Source: Podarcis gaigeae
Lineage: Eukaryota
NCBI GenBank assembly: GCA_964106915.2
Contig: OZ066919.1
Reading direction: 5' to 3' (one strand)
Length of the DNA stretch: 64,000 nucleotides
The notes below the pieces were generated by a model that was not told where the DNA came from, ran no database searches, and worked only from the letters and a program-made list of their open reading frames with translations. Positions 1-64,000 of this stretch are shown one piece after another. Made by a program: the position numbers and the translations under genes. Every line of letters starts with the position of its first letter. Position 1 is the first letter of the stretch.

Positions 1-768
1 ATTAAAAGATAAATTAGAGTCTCTTGAAATCACCAGTTATTTAGCAAGCATATGAAGCAAAGAGAATTCTTTGTTGATGAATTAGTAGATAAGGGAACTG
101 ATAGATATTTCTAAATTTTATACATTGAAAAAAGTTGCTGATGTTACCACCTGCTGATAGTAGTTAAGAGAACTATGTAGTTATGAGATCATTTTTTGAG
201 ACAAGGGAACTTCAGAGTAAGTGTGATTTGTATGTTCCATTGAAAACAGTGGGAATTCTAAGAAATGTGTGTAGGATTGACATGTATCAGTTGGTGTTAA
301 AAAATTACTACAAGTTATGCTGTTAGGCAAGACCTGGGGGAAAAGTCTAGGACCCCACTCAGCAAAATGAGAGATGTAGTAGGTCAGTAACACCAGTATG
401 GGCCTGGCATATTCTGAAGTATTTGAAATTATAGAAACTCATCTAAAGAGCAGGCTCTTGTGAGTCTATTTAGTCAAGAGACTAAAATTACCTAACTAAA
501 CCATGAATATATGCAATTAATTGTATTATGGCACTCATTGCCACAGAATGTGGTTGAAATGAGGCTCTGGTAAATTGGCAAGAGGGTTGTTCTCTGGCAC
601 ATAATTGAGTTCTGAATATTTCCTCTTGATAATAAAGTGTGTGCGTTCTCTACTTCGAAAAAAGATCATAATTCTATATCAAGCATAATTCTGTGGCCAG
701 AATTAATTATAGAATTTAATGTCTTTCTGCTTATTTTCAATAACGTATTCTGTTTCCAACATTTATGA

Positions 769-1306
769 GATGAGGAAGGAGCTTGTAGGACACTGAAGCC
801 ATCTTGCTGCCCACTGTCTACAGTTTATGGTATTTAACCTTGCAACAACTCTACTTCTAAAGGTAAAGGTAAAGGTACCCCTGCCCGTACGGGCCAGTCT
901 TGCCAGACTCTGGGGTTGTGCGCCCATCTCACTCAAGAGGCCAGGGGCCAGCGCTGTCCGAAGACACTTCCGGGTCACATGGCCAGCGTGACATCGCTGC
1001 TCTGGTGAGCCAGAGCCGCACACGGAAACGCCGTTTACCTTCCCGCTAGTAAGCGGTCCCTATTTATCTACTTGCACCCGGAGGTGCTTTCGAACTGCTA
1101 GGTTGGCAGGCGCTGGGACCGAGCAGCGGGAGCGCACCCCGCCGCGGGGATTCGAACCGCCGACCTTTCGATCGGCAAGCCCTAGGCGCTGAGGCTTTTA
1201 CCCACAGCGCCACCCGATGAGGAAGGAGCTTGTAGGACACTGAAGCCATCTTGCTGCCCACTGTCTACAGTTTATGGTATTTAACCTTGCAACAACTCTA
1301 CTTCTA
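769..1306. repeat. 91-bp perfect direct repeat (769-859 and 1216-1306) flanking the SINE
   Basis: Both copies read gatgaggaaggagc...ctacttcta and are identical on manual comparison. Confidence 0.95.
860..1215 (-). mobile_element. Sauria SINE, near full length, young
   Basis: tRNA-like head with box B GGTTCGAATCC on the - strand, (ACCTTT)n tail, CpGs intact, flanked by identical 91-bp direct repeats. Confidence 0.9.
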
Positions 1307-4300
1307 GCCTACCATTAATATTTTGTAAGGGCTAGGAATGGGCTTTTCTAAAATTTGAACTTGAGAGTCTCAGTATGCTAGATTCTCTGTTTAAATATAA
1401 TCTTCAAGAGCATATGTGTTATACATCCTGCTCAGGTAAAATTATTTTTCTGTGCTCCTCTATAATGAAATACCAGCATTCAAGTGAGAATTTGGCACCT
1501 AGCACAAAGTTAGATGTTTCATAAATAACAGCTGGGGCTGAGGACTCTCATAGTTGGTCATGGTGCTCATCATATATGGCATTACTTATATTCTATATAA
1601 AATGCATTGTCTCAAAGCACTCATTTCTGTGTTTCAGTTCCTGTGTCAATCACAATTCTCCATCCAACTGCTTTAATTAGTTCTTCCCCAACTGATTGTA
1701 TTTGAACTGTCTTGCAGTATTGGGAAGATCTTACTTGTTACCACTGGTTTTGATCCTGGCCTCATTTAAGTGGTTTAAGCAGGAGATTGGCATTGCATTG
1801 CAACCCTTATGGTATGATATAGTTATGCTGATTATTTTGTCACCATTTGATTTCCCCAGTGCGTTGTGTTTTCTTTAGTACTGTCTTTTGTGAACACTTC
1901 CCACCTTTCAATTTTAATTCTTTCTGGTAAGGGAGTGTTAATGAAGCATTGAGTCACACATGTGCTGCTCTGCAGCTGTATTTATGCTTGATCCCCCCCC
2001 CCATTTGAAACTTTTCACTGGTTCTATTTCAGTTTGGAGAGCATAAGTACTGCATCTGCTGATCATTATAGTGACTCTGGCCTGGCTTTGATGAAACAAT
2101 GCTGTTTGCCATGACACTGAAACACTATTTTCCATACCTGCCTGCCTGGGTCTTAAAATATTCAGCTGAGACTCTTTTCCTATGTATTCACAAACAAGAG
2201 AGTATTTCCTGTTGCAATATCCCAGCTTTGGAATACCTTCCCCTAAGAGGTATAACTGGCACCAGTCAAGAATGTTTATACATTCTTTTTGTATACACAG
2301 AAAGCCAAGCAGAAATCTGTCTCACCTCTGAATGGATATTAATGTGCAGGGCAAAAGGTTTGTGGGTTGTATGATGAAATATATTGAATTGCACTGCTAG
2401 GTGGTATAAAAGGTATAGTTGCAAATTAATTAGAATAAGCATACTTATTCTGGAAACACTTGACTTTTAGAATTGGACATTTGATTTAAATGGATTCACC
2501 CATTCATTTACAGTTTGATTTGCCCTAATCCACCAAGCTGTGGGAGGGGGGCATTCTCTAAATTATAATGATAATTCTTTTGATAAGAATTAGTTTTGTA
2601 TTTCCCAATCCATGGAAATAATATGCTTTTGAGGTGGCTAAAACTGGATTGGTGGAATCGTTTATATAGTTAGATAATCTTTGCACAAAGGTTGAATTGT
2701 TGCAGTATCCCCACATGTTTGTAATCTAATACAGTTTGAGGTCTCACACTATGCTTTTGTGAATTGTAGAGCAATGGTATTATGGTAGTGGGAAATACTG
2801 TAAGACGAGGATAGTGGGTGGTGACATTACAGTCTTAGTAGGGGCTACGGTTATGTAAGTCCAGGTCCTCAAAGAATGTATGGCAGTAGAGCTGAACAAA
2901 TAACATTGTACCTAAACGTTGCTGGTTCAGCCATGAAATACTACATTGCAGAAGTATTGCTTTGAAGTCCTAGATATTATCTTTGCTTAATAACAGTTGC
3001 TGCCCTCAGTATCACTGAACTTTGAATTAGTTGTTGCTAAAGTGCAAATCTTCATGATCTAATTATGTTTATGAGCAGACAGATAGTCCTGCTCATATTC
3101 TTCTTTCCACACTTCCTTTTACCAGTGTTTTGTAGCAGTGGTTTTGAAACTTAAAACACATTATTTATTTAATTTAAAATAATTTATATTTTGCTGTTCC
3201 TATCTGGGGAGGTCAGAGCAGCATACTTTAAAAACAGTAAAACAATGTTATAGCCAGTGCCAAAACTCATGGCCATTGTACCTTTTCATTGTAGTTATTT
3301 TCCTGAATGTTAGCTCCCTTACCTTGACAGATAACAGTTTCTTCTCTAGCACAATTCATAAATAGCATTGCATTCCTTCTGTTTATTTAAAAACAACAAC
3401 ACCTCACCCCTACTTTGCACTGCCCAAGCTGTTCAACTCTAGGGATTTTTCAGGCAGTTACTTAAAGAAATTACAGCAAAATATTCCATACCCTCAATAG
3501 GATTATTTATAAAGTAAAGTGGGGAACAATGCTTGCTTTCTTATGCCATTCATTAATATAAAAAGCAATATCTTTAGAATATATTTCTCTGTAATTATCC
3601 ACATAAGATCTGCAGCTAAAGTAGTCACTTGCTTATAAAGGCATGTTTTGTAATGGTTTATTATTAGTATCTGGAATTAGCAGTGAGAGCTTTTTCAGCC
3701 ATGCTTTCCATCCAGTACTCAATTAAAAAATAAAACACATGACTGTGACAATGAGTAGATTCTTTGGCACCAAGACTGACTGGGAGACTAAGTTGTTCTT
3801 AAAACCAAGTATTCTGATTTAGCTGGCTGGAATATGAGGGGATAGGGTGTTGTTCAAACTGCTGAAGAGTAAATGTTGGCTGCATCCTTACTTAGCATGC
3901 ATCTGCAACCATGGACGAAGGAATGTTTAAGTTCTGAAGTGTCTCAGACTTCAGCTAGTGTCAAAAACGTCAGCACTGAAAACTGACAAGCATAAAATCT
4001 GTTAGCCAGTAGAGATTGCCTAGAAGGCTAGATCATTTGGACATTGTTCAGCAACCCCAAAGCAGCTTTGGTAGGTAGAGCAAGCATGCATGACGAGGGA
4101 GCAAGACTGATGGTAGTAGAGTGCAGTTTCTTTTCTTAACAAGTATCTGACTCTCTTTGGAGTTTTGAAGAATTCATAATAAATTATTTCCATCTGAAAA
4201 TTAACTTGCTATTTTATTTGAGGGTATGGATGTAAACTCCTAGCAACTCATTTTAGTTTCTCTTACTATTTTACTTATTGTCTGAGGTCTTTCCCCCCCA

Positions 4301-6402
4301 AAGCCTTGGCTTTTATTTCTATATTGCTGAACTGATCAACAGAGAGCTCCAGTTGTGTAGAGCCCATGCAGTGCGGAGTGGGACTGTACCTGCTATCTCT
4401 GACCACTAGGGATATCTGATAGCCACACATTGAAGATAATGTTGGAAAAGGGCCTATGCACATACTCCAAGTATGCACAGGGCTGGTATATATTATGGCT
4501 GAATACACACTTTGATTCTGAGGGGTAGTATGTGGATTGGGCCTGTGAGTACTGGATTCTGTACTTTCAGCATTATTACTATTTTGAGTCAGATGGCTGT
4601 ACATATGAGCTGAGAGGCCAGTGGACATTGTTCTACACTGAGTGGGTTTGACACACTTTTATGACTCTTTTTATTTTTTGTTTTCTGATAGAAACAATTA
4701 AAGTCAGTTTTGAATCTAACAGCCACCAGATTTTTGAAATTCATTGTATATATTCAGTAGGGAGAAATATTTTCTCTCTCTGAGTTCCAGCATCATGTTA
4801 AGCATTTTGGTGGGCAGATGCCTAGAATTTAGAATATTTCAAGCCCTGCACATGTTCATGTCTTTGCATGCAGTCAAGAGTGTGTGCCGTTAATTGGTGT
4901 CTTGGCTAGAAGAGCCAGTTGAGCACTCTTCTTGGTTTTTTGCTTGCTGATTCCAAGACTTGTCTGCATTGAGATAACATGTTCTGTTCTTGCTATGTAC
5001 ATTAGAGAGAAATCTACAGTTCACAAATGCTTAATGCCACATTTGCACTGCTAAGTCTTGGTCTGTCAAATTGCTTGTAGGGTATGGGTATGTTAATTTT
5101 TCAAAATTGTGACAGATTCTTCAGTGGCAATTTTGAGATAGAGGGTTCCAAAACAAGTGGTGTTGTATGCCAGTGAGCATCTTATTATTAAATAATAATC
5201 AGCTGAACATTGGGGATGTGAAGCTGCATTTTCCCCTTGTGCTTTGACTTAAATTTGCTAAACATTTTACTGATGTCATTATTTGTTTCAGAAACCATAG
5301 GGAAAACAAATTTTGAGTTTTTTTGTACAGCAAGAGGTATTCTTTTCATCCAACCATTTACTGGTTTCAGCTAGAGGACCTGGGACACAATGTTAAATGT
5401 CTAGGTACCCAACAAGTGACATACTTTATCAGTACTTTTTCTTATCAGCCAACCCTCAAGTCTGCTGCTGCTGTTGTTGAATGCCAAGTTGGCTCTTAAT
5501 AAGATATCCCTCATCCATGATCCTACTGTGGATGAAGAGCCGATCTGCTCTGTATCACTGAGTCCTGGGTGGGTGAGCAGGGTGGTCTTATCCAGCTTTC
5601 CCACCTGTGTACATGGTGCAGCATCAGGGCAGACTTGAGGGTTGAGGAAGGGGAAGTTACTGTGGTCTATAGAAATTCAGTCTCTGCTGGTTTACTGCCA
5701 GCATCACTGCCCAGCAGTCGAGCTTACAGAGCTGTTCTCCAAGGTGGTGTTGAGGACTCAGACTGATGGTTTTGGGGGACTTCCATGCAAGGTGGTTGCA
5801 GTGACAGCAGAAACCACAACTGAATTTCCTTGTCAGAATCTAAACTTTAGATCTATCACCTGTCATCTTGGTCTGTAAGTTAATGAAAACAAAACAAAAT
5901 ACTGTTCCAAATTATCTTTGTTGAGTCTCATCTAGTGAATAAGAGAGGCAGTTCTGATCTATGATGCTTGCCTTGGAGACTACAACTTCATTTTTTTCTT
6001 GGCAAAGGATTCTAAGATTCTAGACTCATGATAAACTGATGTTGATGAGACAGAAGATAATGACACTGACCAAAGCATCTTTGGGGCACAGGTAGATTTT
6101 TATGCTGCTAGGCACAATGGTCTTCTGACATGGGATCAAATTCTATATCGCTCTTTCTGCTTTTGATTCTGCTCTGTGATCACAGAGCAAATGTGCCTGT
6201 TGTTTTCAGGGAGAGTCATGGAGTATTTCTAAAGTTTATTCAGAATCTCCTCCTTTATTAGTTTGTGTCACAGATTCCTTGCCACCTCTGTTCTTCATCC
6301 TCAAATCTTCTCCAACTATCTATCCTTCATATTTGCCCTTCAAGCCATTGCTTACTCCATACTTTTCTCCTTGTCCTTTAGCCTCACTATGTCCCACACA
6401 AT

Positions 6403-6591
6403 AAAAAAATTCCTTCCGGTAGCACCTTAGAGACCAACTAAGTTTGTTATTGGTTTGAGCTTTCGTGTGCATGCACACTTCTTCAGATACTGCTCATACC
6501 AATAACAAACTTAGTTGGTCTCTAAGGTGCTACTGGAAGGAGATTTTTTTTTTTTTACTACGGCAGACCAACATGGCTACCTACCTGTAAC
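6403..6591. mobile_element. Penelope-like element terminal fragment, inverted-repeat arrangement, hammerhead motif on - strand
   Basis: Inverted arms ~6411-6460 and ~6492-6541; - strand reads GTAT-CTGAAGA-A-GTGTGCATGCACAC-GAAA-GCTC-AAAC. Confidence 0.75.
6452..6490 (-). ncRNA. Minimal hammerhead ribozyme motif (Penelope type)
   Basis: CUGANGA and GAAA boxes, perfect stem II, palindromic AGCU in place of stem III, one mismatch in stem I. Confidence 0.65.
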
Positions 6592-6791
6592 TATGACCCA
6601 CACAGTACCTCTTTTCCAAATGCAACTTACCCTGTATGTGGCTTTGAAAACTAATCAGTTTGACAACTTTGCGTTCTCTCTGAAAAGCCAGGCTGCAGTT
6701 TTCTTCGTTTCCCTTTTTAATTTCCCAAATATTTCACACCATTAGCCAAACTGTTCCAAAGGCTTTAATGCCACAAGTGTAATACAATATA

Positions 6792-7017
6792 CAGTGGTAC
6801 CTCGGGTTAAGTACTTAATTCATTCTGGAGGTCTGTTCTTAACCTGAAACTGTTCTTAACCTGAAGCACCACTTTAGCTAATGGGGCCTCCTGCTGCTGC
6901 CACGCCGCCGCCACGAGATTTCTGTTCTCATCCTGAAGCAAAGTTCTTAACCCGAGGTAGTATATCTGGGTTAGAGGAGTCTGTAACCTGAAGCGTATGT
7001 AACCTGAGGTACCACCA
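6792..7017. mobile_element. Tigger/Tc1-mariner-type MITE, copy A
   Basis: TA + CAGTGGTACCTCGGGTT terminus; same family as copies at 9945, 14246, 46169 and 51201. Confidence 0.85.
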
Positions 7018-9234
7018 GCATGTCTTAATAGAACAGTTCAAGTGTCATGTTCCTGGCTTCATAAACCATAAACTATGGTTTTGAAGCCAGGAACAAGCAT
7101 TGTTCATGTGGTCTCTTCCCCTTGTTCACTAGTGTTGACTTGGAGATCTTCCTTTGTTTTGGATTACATGCAGAGTGGGGAACTTTGTTTTAAAGAAACA
7201 GGATATCTGCTTTAAAACTGGTGCACAGTGGCAGGACTCTCAGTCTTGTTGAAGTTAGAAACTTCATAAACTGCCTTCCATGGATTATGAAGTTAGGAAT
7301 ATTATGTCTGAACCAGCCCATTAGTATGTGTCTTGTTGAGGCATTAAAAGCATGTCAATACATTGTTTGTTCTGTTAAAACTTTAAGTGAGCTGTAACAC
7401 CCTATTGTTACCAGTCCTCAAGGAAAATTTGTGTGAACAAATATGTTTTGACAGAGAATGCTAATCTGTGTTAGTAACACAGTGTACTTTCCTAATATAG
7501 ACAGTCCCCCACTGCTGCTGCTTCCCAGCAGCTCTTTTCAGAGTTCTCATTTGCAACCTGTATGGCACCATAGAGAATTCTCCACAGTATTTCTGGTGTG
7601 GAGCATCACGGTGCTCCTTTGTATTTGCTTTTTACTCATTAAACATATTTTAACCAGGGTGGCCTTCCACAAATACTGTGGAGCAAGAATTGACTACAGT
7701 TTCCCCACCTAGGCTTAGAAGCCACGTTATCTTGCATGAACAACATATGTGTCTCTTTTTCCTCTGCTGGTGAGGAAATATGCATGCCTGAATCCACCAT
7801 AGTGGCTCTGGAGACCTGCAGATAGTACAGGATTTTTTCCTGCAATACTCTGGGCACAGTTCCATGTGAACAGACCACTGTTGTACATCATCTGTTCCCT
7901 CAGTGTGGGTAACAGAAGATCACAATCTGGTCTGTGACTACTGCATCCAGATAATTTTGAATCCAAATTCATTGCCTGCCACAAGAATTCAAACTAAAAA
8001 TACTGTTAGCAGTGCTATTAAATAATTAAGAGTAATCATGCTGCATTCATACAATGAAATGGTTTCATAGCCCCACATCACAGCCTGATGGCACCTGGTG
8101 TAGCTCTGTTTCTAAAGCTAAGTAAATTGAAGCCAAGCTAGTCCTTGGTTGGAGACAAACTTGGAACCCCATGTACCCTGCTCAACTCATGTTGGACATA
8201 CGCTAATTGCATATGAATAAAAATAAATGTGAAGTACTTGAAGAACTTTCTGTGGAGTCAGCAGCACCTTGTAGCATCTGACTCTTCATACAACTTCCTG
8301 TGTGCATGATCACTTGCAAGCAGCTTAAGTGTAGATCTTTTACTTCTCTGTTATGCACACCATTTTAGCAGAACACTAGCAGCTATGTGTTCTGAAATTC
8401 AATATAGGACTTCAAATTTTCTGAAGTACCGTAATATTTATTTCTGTGATCTGTAAATGATTTAGAAATGCATAAGGACATTTTTTTTGCCACTCTGAAC
8501 GTGCTTAATGCACTCAGACTTCTATGGATATTTTCCCTTTTTTATCTTAAATAAGTCTATTTGCTCATTTTATAAAGAAGATACTGGTTGGGCCAGTTAC
8601 TGGAAAATATATGCCTTGAATTCTGGGGAAATATACTTGTTGCCCTCCAGTGGTTAGTTGAATATTAACACATGTTTGGACATGGGTATGCATACCTGTA
8701 CCTTCTAAAACTAATATGCTAATCCTGAAGCAAGCATATTTGCCTTTTTTTTTTTAGCTCACTTGCATTTAGCATGGTGTGGCTGCCTTATATGAAGGAT
8801 TGTGAACTAAATAATTCGTAAAGTTTAAAACAGGTCCAGTCATTCTATTTAGTACTCTCTTGGCACAGCAACCTTTCAGGACATTGCTGAAGATGGCCTT
8901 AGAAGCTGAATGCATGTTACTCATTAACTACTCCAATAATTGCTTGATATTGAGAGTGTGAGGTGGAAATTGGCTAATTGGCAGGTTCAGCACTTCTGCT
9001 GATTTCTGGAAATCTAATAGTTAACTACATCAGCAGAATCTGACTGGAAACAGAACTGCTACCTGGTGTGTAATTGGAGCTTTTTGAATATAAAAGTGCA
9101 TGCTACAGTGCTGGGAGTTGACCTTCTATTTTTATTTGTTACAGAAGCACAATCTGTAAGCATGTAGCCAACACTAATATCTTAGAGCATCTCTCTTTCC
9201 ATGAGTTCTAGAAAAGATAAGCATTATAGTTCCT

Positions 9235-9868
9235 TGTGTGAGTTATTTCCCAACGAGGGGGTGGCTTGACATGCAAATCTGCTCCACTTCCCAGTGGGGA
9301 GGAATTGCGGTGGATTGCGTGACCACCCACTCCCCACCGGGGGCGGGGGACTTTGTCCCCCGTTGCCCGGGGGATCCCGGCCATGTCAGGAATTTTTCCA
9401 CATGGCAAATTGGCACTGGCCATTTGGTTTTCGCCTACCTCATAGCAATCGTTACAACTTGGTTAGGGTTGCGGTTAGGCATTGTATGACCTTGTGGGGG
9501 GGGAGGGGAGGTATGGCCATCACCTGCCCCTCCAAGCTTAAGGGTATTTCGTTAAAGGAATCTGGGGGTGTTGATCTTGTCCGAAGCCCGGGTCAGGGGC
9601 TAGAGCCATGACACGACCCCGATGGGAACACCAGGGGGAGCTCGAGTTGGTATGCATCGACAGGGCTCCCTCTTCTGGTGGTTTACCCTTGCCAGACTTC
9701 CTGCGCATCGGGCAGGAGTCAGATATAGTCGGGTCCATTCAATGCCTAAGCCAATACCGCTCACAATCTGTAATCAATAAAGTTGCGGGCATGGCTACGG
9801 GGTCTTGACACGCAAGGCCTATTGTCCCTTCCATCTTGTTGTTTTATGATAATGGTATATATACTTCA
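9235..9868 (+). mobile_element. Solo LTR, ERV-like
   Basis: TG...CA ends, flanks tcct/acct (4-bp TSD, one mismatch), AATAAA near 9776, GC/CpG-rich block in an AT-rich intron. Confidence 0.7.
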
Positions 9869-9944
9869 ACCTATGATCGTCATCAAGCTTTTGAGTTATT
9901 CTTTGGCAAACATTACAATGGGGAATCCTGAGAATGTCACCGCA

Positions 9945-10181
9945 CAGTGGTACCTCGGGTTACATACACTTCAGGTCACATATGCTTCAGGTTACAGACT
10001 CCGCTAACCCAGAAATAATACCTCAGGTTAAGAACTTTGCTTCAGGATGAGAACAGAAATCGTGCAGCGGCGGTGCAGCGGCAGCAGCAGGAGGCTCCAT
10101 TAGCTAAAGTGGTGCTTCAGGTTAAGAACAGTTTCAGGTTAAGAACAGACCTCCAGAACGAATTAACCCAAGGTACCACTG
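9945..10181. mobile_element. Tigger-type MITE, copy B (opposite orientation to A)
   Basis: TIRs CAGTGGTACCT...AGGTACCACTG followed by TA. Confidence 0.85.
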
Positions 10182-11124
10182 TACTGTTATTTCTCATTGC
10201 CCCAGATCCCAAAGTTGATCAGCATGTAAAGCTCAATTTGCCTCTCTTAGTGCTTTTAGCCTTCCCAGCCTTTTCCAAACAATGGAAGGTATCCATTCAA
10301 AATTACCGTATGTTGGCTAGGCCAGAGTTCAGCTATGCTAGATTAGTTTTACTTCTTTAGGCATCTCAGTGTAAGCTTTGCTTTTTGGGTGGAAGTCTAA
10401 AGATGTGGGAATAATGACTATTTTACACAAACTATTTCCAGGGGTGGGCAACAGTTATCGTTATGAGTAGTTTTCACACCTGTGATGAGAACAAATGTCA
10501 GAGGATATTCAACCTCTAGATGCTGTTCCTGAGATGGCAGTATCTAAGAACAGCCTTTTGATTTACAGTTAAGCCCATCTGTGTGAGAAATGCTCTCACA
10601 AATGGATTTAAAATAACACAGGACTTAAAAAACTTAAGATGGGAAAAACTCTGTAAGATAATGTCATCTAATGAGCCTTGCAGACATAACATAATGGAGC
10701 CTTATAAGTCCAGTAATTTACTTCTTCAAATATTAACAGTAAGGAAGTTTTAAACCCAACATTCAAAAAGTTTATTTATGTTCCTTGGAGTGAAATTTGC
10801 ATTGTCATTTTAGCAAATAACAGAAAGAGCAGAGAAATGATTCTTATGTCAGTTCTGAAGGATTTCTTTTGAGATAAGTCCACCTGTTCATTTGATAACT
10901 GTAACTGTACAAAACCAAATTCTTGAATATAATATTATCTATCTTATTTTAACTAGTTTTAAGCTTTCTTTGCCATTTGTCACCACTGCATTGCTTGCTG
11001 ACTACTAGGGTTGTTTTGTTCAAATTAATTGAACACGCTACGGAAGCGTGTGGACTCCATCCAACAGCCACAGTCTTCTATTCTTTTTAATTTCCCAAAA
11101 ATAAATTTTACAGACGTGGTAACT

Positions 11125-11300
11125 TTTTATTTTCTTATTCACCAGTCATAATTGTATCTCACAACAACCCTGAATGGTAGGTTAGGTTGAGAAATGGTTA
11201 CTGGCCCAAGGTTGCCCAGTTAGCTTCATGCCTGAGTGGGGATTTGAACCCTGGTCTCCCAGGTCCTAGTCCAGTACCTTGACCACTATACTACATTGGC
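11125..11300 (-). mobile_element. Old tRNA-derived CORE-type SINE
   Basis: cacaacaaccctg...ggcccaagg...ggggatttgaaccctggtctcc pattern, box B on the - strand. Confidence 0.6.
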
Positions 11301-11459
11301 TTTCAAAATTAGGAAAAGGTTTGCAGCTGATGGTAGAAGACTAGTTAAGGAGGTATATGGGGAGGTGCAGAGGGGGTTCAGAAGGAATGGTTTGGGGGTT
11401 GCTGCTCCCCCCAGTATCTACCTCTGATGCAGCTAACTGGTTTACACTACTTACATAGC

Positions 11460-11640
11460 AACACATGAAGCGGACTTATACTGAGTCACCATTGGTTTGT
11501 TTAGCTCAGTATTGGCTATGTTGACTGGTAGAGGCTCTCCGGGATTTCAGACAGGATTCTCTCCTAGCCCTAACAAGAGATGTAGGGGATTGAATCTGGG
11601 ACCTTCTGCATGCAAAGCATTTGCTCTATTACTGATCCAA
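11460..11640 (-). mobile_element. tRNA-derived squamate SINE, degraded
   Basis: ggggattgaatctgggaccttctgcatgcaaagc tRNA-like head on the - strand. Confidence 0.6.
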
Positions 11641-14245
11641 AAGGCTTGACACTGCTTTTTGGTGTTAAGACATTGACAGTTGGAACATTTCTGCATTTTT
11701 TGTGAATTGTATGTATTACACCTTGAGGAAAACAAATGTTGTTTATGTGCGTATTTATAGAAAACTAGTTTAAACTCAAATATGCAGCTGTGACATTTGT
11801 GATCTTCTTTAGTGCAGAATGTTTCTCAATCCAGACCACTGCATATGTTGGTTTTCATCTGTTACAGATGATGCACTTATTAAATAGCCAAACCATGTCT
11901 AGATCTGCTTCTGCTCGTGTTTGAGAAAAAATGTTCCTTGAAAGAAAGCACTTTTGTTACAGCAGAAATAAATCTTCTTGTACCTTTAAAAACAGATTTA
12001 TTGTTACTTCTTAATTGTAGACCAGAGCCCACTTACTCAGAGAAAAAGTGTTACTCTTGGCAGGCAGAGATGAGATAAGGGCTATAGAAAAATAGGACAA
12101 AAAAGGCCAGGACACATAACAGATACAGTACATAAGATCCTATGTCTCTTTTGACTTTTAATGTATCTGCTGCACTTACGTAATGTTAAAAATATTAACT
12201 CCATTTAGGAATGTAGCAGCTAAATTAGTTTGCGTTGCTAGGAAGCAAACAGTAAAATCTGTTATGTAGGTCTCTGAAGAGAATTAACAATACACAACAC
12301 AAAAATCAAATAAAAAGGTGGTTCTTTTCATAGTCATAGAATTCGTTTTCCAGATAGGGAAGAAATCCTTTTGCTGCTACAGTTGTTGCTGTTACTAACC
12401 TATCCATGTGCTTGGATTTATTTATTAAATTTATATGCTGCCCTTCCTCCCATAGGATCCCAGGGTAGTTGCATGATGCTCAGGACACTGGCAAAGGAAG
12501 AGGCTTGCGGGAGGAGTGCACCGCCCCCGGCAGCGCGATCCTGGCGGGGTGCCATAGCCGCTGCTCCCCTGCCCGCACTGGGCGCCACACTCATATGAGC
12601 GGTGCGCCACGCCCCTGTGACGTGCACCACGCCCCTACGGGCGGCGCGCCATGCCCCCGGGATGCGCACCAGCTCCGTCCCCGCCTGCTCTCCATCCCCT
12701 GGTGCCAGAGCATGAAGCTCTGCTAGCTCAGGAGTGTAAATTCTGGTTTTGAAGTGGACCTTTGATGGCCTAATGCATTAAGAATAAACACTCAAAGCCT
12801 CATTTGGCTTTGTTTCACCTTTATGCTTAAGAGCATATTGTGCTACCAAGAACAGAATTAATTGAACAGAGTACTGTACTTCTGTGCTACTCAGGGAGCC
12901 AAACATCTGCTAAACCTTAAGGGCCAGAGGTAGGAGAATCTTATGACTCATTCATTCCTCCTTTAGCAGACAAGAATGTGGCAGGTTGTCGGTCTGTGTT
13001 AAAGACAACTCAGAAAAACTCAGACTGGAGAGACTTGGGTCCCAAGGAGTTAATGTTCTATAGATTATTCCTGTATTTCCAAACTAGTTTTGGGTTCTGT
13101 AGTGGCAGCTCCTGCCTTATCCATGTAAAACTTTCTCTCCATAGTGGCTTTTTGTCAGATCTTGGAACAAACTCTCTATGCCAGGGAGATCAATTACCAC
13201 GACCTCTAGGAAAGTAGGAATATTATAATCTAATAGATAAGAGTGAGGGTTATCTAAGTGTGTATTGAACCTCTTGGGTAGTTAGGTGCTTATAATATGT
13301 TCTATACAGATAAATGTAGAATGAGCCTTCTGGTGCAGGAATTCTTTGGATGTCAAGGGGTAGGCACATGTCTCCTGCTGCCTGTAATACAAAAAAAATA
13401 TATTCATATGGTGCAGTTTCCTCATGTGAATCTTCTAGTACCTACTGTCCTTCGCCTGGTTGAAAGTTATGATATTGGCAAACGAGGCTTGTGTGTTTTT
13501 GTCCTCCGCCCCCAAAAGTAATAATTGTCTATTGATGTTTCCCAAACTTAATTCTTTGTTGATTAAACAAAAATTTCACACGTGTAAATGAAAATAGTCA
13601 CTGTGCTGAAGGGTCTTCATAACTTACAGGCAGCCAAGTTTAACAGAATAGCAAAAGTAATACCATTGATTTGATATTGTAGTTTAAGCCTTGCTGTCTG
13701 TCTTTTGAAAAAATAAAAACATGTTCAGCAGTGATGTGGATTGTAGTACTCATTCCCACAGGGTTTTAGAAGTCAAGACTTTGTGGCTCTGTATTGGTTC
13801 CAGGAAATTTCATTATGTGGACTGAGGCGCACATGAATTCCCAAAGCGCATTGTAGCCTCTGGGCAATTTGGTATAAGAGGAGCACCATTCAATCTTTCT
13901 CTGTGTTCATAATATTGTGATAACCATAGACATCTTGTTCAGCTGCAGTGTTAATGTCTAAAGGCTTCAGTTTTGCAGTCCTTGAGCAAAATTCTGCATT
14001 GATGTCATGCCTCTGCAGTCCTTCTCTTCTAGACATTTGTAGTGCTGCTACCTGGATTATAATAAATTCAAGTTTATGTAACACTGCATGATTAACTTGG
14101 TTCATAGATTTGATATAAGCTCCTGAAATTTATATTTATTTTTTAAAATGCAGAATCACATGAACACTGGCAAGGGATGAGAAATCATGTTTCATTATAC
14201 CTCCAATGCCTCTTAGGTTTTTTTTTTAACCTTTTATTACAAGTA

Positions 14246-14486
14246 CAGTGGTACCTCCAGTTATGAACTTAATTCGTTCTAGAGGTCTGTTCTTAACCCG
14301 AAACCGTTCTTAACCTGAGGTGTGCTTTTGCTATTGGGGACTCCCGCTGCCGCCGCGCTGCCAACATGCGACTTCTGCTTGCATCCCGGGGCAAAATTCT
14401 CTACCAGGAGACCTACTTCCGGGTTAGCGGAGCTCGTTATTTAAAGCGTTCGTGAGGAGGACGGTATGTAACCCGAGGTTCCACTG
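14246..14486. mobile_element. Tigger-type MITE, copy C
   Basis: TA-CAGTGGTACCTC...GAGGTTCCACTG-TA. Confidence 0.85.
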
Positions 14487-14489
14487 TAT

Positions 14490-14630
14490 GGAGAATGTTT
14501 CATCCTCCAGATATTGCTGAACTACAACAGTCACCATCCCTGACCATTGGCCATGATTAGTGGGATGGGATGGGATTGCTGATGGGAGATGTAGTCCAGC
14601 AACATCTGGAGGGCCAAAGGTTCCTCACAC
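14490..14630. mobile_element. Degraded palindromic hAT MITE (family of 42682-42817)
   Basis: cctccagat...actacaac...ccatccctgaccattggcc...gatgggagatgtagtcc...catctggaggg. Confidence 0.65.
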
Positions 14631-15439
14631 TTGTTTAATTAAGATGATTTGGGGTTCTTTGCAAACATGAGGACACAAAAACATCTTGAAGCAAAAACTT
14701 GTTATCATATAGAACAAGGACCCAGAATTTAAAGAAATAGATTTATCCTTGTATTGCAGAACCAGTGCTGCTAATGCTGCTGTTCTTCTACAACTGTACA
14801 CTGGATTGGCCATTTTTCTAACTGGTTGTTGAATGTTTGGAAAGTACTGTAAAAAGTGCTGCATGAGGGACTTTGACACATGTCAATTATTGTGATGCCA
14901 GATGATTGACGTGGGGTTTCCCAGCTATCTGTTGAAGGTGGCCTGCAGGGGTAGGGAGGAGATAAGCATCTGGTCTGCTGGGTCAAAAAAGATCCCCACC
15001 CCACCTTTGCACAGTGTCCTAAGACAGCAGGTTCCATCAGGCTCTTCTATTCTTCCCTCTGATGGGTCAGGAAAAGTAATTTGGACTTCATTCCAACTTT
15101 CTTCTGTTTGTTTGGCCTAGAGCACCTGTGTGTACCCTATTGCACCTAGCAAGTGGAAGAAATGTTTAGATTCCTGTTGAAATATAATGCAATATACAAG
15201 TTAAATAAATAGAGAGAACTTGCCTGATGTATGGGTCATGAAAATCAAATGGAATATGCAGACATGTATCATGGGCCCTCTTTAACAATCAGAAGAAGGG
15301 AGGTGTTGGTGTTGTCACACAATGATTGTACCTTGGCCAAGTCTCCAATACCCCAGAGGATAATTTATAAATAATAAATGCTTCCTGACTGAAATATTTT
15401 ACTCTATTAACTTTCTGGCAATTGGTTATGATTCCTGGA

Positions 15440-16050
15440 TCAAGAATATCTAAAGAAAAAAAATCCTTATGCATGGTCTGATTTGAAAAATCTGGAGCTA
15501 TCAGTTGATGAAACTGATGATGACGGCAGCCCGACTGTTGTCTCTGAAAATCCCCAAAAGTGAACCTTGAACTCGTGACTGATACTTTAGAATAATATAG
15601 GGCAGACATGGCAGCAGACTGGTCAAATACTGTAAAAGCATTTCAGCAAAAAATTAAAGAATTAGCTGTATGGGTTAAGGATACCTCCAAAATTGCCACA
15701 GAGGCTAGGGATCTTTGAAGCATAAAAGGCCATTAGAAACCTTATAGAGAAACAGCTAGTTATATAGAGACAAATGGGGTTTTTGGAAGGAATGCTGCTG
15801 CAGACAACCTTAGGGTAAGTTTGATGATTAAAATAATGCTATAAATTGCTATACTGATCTGCTTGTATGGCTGAATGGTCTGTTTCCTGAAATGGAGCTG
15901 ACAGAAAGTGATATTGACAGAGCTCACCAACCCCTTTACCCTAAGCCCAGGGCAGTAGACAGACTGGGAGATGACATTATAAAATTTCAGAGATCCTGTA
16001 AAAGACTTGTTTTATTACATATGCTGCAAAAAAGGACAATGCTTTCAATC
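15440..16050 (+). mobile_element. Degenerate L1-clade ORF1 fragment
   Basis: Translation near 15790-15990 gives RNAAADNLRV and DIDRAHQPLYPKPRAVDRLGDDIIKF, resembling ORF1p motifs RRNNLRI and IERAHR...PRDIIVKF. Confidence 0.55.
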
Positions 16051-16161
16051 TCCCAACTTTAGTTGAGTACTGTACTTTTGGTTGACAGAGAATAAAGAGG
16101 GGGGTGGCAGAGAGAAAAGGTGACCCTACCTACTTTGGGCTTAAGCCCCACCCACTGACTG

Positions 16162-16419
16162 TGTTATGTACTGAAGTTCTCACCCTGGGCCAGCAGGGGG
16201 ATAGTGTAGATAGTTCAGGTCCACATATGCAAATAAGGGATCGAAAGTGACGTTCAGTGATTGGATAGTTACAGAAAATGGTTACTGTTGTGTTCTAGTG
16301 GAGCTCTATATAAGCAGGCTGGCTGAACCCTTCAGTTCAGTTCTGTTCTGGCCTGTGAATAAACAAGAGCTGTTTGAAGAATCGCTGTGTCGTCTGATAT
16401 GTTCACCCACAACTTAACA
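16162..16419 (+). mobile_element. Solo LTR, 258 bp (Gypsy/Copia-like)
   Basis: TGTTA...TAACA inverted ends, 5-bp TSD gactg/gtctg, TATATAA 16307, AATAAA 16358. Confidence 0.85.
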
Positions 16420-16489
16420 GTCTGTATGCAACCCCAACAGATTATCCCCCAGGGAATGCAGATCTCAACAGAAAAAAAGGTTGCCTACC

Positions 16490-18000
16490 CCTGAGCTAGG
16501 GGGAGCCAAGGTTCTGGATTTTGAAATATTTAGGATTCCTGCATTCTTCTTAATCACACAAATGGGATCTGTATGTATGTGCCTGTGCAAACTTTCTCCA
16601 GAATGTTCCAGTGCTCTAGATAGGGAGCTGTCATTGCTGCTCAGGAGGACAGTTTCAACTCTTTGTGCATTCCTTGTGGCTGGTGCCCATTTCCATGTGT
16701 ATCGCAACAGGCTGACAGAGGGCAGGGTGTTTGACCCACACAGCTCTGTCTTCCCAACATCTTCCTACCACTCCCCATCCTCCAGCATCCACAGCTTGAA
16801 GCGGTAGTCTCACTCTGTCTAATGATAGACCCTGACTGATGGTCCATTCCGCTCACATCCGTAAAGCACTACTGTCCTTGGATATGTGTGCCAGATGAAA
16901 GACTGCCTTGACAGTGTTCTTTTATACACTTTTCTCATAGGTACATTCCTTCTTGTGTTTTAGCCCCCAGGCACTCTTACATGAGACTGCAAAGATCCAA
17001 GAAGAAAATACATTGCTTACCTGAAATTGGCTCCCTTTGCTTGGCCATAAGTCTAGTCCCACAATCCATTGTCATTTCCTGCTGTACGTGTGTCTTGCTC
17101 TTAGAAGGTACTCCTCTTTTTGTGGCAGTTGTGATGAAAGTCAACATGCTGAGAGTCAAAATGCTTTTCCTAAGAGGGTGGGTGGGCAGGAGACCATCTC
17201 CTTAGTTAAAGTGCTAGAAGGTTCCATGGATGGCTCTGCACATGTTCTGATCCTGTATGTGTGGTCGCACTAATGACCTTTAACCCCAGTTAAAGGTAAG
17301 CAACTTGTTTTTCTTCCTCCAGGGTCTCTGGGTTTTCAGACCTGTGGTGAGACAGATGTTCAGCCCATTTTCCTATTTCCCAACTTCTTTGGTGGCCAAA
17401 ATTAAGCTCTATAATTGAGGACGTCTCAGTTGAGTAAGCCAGCAGGGAAGCTGTTAACTTGAATATGACTTAATTAGTGTTGGTTTAAGAGACCCCAAGT
17501 GGGATTTCTTTTAAATGCATGCCCAGGAGGACTAAAGCTCAGTCAGAGCCAGTCAGAACTCGCTTTGGAGGCAATTTCATAATTGCCTGCCAGTGTATGA
17601 GCTTAGCCATGAAATACTAATTGGTTCTCTGACATTGCATCTAAACGGCCTTGCTATTGTGCTGACTACTTTTCTTGTCTGAAATAAGTGGATAGTGAAA
17701 GTAACCATTAACAAGCTTTTTAAACTGGTGGGAAAGCAGAAGCTTGTCTCATTAATTAATTCCTGGAGCTTTGAATCTTGAATGATTGGACTGAGCACAC
17801 ACCTTATCTTCTAGTGGAAATAAAAAAGTAAAATCTAGGAAAACGTGTGAACAGAATCTATGTAATGTTCATCCAGGAAGCTCAACACTAACAAATTGTG
17901 CATATGTGTAAATGATGCCAACTTGGTTCCTTTTATGAGAGTATTCTTAAATTCTTTTTTGTGGCAAGAAAAAACACTGCTATGGGCAGGTGACTTTGAA
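16490..18000 (-). mobile_element. Possible highly decayed DIRS-like reverse transcriptase remnant
   Basis: - strand fragments PYLEHW (cf. PYLDDW), GILNISKS (cf. GxxINxEKS) and CFFLPQK (cf. YFLVPKK); scattered and frameshifted. Confidence 0.3.
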
Positions 18001-19307
18001 ACTGGTTTTGAAAGTGGTGGGTAGAGATGAAGATAAATGCATAAGGGACTTTTCACTGGAAGCTACTGAAGGACGACAAAATGCATATAGTATTGCTGGG
18101 CATGTACTGAACATGACCTCTGAATGCTAGTTGCTGGGAATCACAAGTGGGTAGAGTGCTGGTGTGCTTAGGCTCTTCTTTGGGGGCCTCACTTGGGCAT
18201 CTGGTGGCCATGGTAAGAACAGGACATCATTGTAGAAGCCACAGTTTAGCCAGAGTATCCTCCCCTCCTTTAAAGATTGGACCTCTTTAATTGAAGAGGG
18301 ACATTTTTGTAAAGCTACGTTTGTGGTTGTGACAGAACTGCTACCCATAAGCAGCATTAGAGCTTTGCTCTCCTATAGCATTTTAGCCATGCCACTTTAG
18401 CCTTGCCTGGTCAGTGTTCACACCAGGACAGAGGGGTGAGGATGATCAGACAGATGGAATTCCCCTCAGAGAGGTCAGAAATACAGCAATTCTTGACAAT
18501 TTGCCTGTACACACAAATGCTGAAAGGGTTTACGAGGACAACAGCGCACTTGCAAGCTCCACCCTCAGTGTCCCCATGTGCTTAATCTTCCTTGTGTTCC
18601 ATGCCTTAAATATCTTGGGACCCAGGATACTTGAAGGAGTGTTTCTCTCCCTTTTGGTCTGCAGAATTGTAACAATCCACTGATGAGGCGCTCCTGGTTG
18701 TGTGGCTGCCTATGGAAGCATGGTTTGTAGCCACTAGAAAGAAGGCTTTTTCTGTGACAGTGCCTGTACTATGGAACCGCCTTCTCCCTGAGTTTAGGTG
18801 AGCACCTGCATTAATGATGATTGGGCACTTTTAAAAACACATTTCTGCTTGCAGATCTTCACTGGTGCTTGTTTTCTGTATATTATAATTTTAATTCTGC
18901 CTTAGTTTTTCAACTGCATTTTCTTCCTGTATTTTAAAGTACTGGCATGTATTTAAATACTGTTGAACACACCACCTTCGAACTTGACATGGGAGGTGGT
19001 ATAGAACTGTAATGGGAGCAAATTGTGCAAATGGATTGATTTTCATGAATTTCCTTAATTCCTATGCTTTGCTTTGGTTGCAATATTAGGTTTTCAAATT
19101 TTTAGTTTACAGTCATATTGTACTAGTGGAGAGAGAAGCAGTATGGACTGGCAAGCACTGTTGAAGCATCTAGTGGAAGGAGGTGTCTCTAAGACAGCTG
19201 GGGATATCTCAACTTCTTGCATTGCTTGCCTACATTTTAAAGCAGATTATGAGGGGTTGTATAGGGACTTTCACACATTCCCCCTTTTCCAAACCCTTCC
19301 CCAGTTA

Positions 19308-20014
19308 CAGTGGTGCCTCGCAAGACGAAATTAATTCGTTCCGCAAGTTTTTTCTTCTTGCGAGTTTTTCGTCTTGCGAAGCACGGTTTCCCCTAGGAAT
19401 GCATTGAAAATCAATCAATGGGTTCCTATGGAAACCGCCTTCAGACCAGGTCCGGGGACAGTCTGTCCCCGACCTCTTCTGAAGGCTGGGGGGGGGGGGA
19501 CACAAGGGCTTTTCTTCCCACCCCCAGCATTTTAAAAAACCCCGGGACAGCGGAGGACTTCTCCGCTGTCCGGGGCGATCTTAAAATGCTGGCGGGCGGC
19601 AGCGAAGCCTTCGCTGCCGCCCGCCAGCATTTTAAAAAACCCCGGGACCTCTTCTGAAGGCCGGCGGGGGGCGAAAGTCTTTGCTCCCCCCTGCCTGCCT
19701 TCCCGGGAGAGTGGAGAAACGCAGCGTGTTTCTCCGCTATCCCGGACGGCTTTTGAAGGCAGGCGGGGGGGGAGCAAAGACTTTCGCCCCCCGCCGGCCT
19801 TCAGAAGAGGTCCAGGACCTCTTCTGAAGGCTGGCGGGGGGCAAAAGTCTTTGTCCCCCCTGCCTGCCTTCCCGGGGGCTTTTAAATTGCCCCGGGACAG
19901 CGGAGAAGTCCTCCGCTGTCCCGGGGTTTTTTAAAATGCTGGCGGGCGGGTTTTCCGTCTTGCGTTTTGCGGGTTTTCTGTCTTGCGAGGCATTCGTCTT
20001 GCGGGGCACCACTG
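19308..20014. mobile_element. Large GC-rich Tigger-type non-autonomous element with internal inverted repeats
   Basis: TIRs CAGTGGTGCCTCGCAAGACGAA / TTCGTCTTGCGGGGCACCACTG, TA on the left side, CpG-rich. Confidence 0.85.
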
Positions 20015-23000
20015 CATATGCATATGTTCCCATTTGTAGCCACAGGAAAATGTAGTTGGGGTGGATCTGCTGTTTTGCCAAAGAGTTGTCTTTAAAATCT
20101 ACAATAGAGTGGGATGCCTGCTACAATGAAAAAATCCTGTATATAGGCATGCAGATTGTCTTCTGGAATGCCCATGTAATCCCTTCCTGAAGGTCTCCAT
20201 CTCTAAAATTTCAATGTGCCTGCTTATTTTTGCCTCTTCATGTTTTGTCACATGCTAACTGCTAGTATCTAGCTGGCAGGGCTTTTCCTTCTAGTCTGAG
20301 AAGCCTGCTGGCACACTTAGATAGACATTTATGTTAATTGACAGCATAGAGACACATTTGCCTGTCTTTCAATGCAGCTGGAACATGTCCCTTCTTTACT
20401 TCTTTTAGTTCTGGGGCAGGCCTGTAGAGACAGATTCTGTGTCTTTCACTTTCTATGACACCTTTACTATACCTGAAGGTTACACGTGAACCATTTCTGG
20501 TGCAATTTCATGTCAGTCTTGGTGGTTGATAAAACAGGCTATGTTTGGCCTTTTCAGCCTATCTGAAAATCAGTGTCCTGGTCTGTCTCGCTAAAATATG
20601 GCAGTACTTGTTTAAAAAGTCATGTAATTGGCACGGCATGGTTGATGGGTTAAGTTAGAAATAAAAGATGGAATTCAGTGCTGTGTTATGACAAATGTTC
20701 TGTCTGTGTGTGAGAGTATTGTGGAAGATGATCCCTCTCTCCCTAATGTGCTGGTCTCAGGGTTCTCCTTTGCCCCCCTGCCAATTCGGAGGGGGGTGTA
20801 GGAGGAGGAGAGTAAGGTAAAACCCCATTGCACAAGCAGAAGTTCTTGTGCAGAATTACCACTGATAGTGCATTAGATGAATGCCACCCAATACATATAG
20901 CCTACCTTAGAACAGGAATTTGAGTGAGATATTATCTGCATGTTTTTATAATGACGCTTTTTGAATTTTGAGCTCTTTGTTTGGTTTCTCTGGCTTGCTT
21001 TGGCATTTTGTGAGTTCCATGGAAAATAGGTTCATATTTTGAGGCTGAGTAGCTGCTAAATTGTTGCAGTCATTGCAAACCAATGTGTTCTATTGATACA
21101 GAAAGAGGCAGCTGGTGGCAAATGCTCTTACTGATGCTGGCTTTTTCATTTTCCAAATAGAATGGGCGGCCGGACTCCTCCTTCTCAAGAACAGTTTTCT
21201 TGTCTGTGATCTAGAGGCGAAATCACTCCCCACTGTGACTTGGGTGCTAAGGCAGGGGGCGTGAAATGTTAAAGCTTGCAACTGATGAAGAGCAAGGCAT
21301 AATTATTTGTCTCATCAAAGCTTTAGTGCGTTATAGCATAGACTTCGGCAGTGCTGCTCAGTGCTGGTGACTCTGAATAAATTAGCACTTGTTGTCATGA
21401 TCTCAGTAATGCAGAGGAAGAATTGTGTGTTGAGAAAGCAGTGACTGCTTTAGCTGCAGAGCTGCTCCATTTCCACAGTGATACTGATAATTACTCACTG
21501 ATATATTGGCACTTGCATGACACTGGGAGCTCCTTCTGCTTTGATGTCTGAAAGGTGAATGGTAAATAAGTGCTGGCACCACTTCTCATTTCTGAAATAA
21601 GGAAGGCTTGCCCCCATTTAAAGCTGTGCATTTGCTTTGTAGTTTCTGAGCTGCTGCTTGTGGATTCCTATGGTAGAATGTTGAGTTTTGATTAGAACAT
21701 TGATCTTTCCTTTGGCTGGAGTAGCCAGAAAAGCAGCAGCTTGGACTCTGCAGCATCCTATCATTTATCAGTGGTCCTTGGTAGTTCTGACATTATTTAA
21801 TCAATAATTCTTTGAAACTGTGTAGTCTTCAGCTTGGAAGCTTGCTTGTAAATGATTTTTTATATTTAACCCTCACTCATTACCAAGTGAGTACTTCCAC
21901 ATTTCATTGGTTCACCCCAATACGGAATACTTTCTCAGGCTTGCAAGTCAAAAGAGACAAAATGTTTAGCTTGACTGCTGAAGCATTGTTTAGACCAGAG
22001 ACACACACAATGTAAATATTTATTGTAACCCTATAAGAGCCATATTGCCAGTGGTGGATTTTTAGGTATGTGTATAATTAGACCTCCCTATAGCTGATGG
22101 CCACCCAAAGTTACAGGTATTTGTAGACTGTACATTGTTAACTGAGACTGTTAACATTTGAAACATAAACCTATGAACCATGAATTGCCATTGTTGAATT
22201 CTGCTATTTCAGTTTATTTCATTGCTTCCACTCTTTATTTGTACTACTTCCTGATTAAAGTGCATTGCAGGGGGTTGGACTAGATGACCCTGGGGTACCT
22301 TCCAACTCTACAACTTTATGATTCTAAAATTTGTGGAGGCTTGTCAATTAGGACAGGGGTTGCCAACCCAATTCCTTCATTGGCCTTAATTGGTGCCCCA
22401 GAACGGGGCACCAGGCTCTGAGCTTTCTTTTTTCTAAATTTAAGTTTCTAGAAAGAAATAATGAAGTATAACGTGCTGTTTTTGTTAAATGAGCCAGACT
22501 GGCAGCTCCTGCCTGTCAGTGTTTTTAGCCAATGAGTGAAGTCAGAGTTGGGACTGGGAAGTGCTTTGTTTACCTGTTGTTGAAATATTGCCAGAGAATG
22601 CTGTATCTTAATGACTCTACCTTAAATTAGACAACAGTATATGCTGTGCTGTCTGGTGAAACTGTTTCTCCTATTCCTATTTCTATAGCTTGGGAAGTAA
22701 GTGGTGGTTGTTTTTATCACTGGAGAGATTTTTTACTTGAGCTGCAATTCAAATCCCCAATCTTTTGCACTTGTGGTGGAGGATGGGGCAGAGGGCTCAT
22801 TTCACCCAGCCCAAAACACAGCTGGCATAAGTTTCCCTGCCTTCCACCCTGGCTGGCATGAGCAGCAGAACTGTGGATGTGGTGGTGGCTGCACCACACT
22901 GCCATGTCCATCAGCCATCTGGCAGGGGCTAGGATTGGTCTTTTTTTAGTCCCTTTTTATCATTTGCAGAAAGCTGATCTTAAAAAACAACACGTGTATC

Positions 23001-23309
23001 ACATTTTACTCTAGTCAGTTGTTTTAAGTGCATATATAAATAAACATTTATAACACCAGTGGTATATACAGTGCTGTATTTTTGGAATTACTTGGCTATG
23101 GAACAACTGTTATGATTATTCTCTTTGTTTTCTTTAGGAAATTGTATTTCTACAAGATTGCTTGAAGCATATGGCTTTCTGAAAAAGCAACTGAAAGATA
23201 TAGTTTCCTTTTTCTTATGTTCTCTGTGTGTGTCACTGAATTATGTTTTAATTGAGCATATGAATGTGAGCTTTGCTGAAGTATTCAAAGTGTGCTGGAT
23301 ATAAAATAT

Positions 23310-23667
23310 GTTTGTTCTGGGTATAAGCTTTCATGTGCATGTTCGAAAGCACGTCAAGTGCAAGTAGATAAATAGGGAAGGTAAACGGCATTTCCGTGCA
23401 CTGCTCTGGTTCACCAGAAACGGTGTAATCATGCTTGCCACCTGACCTGGAAGCTGTCTGCGGACAAATGCCGGTTCCCTCGGCCTATAGAGTGAGATAA
23501 TAATAATATTTTATTATTTGTACCCCGCCCATCTGGCTGGGATGAGCATGCAGCCCCAGAGTTGTTCACGACTGGACCTAACGGTCAGGGGTACCTTTAC
23601 CTAAGGTGCTACTGGACAATTTTTTAATTTGACTGTGTCAGACCAACACAGCTACCTACCTGAATCT
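23310..23667. mobile_element. Nested cluster: Penelope fragment, Sauria SINE 3' part (23342-23601) and an inverted LINE tail (~23498-23541)
   Basis: Penelope ends match 6403-6591; SINE body matches 30846-31106; the insert is the reverse complement of the tail at ~24465-24490. Confidence 0.7.
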
Positions 23668-24310
23668 GAATGTAAAATAGTTTGAGCTCTTCTTTGCTTC
23701 CTCCTTTGGCACAGTACAACTGAGCCCCTCAGCTCTTTCCATTGCTGCTTATGTCATCCTGAGCTGTTACTCATACTTTCAGGAAAAGTGACAGCTCAAC
23801 TGAGAAGAACCCTCCAGTGTAGAATTATCTTCACATGTGAGCACACACTTTACCATGGGGTTTAGGTAAAAATTGGATCCAGTAACCTGTTTCCTTGTGA
23901 CTCCTCTATATCAGAGAGATGGGACATAATATGCTAGCTGATTACTTGTTGATTTACACATTTAAAAAACTCAGCTGGCCTTTCTCCCATATAGAAAATT
24001 ATGGTGCAGGATTATTGGCCAGAGAAGGATCTTCTTCCACTAACTGTCATTTCATTATCTTATACAGAAGAAATTATTTCTAGAGTCTCTCCTGTTTTGC
24101 AGGTTAGGGTGGAGAGAATATTCACATTGAAGGTTCTGAAGGTGCTAGCACTTTACACAGTTTCTCCCTCCCTCTGGAACACCCTCTAATTGGATGTCAA
24201 GGAGATAAAGAACTATCTGACTTTTAGAAGACATCTGAAGGCAGCCCTGTACAGGGAAGTTTTTAATGTTTGACATTTTATGTTTTTATATGTATTGGAA
24301 GCCACCTAGA

Positions 24311-24463
24311 GTATCTGAAGAAGTGTGCATGCACACGAAAACTGATACCAATAACTAACTTAGTTGGTCTCTAAGTTGCAACTGGAAGGAATTATTTTAT
24401 TTTATCTTATTTATTTTATTTTGTTTTGACTATGGCAGACCAACACGGCTACCTACCTGTAAC
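24311..24463 (+). mobile_element. Penelope fragment with a degenerate hammerhead motif (24311-24348)
   Basis: GTAT-CTGAAGA-AGTGTGCATGCACAC-GAAA-ACTG-ATAC; stem III and cleavage site are mutated. Confidence 0.75.
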
Positions 24464-24505
24464 CAGCCAGATGGGCAGGGTATAAATAAAGTATTTCTTT
24501 CTTTC

Positions 24506-24507
24506 TT

Positions 24508-24554
<47 letters not shown>

Positions 24555-24556
24555 TT
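24506..24556. repeat. (TTTA)n microsatellite
   Basis: About 12 tandem ttta units. Confidence 0.95.
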
Positions 24557-27500
24557 TCACAAACCCACTAAAATCAATGGTATAATAAAGATCTTACTGA
24601 AAACCAGACAATTGTGTAAATGGCTTTAAAAAAGTAAATGGTATGTGTTGGAATTCACCATTATTATTTTTCTAGGCATTTCTCATTTCTGCTGTGGGGA
24701 GTGTGGAAAGTCTAAAGGGATCAAAAGTGTGGATCTAAAATGATGTGGATCTATAATTTTAGTCTATGGGTGAGGGCAGTAGAGATGCAGAATGTTAGGA
24801 GGTCTGGTGAAAACAAGTAAACAAAAAGGGGAAAAAGAGAAGAAAATTGCCTGCTTTACTTCCTAACCAGGTATCCTGGAGTTAGAGGTTAGAGGTCTGC
24901 TCGGTCCTAAACATTCAAGAGTGCAAGCTAGCTCTAGTTTCTATTCCAGGACAAGATGAGAAGTCTTGAGGTTTGCATTCTTGGTCTGCTGCTGTCATAA
25001 TTATTTATTCTGAATGTGTGATGCAAAGATAGCAAAATGAAATCAGTTTCTGTATTTCAGCCTCTTTCTGGTTATAAATTGTACAGCTCATAGCTGAAAT
25101 GCATTTCATGTCATTGGCGAAATGGCTTGAATCTGAACCATTATATCCAAGGAAGAGTTAAAACTGAAAATATTCTTGACCAATACTTATAACCCCATTC
25201 TTTTTTTGTCACAAACAATGTGCACTGTCTTAATAAGTGAAACAGCCCATCTTCATTATGTCAAATTTCAAACATTTGAATTGTTAAGGTGCCTTGATAT
25301 TATTTGATTGAAAGGCAACAAATAATACTGTATTTACAGCATCCTTCTTGGTGGAATGGCATATACATGGAGGTCCCAAGAATATTGGGGGTAGTATCCT
25401 GACTTGGGAACACCCTCTCCCAAGAGGTATGCCTGGCAGCAGTTTTACTGGCATTTTGGTGCCCGGATAAAGCTCACCTGTTCATCTGGGTATTCATTAG
25501 TGGACTGGTGATGACTGCATATTATTTGGGGGGGGGGGTGTTATTGCTATTTTGTAGGCTATTTATGTGTGGCTTTCTGTGAACGGGGAAAGTTATCAAA
25601 GTTGCCATTGCGGCCATGTTGGCTACCCTAGCTTTAGTAGTTAAGGCATGGCTCACTCATTCAAGAATGAAACATGGTCAAGGTTTAAGAGGGAGGCAGC
25701 ATGGTTCATGAAAATGTTCCTGTTATAACTAATGATCAGGAAAGCATACTCTGTGAAATTAAGGGTTGTATCCTTCACAATAACAGTGTTTGTAGAATAA
25801 CTTCTGCTCACATGGTGGAATTTCCCCTCAATCTCCCCACCCCCACTCTCACCCCCCACAAAAACCTCCCAAACCTACTCTGGTGGTAGTGGAACAGATT
25901 CAGGTCCCCTCTTGCCATTGTTTGCCAGGCAGTGGAAACTTTTATTCCAGAAGACTTTTGTTTTGCCAGGCACTAGTTTATTTGCCGAGCCTGTCCCTGG
26001 TTTCCTTTATGTGTATTCCTCTTATGTGTATTGTGTGTGTTTGTTAGATTATTGTTTTAAGGATAGTAAATCATCCTGAGTAAAGATTTTGCATTATAAT
26101 AGTGAGATACAAATCTCTTTGTAAATAAATATTGCTTCCTTTCCTCGTCAATACTTTCTCTCCATCAGCAGAAAAGTATGTCATTGAAGCATACTGACTT
26201 CAGTCCCTGGAAGAAATGACACAAAAATGCTGTGTTAGTGATGGTGCTATCTCCAACATTCTGCTATGTCAAATATGAAGACCACAAGAACTTGAGCTGA
26301 TCAGGGTCTTCATGCAGCTCTAGCATTCAGTAGCATCCTCTTCAGTAAAGCTTGGCATTTGAATCTATATTTACATACTAATAAATTGCAGACTGTTTTT
26401 TTCTTTCTGAGAATGCATATTGTCTTCTACTGGTGGCATCTAGTACCCTCTTTCCTGGCAAAGTGGTGCTGAAAAACCTCTTCCCAGAAATGCTTGACAT
26501 TTATCTTCTTGTAACAGAAGCAGAACTGTTTCAGCTTGAATGACTCTAACAGTGTGATAAATTTTCCCCTTGAGTGTATTTTTCATCAAATTTATGGCTA
26601 GATTCTCCTTGCAACTCCTTCCTTTTTGTGTGGATAATAATTCCTTAAAAGATAATTGATTTCTTAGCTTGTTACTGATTTTAGTTTGATGCTAAAACAA
26701 TTCATTGCACTCGTGTAACAGTGCCTGACGTTGCTAGCGCAGGAATTACTAAATCATAGAATTGGAAAGGACAAAAGTCTGCTTAGTCCACAGGCATGTG
26801 TGTGTCTACATATGTGGGTACATGAGCACCTACACACAGCAGAAGCACCACATACCTGAGTCTGTGATTGGGGCATATGGTTGAGTTGTGTTATCTGCAC
26901 TGGTTACTGATGTGTTTCTGTGCTGGTTATTCTCTTTAAAGCCCCATACAGGTTAGGAAGAAGATATCTAAAAGTCTCCTAACATGAATCTGCCCACTCT
27001 CTTATAATCTGGAGGGTCCCTATTGCTAATAGTTATGGCTCATCCAGCAGGAATGTGAAATAATGCTTTCTCAGTTCCTTCCTTTGTAGAGCTGGCTGAT
27101 AGAGTTTCTATTAAGCCATAAATATGGCATAGAAATGCTTTAAGCAAATTATTATACCTTTATTCCTTCATTTCCCCAGAATGGCAGGGTAAAAATTGTT
27201 GTTGTTGTTGTTGTTACTATTATTGTTATTATCTTTGTCCTCCCTGTTTTTGCATATTTCTGGTTCTTTCTCCTTTTAAAAAAAGCTTTACATTTTCTTT
27301 TGTTTAAATCAGTTTCATGTCCATTCATTAGCTAGTCCTTGTACCTGCGGTATATTATATATCAAAGCATGATCATCTGCATCTCATTGATTCTTACAAG
27401 AACATTTTAATTGATATAGTGTATCTTGACTTTATTATTTTTACCCCTCCACTTTTTTTCTTTTCTGTTTATTTGAATTAAGCTTTGTGGCAGGTCCTTG

Positions 27501-28016
27501 TATTTTTATTCAGCTTGTATCATACCTACTTACTATAAGTGCTCAATAAATAATAAACATTACTGCTTTTTTATTGTACCTGTTATCTGGTCATGCAGAA
27601 AGGCCAATAACTAAGATAGCAAATAGAAATAATGTATACAATATTCTTCTGTGGAAATGTGGTGGAATGATGCTAGTGAACGTGATACTTAACTCCAAGA
27701 CACAACCTTATAAAAATGGGCTGAGGAAATGAAACCTCAAACAAGATAAAAACAATTGAAATGAGGGGAAGTGGTTCATGGCATCTAGAATCTATACATA
27801 GAAATATCATGTCTAAATTAAGGGTGGTAACAAGAAACAGATGGTAAACAAGTTAATTGAAACCTGTGGTGCAGAGCTTGCTGTAAAAACACCCTCTTTT
27901 GGATTATCTCATGGAAATAAAAAAGGCAATATACTAATCTAAGTTCTTGAGAGGAAAAAAACTGCAAAGCAGTAGATGGACACTTTTCTAATGCATAAAA
28001 TGTTCTTTTTCCACAG

Positions 28017-28655
28017 ATTCTAGATCAAGAGCGAAGTACGACAGGTATTTGGCAAAGGCGTAACCTTGCTTGGAGAGTGATCAGTCTGCTCTGATGCCAC
28101 TCAAGACTTCACAAGCCATTGGCTGACCTGTCCAAGCTGACTTCCTGCTAACGATATCAAGGAAAATGAAATATTTCATGGACTTCCTAATACTTCTGAA
28201 TCTTTCAAGGCAGCAAATGTGTGTGTATATGTGTGTTGAAAGGGGACATCCTATTTTCTGAATGACAAAGAGCTCTGCCATGGCTGGTGACCATCACTGG
28301 AGGGGTCTCAGGAATATATTCCAGAGTTATCTGGAACAACCCTCACAGGATTACCCTTCAGTCCTGGGGTCTTGCTGGTCTTAATTACTTTATGTATTTG
28401 ATGTTAAAAATGCTCTGATGACCTTTTCAGACGTTGATAGATGTAATGTAAACTTCAGCTGTTTGCAAAGAGAAATGGAGGGTTTACGGACCTTACCATG
28501 CAGCCTGCATTTGACAGTTGCCACAACCTGCAGTTGGCTACAGTAACCATGTGACCTTAGCTTACTGTTTATAGAGCCTTAAGAGGCATCCTGAGGAGGA
28601 ATTCCCTGCCAGTCTTTGATCTTACTGTAACGCGGGGCATTTGCCAAGTATTGCC
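28017..28655 (+). other. PPFIA4: Probable 5' UTR portion of the first coding exon
   Basis: Strong acceptor tgttctttttccacag at 28001-28016; no recognisable repeats up to the ATG. An alternative acceptor accttttcag ends at 28430. Confidence 0.55.
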
Positions 28656-28892
28656 ATGATGTGTGAGGTAATGCCTACCATCAGCGAGAGTGACCCCTTG
28701 GGGTCACAGCCGGGCTCTGATTCTGATGCCAACTTTGAACAGCTGATGGTGAATATGCTTGATGAGAGAGACAAGCTGCTAGAGACTCTTCGGGAAACAC
28801 GTGAGACTCTGTCTGTGACTCAGGGCCGGCTACAGGAGACCGTGCATGAGAGAGACCAGCTGCAGAGGCAACTGAACTCTGCTTTACCTCAG
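28656..28892 (+). CDS. PPFIA4: Liprin-alpha-4 coding exon 1 (79 aa)
   Basis: gccATG start; MMCEVMPTISESDPLGSQPGSDSDANFEQLMVNMLDERDKLL...NSALPQ; donor CAG|gtaaga. Confidence 0.95.
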
Positions 28893-30261
28893 GTAAGATA
28901 AATACACGGATTTTGTGGAAACTAAAAGATGGCAACAGCAGGAAAAGTCATGGGCAAAGATACTCGCATGCCAGGACAGCGGGCATGGCTTTCTTAGTCT
29001 AATTTGAGAGGATATGGCTAAAGTTGGACATGAATGTAATGCATAGTGCATTGGTTTCTCATCACTGTAGGCACTTGCCAGGGATGGAGTTTTGAAACCT
29101 TTTCTAATTTCCTTCTAAATTAACTGCAAAGCTGCTTATAGCAGGTACTATATAATACGGCATTTTCTGCTTTAGCAAGGTGTTGGACTAGGTGATCTTT
29201 GAGGCCCCTTCCAGCTCTAATTGCAGCAATCACTTTATCTGTGTTAATACTTTCTTGCTCCCAATATTTCAGTAGCATTGACAACAGTGTCTTTCTGGAC
29301 TGACTGGCACAACTCTGCAGTGGTTTTGCTCTGACTAGGAGATAGTGTTAGAAGACCACCAGTTAGCTCCTCTGAAATTCATCTTGTTGGATGTAATAAG
29401 AGTCCAATCTTGCCTTCTAAGAGATTTAACATCCATATGAAACTTGTGGGTAAGAACATAAGGGAACCAGAGGTGACATATCAGTGATGCCTAACTCTTT
29501 TTATCCTTGTCCTCGGATCCAGGTGGGTCTGGATTCACTGAGCTGATGCTTGAAGTTGGTGGTGGGCTAGATGAGATAGAAAAAGCTTAAGTGTAATTAA
29601 GATATGATGGGAGCTGATAATGGATGAGCCAGTCAGCCTAGGAGCAGGTGGGTTGCCTCTTCTGGAGGGGGTTGCAGTTCCCTGTGAATGAGTAGGTTTA
29701 CAATTTGGAAGTGCTCAATACAGCTACTTTTCCAGCTGATCGTTTGCTGGAGAAAAACTAGACATTGTTATACATGCTGTAGTAACTTTATATATACAGT
29801 CATAACTTCATATGTCTATCTATCATGATTGCAGGCAGTTCCAAGCAGGATTTGTGGGGCTCAGGAATTATAGGCCTAGGTCACAAATAGCCATAACTGC
29901 ACCCATGTCTGATTACGATGGAGCTTAATCTCTCCACATGTCCAGGGAGGCTGTTCTGAAAGCTTGTGTAAGGAACATAAAATCTGGTTCTTGGGGAATT
30001 GGCCAGCTGCCACATGTAAAATACTACATTTAGCAACTGAATGTTGGTCTTTTTTGTAGCTATTTATTTAAAACTAGAGACTGCCTCAGTGCCCCAGGCT
30101 AAATTCCAAGGAAAAGAACTGTTCAGTCATAATTGTTTGCAGTTTCATTTCCAGAGTTCTAATTAATTCTAACACCTTAACTAGTAGTGTGCCAATAACA
30201 GATTTCCTCTGATCTTCATAGTCCTTTTAATTCTGGTTCTCATTTCTTCCTAAGTCAGCTT

Positions 30262-30394
30262 GTATAGCTCAGTTGTTTAGAGCGTTATGCTGATAATGCC
30301 AAGGTTGCATGTTCAATCCCTGTTTGGGACAGCTGCATAGTCCTGCATTGCAGGGGGTTCGACTAAATGATCCAACTCTACAATTCTGTGATTC
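30262..30394 (+). mobile_element. tRNA-Ile-derived SINE with CR1-like 3' tail
   Basis: tagctcagttgtttagagcg...gctgataatgccaaggttgcatgttcaatccc followed by cctgcattgcagggggtt...ccaactctacaattctgtgattc. Confidence 0.75.
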
Positions 30395-30845
30395 CCTCCT
30401 GACTCAGCTTTCATGGAATTTGATGCAGCAGTGTGTTGGATGGGGCATGATATGTATGTACATGTAGTGAAGGTTACTCTGTAACTAATTAAATGAAGTA
30501 CAGGTAACTTGCATCTTATGCTTATTATACTGTACTTGAGTACAGCTTTATGCTGAACACCATTAAATAATTAAATAAATTTTGTGCATGGGGGTGGGAG
30601 GAGGCAGCAATCCGTCAGTCTTTGGGAGAGTGGTTGAGAGAGTAATTGGAGTGTGGAGAGAGAGTGGAGGAGATAGCACAGAGTTTGGGAGGTGGTTGAA
30701 GAGAGATTGGTGGAGGCCAGAGAGACTTGTGGAGGAGTTTGGAAAGACATTGGGGGAGGTTGGAGTGTGGAGGAGGTACTTGGAGAGAGTTGCAGACTGC
30801 AGAACAGCCCCCAAACACAAGGTATCATTGTCATCAGCTACTGAG

Positions 30846-31106
30846 CTCCCGTTGCTCGGTCCCTGCTCCTGCCAACCTAGCATTTTGAAAGCACGTCAAA
30901 GTGCAAGTAGATAAATAGGTACCGCTCCGGTAGGAAGGTAAATGGCGTTTCCGTGTGCTGCTCTGGTTTGCCAGAAGCGGCTTAGTCATGCTGGCCACAT
31001 TACCCGGAAGCTGTACGCCAGCTCCCTCGGCCAATAAAGCGAGATGAGCGCCACAACCCCAGAGTCGGCCATGACTGGACCTAATGGTCAGGGGTCCCTT
31101 TACCTT
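30846..31106 (+). mobile_element. 5'-truncated Sauria SINE nested in Tigger
   Basis: Ends ggtccctttaccttt; TSD tactgag at 30839-30845 and 31107-31113. Confidence 0.85.
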
Positions 31107-32371
31107 TACTGAGAAACTAAAGAAGCAGAGGGTGGCTCCCATGCTGGAAGAGAAAATGGTTGTGCTGGACTGTTTGAAGGATGGCATGCCTGTGTGTGCT
31201 GCGGCATGCAAATATGGACAGAACAAGTCCAGCCCCTGTGCCATCAAGGTGCATGAGAAGGAGATTTGTGGCAGCAAGCACATCACTAACTGCAAAGGTG
31301 ATCAGCCAGGTGTGGGACAAGGCCTTGGTGGAGACAGAAAAGGCACTGAACTTGTGGCTGGAAGACATGAACTGTAAATGTGTTCCTGTGGAGGGCAGCA
31401 TCTTACTCCAAAAGGCTCTCAGCCTCTATGACCGCTTCAAACCTTCCACCACAGTTGTGGAAAGCCAGCCCAGTTTGGCATAACAGCTTTAAGGTCCACT
31501 TCAACCTCATGAATGTCCAAATGACTGGGGAAACTGCAGGTGCAGACAAGAGGCTGCAAAAACATACCACGTGAAACTAAAGATGCTGATGTATGACAAG
31601 GTATATCTTCAATGCAAGTCTTCAGTGCAGACAAGATGGGGCTGTTCTGGAAGAAAATGCCTGAGGTGACTCAGATTGCCAAAGCTGAAAAACAAGTCCT
31701 TGGCTTGCAAAAGATCCAGTGACTGTGCTGCTCTCTGGCAAAGTGGCTGGACACCTAATAAAGCCATGCTTGCTGTACAGGTCTCCTTCCTGTGGTTTGG
31801 CAATCCAACAAAAAGGCCTGGATGACTTTTCCATCATTTCTGGACTGGAAGGAACTGAGAGAGTCTCACCTGGAGTTTAAAGTGATGCTTGTGGATACTG
31901 CTTCTGGGTAGCCCAAGGCACTCTGCTTTGCACATAGTTCCCAATACGACTTCCCTCATTGAGCCTCTGGATCATGGTGTGATTCACTGCTTCAAGGTTG
32001 CTTACATGAAGCTCACCTTCTCTTGGATGATCAATGTGATGGATGTTGGAAGTCCTTCAATATTGCCCATTGCATCACCTACATCAAACAGACAGTGAAT
32101 GCAACCAGGGCTGAAACAGTGAAGGCATGCTGACAGAACATGTATTTGCATGATTTTGCAGGATTTCCAAGCATTGCCACTGAGCTTGAGGACATTGTGC
32201 CAGGCAAGTGGGTGGTGATAGCTTTGTTGACCATATTTAGGGGAAAAGCTAATTGGAGGCCAACAGGTATTGACTGTTGAAGAGCTTGAGGAACTGGTCA
32301 GATCAAGTTCAGAATGTGAGGATGGTGAGTGTGAGACAGCAAGCTGGAACCTGCATAACTTTAATAAACTC

Positions 32372-32409
32372 ATATCTGAAGAAGTATGCATGCACACGAA
32401 AGCTCATAC
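32372..32409 (+). ncRNA. Minimal hammerhead ribozyme motif, sense to the PPFIA4 pre-mRNA
   Basis: ATAT-CTGAAGA-AGTATGCATGCACAC-GAAA-GCTC-ATAC; core intact, one mismatch in stem II and one in stem I. Confidence 0.6.
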
Positions 32410-32517
32410 CAAGAACAATCTTAGTTGGTCTCTAAGTGCTACTAGACAATTTTCTTATTATTTTTAATATATATTTCTACTGTGTGTGTCAGACCAACAC
32501 GGCTACCCACCTGAATT
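32372..32517 (+). mobile_element. Penelope fragment nested in Tigger
   Basis: Matches 24311-24463; ataaactc repeated at 32364-32371 and 32520-32527. Confidence 0.75.
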
Positions 32518-33336
32518 TTATAAACTCTTTCAAGTAACAAAGCACACAAATGATCTGATTCCAGAGTTTCATGCATCTATGGAATGCAGCCTCAAGATCA
32601 TCTATGGCATTACAGACACTATGAGACCATAAAAGGAAATGCTTGACAAACCCAAGAAACAACAGTGGCAGTTGCCAATCACAATGTCCCTGATGAAGAA
32701 ACCACCAGTAACAACATTAGATGAGCCCACGCAACCCACCTGTGGTTCCAAACCACAGCCAAGCACTTTTTCTCGTCCGCACATAATCCCCCAAAGCATC
32801 AATTAGCAAAGAAGAGGAGGAGGGAGACTAAGAGCTGCATTTGTTCCTCATTGGTAAGTGAAGCAATTTTTTTTGAGGTTTCAAGAGGTTGCTCTGGTTT
32901 TACACAATTTTGCTTATACACTAAATGACCAGGAGCATAACCCTTGTGCAAGATGCGAGTTACCTGTATTACTACCTTTTACGTGAGGGAGAGCCAAATG
33001 TGAAGTTCTAAGCTAGCACATAGCACTGTAGGATATGAAGAACTTACCATCTTTTTGCAGTATGTTTATAAACAGATTGTCAAAAGCAGTGCTACAAACT
33101 TCCCAGCATGGACTTTGTGTGTGCCCTTAGCACAAGTACCTAAACTCATGAAAGTTTTAATAAACTTTTTCGACACAATAATTGTATTCTGTGCAAATTC
33201 ATAATTAGCATTTTTTTCTACAGGTACTCTAACATTAATACTGTGATGCTATAGAGTGTTTATTCTCATGAAAATCCATCCCTGATAACTGAGGGGAAGC
33301 TGAACAGGTTTGGTACAGTGTTGTGGCGTGGTAGTA

Positions 33337-33351
33337 CCAGCAGGTGGTGCT
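33337..33351 (+). promoter_or_regulatory. Candidate CTCF site
   Basis: CCAGCAGGTGGTGCT, close to the core CCAGCAGGGGGCGCT; motif only. Confidence 0.4.
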
Positions 33352-33904
33352 GAAATCTAGGGAAGACCCATAGCTGGTGCCCAGGGTAATGTTTTATTTA
33401 TGCTAGCTTCCACCCCCCACCCCGATTCAGGTGGAATCGGAGGTGTTCATTTACAATGCTGCAGGAACTGCTTAATCATGCCTTTGCCTGTTTCTTTTCT
33501 CCCAAACTGTTCCATTCTGTTACGCGTTTTAATAAGTTAGGTACACGCATAATAACATACTATGTGTGTTCTTCGTTTATAAGAGAACTTGGATGCCTCC
33601 AGTCACAATTCCAAGTATGAGCATTGTATCTTATCAACATCATTTGTTGCTTCTTTTGTGCATTCTTTTCAAACCCAAACATTTATTCCTTGCTCACACC
33701 ATTTACAGTTGATTCATATTATATCAAGGGCATTAAATACAGATTTACACTTGGAAGACAGTTTATATAGGGAAAAGATACAGTGTTTATACTTGGAAAC
33801 TTGACAGAAGGCATTCAAGTTCTCTTGCAAAGGAACAACATACATACATATGACAATATTTGTCATAGGGAAAAATATGTGTAATACAGTTCCAGGGTAT
33901 GGTT

Positions 33905-34052
33905 AATGCCTCTGTCTTAAAGATGGCCTCCCTGGATCAAGAGGTCTTAGAAAATTACTGTCCCCTCTCTAGTATTCCTTTCCTGAGCAAGGTGATTGAG
34001 ATGCTGGTGGCAAGCCAGCTGCAGGTACACCTAAAGGAGGCAGATTATCTAA
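33905..34052 (+). mobile_element. L2-clade reverse transcriptase fragment
   Basis: ASLDQEVLENYCPLSSIPFLSKVIEMLVASQLQVHLKEADYL (cf. NYRPVSNLPFLGKVIE). Confidence 0.75.
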
Positions 34053-34055
34053 ACC

Positions 34056-34300
34056 AGGGGTTGGCAACCTAAGGCCCATGGGCCACAAGCGGCCCACGGG
34101 GGTTGTTTTACCAGTTCACGAGCTGCCCCCGAACCAAGCCACCTGCTCAACAAGTCCCCGCGCATTGCACTAAACCGGCACAGTGCAGTGCCACAAATCG
34201 CGTTGACTCAGACGCTGGAAAATATGTCTGCGCAGATGCTGGAAATTGCGGGCGCGGGCGCTCATGTGCACCCACGATCCGGACCATGGAGGGATGAGCC
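34056..34300. mobile_element. hAT non-autonomous element fragment inserted in L2
   Basis: CAGGGGTTGGCAACC terminus, CpG-rich body. Confidence 0.6.
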
Positions 34301-37116
34301 CAGAGAAAATAGTTTGCTCAATCCAGCTTCACACGGTACTTAAAAGGTAAGAGAAGACAGAAAGCCCTGTCCTTAATACCTTGTTTTATCATAAATCTTG
34401 CAGACTTCTAGGCTGCAGAAATACACCAATAATGGAGTATTGTGGTATTGTGCTATTACATCATCTAGCACAGTAATTTTCGATGTTTACTGTAACAGCC
34501 TAGGAAAAGGCATACCTTACCCAAGCAAAGATGCTGTGGGTGGAACACATTTTTTATGCTGACAAAGTCCCACTCAGTTTATACTCGATTGAGGGTCCCT
34601 GTTGGCAGCTGTTGGTGGCTGTCAGTGGAGGAGGAACAAGCAGCCTGAAAGCAGCCCTTTTGGGCTGCTCCTTCCTCCTCCTCCTCCTCCACCTTTGCCA
34701 CTGTCGGCAGTGGAGGAGGACTGTATACTGTCAAACAGGTGGAGGTTGTGAAATTCACCTCAGAGAGGCAAATCTTGCACAGAGCAGGTCTCTGGGGCCA
34801 TGGCCTTTTCATTGCCTACCCCATTAGCTGGTAGTTGAAATCCGGGCACCATAATGGGTGTTTCCCATATATTTATTATTTAAACTTCAGTGCTTAGAAA
34901 ATTTCAAAGGGGATATATTTGGTCTACTTCCCACGTTACTCCTCCTGGAGCTGAATCTAGAAGTCATTCATACAAAATCAGAAAGTGGAATTTTTTTTGC
35001 AAGTATTTGAGTCATACAAAGGTGTACTAAGCTGCTCCTGATTTCTGGGCACACCACTATCTGTCTCTCAATGAGATGTGAGTAAGTATTCTACCCTTCC
35101 CACACACATTATAATTTTACTCAAAGGATGCATAAAATCCAAGCCAAAGTTTGACATTGGATTGAATCAAAAGTAATCCATACACCTAGGTTTATTTATG
35201 TTTGTTTATTTCACAGCTAGATTGCAATAAAACCTCCAAGTGGTTTACAGTAAGAATTATCAGTAAAGAAAATAGTTAAAAACAACTATTTAAAACATTA
35301 AAAAAAAATTAAATTCAATTACGATATATGCTTAAGAGCCAGGTTAAAGTGCATGTCAACATTTTACATATTGGATAGGTTTGCCTAAACAAAATATTTT
35401 TAGCAGGCACCAAAAAGAGTGCAGTGAAGGTTCCTTGCCACTAGGAACAGCTGCAGTTTTAAAGCATTACAAAGATTTTGCACAAAGTTAAACATTAAGT
35501 GACATGGACTTTTATTGTCTAAAACAAGTGCAGACAATGTGATACCCTCCTGAAGTTGTTCAACTATAATTCCCATCAGTCCCAGTCAGCATGGCCAGTG
35601 GTGAGGGTTGATGAGTGTTGTAGTCTATCAACATCTGGAGAGCATTGTGTTTGGCTACTTGTGGTCTTAGCATTCTTACTGAAGAAAATTGGTAGGCATG
35701 ACACTGTAGCACTTGGCAGCTCCCAGGCAGGAGGATAATAAGCCAATCCTAAATGTAGTTGTCACTGTCTCCTTGTTTCATGCAGATGATTGAATGTGTA
35801 TGTGTGTGGAGTGGGGATGGTTGAGTTTACCTTCAGTAAAATGCAGACAAGATTATTTGAAAACAGTGCGAGTGGCTGTTATTAATATTGTGTGTCCAAG
35901 GCTCTGGGTCTCATGTGCATATCTTTCAGAACAGAAGAGAGCCCAGGGTTGGGATTAACCTTGGCAGCCATGTTCTGAGGTGATTATTTAGCAGGTCAAC
36001 CATGAACCCCAAACTGAGATGCTAGGCCCTGCAGCATGCTGCAGAGCCTAGCTAAGGGTATGACAGCTCACTTTCTGGCTTGTAGTGAGAAGGGGGAGGA
36101 CCTGTATTTTTAGAAGGGGGAAAGAAACTCAAATATTTCTTGCATTATAGTACTACCAACCCCAGGGTACTTCACATTCAGCTGAGCAGCGACAGCAGTC
36201 TGCAAGAGCTTGGCAAGGGAGGGAGAGCTAAGCACTCAGCCAGACAGGCTGCTTACAAGCCCAGTATGAGCACCTTCTGGCCTTGACACATTTTGGTCTT
36301 TCTGCTTCCTCACTGAGCTGAATGACCTTCTGCCCTTGGCAAATTCCCAGTTGGGTCAGCCAGATCCAATAAATTCCAAGCTGGTCAAAAGGTACCCTGG
36401 CCCTAAATGGGCTCTGCCGTAGCTGATTTTCAGGCACACGCCCCTTTGTGGCCTCACATGCTCAATGCCCACGTCTTGGATTGAGAGCCACAGCTCTGGT
36501 GTCTGCACTCATCCATGTTGAGCAGCTGGGCAGAGAGCATGCCAGGTCAGCCAAGGGAGGGTTACGCCTCTCGGGCTCTGCAGCCGCTTGGATTAAGGGG
36601 CTATGCGGATTTACTCTCTGCTCTTGCTTCAATTCCTCTCCCTCCGACGTTCTGTATAGGGAACATGCAAGCAATGCAGAGCAAACTAGGTCATTGCAAA
36701 GGGACTTTGTGCATCTGTGAGATCCTCTGGGGGAGGCTGCTGGCTCTCCCAGCTCCCAGCTTCTGCTTGTAGCATTTTTGCCTCCGTTACCAAGTCACAC
36801 TGCTGCCTCCCCTGGATCTTGAAAAGGGATGTGATTAGCACAGGCAGCAGATGGGGAATTTCCGTGAGCTCCAAATGCCTCCTCTTGACAAGGGCTTCGC
36901 TGACACTATTCCAGTACCCAGTTCTCCTCCTCCTCCCAGACAGACAGATTCTGCAAGAAGCAACTTCCTGCTGGTTTGAACCTCAGGCACCAGGGTCTGC
37001 AGCAGGACATGGAACTTAGGCTGCTTCTACCCTTCATCTCTGGATTTAGTTGCTATTCTCCCCTCGGCCTGGCAGAGCCATGGATTTACAGATCAAGCTG
37101 GCTATGATTCCCCAGC

Positions 37117-37188
37117 ATGAATACAGGGAACAAATCCATAACCATCCATCTGTCCAATGGCATTAATTTCAGCATGTACATGTATCAG
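37117..37188 (+). CDS. PPFIA4: Candidate alternative first coding exon (MNTGNKSITIHLSNGINFSMYMYQ)
   Basis: agcATG, 24 codons, strong phase-0 donor CAG|gtaagc, in frame with exon 46712; preceded by a GC-rich, CpG-retaining, non-repetitive stretch. Confidence 0.6.
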
Positions 37189-37449
37189 GTAAGCAGGATA
37201 CCCCTTGCAGTGTCTGCCCACTATAGCTTTTCACCTTTTCTTGGTAGATGGAAATACTCCAGGCTCTTAAAGCAAGTGTTGAGGCCTGTCTGAACCTCCA
37301 CAAGCAGCTGCTTTTCTTCTAGTTCTACTTCTTTCAGGAGTTGTGTTGCCTATAGGCATGAACTTCTGTTCGTATTTGTTTCTGTTAAGAAATGGAGTAT
37401 CAGTGCCATAGGCTACTCCAAATGTCTTGAGGGGGAGAGGGGAAAAGAG

Positions 37450-37594
37450 CAGTGTTTTTTCCCTTAAAAATGTTTAGGGGTACTCTCACTTTCCTATTCA
37501 TATTGAAATACTGCTCCTCAATAAGGTCAAACTTAGATTCACAAAATGTTTAGGGGTATGCGTCCCCCCGTGTCCCCCCAGAAAAGAACCACTG
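37450..37594. mobile_element. hAT MITE
   Basis: CAGTG...CACTG ends, 8-bp TSD gaaaagag/ggaaagag. Confidence 0.8.
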
Positions 37595-39049
37595 GGAAAG
37601 AGTGTTGGGCACAGTTAGCGCTATCAGGTGCTTCCCCTGACAGATAAGACAAAGAATATTTCCTAGAGAGTTGCACGGAGCAGAGATTTTCTACCACGCT
37701 GAACCCTCAATGAAAAGTTCATTGAGTACAAACAAAAGAGCAGTTGACCTTTGGGAGCTTCTGATTTATAGTGATCTGTAACATATAGTAACATGCCTGA
37801 ACAAACAGACCTGCAGGTTTGGAATTTAGAAGTGGGAAATGCCTAAGTATGAACATATAGCCTGTTGCTTTCCCCCTGCTGTTTGAAACTACTTTGTGAG
37901 CTGCCCACTGTACATCATGATAAAATGGCTAGACCTTTGCTTTATTTTGAAGGGTCCATGTGAACTAGAGTCATACTTTCAAAGGGCTGAAGTTTTTCCT
38001 TCCTGGTGGAAGATAGGTGATTTACCTTTTTGGGAACTAATTGCCATAGCCCCAAAGGCACTTCCCCAAGCCCTCTATGAGGGCTGAAAAAATTCCAGGG
38101 AGTCTGTAGTCACCAGACTCCTAGAATTTTGATTGGTAGCACCATGGAACTGGACAAAACACATGGCATGCATGTGGGACTGATACATAAAAATTCACAC
38201 CTATCAAAAAATGTGTGAAATTTTGTTTTCCACCCTCAAACCTGCCTACTCCTTCCTTTCATTTCTGTCTTTATGTATACATACCTCTCAGGCAGCCTGT
38301 GAACAGACAATACATTTTCCTTCAGGAGCACGACCAGTGTTGCTGCTGCAACGTATTTGTATTTATTTTCCTGTGACCATCCTGGGCATCTATTGGATAT
38401 GCCCAAGAGGAATAATAAAGTTTCTTTACCTGCTCTATATGCTTGACTAGTTTTGGAATTGGGCTGTGATTAGCATCATAGATTGCACCTGACAGTCTCA
38501 TTTTTATTCTCCCCTGATATCTCTCAGAAAGGTGACTGTTTGCATAATGGTCTACCTTACATCTCGTCATTTTCTAGCCCGACCTAGTGGCTTTCCCCTG
38601 ACAGTGGGATTGTAGGAAAAACCAATCTTTTAAAAGGGAATTAGACCAATTCATTTACAATAAAGCTACTAGTCATAGCGGCTACAAGCAGCCTGCACAG
38701 AGCCAGCAGACGTCTGAATACCAGTTGCTGGGGACTAACCATAGAAAAGAACTATTGCCCTTATGTCCTGCTTGTGGTCTTCCCCTGAGTATCTGGCTGC
38801 ATAATGTGGGAAGCACAATGCTGGACTAGATAGGCCTTTGGTCTGATCCATCAGGAGATGGGTTCCTTAAGTCCAATACTGATTCATTTGGACATTCTTT
38901 TTTCTTCTTTAAAATTCTCTTATGTGCACATTGGACTAATTATTATCTGTGATGCAGTTAATAACACTGATTGTGTCTGTATCTCTTTTGATCCACTATG
39001 CCTGGCACAAACAGTTATTCCAGTTAGATGCCAAAAAATGTGACTTACA

Positions 39050-40000
39050 TCCTAAGTAGACTCAATTCATTCCTTGAACTCTGAGGCAAATCAGTAGGGA
39101 AAAGAAGAATTGTCCTTGTATCTGAAAAAAATGTTCCGCATGCTCAGTCATTGCTGTGTTTGGCTCTTCCGATATTAAGAAAATCATTTTACATAATTGA
39201 TATGCTCTTAACATTTAAAATCACAAGTTCTTTTGCTTTTGCTCAAACAGTTGAGGTGTGACAGATATCCCTTAAGGTAGCCTGTGCCATATCCACCTAA
39301 GGCTTTAAAATTAAACTTGATACCTTCAGCTACACCGGGAAGCAAACGAGAAGCAAGTATAAGTTTTAAATCTCTGATATAAAATGCGTCCAATAATTCA
39401 TTGCTTTCGAATACTTGAACAATCGCATTTGGTGTCTTCTGATGTTTCTCAGTAGTCTTAAGTTTTTAAGAGTTCTTAATTGAGCCAAGATTAGGCATCC
39501 GTGTTTCACTTTCTAATCCATTTATAGGTGTCCCTGCCTAATCTGGAAAGCTTATGGCTATGCAATTTACCATCCAAGGGTTGAGAGAAAAGGTCTTGTA
39601 AGGTCTAATCTAAAATGTCTGTTGGAAAAAGTATAAGCTTATAAGGGATTTCAGTAACTTGAGGATGAAGGACTTGTTAAACTTGTCCACAAGACAACCA
39701 TCTTCTAACATGGTTCCAGCATAGGACTGAAAGGTAGTATTTAGCTTAACATTAGAATAAATCTCCCAAATCTTCATCTAATTGAATGAAAGCTCATGCC
39801 ATAATAAACCAGTTAATCTCTGAAAGCTGCAGCCTTTTTGTTTTCTTGCTTCTATGTTAGGCGATTAGAACATCCTGCCTGAGGATATTGTAAATATATT
39901 CTTCCTCAATGGGATCATTCCATATCAAGTGATCCAACTTTTAAATCTCATGTCATCTAATTTTCTTAATATTTTGTACACTTGTTGAATGATCAAATCT
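39050..40000 (-). mobile_element. Decayed L1-clade ORF2 remnant
   Basis: A-rich - strand with a degenerate RQGCxxS-like motif near 39860-39885. Confidence 0.35.
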
Positions 40001-40051
40001 AAGTTTAAATCTAAAATTTTAATTTTTTATCTCATCCCATTTTTGAGTTAT

Positions 40052-41366
40052 GAGGGTTTGAAATTTCAAAAATTTGACAATTTTGGCCTTCCCAGACTTA
40101 CACAAAAACCTTAAACGCTCAGCCCAAGATTGAGATATGTCAAGACCTAAAACACCAATCTCTTCAGAACTTCATGGGCCTTAATATATGTCACATGATG
40201 AACTTACTCTAAATTTTAAATTTAAGTTACAAAATTTTAAAGTGATTAAAAAAATAATATGATTTTAAAATTCCAAAAAATTGTACAGTATTGATCATTT
40301 AATATTTCTAAGAGCTACCTGCAGAATTTCATCTTGGGATCTCAATGGGATTACCTTACAAAAAAATTTTTTTGTATATACATGTCTGCCTTATTGGGTT
40401 CTATTTAGGATAAATGGGTCTTCTCAAAGAAAAATATAACAGAATAAACAAGGCCACAACCATAATATTAGTTGCTTCAGGCATTTCATTATAAAGTTAT
40501 ATATAGTCAGGCTTTTCTTTTAAAAATGTGTTCCAAAGCTGAGTGATAGCTTGCTATTGTATGATAGAATTAACACTTTGAAAGAATTATTGTTAGTACT
40601 TTATTTCATGAAGCACAACAAAATACATATCAAACAAAATTATGACACGGCTGGAACTGTTTAACTGGTTCTGAGATAACATCCCTTCTATCCAGTTCTT
40701 ATTTTCAACAAATGAGTACAGAAAAGAAGAAATGTTCCTGAAAGATGCTTTGAAAGAGTGAAAGTAGTCAGGGGAACACAAGGATTTCATTGCTACATCC
40801 AGTCCAACAGAAATTGTGACCAATGTGTACTCCTTTAACAATGAGAGTGAGAAGTTTGACAGTGAAGGAGGTACAAAATCTCTGGATATGACTGAGATAA
40901 CTGGGTATGTGACCTGTGGATACAATAAAACATGTTGCTTAACTTATATGCTGTTGGTGGACTATGAAAGTGAAGAAGCAACTGTGACCTCCTTACACCC
41001 GCCAGGGCCAGCATCATCATTTGTTTACCCATCTAGTCAGGATGTACTTAAGTTAGGGTGAGCACAAGTTCCAACAAGCATTGAACCAAGGACTGCAACA
41101 CTTTGACAAAAAATGAAACAACCAACCAGTGCTCTTGAAAAGCGTTTGGTGTAAAGTATAATGTTTTCAGCCCCATTTAATGTGTAAGAATCCCCCTCTC
41201 TAATTTTGTTTGATATGCATTTTGTTGTAGCTCTTATAAATATTAAATAATACATTTACCGGTAACAAAAATTATATTAATTTTTTAATTGCCTTTTAAC
41301 TTTTTAAATTTTGTAACTTACATTTTATATTTTGAGTACACCATGTGACATATCATATTAAGGTCC
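40052..41366 (+). mobile_element. Sola2-like DNA transposon relic (internal deletion derivative)
   Basis: Inverted repeats ~40177-40266 and ~41267-41366 enclose transposase C-terminal-like peptides IMTRLELFNWF*DNIPSIQFLF, GTQGFHCYI and GYVTCGYN...SLHPPGPASSFVYPSSQDVL; possible GAG left terminus. Confidence 0.55.
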
Positions 41367-42681
41367 TAGTCCAACACTTTTACCATTTCTAGCACATAGC
41401 TCATTTTCAGGCATGAAGGCAATCAGTAGCAAGCAACATTCCTATAGGTGGCGGTGCAGTCTCTTGAACCTAAAGATAAATTTAACTGAATTTAAGGAAA
41501 TGCTTATTTAGCTTAAAAAAACAAAGTTATTAGCCAAAAAGTAAAGTACAAGTCAGATGCTCTACATGCACTAGTGTCTGATCACAGGGTTGATGATTAG
41601 GGCAATTTTCGTTTTGGCTACAGGAAATTTGTCATGAACAATTCTTTGACGGTTTAAACATACAAGTTGCACAGGCTCTCTGTTGCCATGCAAGGCCCAG
41701 AGAAAGAGTTTGAAGTAAAATTTGTCACTTGCCTTAATCCCTTTGTGTATACATCCTTACCAAATTTGGACTTAAGAAAAAAGGTGTGAAAACATTTTTC
41801 TTTCTTTCCCTCTTCTCCCTCCCAGTTCACAAGGAGACTTCACATTCCCAGAAATTAAGATGATACAAGATGGGCTATTGATCAGTTAGGGGACATATTT
41901 GTCTATCTGTTAGACTAAATCTTAAAAGCAATCATGCAACATTCCATCACACTTTACTTCTTTACTTAGGGTAAAGAAACAGAAACCAGGATATGGTTAT
42001 GCAGGAAGGAGTATGGTTTATATACAGTATGTGTGGTGTCACCAGGGAAGAAATGTAAAGCACTGCATTTGAGTAGGGAGGGAAGATTAGAGCACCAACA
42101 TGTTGCTGGAGAAGAGAAGGGATTCAAGGGAATAGTTGGGGCAGTGTTCAGGGGAGAAAGCCAAGGGTGGTGGTGGGAGTGCCAGAGAGATGCAACAAAA
42201 GGGCAGGGGATAAAAAGAATGAGAACCAGGGCGTATTGGATGGGCATAAAGAAGAGAGTCCTGGTAAGAGTTTTAGGTTGTGTTGAGGGCAGGATAGAGC
42301 TGAGTTGAAGGGATGGGGAGAATGATGGAGGATGGAGCTAAAATCTCTCCCTTCCCCCCATGACATTTCACAGTCATTTGCTAGCTGGCAAAACACAGGG
42401 CATTTTTAATTTAGATCCATAACATCAGAGATCTAGCTGTATCAACAACTATTCTTGGGATGTTTCTGCAGTTGCCGTTATATGCAATCAAGAAAAGAGA
42501 CTTATCATTTCAAAAAGGATTCTAAAATGTCTCAAAATACCTGCTACTCCTAGATTTGTCAAGACTTGGATTCAAGCTTTTCCTGTGCCATGGATTCCTC
42601 AAGATGGTATTGGGAAAACAGTTACAAGAACATGAGATGAGCCTTACAGGATCGGAACAAAAGCCTGCTAGTCCTTTAATG

Positions 42682-42817
42682 CAGTGTTTCCCAACCTTGT
42701 GCCTCCAGATGTTTTTGGCCTACAACTCCCATCATCCCTGACCACTGGTCTTGCTAGCTAGGGATGATGGGAGTTGTAGGCCAAAAACATCTGGAGGCAC
42801 AAGGTTGGGAAACACTG
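42682..42817. mobile_element. Young palindromic hAT MITE
   Basis: 58-bp perfect inverted arms, 20-nt spacer, perfect 8-bp TSD ctttaatg. Confidence 0.95.
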
Positions 42818-43134
42818 CTTTAATGCTCTATATGGATTAGGATGCAGGTATTTGAAGTATTACAAGGTGAAGTTTACTAAATGGCATTGAACAGAAGTGT
42901 TAGTGGTAAAGAATGTATAGTTCATTGCCATCACCATTGCAAGGTGCCTTCACATAGGTTTGTGGTTGGTCAGATTTGTCATGGGTTTTTCTCCGTTTGT
43001 GTTCATGTTGCCTTCCCAACTGACTCATCACTACCAGCTAGTGAGATGACGTGTGTGAGTAACCATGTCTTCAGCATGAGATACTCTAGATTTTAAAGAT
43101 CCACTACAGGAGCCTTCTTCCCAATGTTCTAGAT

Positions 43135-43246
43135 CAGGCATGTACAACAGGTCGATTGCAACTCTGGGCAATGACAATGGGTAGATCACTGTCAGTTTTT
43201 TTATACCGGGAGTAGATCACAGTCTCTTGGGAGTTGGATATGCTTG
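43135..43246. mobile_element. hAT MITE nested in an older hAT MITE (~43107-43342)
   Basis: CAGGCATGTACAAC / GTTGGATATGCTTG ends, perfect 8-bp TSD ttctagat. Confidence 0.85.
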
Positions 43247-46168
43247 TTCTAGATAACAATTCATATCATTCCTGACCATTGGCTGCTCTGACTAGAGTTG
43301 GAGTCCAACAACACCTGGAGGGCACCAGGTTGGGAAAGGCTGCTTTCACAGAACTTCCAGCCATGTTAGCTAGTAATTCCTCCAGAGTTATTAGAAAATG
43401 ATCAAAATCCATCAAAACCCAGTGTTTTATTTATCAATGCCTTGATGGGAAACCACTGGAAATGTAATGAAAACTGCTTGGGTCTTTCCAAGAAAGATGA
43501 TAAAATTATGTATTAAGTTTTAGTGACAGGCCATTCATGGGATGGCTCATGAATTTTGGAAACTGATTGCAGTGCATATAGTCCAGTTCTAGCAGACTAT
43601 TATATCTTCCTGTTTCTGTTAATGGAGCTTGCTACTATAATTTTTCTCTAAAAGCACTATTATTAATAACTAGCATAACGCCTGTCATGATGATTGGTGT
43701 GTGCCTGCAAAGGAATTGTATACTGCATACTTTCTACATGTGTGCCTTGTGGGCAGCAATTCACTTGTATAAGAAATGCACATGAATACCATTGGAGAAG
43801 GGGCTGAAAATGTACCCTGCTTCTCAGTGTCGTGCGGTGAATTCTTTTCATAGGGGACAGTTAGGGCCAGAGGCACCAGTATGTGAGGCTGATTCAGGGG
43901 GTCAATGTCCTGATGCCCCATGTGTGGGCATCACACCTCCCTCCTTAATCTGGGCAGAAGCTTCCTGGGCTTTGGAAAGGAAGCGCCAGGCCTCTGACAG
44001 GATGCTGGAGCCCTGCTGCCTCATTCCCAAAGCTGGGCAGGCTTTGAGAAGGTGGCTGGAGGGCCCTGCACCTCATCCAAGCATCACAACCCACCCCCCA
44101 AGCCGGGCAGAAGCTTCCTGGACTTTGGGAAGGAGGCACTAGGCTTTAATAGTCTAATATACCAAGAACATTTAGCCTAGTCCCCCTAGTCCATTGACCA
44201 CACACCACTGCTGCTTCTACTGACCCAACATTGAGAAGCAAGCCTGCTCCTGTATCTAGCCCAGCACCTTCGTTTATATAGTTTCTTTCTGGATTCTGTT
44301 TCTTGGTCACTTTAAAAATATGCTGGAATGTTGTGAATTGGGTTTTCTGCATTTGCAGATGATGAAATCTTAGACTAATTTCTACTCTTGAAAGTCAGGA
44401 ATATTAAAATTAACATGAAGCTTATTGGATCCTTTCCCATTAACTTGTCTGAATCCTCTTACAGACTGCCATATCTAATATGCATGTATTCAAGCTAGGC
44501 CTCTAGTGTCTCAGTGAAAAATCAACATGCACACAGGAATTTTTCTCCTCCTACAACAGTATCTTAATTTGTATGCCGAACTACAAAGCAGTGATAATTC
44601 AGGATGACTGCATAAATGCTGTTCCCTTGTTTGCATTCTGAAGCTCAGGAAACATAGCGACAGGCCCAATCGGTTCCCTTCAAGCTATTTCAAATGCTTC
44701 ATCAAGTGGGTGGGTGGGTGGGCTCCCGGCACAGTTCTTATTTTGGTTGCCTGTTTTGAACTCTGTTTGGTTCAGCCTTGCCCTTTCAGAAGTAATCCCT
44801 GCAGCTGTTAGAATTTACCAATTGGAATTTACTTTTGTAAGGCCTCCAGTTTAGAGAAGGGACAATGAGGAAGGGCTGGCTGGCTGGGAAGTGTCTGCTG
44901 TTATTTTAATTTCCCTAGCCGCCTTCCTTAACTACCTGCTTTGTTGTGCATATCTTTGTGTTGCCAGGGAGGTTCTACACCCCTAGCACAGACATAATCA
45001 TAGCAGCTTCTGTAACAAATGAGTCCATATATGTCCCTGTTGTTATAAAAAGCAAAACAGTAGTTATTGAATACTTTTGTGGGAAACATACTTCATGCTC
45101 ATTTTGAAGATTGCATTGACGGGCACCTTTGACATTGTTCCCTGGCTGGGACAACAATACTTTGACTTACTTCCGTTTTTTTAGATGTGTAGCCTGCCTC
45201 ATACCAAATGCTCAGGGCAAATCACAGGATTTATTTTTTAAATAGTTCAGATATTGTTACTTGCTAGAATCATTTTTACAAGGCATTGGGTATAGCAGAA
45301 AAGGTGAAGAAAATCTATTGAACATTGAACAAGTGATAACCTGTCTCACTGCCCTACTTCATCCTGTCTTAGGGTATTTTGAGGCGGGTTTAGCTTTTCA
45401 TTGGTTCTAATTAATGCAAGGCTCATTGGTGTGTGACCCACACCAGTTCCTTAGGGATGCTGCGTGGAGTATGTGTGTATCAGAAGTATCAATAATCTAT
45501 AAAGAAACATTGACTAAGAAGTTATCTGATGCTCAATACATAGATCTTTAGAGGGCCAAGATAAACAAGGAATTCTCCTCTACACAATCACCTTCATGAC
45601 TGAGATAGTTTGTATTAAAACTATTTTACCCTACCTAAAGATCCCCAAGCTTAGGACTCTTGGAAGCTAAAATTATTTCAGGAATAGTCCATAATGGAAG
45701 CAAAAGCTAATCTGAAAGGAAACAGTAAGAAGTGCCTGCAAATTTCTTTGTTGTGTTTAGTTTTATGATGTCTGAGTTCTACTGCTAAAAAAGTAGATGC
45801 CCACATTGCATATTTTTAAAGAGGGTATTCTGAATTTTGCTGGATGTGGGAGGAAAAAACAACAAAAAACTGTATATCTGCACTACTGTGATTCACATAC
45901 GGCAGCAGCTGGCATGTAAGTCTCAAGCTGTTTTCTGTCCAGAAGATACACTTGATTGCTGGCATGTTGCACTGCTTTAACTGATTGTAATGAAATGCTT
46001 TACCTGCTGTTTCTGCTTTCCTTAATTGGTACAAAGGGGAGCAGGTGAGAAGTTCTGGTGGAACCAGTACTGCCTTATTAGAATGCATTGGGATGGCAGT
46101 TTTGATATTGGCTTTGCAGATACATAAGCTGGCTGGGTGACAGATTAGTCTGAATATCATTTATTATA

Positions 46169-46395
46169 CTGTGGTACCTTGGGTTACAAAGGCTTCGGGT
46201 TACAAACACTTCGGGTTACAAAATTCACTAATCTGGAAGTAGTACCTCGGGTTGCAAACTTTGCCCCAGGTTGAGAACCGAAATTGTGCGGCATCAGGAG
46301 GCCCCATTAGCGAAAGCGCACCTTGGGTTAAGAACAGTTTTGGGTTAAGAACGGACCTCCGGAACGAATTAAGTTCATAACCCGAGGTACCACTG
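46169..46395. mobile_element. Tigger-type MITE, copy D
   Basis: TA-CTGTGGTACCTT...GAGGTACCACTG-TA. Confidence 0.85.
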
Positions 46396-46711
46396 TATGT
46401 CAAAGTACTGTAATTCACTAAACAGAGCCTTTGCTTACCTTTGAAGTGTCACAAAAACCCACCAAAGATCCCAGAATGAAAGGTTGTAACACTTTTCTGT
46501 TGTTCCTAATTCTGATTGTTGTTTTGATGACTTTCATTCTCTTTTGTGTGACAGCCCATTTTTGGTAATACAAGGGGATCCTCTTGGGTGCATGTGATGC
46601 AGCCATGTTTTTTCATGCAGATACTTCTTTTCTTCATAAAAAAGCTAACTTAAAGCTGCGGAATCTGAGGAAACCTGGCTCCGCATGATTGTAAATGTGA
46701 TTGCTTTGCAG

Positions 46712-46813
46712 GAATTTGCAACACTGACTAGGGAACTCAATGCATGCCGAGAGCAGCTGTTGGAAAGGGAAGAGGAAATATCTGAACTGAAAGCAGAGCG
46801 TAATAATACAAGG
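46712..46813 (+). CDS. PPFIA4: Liprin-alpha-4 coding exon 2 (34 aa)
   Basis: tttgcag|EFATLTRELNACREQLLEREEEISELKAERNNTR|gtgagt. Confidence 0.95.
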
Positions 46814-47649
46814 GTGAGTAGAGAAGCCCATTTGGCTGCCTGGTTTGAAAGAAACACCCCCTGCACCTTCAAAGGGAGTGTTTTTTAAAACAATCAAGCT
46901 GTATATAAATTTTATGAAACAAACACAAATAGATAAAAAAATCTTGGTTTGACCTAGGCTCAAGGTATGCCAGCATAGTTCAAGTTCTCTTGGCTGTGCC
47001 AGAGGTATCCAGTTTGCCCTCTCGATAAGGTTTAATAGGATAGAAGGCTTTTTTATGGAATTTCCCACCCAGTGAATAGAGTTTGATAGGAGACTTATAT
47101 TCTTGATTGAATGGGGAGGGTTTAGCATAATCTCTGTAAAATCCAATTTAATTTCTATAGAATGTTGCTGTTTTTTTATTCTTATTCCAGTACAGCTTAT
47201 GTTTATGCCTGCAGAGACCATTCAGTCCTCTGTCACCAACTATCTTTGCCCTACATCTCAACAATCCTGAGCCTCCAGGTGTGCTAAGAAACCTCAGCCT
47301 GCAGCATCCCCATTACTAGTGTGCAGATTTAAACTTGCCCCTTCTAGGGAAATAGCTTTGTGCACACTTCCAGAATTTGCCTGTTACTGGACCATTTCTG
47401 CATAGCGCCCACCCTTTACTGTTCAGATCCTTTTTCTGGCATGCTCTTTAAGTGCTGCAGAAATCAAGTTTTGTGATAGCCCTAGGTCTGGGATTATAAG
47501 GGAAAGGCAAATCCTTGACTGGCAAAAAGCCCTTGCTGATTGCTATACTCGACTATTTTTGCCTGCTGAACCCACATCCATCACCAACATTGCCTGCATC
47601 ACCAACATTTGGGAACAAATGTGAACATCGCTGATTAGATTCTTGAAGT

Positions 47650-47808
47650 AGGTAGGTAGCCATGTTGGTCTGACACAGTCGAAATATATTTAAAAATTCT
47701 CCAGTAGCACCTTAGAGACCAACTAAGTTTGTTCTTGGAGAAGTGTGCATGCACTCGAAAGCTTATACCAAGAACAAACTTAGTTGGTCTCTAAGGTGCT
47801 GCTGGACA
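47650..47808. mobile_element. Penelope fragment with inverted arms and a truncated hammerhead
   Basis: 38-bp arms 47701-47738 and 47768-47805 (one mismatch); loop AGAAGTGTGCATGCACTCGAAAGCTTATA lacks CTGA. Confidence 0.75.
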
Positions 47809-48252
47809 TATATATATATATTCTTTAATGACATACATCACACTTGTTCCGAATGTACATCATTAGTTAATTTAAAGCAGCTTGCTGCTGATGTTAGCAG
47901 GAGATAGCTGTTTTTAAGAGAAATGAAAATGTCTTGAGAATGCATTGCTTCCTATGATGTGTACATACATTTTTTGGTCCAACTTTTGCTTGTGGTACAA
48001 CAGGCTGTTTTTTTATTGTTATTACAAAAACCTGATTATCTGAGGCAAAAGTGACAAGGGAGTCTCTTTCAAAATGCTTTCAGCTCTGAAAAAAAAAGTC
48101 ATTTGTGTCATCATAGTTTTGTTTGAGCAATGTGTTTATGAGTGCTTTTTGTTAGAGATTCTGGCAAAGTTATTTCAAGTCATGCTCATGGCAGAAATTG
48201 CCTGCTAGTAAAACTTGGCTACTTTTTTTTTTTGGTTACACTCTAATATTAG

Positions 48253-48546
<294 letters not shown>

Positions 48547-49191
48547 TAGCTTCAGCAAAACCAGCTATTTATAACCCACAACCTTTAAGTTCCTGGTCTC
48601 TAACGGCCCAAAGTATTGCTTTTGGTCAGTGCTAGCTTGCAGATCTCCCATCAACTTTCTGGTTATGAGTAATTTCCAGCCTGAGCCAATCATTTGCCCT
48701 TTGAAGAATGGTCTCAAAAATTACTGCTTTGCATCCTAGAAATATGTTAGCAGGATTGAATCTGTGCCAATGCTCCTTTGAAGGAGTATTCTAGCCTTCC
48801 ACTCTCCCAACCCCAGTTCAGCAATACACCCAGTGATATTGTTATATGGTGTTAGTGTAGTAGCTCTTCCAAGTCAGGCAGATCTCTGCTGAGATCCTTT
48901 TACGCTTATTCTAATTAGCAGGTTAACTCAAGATTCCAGGCTTTAGCCCACTTCATCATACCTAGTGTTTCTTGTTGCTTGCAAATCTAGCTGAGATGCT
49001 GTTCTTCTGGAGCCACGTACTGTTCTTTTGTGCCCTTTCACGTGATGAGGGGAGTGTGGTTTAATTGAATTATCTGTGTTCTGAACTAGATGTCCTGATG
49101 ATTGGGAGCAGGGGTGGTGGTGGTAGGCCACAAACTGCTTGAAGGGCTGTGTATCAACTCGGCCTTTGAAAATATTTTTTTTTCTTTTCAG

Positions 49192-49266
49192 GTGAGAGAG
49201 CGCTTACGGGCAGCACTGGAACGAGTAGCTACACTAGAGGAACAGCTTTCTAGTGCTCACCAACAG
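49192..49266 (+). CDS. PPFIA4: Liprin-alpha-4 coding exon 4 (25 aa)
   Basis: ttttcag|VRERLRAALERVATLEEQLSSAHQQ|gtaaat. Confidence 0.95.
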
Positions 49267-50181
49267 GTAAATATTGGGTTTCAGATTGTACTGTGGATTT
49301 CACAGAGGTGAAATCAAAGAAACTAAGACTGATTGCAGAAAAAAATGTATCTGCAGCACTATGTGACATGCGATCTTTATAATTTTGTTTCAGTTGTTGG
49401 ACTTGTGACACAAACTCCTGTATATTTCTCTCATATTTTCTTTAGACAAGAATCCCTTTTTAAATATTCCTCTAAAGCTATTTTATACTGATATAAGGAA
49501 TTTTGGTAACAACCAAGGTAAACTTGAAGCGATTGTTATGAGAGATTATTAAAATAATTGTGGAAAGCTACCCAGGCTACATGGGGTTTTGTAAATGGAA
49601 AAAAACAAAAAATGTACAGGAAGGGGGAGGAAGGACCAGTTGCTAAGAAGCACACATTGCAGCAGCAAACATATGTCGAGAGAATATTGCAAGGGGGGGG
49701 GGGGTCAAAAAAATTGCTGTAAGTAATGTGACCAGGTAGCAGAAAGAAAAAAAAATATGTTACAAGATTAAAGGTGAAAGGAAGATACAGGATACACCCC
49801 TGCATGTCACAGACCGGATGAGCTCATACCTCATGGCTTCTACTTAAAAAACATAATTGGACACATTAAATGTATTCATGCTTTTACAATATTGTGTGGT
49901 TGGGCCCTTACTTTCCAGGCTGGTCTTACACAAAAAGAAGTCAAATTACCTGTTACAGTGGCAGTTACCTCTGCTCCCACACTAAGTTATTGAATCACTT
50001 TGCATAGTAAAAATCCTGGCTTTTACAGAACTCTCCTTCATAAACATGTGCAACGACAGCTTCTTAACAGTGACAGCAACAATAGAAGGTGGACAAGAAG
50101 CTCTCTGCATGTTCTGCATTCTTATTTTTCACACTTAAGGAAACCTTAAGTACAAGTGTATATTTAAAATGTATTTTGCAG

Positions 50182-50283
50182 GTAAGTGCTCTTCAGCAAG
50201 GCCCCTCCCAGAGGGAAGCACCTGTAGGAGAAGATGATAAAAGGACTGAGGGAAAAGAATCTGGGCAGAAGCTACTTTGGAAG
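50182..50283 (+). CDS. PPFIA4: Liprin-alpha-4 coding exon 5 (34 aa)
   Basis: tttgcag|VSALQQGPSQREAPVGEDDKRTEGKESGQKLLWK|gtgaga. Confidence 0.9.
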
Positions 50284-50672
50284 GTGAGAGCCATCCTTCT
50301 TGGAAGTGGAGAGTATCTAATGTAATATTGAAGTACTATGGTCATTCAATCAAAGGTACAAAATGGGAACCCTTTGCTTACTGATAAATTTTATCTTCCC
50401 TTACCATTTTTAAACTCTGCAATAATAGGCCTGTTGAATAAATGTCCAGTGGCAAGTTACAGCTACCTCAAAATGCCCCCTTTTCAGAAAAGACCAGTGT
50501 TACAGTAGCAGTCTAGCATCTCTTGCATACTATTAGAAAGAAGAAAAACTGATAGTTCATTTGGTGAGCTAACGTATTGAAATGTTGCTCAGTGGCCTTT
50601 GTTTGGTACTGTGTTTGACTGGGTAGTGCATATTCCTTGGAAACATAGTTCTTTGTTATATGACTTTCACAG

Positions 50673-50894
50673 AGACTTCCTAATGGCTCTATACATCCGG
50701 ATGATGAGGCAAGCCGGACTGTGGAACTGCAGGAACTTCTAGAGAAGCAAAACTTTGAGGTAGCGCAAGCTAAAGAACGAATAGCTGCTTTGGCTGCCAG
50801 TGTTGCTGAGCTAGAAGAAGATCTAAGTACAGCCAGGAGGGACCTAATCAAATCAGAAGAAATGAGCGGCAAGTACCAGAGGGACCTAAGAGAG
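50673..50894 (+). CDS. PPFIA4: Liprin-alpha-4 coding exon 6 (74 aa)
   Basis: ttcacag|RLPNGSIHPDDEASRTVELQELLEKQNFEV...KYQRDLRE|gtgaga. Confidence 0.92.
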
Positions 50895-51200
50895 GTGAGA
50901 GAGTTCTGTTCCAGCAGCATAAACTATGTTATCAAGAGAATCTCTGAAGCAACTTTAAAAGCCATCTTATTTTTTCCAGGTGTAGCAAAAATAAAATAGT
51001 CTGAGCATCTGCTTGCAGAAAGTTATTGCTGTTTCTAGCAGTGAGCTTAGTTATTCAGTGTCAAAGTAAAAAAAAAAAATACCTATCATAACTGGAGATT
51101 TGTGACCCTGCCTTCTCTCAGTTTGCCCAGATAATTAATTGGGCTTTCAGTGTTCTAGTAGAATACTTTGGGGTGGGGGGAACAGTTTTTCAGGTGAGTA

Positions 51201-51458
51201 CAGTGGTACCTTGGGTTACATACGCTTCAGGTTACATACGCTTCAGGTTACATACGCTTCAGGTTACAGACTCCACTAACCCAGAAATAATACCTCGGGT
51301 TAAGAACTTTGCTTCAGGATGAGAACAGAAATTGTGCGGGGGTGGCACGGCAGCAGCAAGAGGCCCCATTAGCTAATGTGGTGCTTCAGGTTAAGAACAG
51401 TTTCAGGTTAAGAACGGACCTCTGGAACGAATTAAGTACGTAACCAGAGATACCACTG
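51201..51458. mobile_element. Tigger-type MITE, copy E
   Basis: TA-flanked TIRs; three tandem 16-bp ggttacatacgcttca units. Confidence 0.88.
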
Positions 51459-51982
51459 TACTCTAAAAGTACAATTACCATTTTCCTGCCACTTTCCCTT
51501 CCTTGCCAGCTCTCTACTTCATCAAGCCAAAAACCCTGGGGAAGAGAAAGACATGACAGATAGTGGGAGGTTTCTCAACAACACAGGAAAGGCCTTGTGG
51601 TTGCAAATGATGCATAGAGCATTATTTCTTGCAATCATGAGGTTTGACTGTGGTGGGAGCCTTTACCACCATTGGCCTTGTCCCTCAAGTTATGGTTGTT
51701 TTGAGGGGCAAAGATAGATGAGGCTGTTGGGCAGGACTAGAGAGTGGTGGAGGCAACTGTGAGCCCAACTTTCATTTGGAATCAGCTTAAATGGTTCCAA
51801 TACAACCTTTCAAAATGGGGCAGCTTATTACTGCAGAGAGAGTTTGCATTTTGAGCTTCAGTGTAGTACCTCAATAGTCATAACAAGCCCTTCTCATGCT
51901 GTGGTTCAGGCAGATTTTTCTATCACCATGAGGGCCATACAACCACAAAGTTCGTGACTTTCTTCATGGCTCATCCTACCAG

Positions 51983-52129
51983 GCTTTGGCACAGAAAGAA
52001 GACATGGAGGAGAGGATCACCACCTTGGAGAAGCGCTATTTGGCAGCCCAAAGAGAAGCCACCTCCATTCATGACCTCAATGATAAACTAGAGAATGAGC
52101 TGGCCAATAAAGAGTCTCTCCATCGCCAG
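51983..52129 (+). CDS. PPFIA4: Liprin-alpha-4 coding exon 7 (49 aa)
   Basis: ctaccag|[49 protein letters not shown]|gtaaca. Confidence 0.96.
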
Positions 52130-52339
52130 GTAACAGGCTTTAATGGCATACTGTCTGAAAAGCCAGCTTCCTTCCTCTGAGTCAAGGGCATGTGTGGCTA
52201 CAGTCATAGGTCCTTTGACACATTCTCTTGAATATATATATATTCTTTAATTTTTAATTTTTAGATGATTTTAACACTAATCAACCTCAAGTAGGTATCA
52301 GCATGGTGTACAGTATAAGGCCAAAAAGATCATACAACC

Positions 52340-52880
52340 AAAAGTGCAACCATGAAATGAAAAACAATAAAATATAGTCAAATACACAAATAAAATGCCT
52401 GGGAAACAGAAATGTTTTCACTTGACACCAATAAGTTTGCACCAGTTGTATCTCTGTGTTGAGGGTGCCACACTTGGGGTGCCATGACAGAAAAGGCTTA
52501 GCTTGGTTGATACACTTGTGTGTAGAAAGTACTTTAAGAAGATCTTAAGATACAGGCAAGCTATATAGGAAGAAATATTCAAGATACCCAGGTTCCAATC
52601 CTTTTAAAGTTTTAAAGATTAAAACCAACACATTTATTTGAGGCAAGAAGCAAATAAGCAGCCCAAGTTGTTCTCTTGGAATTGGTGCAATAGCATCCCC
52701 TTAGTCAATGCCCATTAACATTCTGGCAGCCACATTCTGCACTAGTTGAAGCTTTGGTCATCTTTAAGGACAGTCCCCATGTACAACTTGTTACAGTAAG
52801 CCTGTGAGTAACTTACTAGAGTATGGACTACTGTAACCAGACTATTCCTGTCCAGGAACGGATGCAGGCTGAAGCTGTGT
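52340..52880 (-). mobile_element. L2-clade LINE 3' fragment, antisense
   Basis: LHPFLDRNSLVTVVHTLVSYSQAYCNKLYMG (cf. LVTSRLDYCNALYxG) and LQLVQNVAA on the - strand. Confidence 0.7.
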
Positions 52881-52926
52881 TTGGTCACCCCCTTTTTCAT
52901 GACTGCCATTCTGCATTGTTCTACAG

Positions 52927-53061
52927 TGTGAGGAGAAAGCACGGCATCTCCAGGAGCTTCTCGAACTGGCAGAGCAGAAACTGCAACAGACAATGAGGAA
53001 AGCTGAGACGCTGCCTGAGGTGGAAGCTGAGCTGGCCCAAAGGATAGCAGCACTCACCAAG
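52927..53061 (+). CDS. PPFIA4: Liprin-alpha-4 coding exon 8 (45 aa)
   Basis: tctacag|[45 protein letters not shown]|gtaagt; not in the ORF track, translated by hand. Confidence 0.95.
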
Positions 53062-53948
53062 GTAAGTACACAACCAGAAGCTGGCTTCAAAGCCCAGGGT
53101 ACAGAAAGGGTTTAGTGTTGCTCCAGAACTTAGAACTTTCCTGGGATGGAGGAGAAAGGTGGAAGAAAGAGGAGCTTTTAAATTCATGCTACAAGTATTA
53201 CTTTTTCCTTTCTGCTCTGTATTGTCTCTTCTGCAGTAGCTGGGTATCATGAGCCACCTCTTCGGATGGTAGCCTCTCCTAAGGAGGGTTTTGTTTGTTT
53301 TTAAATGATGCTCTAGCAGGTCATGCTGCATTTTTAATAGGTATGTTTTAGGCACCCAGAATCTGAAGGCAGGGCTTGCTTCTCAAGAATGACCTAAAGT
53401 GCATTCTTTTCAACCAAAAAGCCAAGGACTGCAAGCTTAGAACAAGGGCTTGAGGTCCATTTACCATTCCTGAGTCTTTTACCTCAGAGATTGCTACCTA
53501 TATACAGGCATAAAAAAAATGGGACAGGAATAAATCTCTGTTAAACCAATTGTTCAGCTTTTAAATGAAATAGGCATTGCGAGGAGTGAGGTGGACCAGG
53601 AAGTTGCTGTGAAGTTTGTACAGCAAGATTCAGAAGGTCCATATGACACTTCCTCAAGCCTAGCTTCATGCAAGGTTATTTTAGAGTAAGAATCTCCAGT
53701 GTATTAATGCGCTAGTGCTTGTGAGAGACTTTCCCAGCATCCCTCAGCTTATGTTTAACACCCTCCCAAAAATCTCATGAGAACAAATCCACTATGGTCA
53801 CATTCCTATATTTTTGGGTAGTACTGCCTGATTGCTGTGTCGGTATGTTCTTATGTAAGAACAGGTATCTCTTATCCCTGCTCCCTATCCTAATTCCCAG
53901 AGCTTGTAAGAATTGCTCATTCCTTTGGGACTGTCTTGTTCTGTGTAG

Positions 53949-54032
53949 GCAGAAGAAAGGCATGGCAGTATTGAAGAGCGACTGCGGCAGCTGGAGACTC
54001 AGTTGGAGGAGAAGAACCAAGAACTAGCAAGG
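53949..54032 (+). CDS. PPFIA4: Liprin-alpha-4 coding exon 9 (28 aa)
   Basis: tgtgtag|[28 protein letters not shown]|gtaggt. Confidence 0.94.
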
Positions 54033-54898
54033 GTAGGTTGACTTCTGTAGAGTATATAGGACTGCTTTTTATAATTTTTAACACCTTATTTACAGCACCA
54101 CAGTTTAGGTCAGGATCCTGTTGTGGGAGGGAGAAAGATGATTTGGAGTTAGATTCTACATTTGCTTCTAGGATTTCAGTGTCTTATTCACAAGTGTTGC
54201 ATCACATGGTTGCTGCAAGTCTTTGACCATGCTATTACAGCCTGCTTCTTTAAGGCTGAGTTTTGATGGCATGGTTAAAGTTGTGACACCCAGGCACACA
54301 GGAAACTCCTTTATAATTCAGCTCTGCATAGTGGAACAATTGTATCACAGATGGTGGTCAGCACTTCTGAATTCAATCCAAGTTCTGAAATAAAATGGGA
54401 CTTCTTATAATTTCACTCCTACCAAAATCTATTCATCTTCCTTCCTGATAGCCCTATAATGTATACTAACAAAACATTTATTTTGTTTTGGGTTGCCATT
54501 TCACAGACTTTTAATACTAATTTCAGTAGGCAGTTTCACAATAGTAAAATAGTTACAAGGAAAGGTTTTTTTTTTGTCATTATTGTACACAAGAATAAAT
54601 CTGTACCACTGAATCATATAAAATCACTTCTTAATTTGCAGTGTAAATAATATTCATAGGAATTGGGCTCCCCACTGGTATAAGCTGATGTAGTGGAACC
54701 AATAACAGTTTGTAAAGTGGATTCTCAAATCTTCCAATCAATGTGGTGGACATAGTTTGCTTGTGAAAACTTTACTACATTAGGTTGTTAGAAAGAAGGT
54801 TATTTTGGAGGAGATTCTTCAATGATTAGGGCTAATTTCAAGGCAAATCTGCTTTGAATTACTTGGTTGATCATGATTCCCCCTCAACTCCCAAACAG

Positions 54899-55030
54899 GC
54901 CCGTCAGAGGGAGAAAATGAATGAGGAACACAACAAGCGGCTGTCTGATACTGTGGATAGACTGCTGAGTGAGTCCAATGAGCGGCTTCAGCTTCATTTG
55001 AAAGAACGGATGGCAGCCCTTGAAGAGAAG
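54899..55030 (+). CDS. PPFIA4: Liprin-alpha-4 coding exon 10 (44 aa)
   Basis: caaacag|[44 protein letters not shown]|gtatgt. Confidence 0.96.
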
Positions 55031-56183
55031 GTATGTATGTATTAGACACCTCATAAAATTAGCTCTATGGGTGTCATACACAACTGGCTTTTTTGCCATA
55101 GTATGTTTAAGATCGAAAAGATAATTTTGCTGACAGTCAGGATTTGACTGGAATGTTGGGGCCATCCTAAAAAGAAACTGAGATCATAGCTATTCTTGAT
55201 CAATTAATTCCAACTATTGAGTCGGGCCCAAGATTCTTTTTAAAATGAATGTTAGCAAAATACTATTGCTATGGAGTAGAGCAGTGGTTCCCAATAGGTG
55301 GTTGCTGTCCCCAAGGGGTCTGCATAACCCATCCAGGTGGTCTGTGACACTACTTATGTGTAACAAAAACTACCATAGAGATAACAAAAATTTCAAAAGT
55401 AGGGGGTCCATGGCTTGGCTTAGCTAACTGGACGCCACAAGTAGAGGATCTTAAGAGACTGGTTTTTCAGAGAAGGCCTCCTTCTTTGTTGCCTTGGGCT
55501 CTGCTGGTCCCTTTGCATCTTCCTTTGGGCTTAGTGTATTCTAACTAATTCTAAGGGATCGAGGATTGCACTGATGGCTTCTTGAATGCTGCTGCGATAA
55601 ATGTGGAACAAAATTTTGGCGAGATCAATTCTCAGCTACCTACATCTTCATGTATTGGCACCTAAGTATTTGTAGTGGTATCAAAAAGCCATTGTTCATT
55701 GAGGATGGATGGGTGGGAAGATTTTAAAAATGTTTTTGTTACTTTACTGTGCCAAATTATTAGCTCATGTGCATGGTTTTGAAGGGGCAGTCTAGCCTGT
55801 ACTTTTGAGATAAATACTGCTGTAATGGCAAAGAGTCTATAAATATTTGTTAGTAATTTGGATGGCACAGATATCAATTCACTTCCTACCTCATACCTCA
55901 GCTGAACCATCTTAAGTTTCCCTACCACTTTCTTTTTCTTCTGCTAGTGTGTAGCAATTGTAATATCTATACTGTGTGAAGTTGGATCTTCACTGGGCCA
56001 ACTTCAATGAGAATAAGCTCCATAAGAATCAATCACTCCTTTCTTTCCTAATTATTATCATGTACTTAGAGTGCAATGATGATCAGCTGCATTGCACATG
56101 TCAAAAATGTGATAAAAAGAATGTCATAAAGAAAATAATCTTCATTTGGTCTAGTTGTCTGTTGAGCTCTGATTGTGTTAGGC

Positions 56184-56686
56184 CAGGGGCTGCAAACTTT
56201 TTTGTACCCACAGGCACATTTAGAATTTTGAGAGTGTTCTAGGGGCACCAGTCAAAACTTGCCTTCTGTGTGTGCATAATGCAAAATGGATGCCATGAGG
56301 AGGGGCACAACAGAGACAGCCACTTTGGACAACCTTATGCTTATCATAGAAAGTCAGCTCTGTAGTATTGGTTTTGATTGTGGAGTTCACACAATATTTA
56401 TTTTATATACGCACATGCTGATGCTGTTGCTGTCTAATAGTAACAAGGAGCAATTCTCAGTACTAGGAAAATACAGAAGTTAGGAACACCACTCACATTT
56501 CACCTTGTTCACTTCGTAGGTACCTGCACATTTTGCCCCATAACTCTTCTGTCCAGGAGGGGTTGATACTTACCTAAAAATGAATAAATAAATAAAAGCT
56601 CAGAATGTGGGGCACCTGTCCAGGAGCACCAGCAAAATCATTTCCAGATGCTACGGTGCCTGCAGATGCTGGGTTGATGACCCCTG
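56184..56686. mobile_element. Old hAT non-autonomous element
   Basis: CAGGGG...CCCCTG ends, TSD tgttaggc/tgttagtc. Confidence 0.7.
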
Positions 56687-57088
56687 TGTTAGTCATTCCA
56701 TCTCAAAGGGTGGTTTGTTCTTTTTAAATGGCTGTTGTGCTGGATATTCAGACATTAGTGACTTTGACAAGCTCTGCTCAAGGTCTATCGAAAGTATTCC
56801 TCTCTGCATTTACAATTCATGGACCTGATTAGAACACCCATGCTTTTTGAATGCTAACTTCAATTGTCTCAGTTCTCCTGTAACTAGAGTTGTTTAGCTC
56901 TTGGGGTGTGACAGGTTCCAAATTGCACAAAAGGGAGTCAGTGAGGCACAATTGCCTGGCTGAAATCTGCTAGGGAAAGACAGGGACTTCTTCAGTACAG
57001 TACATTTTCAGGCTTGGAATGCATTTTTGAAGCCTACCCATTTTTCAGCCCTAGCTTTGCTATGTTGCTAGTATGATAGAGACCTAAC

Positions 57089-57526
57089 CAGGGCTGTCTT
57101 TAGCAGATGCGGTTCCGGGGTGCATATATCCGCTTAGTGCCCCCAAATTAACCATGGATAGTGGGGGGGGGGGCGAAGCTGCACATTGCCAGCCATGGGA
57201 AGGGTGCGCAACTCTCCTCCATGCTGCTGCGGGAGAGCAATCCCCACAGAGGCTTGGGAGGGAAGCTGCGCGGCTGCCAGCCATATGGTTAGCGGGGCGC
57301 AGCTTCCATCCTAAGCCTCTGCAGGGATCGCTCTCCTCCCGTGGAGGCTTGGGAGGCAAGCTGCACGCCCACCAGCCATATGGTTGACAGGGTGCAGCTG
57401 GCGGGCGTGCAGGGAAAGGGGAGGCTGCCGGCAAAGCTGCACAGCTCCCCCACTGACTGGGGTGCCCCTGAGAGGCTGGCGCCCTGGTACAACGCACCAC
57501 TAAGCTGTATGGGAAAGATGGCTCTG
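57089..57526. mobile_element. GC-rich hAT non-autonomous element with internal inverted repeats
   Basis: CAGGGCTGTCTTT / AAAGATGGCTCTG ends, TSD gacctaac/gacctgac. Confidence 0.8.
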
Positions 57527-58977
57527 GACCTGACTCACACCTCTTCATATTTTTTTAAGGATACACTTATTCTCCCCCCCCCCCCCCCCGCATGGAAAAG
57601 GGAACAGAGGAAACTTCCATACAAGCAGTTAGGTGTATGGTCAGGTAACACACAAAGCAACCATTAGGCTGAGCTCATCTCCTCTCTGAATTGCAAAAAG
57701 GTCCACCATGTAGGGATCTGCTCTATGGGAGCCAGCTTTTCTTCCTATCAACAAGGATAGCACTCAGTGCCATTTATAGCACATTCTTCCTCTGTAGCTA
57801 ATGAGCCCAGAATTTAGGGCACCAATGGGTCATTACCTCTTCCATATCTCATCTATACTGGTGCTGAAGAATAATAATAATAGCATTTTGCATGCTCTGC
57901 ATCCAGGTGTAAGTGATTTTATGTGAGTTTAGGGAGTAATGCTGTGGGCTGAAATCCTAATTGTTTGACCATCTGGGAACCCCTCCTGTTCTACTGGTCT
58001 CAAGTTTAGAAACTTGGCATAAAGAACTTTCATTGGCTCAGATTTGTCACTGTCAAATCTAGGTAGCCTTGTAGGTTCCCCAATACCATTTGCCTTTATT
58101 AATGCTAATAAAAATATTAAGTGCTTAATTTGTTTGTAAATTGGCACATTGCTGCCTTTGGAAGTGCACAACAATTTTTAGGTTAGACCGGTATTATGTG
58201 CAGTATTCCTGTACTGGAGTGTGTGTATTTTTTAAAAGACAGATTTCTGATCTATTATCACATCAGAGGGAATTCAGAATTAAGGTCAAACTGGCCATCA
58301 AATTTGGTACATAGATTTGGCATGCAATACTTTGGCATGCAAATTGTTCATGCCATACTCCAGATCTGGCTCATCCCACCCCCAATTTTATTTTTTAAAA
58401 AACCTTGCATGCTTTGCCTAGCCACTTGATAAATATTGCATCTAGTTTAGCCTTCAGAGGCAATTTTACTCCAAGGTAGCTCCTATCCATGTCTAAGATT
58501 CTTTTTAGCGATTAGCAGTTAATTTTTGGCATCCTCACTAGAGCCTCATGTGAGCTCTTGTGGAGGGATCACTTCTACAATTATCTTTTGGACAATGCAG
58601 ATGTCTGTTCTGATATATAGCTTGCAATCCCAATACTCAGAGTTATTCAGAAAGCCACTTGAACAACTTTACTTAGAGACCTATATAGTCTCTTTGGTCC
58701 CTTGCTAAATGAGCATTCAGCCTGATTGGTTTGTGGTGAGATGAGACAATATTGGTTTCTTAATGAGTGTTCAGTCTGATTTGTTTGTGGGGAGATTAGA
58801 TGAATTGCATCAAGAAAGTGTTAACCCACACTTTCTGGTGCATTTTTCTGTTATATTCCTTACCTCAAAAAGTTTGATCATTTGGGGAAGTGGATTTGTT
58901 TTCCAAGAGCTCCAATTTTAAATCAAATTTGAAGCACCCTTTCTCTCTCTTGTAATTACTCACCTTTGCTTTTTAAG

Positions 58978-59040
58978 AACACATTATTACAAGAACTGGA
59001 AAATACCCAAAAACAAATAGAGGAGCAGCAGCATGACAAG
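58978..59040 (+). CDS. PPFIA4: Liprin-alpha-4 coding exon 11 (21 aa)
   Basis: ttttaag|NTLLQELENTQKQIEEQQHDK|gtaaat. Confidence 0.9.
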
Positions 59041-59950
59041 GTAAATGCCACTCTGGGCAACTGTGGAAGGAGTGGCAAATATATTTGTTAAGTGCATTTT
59101 TGTTGCCTTGAAATTGCATGATCAGAAACTGTCAAATGGTTGTATCATGATAACTATAAATAGTTTTATAGATAACCATAAATAGTTTTTTGCTTCCCTG
59201 CTGGATCCTCTTTTAGAAGAGAAGCTGATCAAACACAATTCATTTCCAGTGAGCAGGATGTCCTCATAGAGGACTGAAGTGGTTCTGTTCTGCCCACAAA
59301 AACTGCATTTTGGGCAGAATATTAGTAGGGATAGGATCTTAGCTAAAAGGTAGTAAAGTAAACAGCAAATAACTCACTTTGGAGTCCTGTCTAGTGTCAT
59401 CTCAACATTTTAACTGGACACCTTTCCAATCCCATTGCCCTCGCCAAAGTTCTTATGTAGGCTTTGCTGGCAGGGCGCATTAATTGACTCCCACCCTTTG
59501 TATGGATGTAGCAGGACTACTTCACTCCCCTACCTTTAATATGTGGACAAAAATTGCACTATATTGCATGATATTCTTGTTTATGGTATTGAGGCTTTCA
59601 TCCAATGATTTTTAGGATAAGCCTTGGCTTTTTGGTCACTTCTGTTTACAGCTATAGATTTCTCACTCTTTTCTAGCATGACCAAATACATTCTCTGAGC
59701 AACAACAGGAATACAATTAGTGTCCAAGTAGCATTCACTTGCTGCATGTAACAGCCAACAACCAATAAGTGCCTGCTTTTCCCACACCCTTTTGCCTGCC
59801 TCTTTGTCCCCTTATTCTCCCTTGCTTTCCCTTCAGCATGATAATCTACAATTGCTGCATGACTTTTGACTTCACAGATGGTATGAAATGTGTGTGTTAC
59901 CATAGTTGTACTGGCTATAGAGAAACTATTTCTTATTTTGTTGTGAACAG

Positions 59951-60042
59951 AGAAGGCTGTCAGATGAAATTGACAAATTGAGATTAGAAATTGACCAGTT
60001 AAAGACAAGAAGTGGATCTTTTCTTGACAGTGTACATACAAG
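59951..60042 (+). CDS. PPFIA4: Liprin-alpha-4 coding exon 12 (30 codons + 2 nt)
   Basis: tgaacag|RRLSDEIDKLRLEIDQLKTRSGSFLDSVHT(R)|gtgaga; ends in phase 2. Confidence 0.9.
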
Positions 60043-60585
60043 GTGAGAATATTATTTATTTTTCATGGCAAATACCTCTGTGACAATTTGTTGTTGTTGT
60101 TGTTGTTATCATCATCATCATCCTAATCATTTATTAAATTTGTATACCTCCCTTCATCTGAAGATCCCAGTCCAGTTCATAACAGAAAAAGACAAAGTAC
60201 AAAATAAAACAAACACAAACCAATGACCCCACATACTGATGGGAGGGGGGTTGTCTCTCTGAACCAATGCCTCAGCTTGTGTTGCTGTATCTGCAGACTT
60301 TTCATTGATGTTTCTCACATCCCAGAGTTCTTCACATTGAGGCAGAATGTGCAATCAGGTGGGCTGCATTTATTGAAACTTGTAAAAATGTTTTGGCAAA
60401 ATTTTAGTTTTGGCCTCTGTAACTTTGATAGATGCTGCTGAAATTGAAGGGCTACCAGAGCCCAAGTGGCTGTGTCACAAATTGTTTTCATCTTAATGAC
60501 AATTAAAACATAGGTCTTCTGCATACCTGACAGTTGTATCATAGCCTGCTTTCTGGTGGTCCAGCTGGGTTTTAGCTGCACAATT

Positions 60586-60712
60586 CATAGAATAGAATTG
60601 TAGAATTGGATGGGACCCTGCGGGTATCTAGTACAACTGCCTGCAATGCAGGAATCTTTTGCCTGACATCTGGCTCGAACCTGCAACCTGAGATTAAAAG
60701 TCTCATGCAGTT
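60586..60712 (-). mobile_element. tRNA-derived SINE with CR1-like tail
   Basis: - strand: gcatgagacttttaatctcaggttgcaggttcgagcc...cctgcattgcagg...ccaattctacaattctattctatg. Confidence 0.7.
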
Positions 60713-63700
60713 GGGCATCCTGGAGATCTGAACAGGAACACTGCAGACTGCTATGTTTTGTTGCAATTCCTTCTTGCAAATAACACAAAAGAAGCTTTCC
60801 CACTCTCTCCTGCCTCTTCAAATGCTAAACTGGCCTAATAAAATTTATCTGAAAGCAAAATCTGACTCTTTGCTATCACTGTGTGATCCAGTAGAGGGTG
60901 CAATTACACAACATGCCAGTAAAATAGATAAGACAGCAAGCACCTGCAGTGCTCTAGCTACCAGTGTTTTGCTTTTGTTTTGGAGCCTCACTGGTAAATA
61001 GGAAGGATGACCTCTCCAATGGGCATCTGTTCTCTTCACACATTACATGTTTCATATATTGATAGTATTTCAGTTTATAAAACAGGGTGAAATTCAAACC
61101 TGTATTTTTAACAGGGAACTTTGGTGTGTTTCATTTTGTACCTGATTATCTTGCTAAAGTTTATTTAGTCAGTACATTGTGGTCTTAAATGTTACCTGTC
61201 TTAAGCCTCTGTGATTTAGTCTAAAATAAATATTGATCCTCAGGTATTGTCTTTTGATTGCAACCTTTAATAGGTTTAGTGGACACAGTAACCTTTAGTA
61301 GGTTGTCTACGCCATTGTGCTTATCCTGCTCTTAGTAGACAATATAATCGCCCACTCTGCACCTTTTGTGGTGGCCCATGGCTCCTTCAATCCTTGGCAT
61401 GTCCCATTAAAGATTCTCCAATAAGCAAGCTGTTGAGAGAACTCTTCCTGAGATGCTGAAGATAAAGTAGTATTGGGCTAGATAGATGGACTATTGGTAT
61501 GATTTGTAATAATGCAGCTCTGAATGGAATTTGTCCTGTCTTTGACAGTCATGTGATTGCTACAGTGAACACATTGTTGCAGTTCAGCCCACATTTACCC
61601 TGCTAGTATGTAACCCATTTTTAAAGTAGCTTCACTGTGGAATTATCAAATCAGCATTACTGCTGCGAGTGCTGTGTTTAACCATGACTATTCATGCAAA
61701 TTGACTTACAAGCCAGGAAAAAAGGGATGATGGTGAGAAAAGAAAGTTAAAGCTGCATTGTAAAGGGAAGCCATTGGAACTGTCGTGCCAAGTCTTGCTA
61801 ACCCTTGTAATCCGTAATCTGTGAAACTGTAATCTTCAGAGAAAAACCACAAGCCCTGTAATGTGCTGTGTTGTCTGATCACAGTTTCTGGTAATAAGAG
61901 GCATACAGACATAGTTGAATATGTGGCTGCTATGTTCATATATAATGACATGTTCTGCTTTTTTATGAGATAAGGAAGAAAAGTAAGATGAAATATGAAA
62001 TATGAAATCATGTCACTTCACTCCTAATCCATCACTTGTGGCAGTCTCTTCACTGGAAGAAAAGAGATGATATCCCTTCTATGTACACTTATCATTGCTT
62101 GTTCAAACAGCCTACTGACAGATCCCTGACAGCATAATCCTTTGCATATCTATTCAGAAGTAAGCCCCACTGAGGTAATTGGGGCTTGCTTCCAGGTAAA
62201 TATTATGTAGGATTGCAGCCTGAATTCTCCACACTGTTCAGCCATTATGGATTGAATTCAGCCTCTTTTGTCTGAATCATGCCTAGTTTAAGGAACACCT
62301 GACAGGTTTTTCTTTCCCCTGCTTTGCAGAGGTGGATACTATGTCCCCCTACTGCTGTCTCCAAGCAGAACAAGAAGGTGCATGTACTATAGATACTTGA
62401 GTTTGAAGTGGGAAAGTGAAACACTATTGTCTTTCGCCTTCTTACATCAATTACTCTTGAATATGTTTCTACTAATGGTCCATTTTTGTGTTCAGGTTCC
62501 ATACACTCTGCAAATTATTCATTTAGCCACAGGGGTCTGCAGTCTTACATTACATGTATTGTACTATGAGGGGATTTTACAATAATTTTTCTCCCCCCCC
62601 CCCGGTTTCTCACAGTCCCCTAACTTCTTCAAACACCATTGTTTGAATACCTGGGGTTTCAATGATGATTTTCATATTCTGCTATTAACCTTAGCAATCT
62701 AGAATAACTTATTGTTTAGGGATATGCTGCAAAATAAACCATAACAGTCTTTTTGAGCCAAAGGGTGAATGGAAGGGTACATGGGACTGAAACTGGCTCT
62801 GTAGCTTCTGCTACAGGATGTGTACTTGTATTTCAGAGGCAGATAATTGTGTTGGATTCTCCCTCACCCCCAAATATCCTGGAACACTGGAGTGCTCAAA
62901 TGATAGGGCTGGAAAGTGCTGCACCCACTGGGGATCCCAGCTGTCACTTTCACTTTGATCTCCTTCTCTCCAGACTGAAATGAGGCTCTTAGGCTCAGCC
63001 AGTGTGATGAGAGATGGCTTGGTAGCCTGTATGTGAGCCTGGTGTGGCATGTGATAAGCTTGGCATATAAACATTTAAAATATTACTTGAGTATGATTTT
63101 AAATTTCAAAAGTGTGTGTGTGTGCACTGTCACACACACATGTACTTTAATAAGAGACCCTGCATTTCAAGCTTGCTTCTAAAGAACTGAAACTTAATAC
63201 CCTTTCAATTGACCTGGTGGGCTTGCATTAAACTTTAAGTAGAAAATTATGAGCTGCTTATTACTTGCTAATGAACGGAATGCTTCTTTAATATTCAGGG
63301 TCAAGTTCTTCAAAGTTTGGATTGTCACATCCTGCACTCTTAAGTGCTTGTTTAGCTATATATATTGGCCTCTGTCCAACAAGAAGGGACATGGAAATGG
63401 GTGTTGCACATGTGTTTCCCAGCAATGAAGAGATTCTGGAGCAAGATCTTGAATACCACTGATCATCTATTTAGAGGAAATGGAGGCTTCCTTCCTTGAC
63501 TGATGATTGGCAGCACTCTAACTCCAACTTAGTGATTGCTATTTAAAGTCTGTTGTGGCATTTGTTTTAAGCTTCTTGTGACTACTTTAAATTATTTTGT
63601 TATAGAGTAAAAAGCATTGTAAAAAAATAATAATGAACTGCTGGAATGTTCTTTTCACTCTTGGGAATCAGGGCACTACTGAATAGCTTGCTTTCCTGAT

Positions 63701-64000
63701 TTTACTGACAGAAGGTCACTGGTTTTCTTTCTTTAAATTCAAGGTGTTTTATTTACCAAGGGATGGACCTGTGTTGACCAGAACTGTACCCTGTTCCCCA
63801 CCCAGTTTGGATTTCCCTGGTGCTGACTATGGACCCACATTGCTGTCTGAATCTCAGTTATCCAAAACTACATTCACTGTTCATCCTTGTATGGACTTCC
63901 TGTTTTTCCAGACTTACAATTAGTTGAATATTTTGGCTGTGAGACAATGATAGCATACTGTGTTTCTCATTGTGTGTTGTGTTATACTGTCAGTATCTGA

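Follow-up and report, generated by a model that had tools for sequence, protein, structure and literature searches.

The closest described relatives of the two exons reported here are the annotated recursive-splicing (RS) exons of Blazquez et al. (2018; PMC6224609), including those of KPNA1, MRPL3 and EGLN1; where such an annotated exon joins the one before it, a GT donor is rebuilt. Putative RS-exons make up 3.6% of human exons and occur in 21.7% of genes, and 93.8% of them are constitutive; the strength threshold applied in human is a MaxEntScan score of 5.52, which 90% of real donors reach (PMC6224609). The share of RS-exons is similar in all deuterostomes examined, and the authors ascribe their frequency to GT being the commonest exon start and to the resemblance of exon ends to donors (PMC6224609). 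Work in human and mouse has established the exon junction complex (EJC) as a repressor of rebuilt donors (PMC6224609; PMC7355637), as an earlier first-pass annotation of the present locus had assumed. [quoted passage not shown] When an RS-5ss was strengthened in reporters, skipping occurred even with the EJC present (PMC6224609).

Exons 4 and 5 of the lizard gene PPFIA4 are two new putative members of this large class, as the first-pass annotation had recognized: each has a rebuilt GT donor where it joins the preceding exon, which is the sequence definition of a putative RS-exon (PMC6224609). Like the published examples, they are coding exons with a GT start and a rebuilt site of donor strength, and yet they are included. 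They differ in that EJC sensitivity has been shown for a minority of the published exons, whereas the lizard pair consists of two such exons side by side, known from sequence. Both exons are included in every transcript assembly examined, and we consider it likely that their donor-like starts are incidental valine codons after phase-0 introns, silenced by the EJC.

Cryptic RS-exons and ratchet points (CADM2; Drosophila) offer a second comparison and are normally removed (PMC6224609). They share with our locus an acceptor that is directly followed by a donor motif, which in the exon 5 pre-mRNA reads cag/GTAAGT (slashes mark exon boundaries; lowercase letters are intronic). Cryptic RS-exons and ratchet points sit in very long introns. 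The lizard exons, by contrast, are coding and kept, and the introns around them are 389–915 nt long. A third parallel is DMD under EJC knockdown, where one or two neighbouring exons are lost, likely by re-splicing according to the authors (PMC10957711); this loss was seen under knockdown only, is termed mis-splicing there and is described by them as hard to tell from regular skipping. A search for papers linking PPFIA4 or liprin with recursive splicing or the EJC returned none among the matches listed, subscription journals being outside its scope, and no PPFIA gene name appears in five supplementary files of PMC6224609, which apparently do not hold the full list of 6,837 exons.

Gene context and exon layout

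The stretch analyzed here (the window) comprises 64,000 nt of the genome of Podarcis gaigeae (contig OZ066919.1 of assembly GCA_964106915.2). Its best protein matches and the liprin-alpha order of the encoded domains indicate that the host gene of the donor-like exon starts is the orthologue of PPFIA4 (liprin-alpha4), a synapse-scaffold gene, in this lacertid lizard. The genome contains four matches to exon 3, one for each liprin-alpha paralogue. From the start codon at 28656, the exons could be traced through neighbouring stretches as far as the C-terminus; exon numbers count coding exons. The features of the region, all on the + strand, are as follows.

48355..48519, +, coding exon 3: ends in AAG (Lys); donor AAG/gtaagg; start approximate to a few bases; contig pieces at 48354-48517
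48520..49191, +, intron 3: 672 nt, phase 0; strong acceptor pyrimidine tract (15/17 positions)
49192..49266, +, coding exon 4, a putative RS-exon: 75 nt, residues 169-193; starts GTGAGA (Val-Arg); donor CAG/gtaaat; in H3 of coiled coil CC1
49267..50181, +, intron 4: 915 nt, phase 0; donor CAG/gtaaat; weak acceptor tract (9/17 pyrimidines, median 12)
50182..50283, +, coding exon 5, a putative RS-exon: 102 nt, residues 194-227; starts GTAAGT (Val-Ser); donor AAG/gtgaga
50284..50672, +, intron 5: 389 nt, phase 0
50673..50894, +, coding exon 6: 74 aa with 100% identity to Podarcis muralis liprin-alpha-4

The junctions at introns 3, 4 and 5 are all phase 0, with GT..AG joints confirmed in 8/8 transcript assemblies, and both exon 4 and exon 5 preserve the frame, as had been claimed. 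Exon 5 encodes the end of H3 and a variable linker. The two ends of intron 4 (49264-49270 and 50179-50185) share 7 letters, and aligners are consequently unable to place the joint within 7 nt.

Elsewhere in the window, a patch of GC-rich nested inverted repeats with arms of up to 77 nt occupies 19465-19949, upstream of the first coding exon; it is likely a small non-autonomous transposon-derived element. Intron 6 contains a highly repeated interspersed element (51197-51463) that includes 3.4 tandem copies of a 16-nt unit and is matched by thousands of contigs. A search of the window against Rfam gave 0 matches.

Strength of the rebuilt donor sites

The motifs and coordinates originally given for exons 3–6 are correct: exon 3 ends in AAG, exon 4 begins with GTGAGA and exon 5 with GTAAGT. 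The exon 3–4 junction, AAG/GTGAGA, indeed carries the same letters as the native donor of exon 5, AAG/gtgaga. We scored these sites with a weight matrix that stands in for MaxEntScan. It was built from the 63 donors that we mapped in the liprin-alpha genes of this genome; the 63 junctions come from four paralogues (25, 15, 14 and 9), with unresolved junctions left out. Native liprin-alpha donors, scored by leave-one-out, have a 10th percentile of 4.32 and a median of 8.79 (n=63). The scores of individual rebuilt and native sites were taken from the full matrix. As the native donors form part of it and it is biased toward the many AAG exon ends of the family, these scores are a rough guide.

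On this scale, the rebuilt sites of exons 4 and 5 score 10.27 and 12.08, above the 10th percentile of 4.32 that substitutes for the published strength threshold, and the site that an exon 3–exon 5 junction would rebuild scores 12.54. The exon 5 site stands at the 95th percentile of the donor range of the 63-donor matrix and, in agreement with the first-pass annotation, is stronger than the exon's own donor (12.08 versus 10.27). The corresponding statement for exon 4, that its rebuilt site is as good as its own donor, holds by the matrix, which puts the two near parity (10.27 versus 10.66), but not by a count of matches to an 11-nt U1-complementary consensus, which favours the native donor (10 versus 6 plus 1 wobble). 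For exon 5, the same count gives 9 matches for the rebuilt site versus 6 plus wobble for the native donor. Sequence proxies suggest that in exon 4 both the acceptor and the native donor are strong, whereas in exon 5 the acceptor is weak and the native donor weaker.

The exon 5 donor motif had been described as created by splicing, which is not so. Because the acceptor ends in CAG, the unspliced RNA already reads cag/GTAAGT, with the same nine letters, and splicing at the exon 5 start merely removes the overlap between donor motif and acceptor. We considered whether this site might serve as a donor before splicing and rejected the idea, because intron 4 would then be retained and none of the contigs covers it.

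Chance expectation for rebuilt donors

By our own calculation, which assumes independence, a human-sized exon set is expected to hold ~246 adjacent pairs of RS-exons, and the probability that such a pair occurs in a gene with 27 pairs of neighbouring exons is 0.03. Among the liprin-alpha junctions, 45/63 are phase 0, 8/63 start with GT and 5/63 rebuild a site at least as strong as the median donor; rebuilt donors are not clearly above chance in this family. Given the encoded residues, and with codon usage taken from 2,182 liprin codons, a site of median strength arises with a probability of 0.43 at Lys/Val-Arg and 0.25 at Gln/Val-Ser, jointly 0.11, such that both sites would be strong about 1 time in 9. 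The codons of the exon 5 start had been presented as one of 24 options for Val-Ser. This is true of the exact hexamer GTAAGT, which has a probability of 0.04 by local codon usage, but three other codon pairs are nearly as good, and 4/24 pairs reach the median donor (probability 0.25). The sequence YAGGTRAG occurs 11 times in the window versus 9.25 expected and is not enriched.

Exons 4 and 5 are included in lizard transcripts

Inclusion was assessed in 8 of 18 presumed-RNA runs (6 studies, 4 organisms) by means of assembled contigs rather than raw reads. In 8/8 runs a single contig passes through exons 3–6; its joints are GT..AG, and it leaves the introns of this region uncovered. Among the joints listed in the 8/8 assemblies, none skips exon 4 or exon 5; assembled contigs drop minor isoforms. 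As a control, we used an exon at 58978-59040 (63 nt) that is absent from Podarcis muralis RefSeq isoform X5 (P0132). It too showed inclusion joints alone among those listed, in four runs, and the assembly test therefore gave no sign of power for minor forms. Inclusion of exons 4 and 5 is the main form in lizard PPFIA4, which does not imply that skipping is absent.

We also compared 285 protein sequences, 19 of which lack the exon 3 end motif, leaving 266 that were counted. Exon 5 is missing from 57/266, a number inflated by a search that used the exon 4–6 junction as query, and most of these entries are fish, salamander or PPFIA2 proteins. Among P0141-P0227 (fish, salamander), a set enriched by this query, most PPFIA4 models have no exon 5, the exon having been either lost or missed. 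Five amniote PPFIA4 proteins are without it (P0001 of Podarcis muralis, P0007, P0138, P0139 and P0140). RefSeq isoforms of this kind come from a barbet (P0140) and a caecilian (P0143, 1/8 isoforms, in an animal whose exon 5 starts with Val-Arg). From these sequences, a liprin-alpha4 protein without exon 5 looks tolerated. We considered P0001 as evidence for re-splicing and discarded it, as the Podarcis PPFIA2 model P0179 also omits exon 5, which in that gene starts with ATT.

These models raise the alternative, in our judgement unlikely, that exon 5 is a minor cassette across vertebrate liprin-alpha genes, dropped through failure of exon definition, to which the lacertid rebuilt donor may add some leak without being needed. 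The models themselves do not need a rebuilt donor, because exon 5 starts with ATT in PPFIA2 and with Val-Ala in birds: four PPFIA2 models (P0179, P0182, P0170 and P0183) and three bird proteins (P0138-P0140) are nonetheless without it. One of the four, the frog protein P0183, stands beside P0274 and P0276 of the same frog, which contain exon 5, and the low pyrimidine content of the lizard exon 5 acceptor (9/17) also fits a cassette. However, exon 5 is present, whole or partial, in every RefSeq isoform listed for squamates, turtles and crocodilians, the eight assemblies list no skip joint, and many of the entries without exon 5 are automatic gene models, in which a divergent exon may have been missed.

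Two other variants concern acceptors. Turtle isoform P0251 lacks the first five residues of exon 5, which implies an alternative acceptor; an in-frame CAG 15 nt into the lizard exon, at 50194-50196, fits it, but this acceptor was not seen in the lizard contigs. In isoforms P0236, P0238, P0240 and P0253 (monotreme, hawksbill turtle), exon 6 is short of its first 10-13 residues (50673-50710 in the window), which points to an alternative acceptor inside that exon.

Turnover of the exon 5 motif

To follow the exon 5 start, we took one protein per named species; one of the 24 squamates has a model without exon 5, leaving 23, and as the species are related the tallies are not independent events. In these 23 squamates the exon begins with VN (12), VS (5), IS (4) or IN (2), and in 21 other non-bird tetrapods with VT (15), VS (4), VR (1) or LA (1); in birds, properly modelled exons have VA or VT. 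No Ile codon begins with GT, and an Asn codon supplies no G at +5. Deduced in this way, the +1 G is lost in 6/23 squamates, all with Ile, and the +5 G in 14/23; GT is absent in geckos, Anolis and Pogona. GTAAGT can be encoded in 5/23. These proteins and the four paralogues give an indirect view of the synonymous variation that the first-pass annotation had named as a test. The 12 Val-Asn species could have a usable donor if their codons were GTA/GTG-AAT, whereas no codon pair for Val-Thr or Val-Ala reaches the median donor score.

The PPFIA2 equivalent of exon 5 begins with ATTCTA, and candidate equivalents from an exon scan begin with TTAATG and TCTCTT in the other two paralogues. The first letters GTAA are kept in all eight transcript runs, which represent close relatives and in which 7 letters fit both sides of the joint. 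A pattern scan for orthologous DNA in metagenome contigs gave 594 pattern matches and 0 confirmed loci. Conservation of the motif beyond what the protein needs, the mark of a selected element, is seen neither at exon 5, as deduced from residues, nor at exon 4, as judged from four paralogues.

The same residues could be read as signs that a strong exon 5 site is mildly harmful and that squamate lineages tend to lose it, through Val to Ile at the +1 G and Ser to Asn at the +5 G. At least one of the two Gs is gone, by residue, in 18/23 squamate species. Ile occurs in squamates, which have Ser or Asn as residue 2. It occurs in none of the turtles, crocodilians and birds examined; their second residue is mostly Thr or Ala, which rules out a strong site. 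Yet both changes are common conservative transitions in an exon with only 19/34 invariant columns, and the counts rest on residues of related species; we regard this reading as very improbable. Incidental valine codons silenced by the EJC, our preferred explanation, are compatible with a motif that comes and goes.

Exon 4 is constrained as protein

Val-Arg follows the exon 3 end in 264/266 proteins. Because Lys/Val-Arg is invariant, the exon 4 motif is largely dictated by the protein. The paralogous exons, at loci named by sequence likeness, begin with GTAAGG in PPFIA2 and PPFIA1 and with GTTCGA in PPFIA3; the codons therefore vary while the residues stay constant. The rebuilt donors of the PPFIA2 (L005:5493, G000:C21) and PPFIA1 (L007, G000:C1) equivalents stand at the 98th percentile and are stronger than that of PPFIA4. 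A strong exon 4 donor is thus rebuilt in three of four paralogues, the PPFIA3 site being weak, an outcome that has a probability of 0.22 given Val-Arg.

The first-pass annotation had placed the removable residues in a linker. This is not borne out for exon 4, all 25 residues of which align to positions 34-58 of the 78-residue chain in the crystal structure PDB 7D2E, the H3 segment of liprin-alpha2. The structure is that of a paralogue; our search found none for liprin-alpha4 H3. According to a review, CC1 is the most conserved liprin region, and its H2 and H3 drive self-assembly (PMC8044993). Loss of exon 4 would cut this self-assembly segment. Exon 4 has 20/25 invariant columns among the 23 squamates, no protein of the 266 lacks exon 4 alone, and 1/266 lacks both exons (P0042, a GenBank model named 'hypothetical protein').

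Incidental donors or a regulated switch

We sought to weigh our preferred reading against the first-pass proposal of a selected, EJC-tuned recursive-splicing cascade, a physiological switch deleting 25, 34 or 59 residues. The cascade has in its favour that both rebuilt sites and the exon 3–5 site are strong, that both exons keep the frame and that three of four paralogues rebuild a strong exon 4 donor. In addition, EJC mRNA is lower in brain and muscle (PMC6224609), where liprin-alpha4 is expressed (PMC13311821). However, the paralogue pattern is unremarkable given Val-Arg (probability 0.22), exon 4 lies within H3 in the most conserved liprin region, and an exon-4-only deletion is seen in 0/266 proteins. 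[quoted passage not shown] With no skip joint in 8/8 assemblies (a test of low power), an exon 5 motif that is not conserved and an exon 4 motif dictated by the protein, we find a selected switch highly improbable.

We considered a more specific version, in which stepwise re-splicing in lacertid brain or muscle, tissues with possibly low EJC levels, removes exon 5, and sometimes exon 4, to yield a short liprin-alpha4 with clipped H3 and linker and altered assembly of the active-zone scaffold, the exon 4 donor of PPFIA1, PPFIA2 and PPFIA4 serving as a family-wide control point. We would give this scenario only a slim chance.

On the incidental reading, which we prefer, removal of introns 3 and 4 would place an EJC upstream of each new junction. 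The EJC, with RNPS1/PNN, would block the rebuilt donor and the exon's own donor would be used, a sequence of events carried over to the lizard from human and mouse work. Of the two exons, exon 5 would be the likelier to leak under EJC depletion, its rebuilt site being stronger than its native donor, and our analysis makes it a fair candidate for skipping under EJC knockdown. Any skipping upon EJC loss would then be an error mode rather than a selected switch. The weak acceptor and shorter downstream intron of exon 5 speak against upstream-first splicing, the order that EJC-sensitive exons favour. Counting against our preferred explanation as a whole are the position of the exon 5 site at the 95th percentile, above the exon's own donor, the reporters in which a strengthened RS-5ss gave skipping despite the EJC (PMC6224609), the usable donor that Val-Asn species may still have, and the 57/266 proteins without exon 5.

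Putative RS-exons number thousands per vertebrate genome, and two more matter little as such. PPFIA4 nevertheless provides a natural test case, as related lizards and snakes differ at exactly +1 and +5 of the exon 5 site; because they do, exon 5 skipping can be compared between species with and without the rebuilt donor. A regulated cascade, were one shown, would tie the dosage of the EJC to the part of a presynaptic scaffold that drives its self-assembly.
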